Position numbers and translations under genes: made by a program | In this document: piece after piece, positions 1 to 6,141 of the stretch | Layout of the letters: the number at the start of each line of letters is the position of its first letter | How positions within the stretch are numbered: position 1 is the first letter of the stretch | The notes under the pieces: generated by a model | What the model saw: only the letters and a program-made list of their open reading frames with translations | What the model was told of the DNA's origin: nothing | Databases searched by the model: none | Virus record (IMG/VR): IMGVR_UViG_3300020030_000034 | Span: 1-6,141 of that record | Length of the DNA: 6,141 nt | Reading direction: 5' to 3' (one strand) | Origin: a virus

Positions 1-99
1 CAAGAAAATCACCAACGCCAGCAGATACGAATTTTCGCGTATAACGGCGATGTTGGAGGAGGCAAGATAAAGGTGTAAGGTTTCCATCTACGGTAACAT
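1..99. repeat. Terminal direct repeat, copy 1 (identical to 6043..6141); overlap from assembling a circular genome
   Basis: I compared the first 99 nt (caagaaaatcaccaacgcc...ctacggtaacat) base by base with the last 99 nt and they are identical. The Rep reading frame is continuous across the implied junction. Confidence 0.95.
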
Positions 100-685
100 A
101 TTTATCCGAAATTTCTTCGGGATTAAATTGAATTTGTTTAGTAACATACTTTACGCAGTAGCGGGCACGCTTGTGAGTTGCTTTCGCCAACCACACGAAA
201 CCAAGGTCACGGACAGCTGATCGGATCTCATTGTACATACAATCAGTTCCAAAGAGAAAACCATGGAAATGAAGGCGTGGAGCTGATCCTGTTTCTGGAT
301 GGGTGCCAAACTCCTGGAAAAACGCATGTTTAAAGGAGTGGCCGATCTTATGGCGAATACGCTCATTCCATCGTCGGATAAACTTAGAAGGCTCTAGCAA
401 TGCTTCATCGTAATACTTCGGTGATATTGTTATCGTAATAAAAATAGCCTGCCGAGACTCGGACTTACAGCAAGCAAGCTCACGCTCAAGACGAACAAAC
501 CAATCATTACGCAGACGACGCAAGCAGTCTTCACACTTTCCACAAGGAACCAACAGCCACTGGCGGGCGACGTCCCAGGGATAAAGAGCTAAAGCCGACT
601 TGGCGACATCAGAACCATCACGACAAGGGTTTTTCTTGTCGAAATAACGACGATTCCGTATCCATATGGGAGATGAGCAGGCCAT
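1..685 (-). CDS. VP4: Replication initiation protein (Microviridae VP4/Rep, HUH rolling-circle endonuclease), N-terminal part (aa 1-229). The ORF runs off the left edge and continues at 6042 by circular closure.
   Basis: Manual translation of the minus strand from the ATG at 683-685 gives MACSSPIWIRNRRYFDKKNPCRDG...LLVPCGKCEDCLRRLRNDW...AIFITITISPKYY...APRLHFHGFLFG...RARYCVKYVTKQ...FVSAGVGDFLG. It shows the microvirus Rep signatures: an M-x-C-x-x-P N-terminus, a PCGxCxxC cysteine cluster, motif I (FITIT), the HUH motif (HFHGFLF, His codons at 269-271 and 263-265) and motif III (YxxKY, Tyr codons at 158-160 and 146-148). There is no stop codon before the window edge, which explains why the ORF track omits it. 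Confidence 0.9.
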   Translation of the reverse strand, partial: MACSSPIWIRNRRYFDKKNPCRDGSDVAKSALALYPWDVARQWLLVPCGKCEDCLRRLRNDWFVRLERELACCKSESRQAIFITITISPKYYDEALLEPSKFIRRWNERIRHKIGHSFKHAFFQEFGTHPETGSAPRLHFHGFLFGTDCMYNEIRSAVRDLGFVWLAKATHKRARYCVKYVTKQIQFNPEEISDKYVTVDGNLTPLSCLLQHRRYTRKFVSAGVGDFL

Positions 686-885
686 TAAAAGATACTTTGA
701 AGACAATCGAACTTAATATAAGGGTTAGTACGGCGACAGCGAACAAGATAATCAATCGCAGGAATCTTGTCAGCAAACCAAGCGATAACGACGCGCTTTT
801 TGCCACGGTATGCGCCAATAGAGTAGCGATAAGAAATACTATTAACAATGGGGGAGAATCTAGGTCTGAAATCAAAATAATCCAT
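685..885 (-). CDS. Small basic hypothetical protein (66 aa) directly upstream of Rep, with stop and start overlapping
   Basis: It has an ATG start at 883-885 with an AT-rich leader. It contains 12 Arg/Lys against 5 Asp and no Glu. Its T-ending codon bias matches the other minus-strand genes. Its TAA stop (685-687) shares base 685 with the Rep ATG (TAATG). Confidence 0.55.
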   Translation of the reverse strand: MDYFDFRPRFSPIVNSISYRYSIGAYRGKKRVVIAWFADKIPAIDYLVRCRRTNPYIKFDCLQSIF

Positions 886-926
886 AATCTAAAAATATTA
901 CTTAACGACAATTACTACGTTTCGCC

Positions 927-968
927 GGCCGACAGCCTTAACGGCTGGGACGCTACGCGTCTTCGGCC
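927..968. other. Compact three-way-junction DNA/RNA fold in the non-coding region
   Basis: The outer stem is ggccga (927-932) paired with tcggcc (963-968). It encloses two hairpins: cagcc (933-937)/ggctg (943-947) with loop ttaac, and gacgc (949-953)/gcgtc (957-961) with loop tac. Single-nucleotide linkers sit at 948 and 962. A further hairpin, accgg (996-1000)/ccggt (1005-1009) with loop taaa, lies just beyond it. Confidence 0.5.
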
Positions 969-1010
969 TCCGTGGCTCCACTTCGTTTGAGATATACCGG
1001 TAAACCGGTG

Positions 1011-1050
1011 AACAAAAAAGAACCCGCAGGAGGGGGGGAATCTCCTGGGG
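1011..1050 (-). terminator. Rho-independent-type terminator (GC stem-loop followed by a T-tract) downstream of the 107-aa ORF
   Basis: The minus strand reads CCCCAGGAG-attcccccc-CTCCTGCGGG followed by TTCTTTTTTGTT. This gives a 9-bp stem with one bulged C and a 9-nt loop, followed directly by the T-run (plus-strand coordinates 1011-1022). It lies 47 nt after the ORF stop at 1097. Confidence 0.5.
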
Positions 1051-1096
1051 CTCAGCGAGTTAAAGGACTCTTCCACCAAGCGGGCGGGTCACTACT

Positions 1097-1420
1097 CTAG
1101 TGCCCTTCCCCTTCTTCTTTCGACGAGCTTTCATTGTGAGTCAAATCAGTGCTAAAAATAAGAATAAGTGTATTATCAAAGAAATCAATCGAAAAGTCGG
1201 GATACGCAATCAGGGCCTCTATAAGGCTAGGAATTTGACAATGATTGATATAAGGCGAAGCGGAGATACTAGAATGTTCTACAAACTCAGGAACGGGAGT
1301 ATGTTCAAGAACATCAAGAGGCAATGTCGAAAATTGTTCATCTTTAATACAGCCTACCTGAACAAAATCGACCTTAAGAGCCGGATTAATACGGCGGAAA
1401 ACGATATGAACCTGTGTCAT
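1097..1420 (-). CDS. Hypothetical protein, 107 aa, acidic, no recognisable motif
   Basis: It is an ATG-initiated ORF on the same strand as all the other genes. Its T-ending codon bias (GTT, CTT, GAT, CCT, ATT) matches VP1. It has an AT-rich leader and lies 23 nt after the preceding ORF. I judge the antisense ORF at 1100..1435 to be a shadow of this one. Confidence 0.55.
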   Translation of the reverse strand: MTQVHIVFRRINPALKVDFVQVGCIKDEQFSTLPLDVLEHTPVPEFVEHSSISASPYINHCQIPSLIEALIAYPDFSIDFFDNTLILIFSTDLTHNESSSKEEGEGH

Positions 1421-1443
1421 AATAATATAATTTAATGTTTTAG

Positions 1444-1749
1444 TTAAAGTTCATTGTAAAAACACTTCCAGGCGTCGGAATGCTTAACCCAGAATTCGTA
1501 ACCCTCAGGAGTTGAATCAAACAGAAAAGCAGCGGAGATAAGAGACTCAGGGCCAAGGCTAGGCGAACAATAGACATATCGGATTAAATCACGCAAACAG
1601 TCTCGAAAGGTTTTCCGAGGCGTAACGGGGAGGCTATAGTTCGCCCTATAGGCGGTAAATATTCCTCGACGGATAAGCCACTCAACGAATGCATATTCTA
1701 CAACATCAATCGCCAGCTTGTCGACTTTGGAACTTTTGCTCTTTTTCAT
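1444..1749 (-). CDS. Hypothetical protein, 101 aa, with a basic N-terminus and an aromatic-rich C-terminus (…FDSTPEGYEFWVKHSDAWKCFYNEL)
   Basis: It is an ATG-initiated ORF on the gene strand. It is preceded by a 72-nt T-rich intergenic spacer that contains a promoter-like motif. I cannot assign a family from memory. Confidence 0.6.
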   Translation of the reverse strand: MKKSKSSKVDKLAIDVVEYAFVEWLIRRGIFTAYRANYSLPVTPRKTFRDCLRDLIRYVYCSPSLGPESLISAAFLFDSTPEGYEFWVKHSDAWKCFYNEL

Positions 1750-1775
1750 AAAAATACGGTTATTGGTTTACAGCG

Positions 1776-1807
1776 CAAATATAACAACAAAAAATCTAAA
1801 ATACAAA
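1776..1807 (-). promoter_or_regulatory. Candidate Bacteroidetes-type promoter (-33 TTTG / -7 TAnnTTTG)
   Basis: The minus strand reads TTTG (1807-1804), then a 20-nt spacer, then TATATTTG (1783-1776). This matches the Bacteroides sigma-AB consensus in both sequence and spacing. It sits in the only long AT-rich intergenic spacer (1750-1821), 27 nt upstream of the ATG at 1749. Confidence 0.4.
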
Positions 1808-1821
1808 AAAAATCAACAATC

Positions 1822-3195
1822 CTAATGAAACTTTCGAGTAGTATTGTATGAGCTCGAGTGAGTGCCGCGAGTCATCTCTGTTTTAGCGTAACCGACAAGA
1901 TTTCCTTTCGAGTCGTAACGAGTTGTGAGTGAAGAACCAGCGGAATTGCTGGAAGAACCGCCAGCGGAAATAGTGCCAGCGGCACGAGACATCCCACCTC
2001 GTATAATACCAGCGCCGGCAACGCTACCCGCAACACTAACCAAAGCTTTTGAGATTTCAATATACGGGTCAAGTTTTGCGTTACGAAGGGCAATGCGAGC
2101 CTGTTCGGGAAGAAACTCAGAAGCATTCGCCTGATTTATAACGGTCTTATCGTAAAAGTCTTTAAGAGACATCGAAACCTTAAAAGATCTAGAGCCAGGA
2201 TTACCGCGAGTAATAGGATTAGAACTACGAAGATTATTTTCGTACTGAGGATTCGGAATTTCAATATCAAAGCGCTTATCCCAATTACGCGAAAGCTCAT
2301 AGGCAGAATCAAGATTATTGAGACGAAGAGATTCAATCACCTCACGAGACTGCTCGCCAAGAATCTGATTGAGTACGCCCTGGGTGTTCATCATGAAGGC
2401 CTGAGCAGACATGAGTGCACCCAAATTATCGTTCTCAATACCCAAACGCTTAACTAATGCAGCAACATAAGCGGCTTGATTCTTCTTTTCATCAACGGAA
2501 CTCAGAAGAGTGGTATCGGAGATAAATCGATTATTCTTTTCTATATCCTCTTGAACCTTAAGAACATCACGAGCGGCTAGATTATGTTTAGTGATAGCAT
2601 CATCAAGAGCTACACGGGCGTGAGCCATAGCAGTATAAAGTTGATTGCCAACATTCTGGTCATCAATAGAACGAGCCTCCGCCTCATCACGATCAGCGGC
2701 AGCCTTATTGCGCTCAATGGTCGAATTGATACCCATGGCATCAAGGGCAACTCCAGCAGCGGAAGAGCCAACGCCAGGAGGCAGAGGGCTGGAGAAGTCA
2801 AAAGAACCACCGGAAGGGCCAGAAGCGCCTACAGAACCAGCAGAGCCGCCGGACATGGTAGCGTTGACGCCAACGCCCGAAGAGCCAAGAACAGCAGCGG
2901 GCGAAATACCGGCTTTAAGATAACGGTTAAAAACCTTCGAAGGGTCGTTGTAGGCGTTCTCATAGTCAAACTGCTTTTGCCAGTTAGCATAATTAATCTC
3001 GCCTTGTTTCTGCATCTGTTCAAGGGCATACTGCTGCTGCAATTTCATCTGCTTCTGCTGGTACTTCCACTGACGCTTCAAACTAGGCTTGAAAAGACTG
3101 GAGGCGACCTGACCGCCAGCGGAAATACCGGCAGCTCCAAGTATAGCACCCGTGGAGATGGGCTCGACGTAGGACTTAAAATCAATGAGTTGCAT
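1822..3195 (-). CDS. VP2: Minor capsid / DNA pilot protein (Microviridae VP2, analogue of phiX174 H), 457 aa
   Basis: The N-terminal region reads ...QQKQMKLQQQYALEQMQKQGEINYANWQKQFDYENAYNDPSKVFNRYLKAGISPAAVLG. It has the Q-rich helical segment and the R-x-x-x-AG-(L/I)-(N/S)-P motif typical of VP2. It also has Gly/Ser-rich tracts, a central coiled-coil-like region, and the expected size and position for VP2. Confidence 0.8.
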   Translation of the reverse strand: MQLIDFKSYVEPISTGAILGAAGISAGGQVASSLFKPSLKRQWKYQQKQMKLQQQYALEQMQKQGEINYANWQKQFDYENAYNDPSKVFNRYLKAGISPAAVLGSSGVGVNATMSGGSAGSVGASGPSGGSFDFSSPLPPGVGSSAAGVALDAMGINSTIERNKAAADRDEAEARSIDDQNVGNQLYTAMAHARVALDDAITKHNLAARDVLKVQEDIEKNNRFISDTTLLSSVDEKKNQAAYVAALVKRLGIENDNLGALMSAQAFMMNTQGVLNQILGEQSREVIESLRLNNLDSAYELSRNWDKRFDIEIPNPQYENNLRSSNPITRGNPGSRSFKVSMSLKDFYDKTVINQANASEFLPEQARIALRNAKLDPYIEISKALVSVAGSVAGAGIIRGGMSRAAGTISAGGSSSNSAGSSLTTRYDSKGNLVGYAKTEMTRGTHSSSYNTTRKFH

Positions 3196-3196
3196 A

Positions 3197-3388
3197 TTAC
3201 GGAAGCGTAAAGTTGTTCGAGCGAATAATGTAGTCTACACGAACAGTATCAATATGAACACCTGCTCGAGCAATCTTAGCTTGCGCAGAACACGAAGCGA
3301 GAAAAAAGGCAGCCAACGCAGCAACGATAGACGAGACAAGCGTCCAAAACGCCTTCGACTTATAAAACGGTTGTTTGATATCAGACAT
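3197..3388 (-). CDS. Small predicted lipoprotein or membrane protein, 63 aa (alternative upstream ATG at 3499 would give 100 aa)
   Basis: The sequence is MSDIKQPFYKSKAFWTLVSSIVAALAAFFLASCSAQAKIARAGVHIDTVRVDYIIRSNNFTLP. It has a positively charged n-region (K5, K10, K12), a hydrophobic core of about 18 aa, and the lipobox L-A-S-C with Cys33. Cleavage there would leave a 31-aa mature peptide. The stop at 3197-3199 lies 1 nt before the VP2 ATG. Confidence 0.6.
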   Translation of the reverse strand: MSDIKQPFYKSKAFWTLVSSIVAALAAFFLASCSAQAKIARAGVHIDTVRVDYIIRSNNFTLP

Positions 3389-3521
3389 AGTAGTAGAATT
3401 TAAAGAACGATAGAAAAATACGCGGCCTCTCCCGCAGTCGTTACCAATAACCTCTAGCAATTCACGAACTCTTGCAAGAGGGGTCCGCGCACGTAGCATA
3501 TATCGTCAAGTAAAGGATATA

Positions 3522-3818
3522 CTATTTTTCTTCAGGATCAGAGGGATTCGAAGTAGGTTTAGCCTTATCGATCATTGAATCAATAAGTTCCTGTCCAACT
3601 TCGAGACCGTCAAACTTATCCATTCGGGAAAACGAATTAGGATCAAAGTCGATATCAGGGTTAAACTTCTCGCCCTTCTCAAAATCAGAAGGCTCGACCG
3701 TCACGTCCGGACGGCCAGGGAGAACATCAACAGAACCTGAGCCATCAAGGACAGACAAAATACGCTGACCACGAGAAATATAATCTTCGCGATCTTCAAT
3801 CATCCAATCTAATGCCAT
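3522..3818 (-). CDS. Acidic 98-aa protein directly downstream of VP1; possible internal scaffolding protein (VP3-like), function uncertain
   Basis: It is an ATG-initiated ORF 11 nt after the VP1 stop. It is very rich in Asp/Glu (…EDREDY…EPSDFEKGEKFNPDIDFDPNSF…DPEEK). The functional call rests only on position and charge. Confidence 0.65.
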   Translation of the reverse strand: MALDWMIEDREDYISRGQRILSVLDGSGSVDVLPGRPDVTVEPSDFEKGEKFNPDIDFDPNSFSRMDKFDGLEVGQELIDSMIDKAKPTSNPSDPEEK

Positions 3819-3829
3819 AAAATGTAATA

Positions 3830-5653
3830 TTAACGGTTAGACAAACGGGTTGCAAAGGTTTTATTAATAAGATTCTTCTTCTGGACAGCATAAGACATAT
3901 TCACAAAGAAATTGTCCTCTGCATTGGAAAGAAAAGGAGAATTAACCTGCGACAAATCGACAAAAAGGGCAGGCGCATAATCAGCCTTCGAAGGCCAATA
4001 GGCGCTCCAATTCAACTGACGCTGCTGCACCCAATAAGCATAAAGAGCTCGACCGCCAACATTTCCAGCGGTACAAGAAATTTGACCTAAAACCTCATCA
4101 TAAGAGGACCGAAACTCATTAAAGCAGGGCTCTTGCGAGAAAGTCGTCTCGACGACACCGCCAACAAGATTACCGAAACGCCAATTAGGTACGCTCTGAT
4201 ACCCTATGTCATTGTAGATTGGATTGAAATAATCAGAACCTCGATAATTCAAGTAGTCAGGCTTAATCTGCGACCAGAAATAAACAGGTCGAATACTCAG
4301 CATATCAATCAAATAACCAGGTTCGCGGAAGTAATAAGACTGTCGGCGACCAAGACGATCATTAAAGGCGATAGCACCTCCCTGCTGGCCAAGGGGACCC
4401 ATGGACGAATCGCCGCCAAAGTTGTTGAATCCAGCTTGATTCATAATAACCTGTACGTTAATAGTCTGAGAAGCGCTAAAGAGAAGTTTCGGGCGATCAA
4501 CGTGCTCAATTTTAGAGGCAAAAAAAGTCTCCAGCCAATCACTATAGCGAGAGCCGCCAGCGCCAAGCAAATCCTTATATTCCTGGAGACGAGAAGCAAT
4601 AGCCAACTGCGGAATGGTTTGAACGCCAGTCATCGAAACAGCAGAACTACTACCAATAGGAAGGAGCCGACTAAATCGATCAGGATTAGACGGGATGACG
4701 GCTAGCGGATGAGCAAGATTGAAAATAATAGGCTCAGCGAGACCCTTTGTATCGTCGCACGAACTAAATTGATCAAGGGGAGCCATCGTTCCCCAGATAT
4801 GAAGCGCGGTTGGTTGAGACGAAACCGGATAGCCGTCACCGGAAGCACCAGCAGCAGAACCAGAAGAGGAAATATCGGAGGCGATAATCTGCCGAAGCAA
4901 AGCAGAGCGACAATAGGTATTATTGGAAGACCCTACAGCTGCGGGATAAAATTGACTCTCGAAATAAGCATCAAGGAACTCAAGATTACCATAACGTTGA
5001 GTAAAATACGAGTCCGAAGCATTCGAATTAAAAACGTAGGTGCCATTGGAGGAGGTAGAGCGGTTTGTTACGGTATAATACCAAGAAGCGGGCCAAGCAA
5101 AGGAATAGAGTCCCCACTGCGAATAGCCGTAATAATTTCGAACGATATCCCAATAAGCAAGATACGTATCAGCGTTAGCCCAAATACCTCCTGTAACACT
5201 CGAAGGGAGGACAACGCCGGAAGTTGAGGCAGGCGTAGTAAAATCAACCGAACGGTTAGACACGCGCAGCCAATACATAAGCGAATTAGGGAAGGTTGAA
5301 GTAACAGCAGGAGTCGCGCCAGACGAAGGGATTCCTGGAACTGCGTTGATCCAATTAAGACTCAAGCCATTCATGTCGAACTTGCTGCTATTCGTTCGAA
5401 GTTCAGGATGATACAACTGAAGCGGCACCCAAAAACGGTGGAGTCGAATAGTATAAGGGTTAAATGTCGGAACAGCAAGCGGATTACTCCGAACGTCAAT
5501 GCCTTGCTCAATAGACACACGATCACGAGCGTTAATAAAATCGATTCGCACCGGATACAGAATACCCGGTGTGCACGTAAAGGCCTTACTCTCAGGAACA
5601 TCATAACGAGAGTAGCCATTTACGGCGTGTGAGATAAAAGGTTGTTTTCCCAT
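3830..5653 (-). CDS. VP1: Major capsid protein (Microviridae VP1 / F family), 607 aa
   Basis: It is the largest ORF. The N-terminus reads ...YDVPESKAFTCTPGILYPVRIDFINARDRVSIEQGIDVRSNPLAVPTFNPYTIRLHRFWVPLQLY, which matches the conserved microvirus VP1 pattern (G-x-L-x-P, then ...R..P...P, then h-x-F-(F/W)-V-P-x-(R/Q)). The C-terminal half is aromatic-rich and consistent with a jelly-roll fold. The ATG lies 3 nt after the Rep stop. Confidence 0.93.
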   Translation of the reverse strand: MGKQPFISHAVNGYSRYDVPESKAFTCTPGILYPVRIDFINARDRVSIEQGIDVRSNPLAVPTFNPYTIRLHRFWVPLQLYHPELRTNSSKFDMNGLSLNWINAVPGIPSSGATPAVTSTFPNSLMYWLRVSNRSVDFTTPASTSGVVLPSSVTGGIWANADTYLAYWDIVRNYYGYSQWGLYSFAWPASWYYTVTNRSTSSNGTYVFNSNASDSYFTQRYGNLEFLDAYFESQFYPAAVGSSNNTYCRSALLRQIIASDISSSGSAAGASGDGYPVSSQPTALHIWGTMAPLDQFSSCDDTKGLAEPIIFNLAHPLAVIPSNPDRFSRLLPIGSSSAVSMTGVQTIPQLAIASRLQEYKDLLGAGGSRYSDWLETFFASKIEHVDRPKLLFSASQTINVQVIMNQAGFNNFGGDSSMGPLGQQGGAIAFNDRLGRRQSYYFREPGYLIDMLSIRPVYFWSQIKPDYLNYRGSDYFNPIYNDIGYQSVPNWRFGNLVGGVVETTFSQEPCFNEFRSSYDEVLGQISCTAGNVGGRALYAYWVQQRQLNWSAYWPSKADYAPALFVDLSQVNSPFLSNAEDNFFVNMSYAVQKKNLINKTFATRLSNR

Positions 5654-5656
5654 AAA

Positions 5657-6141
5657 TTAAATGTTTAGTTGAAGTTTATAATGATCTCTCCAAAACTGAA
5701 GAATATCTTGATCTAACCAAGCAGGAGGGTCAAAATCGGGCATCTTCCGAGAGGACGCGGCGAAACGCATTATTTGCTTTTGCTCCCAAGCATATGACGC
5801 TCTACGGGATACGGCGGAATTGAGACCGAACCGTTCAACACACAAAGACACAATACGCTTAACCAGAGAAGACCTGCTAAAATGTGCATAAGCATCAGCA
5901 GCGGCAATCGAGCGCGTAACCTCGTCTTCTGATTTAAGATACCTAAGATAGTATCGAGGAATCGTGTAGTTGTAATTGATACTCTTCTTACAATCAAAAT
6001 AAGACCACGACGAAACGCTAGCAGAAGGGCGAGGCATATAACCAAGAAAATCACCAACGCCAGCAGATACGAATTTTCGCGTATAACGGCGATGTTGGAG
6101 GAGGCAAGATAAAGGTGTAAGGTTTCCATCTACGGTAACAT
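5657..6141 (-). CDS. VP4: Replication initiation protein VP4/Rep, C-terminal part. 5657..6042 is unique sequence; 6043..6141 duplicates codons already counted in 1..99.
   Basis: The 126-aa track ORF (5657..6037) is in frame with the open frame leaving position 1: ...GVGDFLG|YMPRPSASVSS.... Frame check: the top base of each codon is congruent to 1 mod 3 on both sides (685, 6043, 6037). The joined length is 685+386 = 1,071 nt, giving 356 aa plus a stop (TAA at 5657-5659). Confidence 0.88.
   Translation of the reverse strand, partial: VTVDGNLTPLSCLLQHRRYTRKFVSAGVGDFLGYMPRPSASVSSWSYFDCKKSINYNYTIPRYYLRYLKSEDEVTRSIAAADAYAHFSRSSLVKRIVSLCVERFGLNSAVSRRASYAWEQKQIMRFAASSRKMPDFDPPAWLDQDILQFWRDHYKLQLNI
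6043..6141. repeat. Terminal direct repeat, copy 2 (identical to 1..99)
   Basis: Same comparison as for copy 1. The implied unit genome length is 6,042 nt. Confidence 0.95.

What the first reader, a model, noticed from the sequence alone, without database searches (positions are those of the whole stretch)
886..1096. GC-rich, hairpin-dense non-coding segment: candidate ssDNA origin or single-strand initiation signal
This is the only sizeable stretch without a credible ORF, and it is visibly more GC-rich than the coding sequence. It contains four structures. The first is a 42-nt three-way junction (927-968) made of a 6-bp closing stem and two 5-bp hairpins with 1-nt linkers. The second is a 5-bp hairpin (996-1009). 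The third is the terminator hairpin (1023-1050). The fourth is a weak 4-bp hairpin, gagt/actc (1057-1070). In ssDNA phages, clustered hairpins in an intergenic region serve as complementary-strand origins (the G4 primase-dependent origin, the phiX174 PriA assembly site, filamentous-phage minus-strand origins). The region also lies immediately upstream of the 66-aa-ORF/Rep/VP1 gene block, so it may hold the main promoter as well. The nick site for Rep cannot be identified by eye.
Basis: partly seen in the sequence, partly recalled or inferred. Interest (0 to 1): 0.6.

Follow-up and report, generated by a model that had tools for sequence, protein, structure and literature searches.

The report
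Swappable folded-DNA cassette in gut microvirus
The "non-coding" gap of this small single-stranded DNA gut phage holds the end of a missed 24-codon gene, a transcription terminator and a conserved Y-shaped block of DNA hairpins that unrelated phages of the same host exchange; the block always lies on the strand that looks packaged, so it most likely helps the host start copying the incoming strand.

Summary
The window is a circular microvirus of about 6,042 nt with all genes on the minus strand. CRISPR spacers point to a Rikenellaceae (Bacteroidales) host.

- The three-way junction (968..927), the hairpin (1009..996) and the terminator hairpin (1053..1020 plus T-run) are real. They fold better than shuffles and show compensatory changes in more than 40 distinct relatives.
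- 1060-1096 is not non-coding. It is the end of a conserved 24-aa basic ORF (1134..1060).
- The fourth "hairpin" straddles that ORF's stop and has no support.

The junction belongs to a cassette of about 65-130 nt. It is 82-96% identical in three microvirus lineages that otherwise share almost no DNA similarity and whose Reps are at most 38% identical. It is absent from close relatives with the same Rep, and another cassette can replace it.

In one lineage the cassette is inverted relative to the genes. That lineage's synonymous-site T-richness is inverted too, so the cassette and its C-GNA-G DNA mini-hairpins follow the T-rich strand, not transcription.

Best reading (about 0.5): an accessory, host-directed complementary-strand initiation signal. 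The function is untested.

The scan had already met this cassette on other genomes.

The parts
1060..1134 (-). Missed 24-aa, highly basic ORF (MKARRKKKGKGTRVVTRPLGGRVL). It overlaps the 3' end of the 107-aa ORF in the +1 frame and is a candidate J/VP8-type DNA-binding protein.
   Evidence: stop-to-stop ORF; intact in 58 loci, third-position variation 11/12 against 2/12 and 3/12. No Pfam or PHROG match, so the function is an inference from size and charge.
1013..1053 (-). Intrinsic-terminator-like hairpin (stem 1053..1020, 9-nt loop, one bulged base) followed by a T-run (1019..1013). It closes the 101-aa/107-aa/24-aa gene unit.
   Evidence: dG -8.2, z -2.9. Present with varied, still-pairing stems and a T-run in all relatives. 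The simple scan missed it, plausibly because its 9-nt loop exceeds the scan's 8-nt loop limit.
996..1009 (-). Palindromic hairpin HP0 (ACCGG-TTTA-CCGGT), which leads directly into the TATAT box.
   Evidence: in the centroid fold. Compensatory variants. It is degenerate in relatives that lack the cassette.
991..998 (-). Conserved GGTATAT(C) box; GGTATATAC or GGTAAATAC in other lineages. Function unknown.
   Evidence: Nearly invariant columns in A2. Kept in most cassette-less relatives but absent in L022.
919..981 (-). Cassette A core.
- Outer GT/AC pairs: 981-980 with 920-919.
- GCC/GGC: 976-974 with 926-924.
- Three-way junction 968..927, made of closing stem GGCCGA/TCGGCC, hairpin GACGC-GTA-GCGTC (a GCGNAGC mini-hairpin) and hairpin CAGCC-GTTAA-GGCTG.
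   Evidence: 100% paired, 5 covarying pairs, all four bases at N of GNA; more than 60 contigs; the only stretch shared with L034 (96% over 81 nt).
886..918 (-). 3' edge of the cassette (a weak 4-bp hairpin) and the AT-rich box AGTAATATTTTTAGATT directly before the ATG of the 66-aa ORF. It is the likely translation-initiation region and a possible Bacteroidetes-type -7 promoter region.
   Evidence: the AT-rich box is conserved in genomes with and without the cassette. No sigma-70 match. The promoter assignment is an inference.
685..885 (-). 66-aa ORF just upstream of Rep (context, the downstream border of the gap).
   Evidence: Conserved at 64-85% amino-acid identity in relatives.

Best explanation
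On the gene-sense (minus) strand, the gap 1096..886 holds four things in a row:
- the last 12 codons of a 24-aa basic protein gene;
- an intrinsic terminator;
- a portable module made of a hairpin, a TATAT box and a 63-nt folded core with a three-way junction and GNA-triloop mini-hairpins;
- an AT-rich start region for the 66-aa-ORF/Rep block.

The portable module most likely works as DNA, on the packaged single strand. Its stable hairpins would stay free of SSB and mark a site where host enzymes (primase, RNA polymerase or a primosome) lay down the primer that turns the incoming circle into double-stranded replicative form. This would be an accessory, host-specific complementary-strand origin, like G4 oric or the sso cassettes of rolling-circle plasmids.

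Shown here: the folds, their covariation, the modular exchange between lineages, the independence from Rep type, and the link to the T-rich strand.

Inferred: that the T-rich strand is the packaged one, and that the function is priming.
For: - Structure: z-scores of -3 to -4. Covariation with 100% pairing and 0 of 500 shuffles reaching it.
- Wobble pairs: G-T wobbles lie mostly on the gene-sense strand, 20 cells against 4 A-C cells.
- DNA-type loops: GCGNAGC with N = A, C, G and T. Relatives carry CCGAAGG and GCGAAGC hairpins inside the terminator. The review PMC13037366 gives Tm 70-76 C for GCGNAGC and places such mini-hairpins in G4/St-1/alpha3 oric, RSF1010 ssiA and N4 promoters.
- Host-linked, not Rep-linked: the cassette is 82-96% identical in three lineages whose Reps are 28-38% identical. 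It is absent from relatives whose Rep is 82-89% identical to the window's. Both phage types are hit by spacers of the same Rikenellaceae-type CRISPR arrays.
- Strand tracking: in the L034 clade the module is inverted relative to the genes. The 4-fold-site skew is inverted as well: coding-strand A 0.41-0.45 and T 0.07-0.10, against T 0.51-0.54 and A 0.06-0.11 in the window type. C-to-T bias of the single-stranded genome is documented for ssDNA phages (PMC4032129).
- Mini-hairpin strand count: 10 distinct C-GNA-G triloop hairpins lie on the T-rich strand of these gaps, against 1 on the other strand.
- Precedent: conserved covarying hairpins upstream of Rep in other microviruses were proposed, unproven, for the same role (PMC9865509).
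Against:
- The module is dispensable. Short-gap relatives lack the cassette, and L022 lacks the whole module. Complementary-strand synthesis can therefore start elsewhere.
- A second gap (3389-3521) is 88-98% conserved in every family genome and is a better candidate for an essential origin.
- Nearest-neighbour energies are nearly equal for the two strands.
- There is no sequence similarity to any characterised origin, and no Rfam family matches.
- Near-identity between lineages could reflect recent recombination rather than selection. Part of the measured conservation comes from the exact-pattern searches used to find the copies.
Confidence: 0.5

Rival explanations
1. The cassette folds on the packaged strand but serves another ssDNA-level purpose. 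It could be part of a portable replication module holding the Rep nick or termination site (for example at the hairpin-flanked GGTATAT box). It could also be a nucleation or tethering site for genome condensation in the capsid, or give protection from host ssDNA nucleases.
For: - The same strand-tracking and covariation evidence applies.
- The GGTATAT(A)C box next to a hairpin is common to all three lineages and survives in most cassette-less relatives.
- HUH nick motifs are often shared by very different Reps (general knowledge).
- The whole module, not just the junction, is inverted in the clade with reversed skew.
Against: - L022 lacks the box and the module altogether.
- Cassette presence does not follow Rep type.
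- phiX174-type origins lie inside gene A and need no hairpin (general knowledge).
- No packaging signal is known for microviruses.
Confidence: 0.2
2. The cassette acts as RNA. It would be a structured 5' leader of the 66-aa-ORF/Rep mRNA, a 3' stabiliser of the upstream transcript, or a small RNA.
For: - It lies between a terminator and a start codon.
- As RNA it also folds better than shuffles, z about -2.2.
- The conserved stems would form in RNA too.
Against: - In the L034 clade it is antisense to all genes, yet its sequence and loops are kept.
- GNA triloops closed by C-G are a DNA-stability motif.
- No Rfam match at E up to 10.
- No promoter match upstream. The conserved AT-rich box lies downstream of it, next to the ATG.
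Confidence: 0.1
3. It is a selfish or near-neutral palindromic element, or just a recombination hot spot. It would spread among co-infecting microviruses by recombination and have no function for the phage.
For: - Presence/absence polymorphism and alternative cassettes at one site.
- It is the only shared DNA between unrelated genomes.
- Recombinant or chimeric junctions sit at the cassette in L040 and L086.
Against: - Compensatory changes keep every helix 100% paired across diverged copies.
- Loop and linker sequences are conserved.
- There is a single copy per genome, always in the same gap and always on the T-rich strand.
- No copies were found in 401 Rikenellaceae genomes or in the exact-pattern scan of 185,579 species genomes.
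- Microvirus genomes are tightly packed, so 110-150 nt of useless DNA should be lost.
Confidence: 0.12

Closest known systems
Primase-dependent complementary-strand origins (oric) of G4, St-1, alpha3 and phiK (Microviridae, Bullavirinae)
   Same: Both are clusters of hairpins in an intergenic gap on the packaged strand of a microvirus. Both contain very stable GNA-type or GCGNNAGC-type DNA mini-hairpins (PMC13037366).
   Different: There is no sequence similarity. Here the core is a three-way junction. The element is optional, swappable and shared by unrelated lineages. The host is a Bacteroidales bacterium whose priming rules are unknown. Priming is untested.
Single-strand origins (ssoA, ssoU, ssoT, ssoW) of rolling-circle plasmids
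   Same: Both are non-coding, highly folded, strand-specific and host-restricted. Both are not strictly essential and are carried as interchangeable cassettes by replicons with unrelated Reps. ssoA also holds a recombination site, RSB (PMC5703833).
   Different: This is a phage, not a plasmid. No conserved RSB or CS-6 motif is present: the window reads TAGCGT, but the T is the free N of the GNA loop. RNA-polymerase priming has not been shown.
phiX174 primosome assembly site (PriA/n' site) in the F-G gap
   Same: A hairpin on the viral strand that recruits host priming machinery.
   Different: That site is a single hairpin of about 55 nt recognised by PriA. No similarity was tested beyond BLAST. 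PriA dependence cannot be tested here.
Conserved hairpins upstream of Rep in reekeekee- and roodoodoo-microviruses (PMC9865509)
   Same: Covarying DNA hairpins in the gap before Rep, proposed but not proven to start negative-strand synthesis.
   Different: Those are simple hairpins conserved within one clade. Here there is a branched fold exchanged between clades and found in both gene-relative orientations.
phiX174 J-F region: gene J followed by terminator T_J
   Same: A tiny basic protein gene is followed at once by an intrinsic terminator.
   Different: The 24-aa ORF has no detectable homology to J. It overlaps the preceding gene.

Membership tests
G4-type complementary-strand origin (oric) | Lies in an intergenic region on the packaged strand | tested here: inconclusive
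   It is intergenic. It lies on the T-rich strand in all lineages. T-richness is only a proxy for the packaged strand.
G4-type complementary-strand origin (oric) | Several stem-loops, including a mini-hairpin of the GCGNAGC/GCGNNAGC class | tested here: met
   GACGC-GNA-GCGTC in the junction. The motif class is defined in PMC13037366.
G4-type complementary-strand origin (oric) | Sequence homology to G4/St-1/alpha3 oric | tested here: not met
   blastn (distant mode, E up to 1) of 860-1120 against 50,697 phage records finds only uncultured Microviridae sp. of this family.
G4-type complementary-strand origin (oric) | DnaG primase starts a primer at a defined site in the presence of SSB | not testable with these tools
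   Needs biochemistry.
Rolling-circle plasmid sso | Functional in one orientation only (on the displaced strand) | tested here: inconclusive
   Orientation is fixed relative to the T-rich strand but not relative to the genes. Function was not assayed.
Rolling-circle plasmid sso | Cassette shared by replicons with unrelated Reps in one host range; not essential | tested here: met
Rolling-circle plasmid sso | Conserved RSB and CS-6 (TAGCGT/A) motifs of ssoA | tested here: not met
   The T of TAGCGT is the variable N of the loop (C, T, A or G in A3). No RSB comparison was possible.
Intrinsic (rho-independent) terminator (for 1013-1053) | GC-rich stem-loop followed by a T-run, downstream of a stop codon, conserved with compensatory changes | tested here: met
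   The simple scan missed it, plausibly because its 9-nt loop exceeds the scan's 8-nt limit. Termination itself was not assayed.
Any Rfam RNA family / tRNA | Covariance-model match | tested here: not met
   No hit in 886-1140 at E up to 10. No tRNA or tmRNA.
Rep (plus-strand) origin of this phage | Co-inherited with its Rep and present in every viable genome | tested here: not met
   The cassette is absent from relatives with 82-89% identical Rep, and present with Reps that are 28-38% identical.
Microvirus J/VP8-type DNA-binding protein (for the 24-aa ORF) | Very small, highly basic, conserved ORF; homology to known J | tested here: inconclusive
   Size, charge and purifying selection are met. 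No Pfam or PHROG hit.

The most novel reading that the evidence does not exclude
The hairpin/TATAT-box/cassette block is a portable replication module whose orientation decides which strand is displaced and packaged. In the L034 clade the module is inverted, and with it the whole mutational skew. Those microviruses would then package the strand complementary to their mRNAs, which has not been described for Microviridae. The window's cassette would be the same module in the usual orientation.
Probability: 0.25. Interest if true: 0.85.

Novelty: new variant of a known kind. Interest (0 to 1): 0.62.

Why it matters
How the thousands of uncultured gut microviruses start second-strand synthesis is unknown. 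The only characterised origins are those of E. coli phages.

This cassette gives a defined 63-nt, covariation-supported fold. It has natural knock-outs, natural swaps and a natural inversion, so the question can be tested directly.

It also shows non-coding, host-linked modules moving between unrelated ssDNA phages, as sso cassettes do among plasmids. Together with the reversed skew of the L034 clade, it suggests that genome polarity in Microviridae may not be fixed.

Two practical points follow. Annotators miss the 24-aa gene. The cassette's conservation also makes it a recurrent CRISPR target and a cause of chimeric assemblies.

Tried and rejected
- Rfam (E up to 10) and ARAGORN found nothing in the gap.
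- The sigma-70 promoter scan found no site in the gap. The terminator scan missed the real hairpin, plausibly because its 9-nt loop exceeds the scan's 8-nt limit.
- Type VI (RNA-targeting) CRISPR was considered for the spacers that match the cassette. It was rejected because the locus has Cas9, Cas1 and an array, so it is type II-C. The spacers say nothing about transcription, and they hit both strands.
- Prophage / Xer-type attachment site: only one distant microvirus-like VP1 (31% identity) turned up in 401 Rikenellaceae genomes. There is no evidence of integration among those searched.
- Host-derived element: no exact-pattern match in 185,579 species genomes. The 401 Rikenellaceae genomes gave only short matches of 19-54 nt; the five I inspected looked like chance matches in ordinary sequence.
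- Diverged copies in cassette-less relatives: the covariance model R1 finds none.
- Rep-specific origin: rejected, because presence does not follow Rep.
- Strand choice from folding energy: not informative, as both strands fold about equally.
- A pairwise-identity script timed out. The rerun gave cassette-core mean identity 0.89, against 0.86 for Rep and 0.72 for the ORF107 region. This is biased by the pattern used to find the copies.

Full report
WHAT THE WINDOW IS

The first 99 bases recur at the end, so this is a circular genome of about 6,042 nt. All genes lie on the minus strand. They include Rep/VP4 (across the junction), VP1, VP2 and small ORFs. The nearest public records are uncultured Microviridae from animal faeces, at about 70-79% identity. 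In gene order, the gap under study (1096..886) follows the 107-aa ORF and precedes the 66-aa ORF and Rep.

CHECK OF THE OBSERVATION

- The segment is GC-rich: 0.565 against about 0.44 for the genome.
- It folds better than dinucleotide shuffles: z = -3.25 for the gene-sense strand as DNA, and -2.2 for the other strand and for RNA.
- The 56-nt junction alone gives z = -3.6 and -4.0.
The hairpin at 1009..996 and the terminator hairpin (1053..1020, followed by a T-run) are in the centroid folds.
- Rfam and ARAGORN find nothing.

PART OF THE GAP IS CODING

In the first alignment with relatives, the 37 nt after the stop of the 107-aa ORF were highly conserved. Their substitutions fall on every third base of the +1 frame.

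A stop-to-stop listing shows a 24-aa ORF at 1134..1060, MKARRKKKGKGTRVVTRPLGGRVL. It is intact in 58 loci. In its last 12 codons, variable sites are 2/12, 3/12 and 11/12 at codon positions 1, 2 and 3.

The product has no Pfam or PHROG match. A J/VP8-like DNA-binding role is an inference from its size and charge.

THE GAP IS MODULAR

Fourteen IMG/VR relatives found through the 107-aa ORF show two forms.
- Short gaps hold the terminator plus about 40 AT-rich bases.
- Long gaps carry an extra GC-rich block of about 108 nt. It lies between a GGTATAT box and the AT-rich box before the ATG.

Some long gaps add a second hairpin cassette with a TACCGT loop. One genome (L017) carries an unrelated GC-rich block at the same place. 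More distant relatives (MG945730 type) carry a different three-way fold inside the terminator loop, with two C-GAA-G hairpins.

HOW WIDESPREAD THE CASSETTE IS

- An exact pattern from the junction finds 31 IMG/VR contigs, all about 5-6 kb.
- A looser pattern finds 35 metagenome stretches. Of these, 27 are true copies, 2 are CRISPR spacers and 6 are chance GC-rich hits.
- No copy is found in one genome from each of 185,579 prokaryote species.

COVARIATION

On 44 distinct core sequences, every one of 924 pair cells is a standard pair. Five pairs change on both sides:
- the closing stem reads GG/CC, CT/AG, CC/GG or TC/GA;
- the GTTAA hairpin has A-T, G-C or C-G;
- an outer GT/AC pair becomes AC/GT or AT/AT.

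None of 500 shuffles reaches this, and slid controls pair at 15-47%. On the longer alignment, the upstream hairpin and the second cassette hairpin also covary.

The middle base of the GNA loop takes all four values while its stem never varies. The stem was fixed by the search pattern, so only the closing stem, the second hairpin's 3' arm and the outer pairs are unbiased tests.

WHO SHARES THE CASSETTE

tblastn with the window's proteins sorts the carriers into three lineages.
- Window family: Rep 82-93% identical to the window's, but VP1 only 65-92% and ORF101 only 33-84%, so these genomes are mosaic.
- L057/L063 type: Rep 28-38% identical.
- L034 type: Rep 30% identical.

Between the window and L034, the cassette is the only alignable DNA (81 nt, 96%). 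With L063, the window shares the cassette (84%) and part of the small lipoprotein gene.

Close relatives without the cassette have Reps as similar to the window's (82-89%) as carriers do. The cassette is therefore not a Rep-specific origin. A covariance model built from the core finds no diverged copy in cassette-less genomes.

HOST

Two metagenome hits are CRISPR arrays whose spacers match the junction itself. The locus has Cas9, Cas1 and an array, so it is type II-C.

The same repeat occurs in Alistipes and Tidjanibacter genomes, both Rikenellaceae. One array of 55 repeats has about 30 spacers against this phage family, three of them in the cassette. The other array targets both the window type and the L034 type. 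These lineages therefore appear to share a host group.

I found no prophage copy and no host homologue of the cassette in 401 Rikenellaceae genomes.

THE ORIENTATION PUZZLE AND ITS RESOLUTION

In the L034 type, the whole module lies between VP2 and Rep but is inverted relative to all genes. The module here means a mini-hairpin, the TATAT box, the cassette and the second hairpin. Its closest relatives carry the alternative L017-type cassette in the same inverted frame.

At first this argued against a strand-specific DNA function.
- On the coding strand of the window, L023, L056, L063 and MG945784: T is 0.51-0.54 and A is 0.06-0.11.
- On the coding strand of L034 and L060: A is 0.41-0.45 and T is 0.07-0.10. 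This is the mirror image.
- The same reversal holds for Rep genes across the L034 clade, down to 65% identity.

The two types share a host, so codon selection cannot explain a mirror image. ssDNA phages are known to accumulate C-to-T changes on the strand that exists single-stranded (PMC4032129). The simplest reading is that the T-rich strand is the packaged one. On that reading, the cassette's GNA strand is on the packaged strand in every lineage.

There is independent support. In the gaps of these genomes, 10 distinct C-GNA-G triloop hairpins lie on the T-rich strand and 1 on the other. These include five in L099/L100 that are unrelated to cassette A. By my own sign test this is about p = 0.01.

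WHY DNA RATHER THAN RNA

- GCGNAGC hairpins melt at 70-76 C as DNA. They occur at the G4, St-1 and alpha3 complementary-strand origins, in RSF1010 ssiA (CCGAAGG) and in N4 hairpin promoters (PMC13037366).
- The element's sense does not follow transcription.
- No promoter match lies upstream of it.
- The conserved AT-rich box lies between the cassette and the ATG.

MOST LIKELY MECHANISM

The cassette is an accessory single-strand initiation signal. Stable branched hairpins on the incoming strand would stay free of SSB and recruit host priming enzymes.

The parallels with plasmid sso cassettes are close. Both are non-coding, folded, strand-specific, host-restricted and dispensable, are shared by replicons with unrelated Reps, and coincide with recombination junctions (PMC5703833). 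Similar but simpler covarying hairpins upstream of Rep have been reported in other microviruses, with the same unproven proposal (PMC9865509).

WHAT WEAKENS THIS READING

- Nothing shows priming.
- The module can be missing altogether (L022).
- A second gap (3389-3521) is 88-98% conserved in all family genomes and may hold the essential origin(s).
- Folding energies do not distinguish the strands.
- High identity between lineages may partly reflect recent recombination and my pattern-based sampling.
- Run-level data could not be consulted.

VERDICT

The element is a new variant of a known kind: a structured, ssi/sso-like element of an ssDNA replicon. The same cassette had already been noted by this scan on other genomes, with the same reading.

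Noticed in passing
window 1060-1134 (minus strand): Unannotated 24-aa, very basic ORF overlapping the end of the 107-aa ORF. It is under clear purifying selection in 58 relatives and is a candidate J/VP8-type protein.
   Followed up: yes
L034, L060, L094-L100 (related loci): A microvirus clade whose coding strand is A-rich and T-poor at 4-fold sites (A 0.41-0.45, T 0.07-0.10 in L034 and L060). This mirrors the window type, which shares its host. It suggests these phages package the strand complementary to their mRNAs.
   Followed up: partly
L082 8641-12216; L069 (metagenome contigs): Type II-C CRISPR arrays (Cas9, Cas1, 36-nt repeat) with about 30 spacers against this microvirus family, three of them in the cassette. 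The same repeat occurs in Alistipes and Tidjanibacter genomes, so the host is probably Rikenellaceae.
   Followed up: yes
window 3389-3521: A second non-coding stretch, 88-98% identical in all 40 family loci that cover it, far above neighbouring genes, and hit by two widely matching CRISPR spacers. It is a candidate for an essential cis element such as the Rep origin.
   Followed up: partly
L017 1610-1737; L095, L097, L101 upstream of Rep: An alternative GC-rich 'cassette B' occupies the same slot as cassette A, in both the window family and the L034 clade (inverted there). It shares the motif GCCGTTAAG with cassette A.
   Followed up: partly
window 991-998 (minus strand); the same box in L034, L063 and MG945730-type loci: A GGTATAT(A/C)C box next to a hairpin, conserved across lineages and kept in most cassette-less relatives. 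It is nearly palindromic in the L034 type. It is possibly a nick site or a promoter element, but it is absent in L022.
   Followed up: partly
window 3209-3350 versus L063 4991-5132: Part of the small lipoprotein gene is the only other DNA shared (72.5%) with the unrelated L063-type microvirus. This suggests a second host-linked module that moves between lineages.
   Followed up: no
L086, L040 (related loci): L086 joins window-type genes to L034-type flank exactly at the cassette, which is probably an assembly chimera at the shared repeat. L040 carries an extra 76-aa ORF after the cassette, with L063-type sequence.
   Followed up: no
window family loci L023-L053: Strong mosaicism. Rep is 82-89% identical throughout, while VP1 ranges 65-92%, VP2 62-93% and ORF101 33-84%, in independent combinations.
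   Followed up: no

Follow-up and report, generated by a model that had tools for sequence, protein, structure and literature searches.

Genes and features of the locus

The window analysed here (6,141 nucleotides; IMG/VR record IMGVR_UViG_3300020030_000034) is a circular microvirus of 6,042 nt, with an overall GC content of 45% and every gene on the minus strand. The gene order is VP2-(ORF101)-ORF107-J-like-...-Rep. A minus-strand unit running from 1807 to 1011 contains a spacer with the motif pair TTTG-N20-TATATTTG, ORF101, ORF107, a small gene resembling J/VP8 (the J-like gene), and a GC hairpin with a T-tract. The features, in the direction of transcription, are as follows:

1821->1750, minus strand: VP2-ORF101 spacer, 72 nt, GC 24%
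1804..1807, minus strand: -33-like TTTG, part of the sole TTTG-N(17-23)-TANNTTTG match in the genome
1776..1783, minus strand: -7 box TATATTTG, with the Bacteroidota sigma-A consensus TAnnTTTG
1759..1771, minus strand: predicted transcription start (G at 1771, placed from the box position) and leader GTAAACCAATAAC
1444..1749 (1749->1444), minus strand: ORF101, 101 aa, helical, variable slot, 'TPEG-FW' small-domain family
1097..1420 (1420->1097), minus strand: ORF107, 107 aa, acidic alpha/beta protein, lineage core
1060..1134 (1134->1060), minus strand: unannotated J/VP8-like gene, 24 codons, encoding MKARRKKKGKGTRVVTRPLGGRVL
1020..1053 (1053->1020), minus strand: GC-rich hairpin, 34 nt, with a 12-bp stem, one bulge and a 9-nt loop
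1011..1019 (1019->1011), minus strand: T-tract TTTTTTGTT, beginning directly after the stem

The original prediction described a two-gene accessory cassette with promoter-like and terminator-like punctuation of its own. The AT-rich spacer, promoter match, two ORFs and stem-loop with T-tract that it named were all located on the minus strand at the positions listed above. Both ORFs are genuine genes subject to purifying selection: ORF101 was found in 79 of 80 related IMG/VR genomes and ORF107 in all 80, with dN/dS values of 0.27-0.32 and 0.26-0.27, respectively, compared with 0.11-0.14 for the remaining genes. Their rate of evolution is about double that of the other genes, and their proteins show the lowest conservation among relatives. 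The gene count had to be revised, as a third, J/VP8-like gene overlaps the end of ORF107. It is the comparison with relatives, and not the single sequence, that raises these features above chance level.

The lineage comprises ~6-kb gut microviruses, probably with a host in Bacteroidota. A scan of 185,579 reference prokaryote genomes for copies of ORF107 and ORF101 found none, yielding neither a prophage nor a host assignment, and the genome contains no integrase; the lysogeny-related role that had been suggested for these genes is not supported. A 17-kb scaffold in which bacterial genes adjoin 1,174 nt from a related phage was judged chimeric, because the junction is situated within Rep and the phage part is preceded by 55 unrelated bases.

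ORF101, a variable gene with relatives in tailed phages

ORF101 (pI 8.8) was found to have the basic N-terminus (MKKSKSSKVDK) and aromatic-rich composition (17% aromatic residues) that had been noted from its sequence. Its AF2 model consists of five helices (pLDDT 84), a predicted fold for which Foldseek returned no match in the PDB. Homologues were grouped into 152 clusters, and the gene is missing or replaced in MG945141, PQ006260, MK765661 and PP511490.

The family extends beyond microviruses. All 67 ORF101 members scanned match PHROG 10949 (best E 4.9e-5), and the family profile gave 92 matches at E ≤1e-3 among 1.84 billion proteins. In hhalign comparisons, ORF101 aligns with homologues outside the close microvirus set over ~77 columns (99.5% probability, E 4.5e-23), and two of these homologues were shown to sit in non-microvirus gene arrays. 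The family is marked by the motif aFxWxxTPEGxxFW..W in the C-terminal part and an N-terminal FxxFL...N helix, both regions being matched by ORF101. The C-terminal motif is common to ORF101 and to PHROG 10949, 16354 and 25460, which have no function assigned, whereas the basic N-terminal extension and longer middle segment are additions of ORF101. The genomic contexts also differ: ORF101 resides in an ssDNA microvirus, whereas the other PHROG-family members with context examined belong to dsDNA phage arrays. In tailed dsDNA phages, the family (including gene NVP1079O_62 of Vibrio phage 1.079.O) occurs in small-gene arrays and nucleotide-metabolism modules, in early or accessory regions, and some members are tandem repeats or fused to a dGTP_diPhyd_N domain.

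Searches of ORF101, ORF107 and their families against Pfam, PHROG and PADLOC gave nothing with a named function, and neither protein matches any named microvirus protein, in line with the earlier view that the two ORFs have no recognisable microvirus function. In profile searches of the PDB, a match of the A2 profile to 8fje 'E8' (E 1e-4), a designed repeat protein, was rejected because the score sums four weak repeats, each with an i-E of at least 2.4; the A1, A3 and A7 profiles gave nothing meaningful. Judged by its absence or replacement in some relatives and by the presence of its family in tailed phages, ORF101 is an accessory gene in its behaviour, and its product probably binds a host or phage partner.

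ORF107, a protein kept throughout the lineage

ORF107 is acidic, as originally described, with a pI of 4.6 and 16 D/E against 5 K/R. Its homologues were grouped into 155 clusters. The AF2 model shows a compact alpha/beta domain (pLDDT 89), and the disordered tail is dispensable for the predicted fold. Foldseek found no significant match to this fold in the PDB, the best one (GFRP, E 0.08, TM ~0.4) being taken as none; in BFVD, the matches (TM 0.56-0.88) were exclusively to uncharacterised Microviridae proteins, with no named scaffold among them. By hhalign, ORF107 has no similarity to VP3, B, C, D or VP5 (probability <1%), and a comparison of all five small-ORF families with VP3, VP5/ORF5, B, C, D and K likewise gave <1% probability throughout. 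A Pfam search that included the VP3 family Chlamy_scaf also gave no match. The tandem duplications that some loci seemed to have at the 3' end of ORF107 were dismissed as an artefact of joining contigs with terminal repeats.

In distant relatives, ORF107 homologues come next after VP2 or the ORF101 slot, and ORF107 is retained in relatives without ORF101. On genome comparison, ORF107 is thus core to the lineage and the ORF101 slot is variable. The term accessory cassette is therefore apt for ORF101, which is absent or replaced in some relatives, but not for ORF107, which is found lineage-wide. Elsewhere in the genome, ORF98, directly after VP1, is an equally acidic candidate internal scaffold; the gene after VP1 has been predicted as the internal scaffold in BMV proviruses (PMC3091885).

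An overlapping gene resembling J/VP8

The third gene lies in the +1 frame relative to ORF107 and shares 38 nt with it, covering the final 12 codons and the stop codon of ORF107; it is conserved in 73 of 78 relatives. It encodes a peptide of 24 aa (23-29 aa in relatives) with 10 Lys/Arg (42%), no D/E, a pI of 12.0 and the C-terminus GGRVL. In the part of the frame outside the overlap, entropy by codon position is 0.10/0.08/0.69, the variation being confined to third positions, and the changes in the frame comprise 128 that are synonymous and 27 that are conservative. The ATG never varies; the stop codon keeps its place but alternates between TAA (39), TGA (36) and TAG (3). Nucleotide conservation peaks at 1057-1131, where the 30-mers rank with the best conserved in the genome, and ORF107 codons 96-106 have lost their synonymous variation, with frozen third positions; both observations are explained by the overlapping J-like gene. 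Ten GenBank relatives have an ORF of the same type in the corresponding position. In six of the ten, it was picked by a filter; in phiX174, Chp2 and phiMH2K, a stricter form of this filter picks solely the gene annotated as J/ORF8. The diverged peptides of distant relatives keep the length, charge and C-terminus.

Could 1060-1134 instead be a non-coding cis element, such as an origin, a packaging signal or a 3'-UTR structure, in which the basic frame is coincidental? Its place among the most conserved 30-mers would suit such an element, as would its position adjoining a hairpin-rich non-coding region; short ORFs easily arise by chance, and no protein family is matched. However, the third-position variation, the ratio of synonymous to conservative changes, the invariant ATG with its alternating stops, and the traits kept by the diverged peptides all argue for coding, and make a non-coding element very unlikely. 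The conserved 40 nt after ORF107 had been considered as a replication origin, a candidate rejected on the codon periodicity of the overlapping frame. Another account holds that the basic peptide is not made separately but forms the C-terminus of a longer protein produced by +1 frameshifting in ORF107. Although the two frames share their 38-nt overlap within a purine-rich run, AAAGAAGAAGGGG, and the ORF107 tail can be lost without affecting the predicted fold, the in-frame ATG at 1134 is invariant while the overlapped ORF107 residues vary, and an ORF of 23-29 codons beginning with ATG is retained also in those relatives in which the overlap shrinks to a few bases or zero. A frameshift origin of the peptide is thus extremely improbable.

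The encoded peptide shares several properties with the microvirus packaging proteins. J/VP8 proteins are Arg/Lys-rich, lack acidic residues and have a pI of ~12-13, and their four C-terminal residues are a structurally conserved, buried part of the protein in solved capsids (PMC11281519). The K+R share of the J-like peptide (42%) falls within that of the J, ORF8 and phiMH2K references (32-43%), and it is D/E-free like them. Its GGRVL corresponds to GGIRF, GGIRL and GGQQF in the J/VP8 references, with an invariant Gly at -4 and a hydrophobic last residue; the pattern [G/L]-G-x-x-[L/M/F]-COOH is common to the J-like peptide, J, ORF8 and the phiMH2K protein, one Gly being invariant in 13/13 sequences. 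The gene also lies between the post-VP2 gene and Rep, as does gokushovirus VP8/ORF8. Unlike J/VP8, however, the peptide has a lineage-specific RVVxRPLGG core, and at 24 aa it is shorter than phiX174 J, Chp2 ORF8 and the phiMH2K J-like protein (38-44 aa). There is no statistical sequence match between it and J/VP8: searches of Pfam and PHROG, and of PDB chains with the lineage profile (E up to 10), found none, short and biased peptides being hard for such searches. Overall, the peptide looks like the DNA-packaging protein J/VP8, and we infer that it functions in packaging.

Promoter-like and terminator-like sites

The VP2-ORF101 spacer is the sole AT-rich spacer longer than 50 nt in the genome. 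The Bacteroidota promoter consensus consists of a -33 TTTG and a -7 TAnnTTTG, the -7 box occupying positions -12 to -5 (PMC9723704). The pair TTTG-N20-TATATTTG (1807->1776) has the Bacteroidota sigma-A spacing of ~19-21 nt between motifs. On its own the match is not significant, with 0.19 expected and at least one match in 37 of 200 shuffles. Among relatives, a TAnnTTTG box was found 14-16 nt upstream of a conserved leader in 66 of 79, so that the promoter match originally reported before ORF101 is both present and conserved in its -7 box; T-rich sequence with TTTG at the -33-like position is retained in most of them. In distant relatives, those lacking ORF101 included, the -7 box is retained before the next gene, whatever gene follows. 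Transcription is predicted to start ~5 nt downstream of the -7 box, at 1771, from the published box position (PMC9723704). The resulting leader would extend 22 nt to the ATG, without a Shine-Dalgarno sequence. Its columns are ≥90% conserved, the AACCAATAA core begins 19 nt from the ATG in 79/79 relatives, and the leader sequence is single-copy in the genome. These data suggest that the TTTG-N20-TATATTTG site acts as a promoter.

At the other end of the unit, the coding strand carries the hairpin and T-tract immediately behind the final gene of the array. The hairpin at 1053->1020 was missed by a consensus scanner solely because its loop is longer than 8 nt. The stem-loop and T-tract that had been predicted after the ORFs are conserved: in 62 of 71 relatives, a hairpin of -17 to -27 kcal/mol abuts a T-run, the stems being of several sequences unrelated to one another, and compensatory changes were observed in 5 of 10 consensus pairs of the stem. 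No terminator-like site separates VP2 from the ORF101-ORF107-J-like unit. The hairpin can therefore not be called the cassette's own: it is the first hairpin with a T-run after the entire single-strand gene array, and transcripts reading through from upstream would likewise terminate at it.

The hairpin and T-tract might alternatively act mainly at the DNA level, as part of a complementary-strand origin within the structured region 886-1053. Hairpin priming of the complementary strand is established for the ssDNA phages G4, phiX174 and M13, the site adjoins 211 nt of GC-rich sequence that contains a three-way junction and other hairpins that covary, and six relatives have the loop expanded into extra hairpins together with a weak T-run. 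However, a T-run abutting the stem is the signature of an intrinsic terminator and is not needed by priming signals, and here it persists even where the stem sequence is unrelated; the placement on the coding strand directly behind the gene array also argues against a mainly DNA-level role, which is decidedly unlikely. Intrinsic-terminator activity of the 1053->1011 site is the reading that these features favour.

Comparison with known microviruses and proposed function

Among reference microviruses, the corresponding gene orders are VP2-VP3-ORF8-Rep in Chp2, VP2-VP3-VP5-J-Rep in phiMH2K and D-J in phiX174. In phiX174, the D, E and J genes, situated between pD and TJ, are its most highly expressed genes (PMC11527146). 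The pD-D-(E)-J-TJ layout, namely an internal promoter, a gene for an acidic protein of ~100-150 aa, an overlapping gene for a tiny Lys/Arg-rich peptide and then the first terminator, recurs in the unit described here, with its putative promoter and terminator. The differences are an extra variable ORF101 in front, a promoter of the Bacteroidota type, a 38-nt out-of-frame overlap instead of the TAATG overlap of D and J, and the absence of sequence or predicted-fold similarity between D and ORF107. With respect to gokushoviruses, ORF107 occupies the position of VP3 (Pfam Chlamy_scaf), after VP2 and before the J-like gene, and resembles it in acidity (pI 4.6 vs 4.8 for Chp2 VP3) and in fast evolution. 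ORF107 is shorter (107 vs ~150 aa), shows neither Pfam nor hhalign similarity to VP3 and has a compact alpha/beta model unlike VP3.

Because this layout mirrors phiX174 pD-D-J-TJ and gokushovirus VP2-VP3-ORF8, the segment from 1807 to 1011 is best read, with somewhat better than even confidence, as a conserved internal transcription unit of three genes; by analogy, it most likely serves to supply assembly and packaging proteins in high dosage. Transcription would begin at ~1771 from a sigma-A-type promoter, TTTG-N20-TATATTTG, located downstream of VP2, giving an mRNA that consists of the 22-nt leader without a Shine-Dalgarno sequence and the three genes and ends at hairpin 1053->1020 and T-tract 1019->1011. 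Read-through transcripts from upstream would end at the same hairpin and T-tract, since VP2 and the unit have no separating terminator-like site. By the phiX174 pD-D-(E)-J-TJ logic, ORF101, ORF107 and the J-like gene would then be the most heavily transcribed of the genome. ORF101 would be a dispensable helical protein binding a host or phage partner. For ORF107, which stands where gokushoviruses have VP3 and phiX174 has D, a scaffolding-like role in assembly is proposed, one that would require the protein in stoichiometric amounts. The J-like peptide would behave like J/VP8, being packaged together with the ssDNA, whose charge it would neutralise, and being anchored in the coat protein by its C-terminus.

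A scaffolding-like role of ORF107 has points against it: its confidently predicted, compact alpha/beta fold contrasts with the mostly extended shape of internal scaffolding proteins, no sequence relationship to VP3, B, C, D or VP5 was detected, and ORF98 after VP1 is a second acidic candidate. An accessory cassette, as originally predicted, whose proteins act on the host (in takeover, anti-defence or exclusion), and not in assembly, would fit other observations, including the roughly twofold faster evolution and low conservation of both proteins, the dispensability of ORF101, the occurrence of its family in small-gene arrays and nucleotide-metabolism modules of tailed phages, an acidity of ORF107 like that of DNA-mimic inhibitors, and the lack of resemblance of either protein to known structural or scaffolding proteins. 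However, ORF107 is kept lineage-wide even without ORF101, is physically interlocked with the J-like packaging gene and lies at the scaffolding-gene position of gokushoviruses and phiX174, while PADLOC defence-system models match neither protein. A host-directed cassette is thus a rather doubtful explanation, and for ORF107 and the J-like gene the synteny points to assembly and packaging, not to host interaction.

External scaffolds are not known to exist outside Bullavirinae, and microviruses are, as far as we are aware, viewed as genetically isolated from the wider phage gene pool. Against this background, a more speculative and less probable combination is that ORF107 is a new globular scaffold, analogous but unrelated to D, and ORF101 a host-directed module exchanged between ssDNA and dsDNA phages.

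Significance for gut microviruses

Faecal viromes of animals and humans contain gut microviruses of the 6-kb lineage in abundance, and the GenBank records of these viruses name only VP1, VP2 and VP4. The J/VP8-like packaging peptide is a candidate for a missing essential function of this lineage, encoded by a gene of 24 codons that lies partly within another one and for these reasons is passed over by automated annotation. What was presumed to be a conserved non-coding element was found to be coding, which calls for caution in reading short "spacers" of ssDNA phages as regulatory DNA. In addition, the lineage-core gene ORF107 can now be told apart from the swappable ORF101 slot, which holds a domain common to tailed phages. 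The conserved internal promoter-like and terminator-like sites predict which genes would be made in the greatest amount. Together, these features provide concrete targets for first biochemical work on these uncultured phages.

Genome organization and relatives

With its two ends overlapping by 99 nt, the window was found to represent a complete microvirus genome, a circle of 6,042 nt, and direct terminal repeats are given for its IMG/VR record. The minus strand carries all of the genes:

Features of the window
5653 to 3830, minus, VP1
between VP1 and VP2, minus, ORF98
between ORF98 and VP2, minus, ORF100
3195 to 1822, minus, VP2
1749 to 1444, minus, ORF101
1420 to 1097, minus, ORF107
between ORF107 and ORF66, 211-nt stretch without an ORF above the listing cut-off
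885 to 685, minus, ORF66
685, across the junction, to 5657, minus, Rep

The closest GenBank relatives are unclassified faecal Microviridae (~70-79% nucleotide identity, 50-72% of the genome covered). Solely from the promoter type and from leaders lacking Shine-Dalgarno sequences, we infer a host in Bacteroidota. Prophage copies of ORF107 or ORF101 were not found among 185,579 reference prokaryote genomes scanned. An ENA scaffold of 17,383 nt (L005) carries within positions 1-1300 a 1,174-nt part from a close microvirus relative, which begins at the end of VP2, reaches about Rep codon 38 and is fused to bacterial genes (YbbR, CdaA, ProRS and asparagine synthase). Rather than a prophage, it is probably a chimeric scaffold, with 55 unrelated bases before the microvirus part.

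Compared with the window, the relatives' loci (L012-L091) form an identity mosaic, with VP1 at either ~67% or ~91% whatever the values for VP2, ORF101 and ORF107, which suggests frequent recombination of modules within the clade. Of the genome's three most conserved 30-mers, two lie in the ORF98-ORF100 spacer, at 3403-3432 and 3482-3511 (minus), with per-column identities of 96% and 98%, respectively, in 68 relatives. The latter contains ACTTGA, the hexamer spanning the phiX174 viral-strand nick site; this is put forward solely as a lead to the rolling-circle origin.

Coding status of ORF101 and ORF107

More than 150 clusters of homologues were obtained for each of ORF101 and ORF107, nearly all equal in length and mostly on contigs of ~6 kb. 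ORF101 is present in 79 of 80 IMG/VR relatives and ORF107 in all 80, its presence being built into a set recruited through ORF107. Relative to the window, dN/dS is 0.27-0.32 for ORF101 and 0.26-0.27 for ORF107, versus 0.11-0.14 for VP1, VP2, Rep, ORF98, ORF100 and ORF66. The conservation as coding sequence expected in the original prediction was thus confirmed as purifying selection (dN/dS 0.26-0.32), approximately two-fold more relaxed than on the other genes, and on this comparative evidence both are real genes. The basic N-terminus and abundant aromatic residues of the ORF101 product, as well as the acidity of the ORF107 product (pI 4.6), were also as described.

A third gene overlapping ORF107

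The region had been read as a two-gene cassette. This count needs revision, as a third ORF (1134 to 1060, minus) overlaps the 3' end of ORF107 and varies at third codon positions. Nucleotide conservation peaks at 1057-1131, and in ORF107 codons 96-106 third-position variation collapses, though this tail is predicted to be disordered. The 40-nt block comprising the ORF107 stop and the next 37 nt changes at every third base only, and its +1 frame is that of the ATG-initiated ORF, with the product MKARRKKKGKGTRVVTRPLGGRVL. Entropy by codon position is 0.10/0.08/0.69 (71 distinct sequences, part outside ORF107). Codon changes amount to 128 synonymous versus 27 replacements, the latter almost without exception conservative and chiefly K/R, V/I and A/S; the ATG never varies, and the stop is fixed in position as TAA (39), TGA (36) or TAG (3). 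Because 1060-1096 is coding, less of this region is non-coding than was initially assumed.

A strict filter requiring small size, K+R of at least 28%, no more than one acidic residue and a GG motif towards the C-terminus picked out the annotated J, ORF8 or J-like gene, and nothing else, in phiX174, Chp2 and phiMH2K. In each of six GenBank relatives it picked out a single ORF, which lies at the 3' end of the ORF107 homologue. Relaxing the filter by dropping the GG requirement recovered an equivalent ORF in four relatives at greater distance, along with one unrelated ORF elsewhere in each of two of the four. None of these ORFs in GenBank relatives is annotated. The 24-aa peptide is like J and VP8 in size and charge, in having no acidic residues and in its C-terminal [G/L]-G-x-x-[L/M/F]. 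Solved capsids show structural conservation of J/VP8 in the last four residues only, which lie buried in the coat protein (PMC11281519). Profile methods gave no sequence link between the peptide and J/VP8; functional likeness, not family membership, is therefore claimed, and the peptide is proposed to work like J/VP8. It is now a better J-like candidate than ORF66 (685-885), a conserved (dN/dS 0.13), basic 66-aa protein gene coupled to Rep via TAATG (683-687), for which no similarity to VP5/ORF5 or phiX174 C was found.

Promoter-like and terminator-like sites

The VP2-ORF101 spacer is AT-rich as noted (72 nt, 24% GC vs 45% for the genome), and the reported match TTTG-N20-TATATTTG lies at 1807 to 1776 as the sole one in the genome. 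Such a match is not significant in a single genome, at least one occurring in 37 of 200 shuffles; the evidence for the putative promoter is instead conservation among relatives. The leader GTAAACCAATAAC is invariant in 79 relatives, with its core AACCAATAA 19 nt upstream of the ORF101 ATG; in 66 of the 79, this core is preceded at 14-16 nt by a TAnnTTTG box. Since flavobacterial start-site maps place the sigma-A box TAnnTTTG at -12 to -5 (PMC9723704), the start is predicted at window position 1771, the G of the leader. In more distant relatives, a TAnnTTTG box persists in the post-VP2 spacer regardless of the next gene, even in genomes without ORF101 (e.g. MG945141 and PQ006260). On both strands of the whole window, TANNTTTG was observed twice versus 4.7 times expected from shuffles, possibly because stray promoter boxes are avoided.

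The stem-loop and T-tract 3' of ORF107 were located as a hairpin at 1053 to 1020 followed by TTTTTTGTT at 1019 to 1011. A hairpin of ~-17 to -27 kcal/mol with a run of T directly at its end was found in 62 of 71 relatives; the stems fall into several mutually unrelated sequence classes, and compensatory changes affect 5 of 10 pairs in the alignable class. The scanner reported nothing terminator-like in the VP2-ORF101 interval, so the predicted terminator, originally assigned to the cassette as its own, probably ends every transcript of the array. Downstream, 886-1010 (minus) contains modular covarying hairpins, such as CACCGG-TTTA-CCGGT, and a three-way junction, GGCCGA...GACGC-GTA-GCGTC...CAGCC-GTTAA-GGCTG...TCGGCC. 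Relatives show compensatory changes in these structures, and entire modules are present or absent.

ORF101 as the accessory gene

Structure prediction, suggested earlier as a check, yielded AF2 models for both proteins and no significant PDB neighbour for either. That of ORF101 consists of five helices (pLDDT 84). Every one of the 67 family members scanned has a match to PHROG 10949, and most have matches to PHROG 16354 and 25460 as well; these PHROGs are all of unknown function. A family profile search of 1.84 billion proteins gave 92 matches, among them proteins with two to four tandem domain copies and a fusion to a dGTP_diPhyd_N domain within a tailed-phage nucleotide-metabolism module. 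Single-domain homologues lie in long same-strand arrays of small genes with YopX and DUF3799, and the C-terminal motif is present in NVP1079O_62 of Vibrio phage 1.079.O. The alignment of the microvirus proteins with single-domain homologues outside the close microvirus set (hhalign, 99.5%, E 4.5e-23) makes for a solid case of homology.

The position between VP2 and ORF107 is occupied by an ORF101 homologue in PQ007377 and OQ686889, by an unrelated ORF in PP511490 and by nothing in MG945141, PQ006260 and MK765661. This variability indicates that ORF101 is the truly accessory part of the unit. A partner-binding, host-directed role is plausible, and the host-interaction function originally proposed for both genes survives for ORF101.

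ORF107 and the unit as a whole

The AF2 model of ORF107 is a confident, compact alpha/beta domain (pLDDT 89) with a disordered tail, and its BFVD matches are uncharacterised Microviridae proteins only, some at 12-24% identity. Homologues immediately preceding the J-like ORF were detected by hhalign in Tortoise microvirus 105, Dulem virus 225, bajarodmic viruses 22 and 1104 and Dipodfec virus 660. Their presence at this place marks ORF107 as a core gene of the lineage, and the accessory label thus holds for ORF101 but not for ORF107. ORF107 matches Chp2 and phiMH2K VP3 and phiX174 D in position and acidity, but resembles them in neither sequence nor predicted fold. Synteny, charge and expected dosage tentatively point to a scaffolding-like role, somewhat short of an even chance; host interaction is a possible alternative for this gene.

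The unit would run in the order promoter, (ORF101), ORF107, J-like gene and terminator, paralleling both phiX174 pD-D-(E)-J-TJ, the unit with the highest gene expression in that phage (PMC11527146), and gokushovirus VP2-VP3-ORF8. By this analogy, it is best read as a high-dosage assembly and packaging unit, at the head of which an accessory gene would have been inserted.

What the first reader, a model, noticed from the sequence alone, without database searches (positions are those of the whole stretch)
3197..3388. Small lipoprotein-signal gene between the scaffold-like ORF and VP2: candidate lysis or exclusion factor
The 63-aa product has a textbook signal-peptidase-II architecture: a K-rich n-region, a hydrophobic core, and the lipobox LAS|C. 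It would leave only a 31-residue mature lipopeptide. No other gene in the genome resembles a lysin, a peptidase or an E-like protein. phiX174-type phages lyse with a small membrane-anchored protein (E), while lysis in gokusho- and alpavirus-like phages is essentially unexplained. A tiny phage-encoded lipoprotein could act in lysis (by analogy with o-spanins or single-gene lysis proteins) or in superinfection exclusion or receptor masking at the outer membrane. The functional proposal is inference.
Basis: partly seen in the sequence, partly recalled or inferred. Interest (0 to 1): 0.7.

Follow-up and report, generated by a model that had tools for sequence, protein, structure and literature searches.

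The report
Conserved tiny lipoprotein gene in gut microviruses
This small ssDNA phage genome carries a real, strongly conserved gene for a 63-residue pre-lipoprotein that would mature into a 31-residue lipid-anchored peptide; it belongs to no described protein family and is the best candidate for how this group of gut microviruses attacks or modifies the host cell envelope, most likely to lyse the cell.

Summary
Window 3197-3388 (minus strand) encodes a 63-aa protein with a basic N-terminus, a 20-residue hydrophobic core, the lipobox LAS|C (Cys33) and a 31-aa mature part.

The gene is intact, always 63 codons, in all 83 close genomes compared. Variation sits at third codon positions (entropy 0.26/0.14/1.08; synonymous to non-synonymous 6.8:1).

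The upstream ATG at 3499, which public records use to annotate a 100-aa protein, is not the start. That frame is broken in 16 of 83 relatives and shows no codon periodicity. It lies inside a covarying non-coding hairpin element.

The Cys, preceded by S, G or A, is kept in about 200 family members. It is kept behind at least four unrelated signal peptides and ahead of two unrelated mature peptides (types A and B).

The gene is present in every relative checked with VP1 identity of at least about 46%, and in two Alistipes prophages. It is absent from phiHBP1, which carries an M15 peptidase.

No known family matches in Pfam, NCBIfam, PHROGs, PADLOC, PDB or BFVD.

Function remains inference. Lysis, acting like the small colicin-release lipoproteins, is most likely (about 0.45). 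Superinfection exclusion or receptor masking is the main rival (about 0.25).

The parts
3197..3388 (-). Small pre-lipoprotein gene (63 codons plus TAA stop)
   Evidence: ORF and translation. Intact in 83 of 83 relatives with third-position variation. Family of 416 clusters at 90% identity and 56 clusters at 50% identity.
3293..3388 (-). Signal peptide, codons 1-32: n-region MSDIKQPFYKSK and h-region AFWTLVSSIVAALAAFFLAS
   Evidence: Sequence. AlphaFold2 helix 12-32, pLDDT about 94. K12, F14, W15, T16 and F29 are invariant in the diverse alignment.
3290..3301 (-). Lipobox L-A-S-C (codons 30-33); Cys33 is the predicted lipidated N-terminus of the mature peptide
   Evidence: Passes the PS51257-type rule. 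LASC, LSSC, LTSC or LVSC in 83 of 83. The -1 residue is S, G or A throughout about 200 family members.
3200..3292 (-). Mature 31-residue peptide CSAQAKIARAGVHIDTVRVDYIIRSNNFTLP (type A); predicted beta hairpin with invariant G43, H45 and D47 in the turn
   Evidence: AlphaFold2 strands 34-42 and 48-56, pLDDT 68-81. Invariant columns.
3193..3199 (-). Stop TAA (3199-3197), one base, then the ATG of VP2 (3195-3193): a tight junction that suggests co-translation with the pilot-protein gene
   Evidence: Sequence. The same arrangement (stop, 1-2 nt, ATG of VP2) occurs in relatives.
3405..3511 (-). Conserved non-coding structured element immediately 5' of the gene. It has the invariant motif ACTTGAnnATATATG, whose ATG is the false start at 3499. 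The outer stem is 3490-3482 with 3427-3420, the covarying inner hairpin is 3481-3473 with 3459-3451, and a T-run and TTTCTATCGTTC follow.
   Evidence: Matches at 84-85% identity in otherwise dissimilar genomes. No codon periodicity. Covariation in 7 of 9 inner pairs; 87 double-change cells against 18.6 in shuffles, 0 of 500 shuffles as high. No Rfam match.
1822..3195 (-). VP2 / DNA pilot protein gene (context, immediately downstream)
   Evidence: PHROG 8689, pilot protein, E 2e-9.
3522..3818 (-). Acidic 98-aa ORF (VP3/scaffold-like by position; context, upstream)
   Evidence: ORF list. Conserved in relatives. No family hit.

Best explanation
Window 3197-3388 (minus strand) is a genuine gene, translated from the ATG at 3388. 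Its 63-residue product is exported through Sec, lipid-modified on Cys33 and cleaved by signal peptidase II. This leaves a 31-residue lipopeptide, a short beta hairpin with an invariant G-x-H-x-D turn, anchored on the periplasmic side of the envelope of a Bacteroidales host; relatives are integrated in Alistipes genomes. It is co-expressed with the late gene VP2, downstream of a structured, terminator-like element that probably keeps its level low. I think its most likely job is host lysis. On that reading it is a single-gene lysis factor acting from the periplasm or outer membrane, in the manner of the small colicin-release (bacteriocin release) lipoproteins, rather than like phiX174 E or a spanin. 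What is shown: the gene is real, its start is 3388, the lipoprotein architecture is conserved, the gene is core to the clade, and it has no known homologues. What is inferred: actual lipidation, final location, and the lysis function.
For: Gene and start:
- Intact in 83 of 83 relatives, with third-position variation and a 6.8:1 synonymous to non-synonymous ratio.
- The 100-aa frame is broken in 16 of 83 relatives and shows no periodicity. ATG 3499 sits in an invariant motif of a covarying hairpin element.

Lipoprotein:
- The PS51257-type rule is met.
- The Cys is kept, with S, G or A at -1, in about 200 sequences.
- The same type-A mature peptide follows at least four unrelated signal peptides: KKFWTLV..., ISVIALLAALAVVLSLTSC in L088, and those of P0144 and of P0159/P0167. 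Type B follows yet another signal peptide in L101. The signal can therefore be swapped, but the lipobox Cys cannot.
- AlphaFold2 predicts a helix followed by a hairpin.

Core gene:
- Of 41 GenBank records with VP1 identity of at least 54%, 37 were verified to carry it and none was found without it. L102, at 46% VP1 identity, also has it.

Lysis by elimination:
- No lysin, peptidase or E-like hit in the other ORFs.
- The Bacteroides microvirus phiHBP1 has an M15A peptidase (PMC13064476) and no lipobox ORF.
- Lysis of non-phiX microviruses is unexplained apart from M15 peptidases (PMC3394797).
- Colicin lysis proteins show that a small lipoprotein alone can cause quasi-lysis (PMC9517006).

Host:
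- Two Alistipes prophages carry the gene.
- No Shine-Dalgarno sequence precedes any gene.
Against: - There is no experimental or direct computational evidence for lysis.
- The h-region is long for an SPase II substrate (20 residues; signal of 32), so an uncleaved membrane anchor is possible.
- Many type-B members have E at -2 (LESC), which fails the PROSITE rule.
- Two unrelated mature peptides (A and B) are exchanged among genomes whose VP1 proteins are equally close. That pattern fits a host-interaction or exclusion module better than an inhibitor of one conserved target.
- In Alistipes prophages the gene sits at the prophage edge upstream of Rep, a moron-like position. A lysis gene there would need tight repression.
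- There is no Pfam Lysis_col hit.
- Relatives at about 40% VP1 identity (L103, L104) lack both this gene and a peptidase, so absence of a lysin is not diagnostic.
Confidence: 0.45

Rival explanations
1. Superinfection exclusion or receptor masking. The lipopeptide sits in the outer membrane or periplasm. It either blocks the phage receptor, as T5 Llp and phi80 Cor do, or blocks the incoming pilot-protein (VP2) conduit, as the Ltp lipoprotein does. This would protect infected or lysogenic cells and stop progeny being wasted on debris.
For: - It has the small envelope-lipoprotein architecture.
- It lies directly next to VP2 and one gene away from VP1.
- Two non-homologous mature peptides, types A and B, share a signal peptide and are distributed without regard to VP1 similarity. 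This is typical of specificity modules.
- It sits at the edge of Alistipes prophages, where lysogenic-conversion genes often lie.
- From my own knowledge: Llp is also conserved in strictly lytic T5-like phages.
Against: - The gene is universal and under strong purifying selection in a 6-kb genome with about 7 genes. Exclusion genes are usually sporadic.
- Its stop is 1 nt from the VP2 start, which implies late co-expression with a structural gene.
- No similarity to Llp, Cor or any PADLOC, Pfam or NCBIfam model. The best PADLOC hit, PDC-M02A, has E 0.019-0.003, which is not significant.
- I found no clear co-variation with VP1 or VP2.
Confidence: 0.25
2. An uncleaved, signal-anchored single-gene lysis protein of the phiX174 E or LysM type. 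The conserved hydrophobic helix is a functional transmembrane domain that binds a membrane enzyme of cell-wall synthesis (MraY, MurJ or similar). On this view the lipobox is not processed.
For: - The hydrophobic helix is 20 residues long, enough to span the membrane.
- Within the main family the helix is the most conserved segment: K12, F14, W15, T16 and F29 are invariant. It is shared by types A and B, whose mature parts are unrelated.
Against: - The same mature peptide occurs behind at least four unrelated hydrophobic N-termini, each ending in [x][x][S/G/A]-C. The helix sequence is therefore dispensable and the Cys is not.
- The -1 position is restricted to exactly the residues SPase II accepts.
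- The mature hairpin is itself highly conserved.
- No PHROG or Pfam similarity to E or other lysis proteins.
Confidence: 0.1
3. The real product is the 100-aa protein starting at ATG 3499, as annotated in GenBank and UniProt records. It would have a 37-residue arginine-rich cytoplasmic N-terminus and an internal membrane anchor.
For: - The 100-aa frame is open in 67 of 83 relatives.
- All 120 best database hits were called as 100 aa.
- GenBank MG945141 annotates a 303-nt feature.
- UniProt A0A8S5NN55 is 100 aa.
Against: - The frame is interrupted in 16 of 83 relatives: by a stop one codon before the internal ATG, by frameshifts or loss of the upstream ATG, or by insertions of 30-105 nt that carry stops.
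- Entropy in the extension is 0.21/0.24/0.29 by codon position, with long invariant stretches that include third positions.
- The extension folds into a hairpin with compensatory changes.
- The same element occurs in L103, which has no lipoprotein gene.
- Radical G/R/W changes arise from a first-position change.
Confidence: 0.04

Closest known systems
Colicin lysis proteins / bacteriocin release proteins (Pfam Lysis_col; for example ColE1 Kil, pCloDF13 BRP)
   Same: Both are very small pre-lipoproteins whose mature lipopeptide is only about 30 residues. Both are stand-alone, with no partner enzyme needed, and both are expressed together with a cargo that must leave the cell. [quoted passage not shown] From my own knowledge: their mature peptides are about 28-35 aa, they are processed slowly, and they have a functional stable signal peptide.
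   Different: There is no sequence similarity (no Lysis_col hit at E up to 1). This gene is encoded by an ssDNA phage of Bacteroidales, not by an enterobacterial colicin plasmid. Its signal peptide is longer (32 aa). Its mature part is a predicted beta hairpin. Its function is untested.
Lambda Rz1-type o-spanins and T1 gp11 u-spanins
   Same: These are phage-encoded lipoproteins with a lipobox and a short mature part. Rz1 has 40 aa (PMC6139136). They act in the last step of lysis of Gram-negative hosts.
   Different: An o-spanin needs an i-spanin partner and a holin-endolysin system, and a u-spanin needs a C-terminal transmembrane domain. None of these is present. Thirty-one residues cannot span the periplasm. 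The peptide is not proline-rich.
T5 Llp and phi80/N15 Cor superinfection-exclusion lipoproteins
   Same: They are small phage-encoded outer-membrane lipoproteins, and they lie next to genes for host-recognition or entry proteins.
   Different: There is no sequence or profile similarity. The mature part is half their size. Here the gene is universal in the clade and coupled to a late structural gene. Receptor blocking is untested.
phiX174 protein E (single-gene lysis protein of Microviridae)
   Same: It is in the same virus family, is a small membrane-targeted protein and is the only candidate lysis function in a tiny genome.
   Different: E is overprinted inside gene D. It has an uncleaved N-terminal transmembrane domain and a cytoplasmic C-terminus, and it inhibits MraY. 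This protein is a separate gene, has a lipobox, and exposes its C-terminal part to the periplasm. There is no similarity.

Membership tests
Bacterial-type lipoprotein (signal peptidase II substrate; PROSITE PS51257 rule) | K or R within the first 7 residues, and an uncharged hydrophobic region before the lipobox | tested here: met
   K5 is present, and A13-S32 has no D, E, R or K.
Bacterial-type lipoprotein (signal peptidase II substrate; PROSITE PS51257 rule) | Lipobox [LVI][ASTVI][GAS]C with the Cys between positions 15 and 35 | tested here: met
   LASC with Cys33. Of the close relatives, 82 of 83 pass the rule. The -1 residue is S, G or A in about 200 family members. Caveat: part of type B has LESC, and L101 has its Cys at 45, so both fail the strict rule.
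Bacterial-type lipoprotein (signal peptidase II substrate; PROSITE PS51257 rule) | Actual diacylglyceryl modification and cleavage (palmitate labelling, globomycin sensitivity) | not testable with these tools
   This needs an experiment. SignalP and LipoP were not available either.
Colicin lysis protein / BRP (Pfam PF02402 Lysis_col) | Sequence membership in the Lysis_col profile | tested here: not met
   A Pfam scan at E up to 1 returned only Lir1 at E 0.15.
Colicin lysis protein / BRP (Pfam PF02402 Lysis_col) | Small pre-lipoprotein giving a mature lipopeptide of about 30 residues | tested here: met
   63-aa precursor and 31-aa mature part; 28-36 aa across the family.
Colicin lysis protein / BRP (Pfam PF02402 Lysis_col) | Causes quasi-lysis, release of cell contents and phospholipase A activation | not testable with these tools
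   This needs expression experiments.
Two-component spanin (o-spanin) | A partner i-spanin gene (type II inner-membrane protein with a coiled-coil periplasmic domain), embedded, overlapping or adjacent, together with a holin-endolysin system | tested here: not met
   All ORFs are accounted for. The neighbour is the VP2 pilot protein (PHROG 8689). There is no endolysin or holin hit.
Unimolecular spanin (T1 gp11 type) | An N-terminal lipoprotein signal plus a C-terminal transmembrane domain | tested here: not met
   The C-terminal 31 residues are polar and predicted to form a beta hairpin.
Llp / Cor superinfection-exclusion lipoproteins | Sequence or profile similarity to known members | tested here: not met
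   No significant hit in Pfam, NCBIfam, PADLOC, PHROGs, PDB sequences or BFVD folds.
Llp / Cor superinfection-exclusion lipoproteins | Blocks the phage's own receptor or entry | not testable with these tools
   This needs a cultured phage-host pair.
phiX174 E-type lysis protein | Overprinted in a scaffold gene, with an uncleaved N-terminal TMD and a cytoplasmic C-terminus | tested here: not met
   It is a separate gene lying between ORF98 and VP2, with a lipobox at the end of the helix. There is no PHROG match.

The most novel reading that the evidence does not exclude
The 31-residue lipopeptide is the sole lysis factor of this clade. That would make it the first lipoprotein-type single-gene lysis protein in an ssDNA phage. 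It would act from the periplasmic face on a specific envelope target of Bacteroidales, through the invariant G-x-H-x-D hairpin tip. Possible targets include an outer-membrane assembly or tethering factor, or a regulator of a cell-wall hydrolase. Types A and B would be alternative warheads for different hosts or targets.
Probability: 0.35. Interest if true: 0.8.

Novelty: new variant of a known kind. Interest (0 to 1): 0.62.

Why it matters
How microviruses other than phiX174 leave their hosts is still unknown, apart from the minority that carry an M15 peptidase (PMC3394797). These phages are among the most abundant in animal and human guts.

This work defines a compact and easily testable candidate:
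- It is a 63-codon gene with a defined start.
- It has a predicted lipidated Cys.
- It has two natural alleles of the mature peptide.
- It has cultured-host anchors in the Alistipes montrealensis prophage.

If it is a lysis factor, it would be a new way for a phage to kill a Gram-negative cell with about 30 residues, and a probe for a vulnerable envelope target in Bacteroidales. If it is an exclusion factor, it would be the first described for this phage family.

The work also corrects the public annotation, which gives either a 100-aa 'hypothetical protein' or no feature. It also separates the gene from a conserved structured cis element that had been read as coding.

Tried and rejected
1. 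I first took the 100-aa ORF (3197-3499) as the gene. I rejected it on broken frames, lack of codon periodicity and hairpin covariation.
2. Family searches with the 63-aa protein, type B and the long form found nothing significant. I searched PHROGs, Pfam, NCBIfam, PADLOC and PDB sequences. The only weak hits were to lipoprotein signal regions (YgdI/YgdR, E 0.23; MBA N-terminus, E 0.16) and to PADLOC PDC-M02A (E 0.003-0.019).
3. A fold search of the AlphaFold2 model against BFVD returned only the protein's own uncharacterised microvirus family. I did not run the PDB fold search, because a helix plus a hairpin is too small to be informative.
4. Rfam found no match for the upstream element or for the inserted module.
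5. I looked for cellular homologues. The genome-contig scan gave only two hits, both microvirus prophages in Alistipes. Among the 56 representative clusters the only non-viral-looking hit, P0171 (950 aa, E 5e-4), looks spurious.
6. An unrelated 67-aa lipobox ORF in the distant microvirus L105 has no homologues, so it may be chance.
7. I tested whether peptide type A or B tracks VP1, VP2 or VP4 similarity. Types are interspersed with respect to VP1, and VP2 is too mosaic to decide.
8. Hydrophobic alternative-frame ORFs over the acidic ORF98 gene look E-like, but they are not conserved. In the window they are broken into pieces of 32 and 36 aa. I dismissed them.

Full report
WHAT THE WINDOW IS. 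The window is a complete circular microvirus genome, with all genes on the minus strand.
- VP4/Rep runs across the window ends.
- VP1 is at 3830-5653 (PHROG 514).
- An acidic 98-aa ORF is at 3522-3818.
- The small ORF under study is at 3197-3388.
- VP2, the pilot protein, is at 1822-3195 (PHROG 8689).
- A 101-aa ORF is at 1444-1749.
The last 99 bases repeat the first 99. This is an assembly overlap, so the true genome is 6042 nt and VP4 is 356 aa, as in relatives. The nearest GenBank records are faecal Microviridae from pigs, civets, rodents, lemurs and tortoises, at 72-83% nucleotide identity over parts of the genome.

THE OBSERVATION. The ORF, its sequence and its features are exactly as described.
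- The n-region is MSDIKQPFYKSK.
- A13-S32 is uncharged and hydrophobic.
- The lipobox is L-A-S-C, with Cys33.
- The mature part is 31 residues.
Of 61 ATG-started ORFs of at least 35 aa in the window, this is the only one that meets the PROSITE PS51257-type rule. Shuffled genomes yield 0.23 such ORFs each, so a single occurrence could be chance. Conservation settles the matter.
- The protein has 416 database clusters at 90% identity.
- In the window plus 82 fetched relatives, at 67-98% nucleotide identity, the ORF is intact and exactly 63 codons in all 83.
- Entropy per codon position is 0.26/0.14/1.08, and 61 of 63 third positions vary.
- Synonymous single-difference codons outnumber non-synonymous ones 6.8:1.
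- 32 residues are invariant.
- The lipobox Cys is present in every sequence.

WHERE TRANSLATION STARTS. Gene callers and public records use the ATG at 3499 and give a 100-aa protein. That would bury the signal peptide. Four results argue against this start.
1. In 16 of 83 relatives the upstream frame cannot feed the small ORF. Five have a stop one codon before the internal ATG. Six have lost or frameshifted the upstream ATG. Five carry insertions of 30-105 nt containing stops.
2. The 111 nt of the extension show no codon periodicity (0.21/0.24/0.29). They contain long stretches that are invariant even at third positions, alongside radical G/R/W replacements caused by a first-position change.
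3. The stretch is part of a 107-nt element at 3405-3511 that is kept at 84-85% identity in genomes with no other nucleotide similarity. It folds into a hairpin with strong covariation. Seven of nine inner pairs have changes on both sides. There are 87 double-change cells against 18.6 in shuffles, 0 of 500 shuffles reach that, and all slid controls are far lower. ATG 3499 lies in the invariant motif ACTTGAnnATATATG of this element.
4. The element also occurs in L103, which has no lipoprotein gene.
The start is therefore 3388. Its upstream region is AT-rich with no Shine-Dalgarno sequence, like every other gene start here, as expected for a Bacteroidota host.

THE FAMILY AND WHY IT IS A LIPOPROTEIN. 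A search of 1.84 billion representative proteins found 56 clusters, all apparently microviral. The diverse alignment has these invariant positions: K12, F14, W15, T16, F29, C33, G43, H45, D47 and S57.
- More distant GenBank relatives carry, at the same position just upstream of VP2, a 65-aa ORF. It has a homologous signal peptide but an unrelated mature peptide, CTTRHYVVQSASSIKSGDTTRTTITYEQVGNFKRP. I call this type B. It has 27 clusters and is itself highly conserved.
- Conversely, the type-A mature peptide occurs behind several unrelated signal peptides: in L088, in P0144, and in P0159/P0167. A type-B-like peptide follows yet another signal peptide in L101.
- In all these combinations the Cys is retained. 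The residue before it is always S, G or A, exactly the residues allowed by signal peptidase II (lipobox consensus in PMC6139136).
The signal can be swapped while the lipobox Cys is fixed. That is the strongest computational argument that the Cys is the functional N-terminus of a lipopeptide. It also argues against the idea that the hydrophobic helix is itself the active part.

AlphaFold2 with the family alignment predicts a helix at residues 12-32 (pLDDT about 94) and a beta hairpin at 34-42 and 48-56 (pLDDT 68-81). The invariant G, H and D lie in the turn.

Three caveats apply.
- The h-region is long, at 20 residues.
- About a third of type-B members examined have E at -2.
- No dedicated signal-peptide predictor was available.
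From my own knowledge: the mature N-terminus, CSAQAK, lacks the acidic export signal used by Bacteroidota for surface lipoproteins. The peptide probably faces the periplasm.

DISTRIBUTION AND HOST. Of 41 GenBank records whose VP1 is at least 54% identical, 24 contain type A by tblastn or inspection. A further 13 that I opened contain type B, a B-like variant or type A. The remaining 4 are near-duplicates that I did not open. None was found without the gene. L102, at 46% VP1 identity, also has it. L103 and L104 (38-42%) do not.

The isolated Bacteroides fragilis microvirus phiHBP1 carries an M15A peptidase (PMC13064476) and has no lipobox ORF.

A scan of 185,579 species genomes found the gene only in two Alistipes genomes: A. 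montrealensis kh20 and a MAG. In both it lies inside microvirus prophages, upstream of Rep. There are no cellular homologues.

KNOWN FAMILIES. PHROGs, Pfam, NCBIfam, PADLOC and PDB sequences gave no significant match, and a BFVD fold search found only its own uncharacterised family. No paper in the library combines Microviridae with lipobox. Searches on microvirus lysis and lipoproteins found no description of such a gene.

Spanin membership fails (definitions in PMC6139136). There is no i-spanin, no C-terminal TMD and no holin-endolysin system, and the peptide is too short to span the periplasm. It is also not an E-type protein.

By architecture and size, the closest functional analogue is the colicin lysis (bacteriocin release) protein. 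That is a stand-alone small lipoprotein causing quasi-lysis (PMC9517006). The two share no sequence similarity.

HOW IT MOST LIKELY WORKS. The following is shown.
- It is a conserved, translated 63-codon gene.
- It has a conserved lipoprotein signal.
- It has a conserved hairpin peptide.
- It is placed tightly before VP2: the stop, one base, then the VP2 ATG.
- It lies behind a structured, T-run-terminated element.
The rest is inferred. The peptide is exported, lipidated and cleaved. It accumulates late, together with the structural proteins, and damages the envelope so that virions escape.

The case for lysis is by elimination and by distribution.
- It is a core gene in a genome of about 7 genes.
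- It is the only exported non-structural product.
- No lysin is encoded elsewhere in the genome.
- The peptidase-bearing phiHBP1 lacks it.
- Small lipoproteins are known to suffice for lysis.

The case for the main rival, superinfection exclusion or receptor masking, rests on three points.
- The two unrelated mature alleles are shuffled among equally related genomes.
- The gene lies next to the entry protein gene.
- It sits at the prophage edge.

I put lysis at about 0.45, exclusion at about 0.25, an uncleaved E-like anchor at about 0.1 and the 100-aa reading at about 0.04. The rest is for functions not thought of. My separate confidences are: the gene is real, about 0.97; the start is at 3388, about 0.9; it is a lipoprotein, about 0.85.

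VERDICT. The finding is real and its structural interpretation is correct. The function remains open but is now sharply testable. It is a new, phage-specific family of very small lipoproteins, in a virus family where none has been described.

Noticed in passing
window 3405-3511 (minus strand): A conserved structured non-coding element lies between the acidic ORF98 and the lipoprotein gene. It has an invariant ACTTGAnnATATATG motif, a GC-rich outer stem, a covarying inner hairpin with a conserved loop (GAGTnnGTGAAT), and then a T-run and an invariant TTTCTATCGTTC. It is kept in genomes that share no other nucleotide similarity, and in L103, which lacks the lipoprotein. It may be a leaky terminator that sets VP2 levels, a replication origin, or both. 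From memory, the 5' motif resembles the phiX174 nick-site region CAACTTGATATTAATAAC; I did not test this. There is no Rfam match.
   Followed up: yes
L067, L070, L074, L079, L082 (about 3600-3700 in L074), L090, L093: An optional module of 96-105 nt is inserted between the conserved element and the ATG of the lipoprotein gene, in both type-A and type-B genomes. It contains a hairpin with compensatory changes (GCGGTTTGGAAAACCGC, GCGCTTCGGAGAAGCGC, GCGCTCCGGAGGAGCGC). It looks like a small structured RNA or DNA element. No Rfam match.
   Followed up: partly
L086 1512-2114; L087 5977-6585; L106-L111, L114: In a sister lineage that includes an Alistipes prophage, the lipoprotein gene lies upstream of Rep and the ORF is 190-202 aa. 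The first 60 or so residues match this protein. The rest is S/L/P-rich, ends in RRGGRRGK.RPK.K.IPLGGSHL, and is entirely overprinted on a conserved 120-136-aa ORF in another frame. The long frame is open in all 9 loci and in about 33 representative clusters. This suggests a genuine overlapping gene pair.
   Followed up: partly
window 1-99 and 6043-6141: The last 99 bases duplicate the first 99, an assembly overlap of a circular contig. Naive circularisation adds 33 residues to VP4 (389 aa instead of 356). The true genome length is 6042 nt.
   Followed up: yes
window about 690-1440; L086 about 600-1510: About 750-850 nt between the 101-aa ORF and VP4 have no convincing conserved ORF. Spurious ORFs in the window (915-1079, minus strand) and in L086 (749-997) share the peptide motif KWSHG.RRR.AS.PL. 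This points to a conserved nucleotide element in the non-coding region of two different microvirus lineages. Rfam found nothing.
   Followed up: no
GenBank MG945498 (L085 2487-4112), MG945141, OM869561 and others: Public annotation of this locus is inconsistent. The small gene is missing in many records (for example OM869561, MG945730 and MG945664). In others it is annotated as 100 aa, or swallowed by an over-extended VP2 ORF in another frame. One TPA record names a type-B member 'chitin synthase regulator'.
   Followed up: partly
L105 (MZ089782) 4125-4328: A distant microvirus (VP1 31% identical) has an unannotated 67-aa ORF upstream of Rep with a lipobox (FASC) and a beta-rich 40-aa mature part. 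The architecture is analogous but there is no sequence relation. No homologues were found, so it may be chance.
   Followed up: partly
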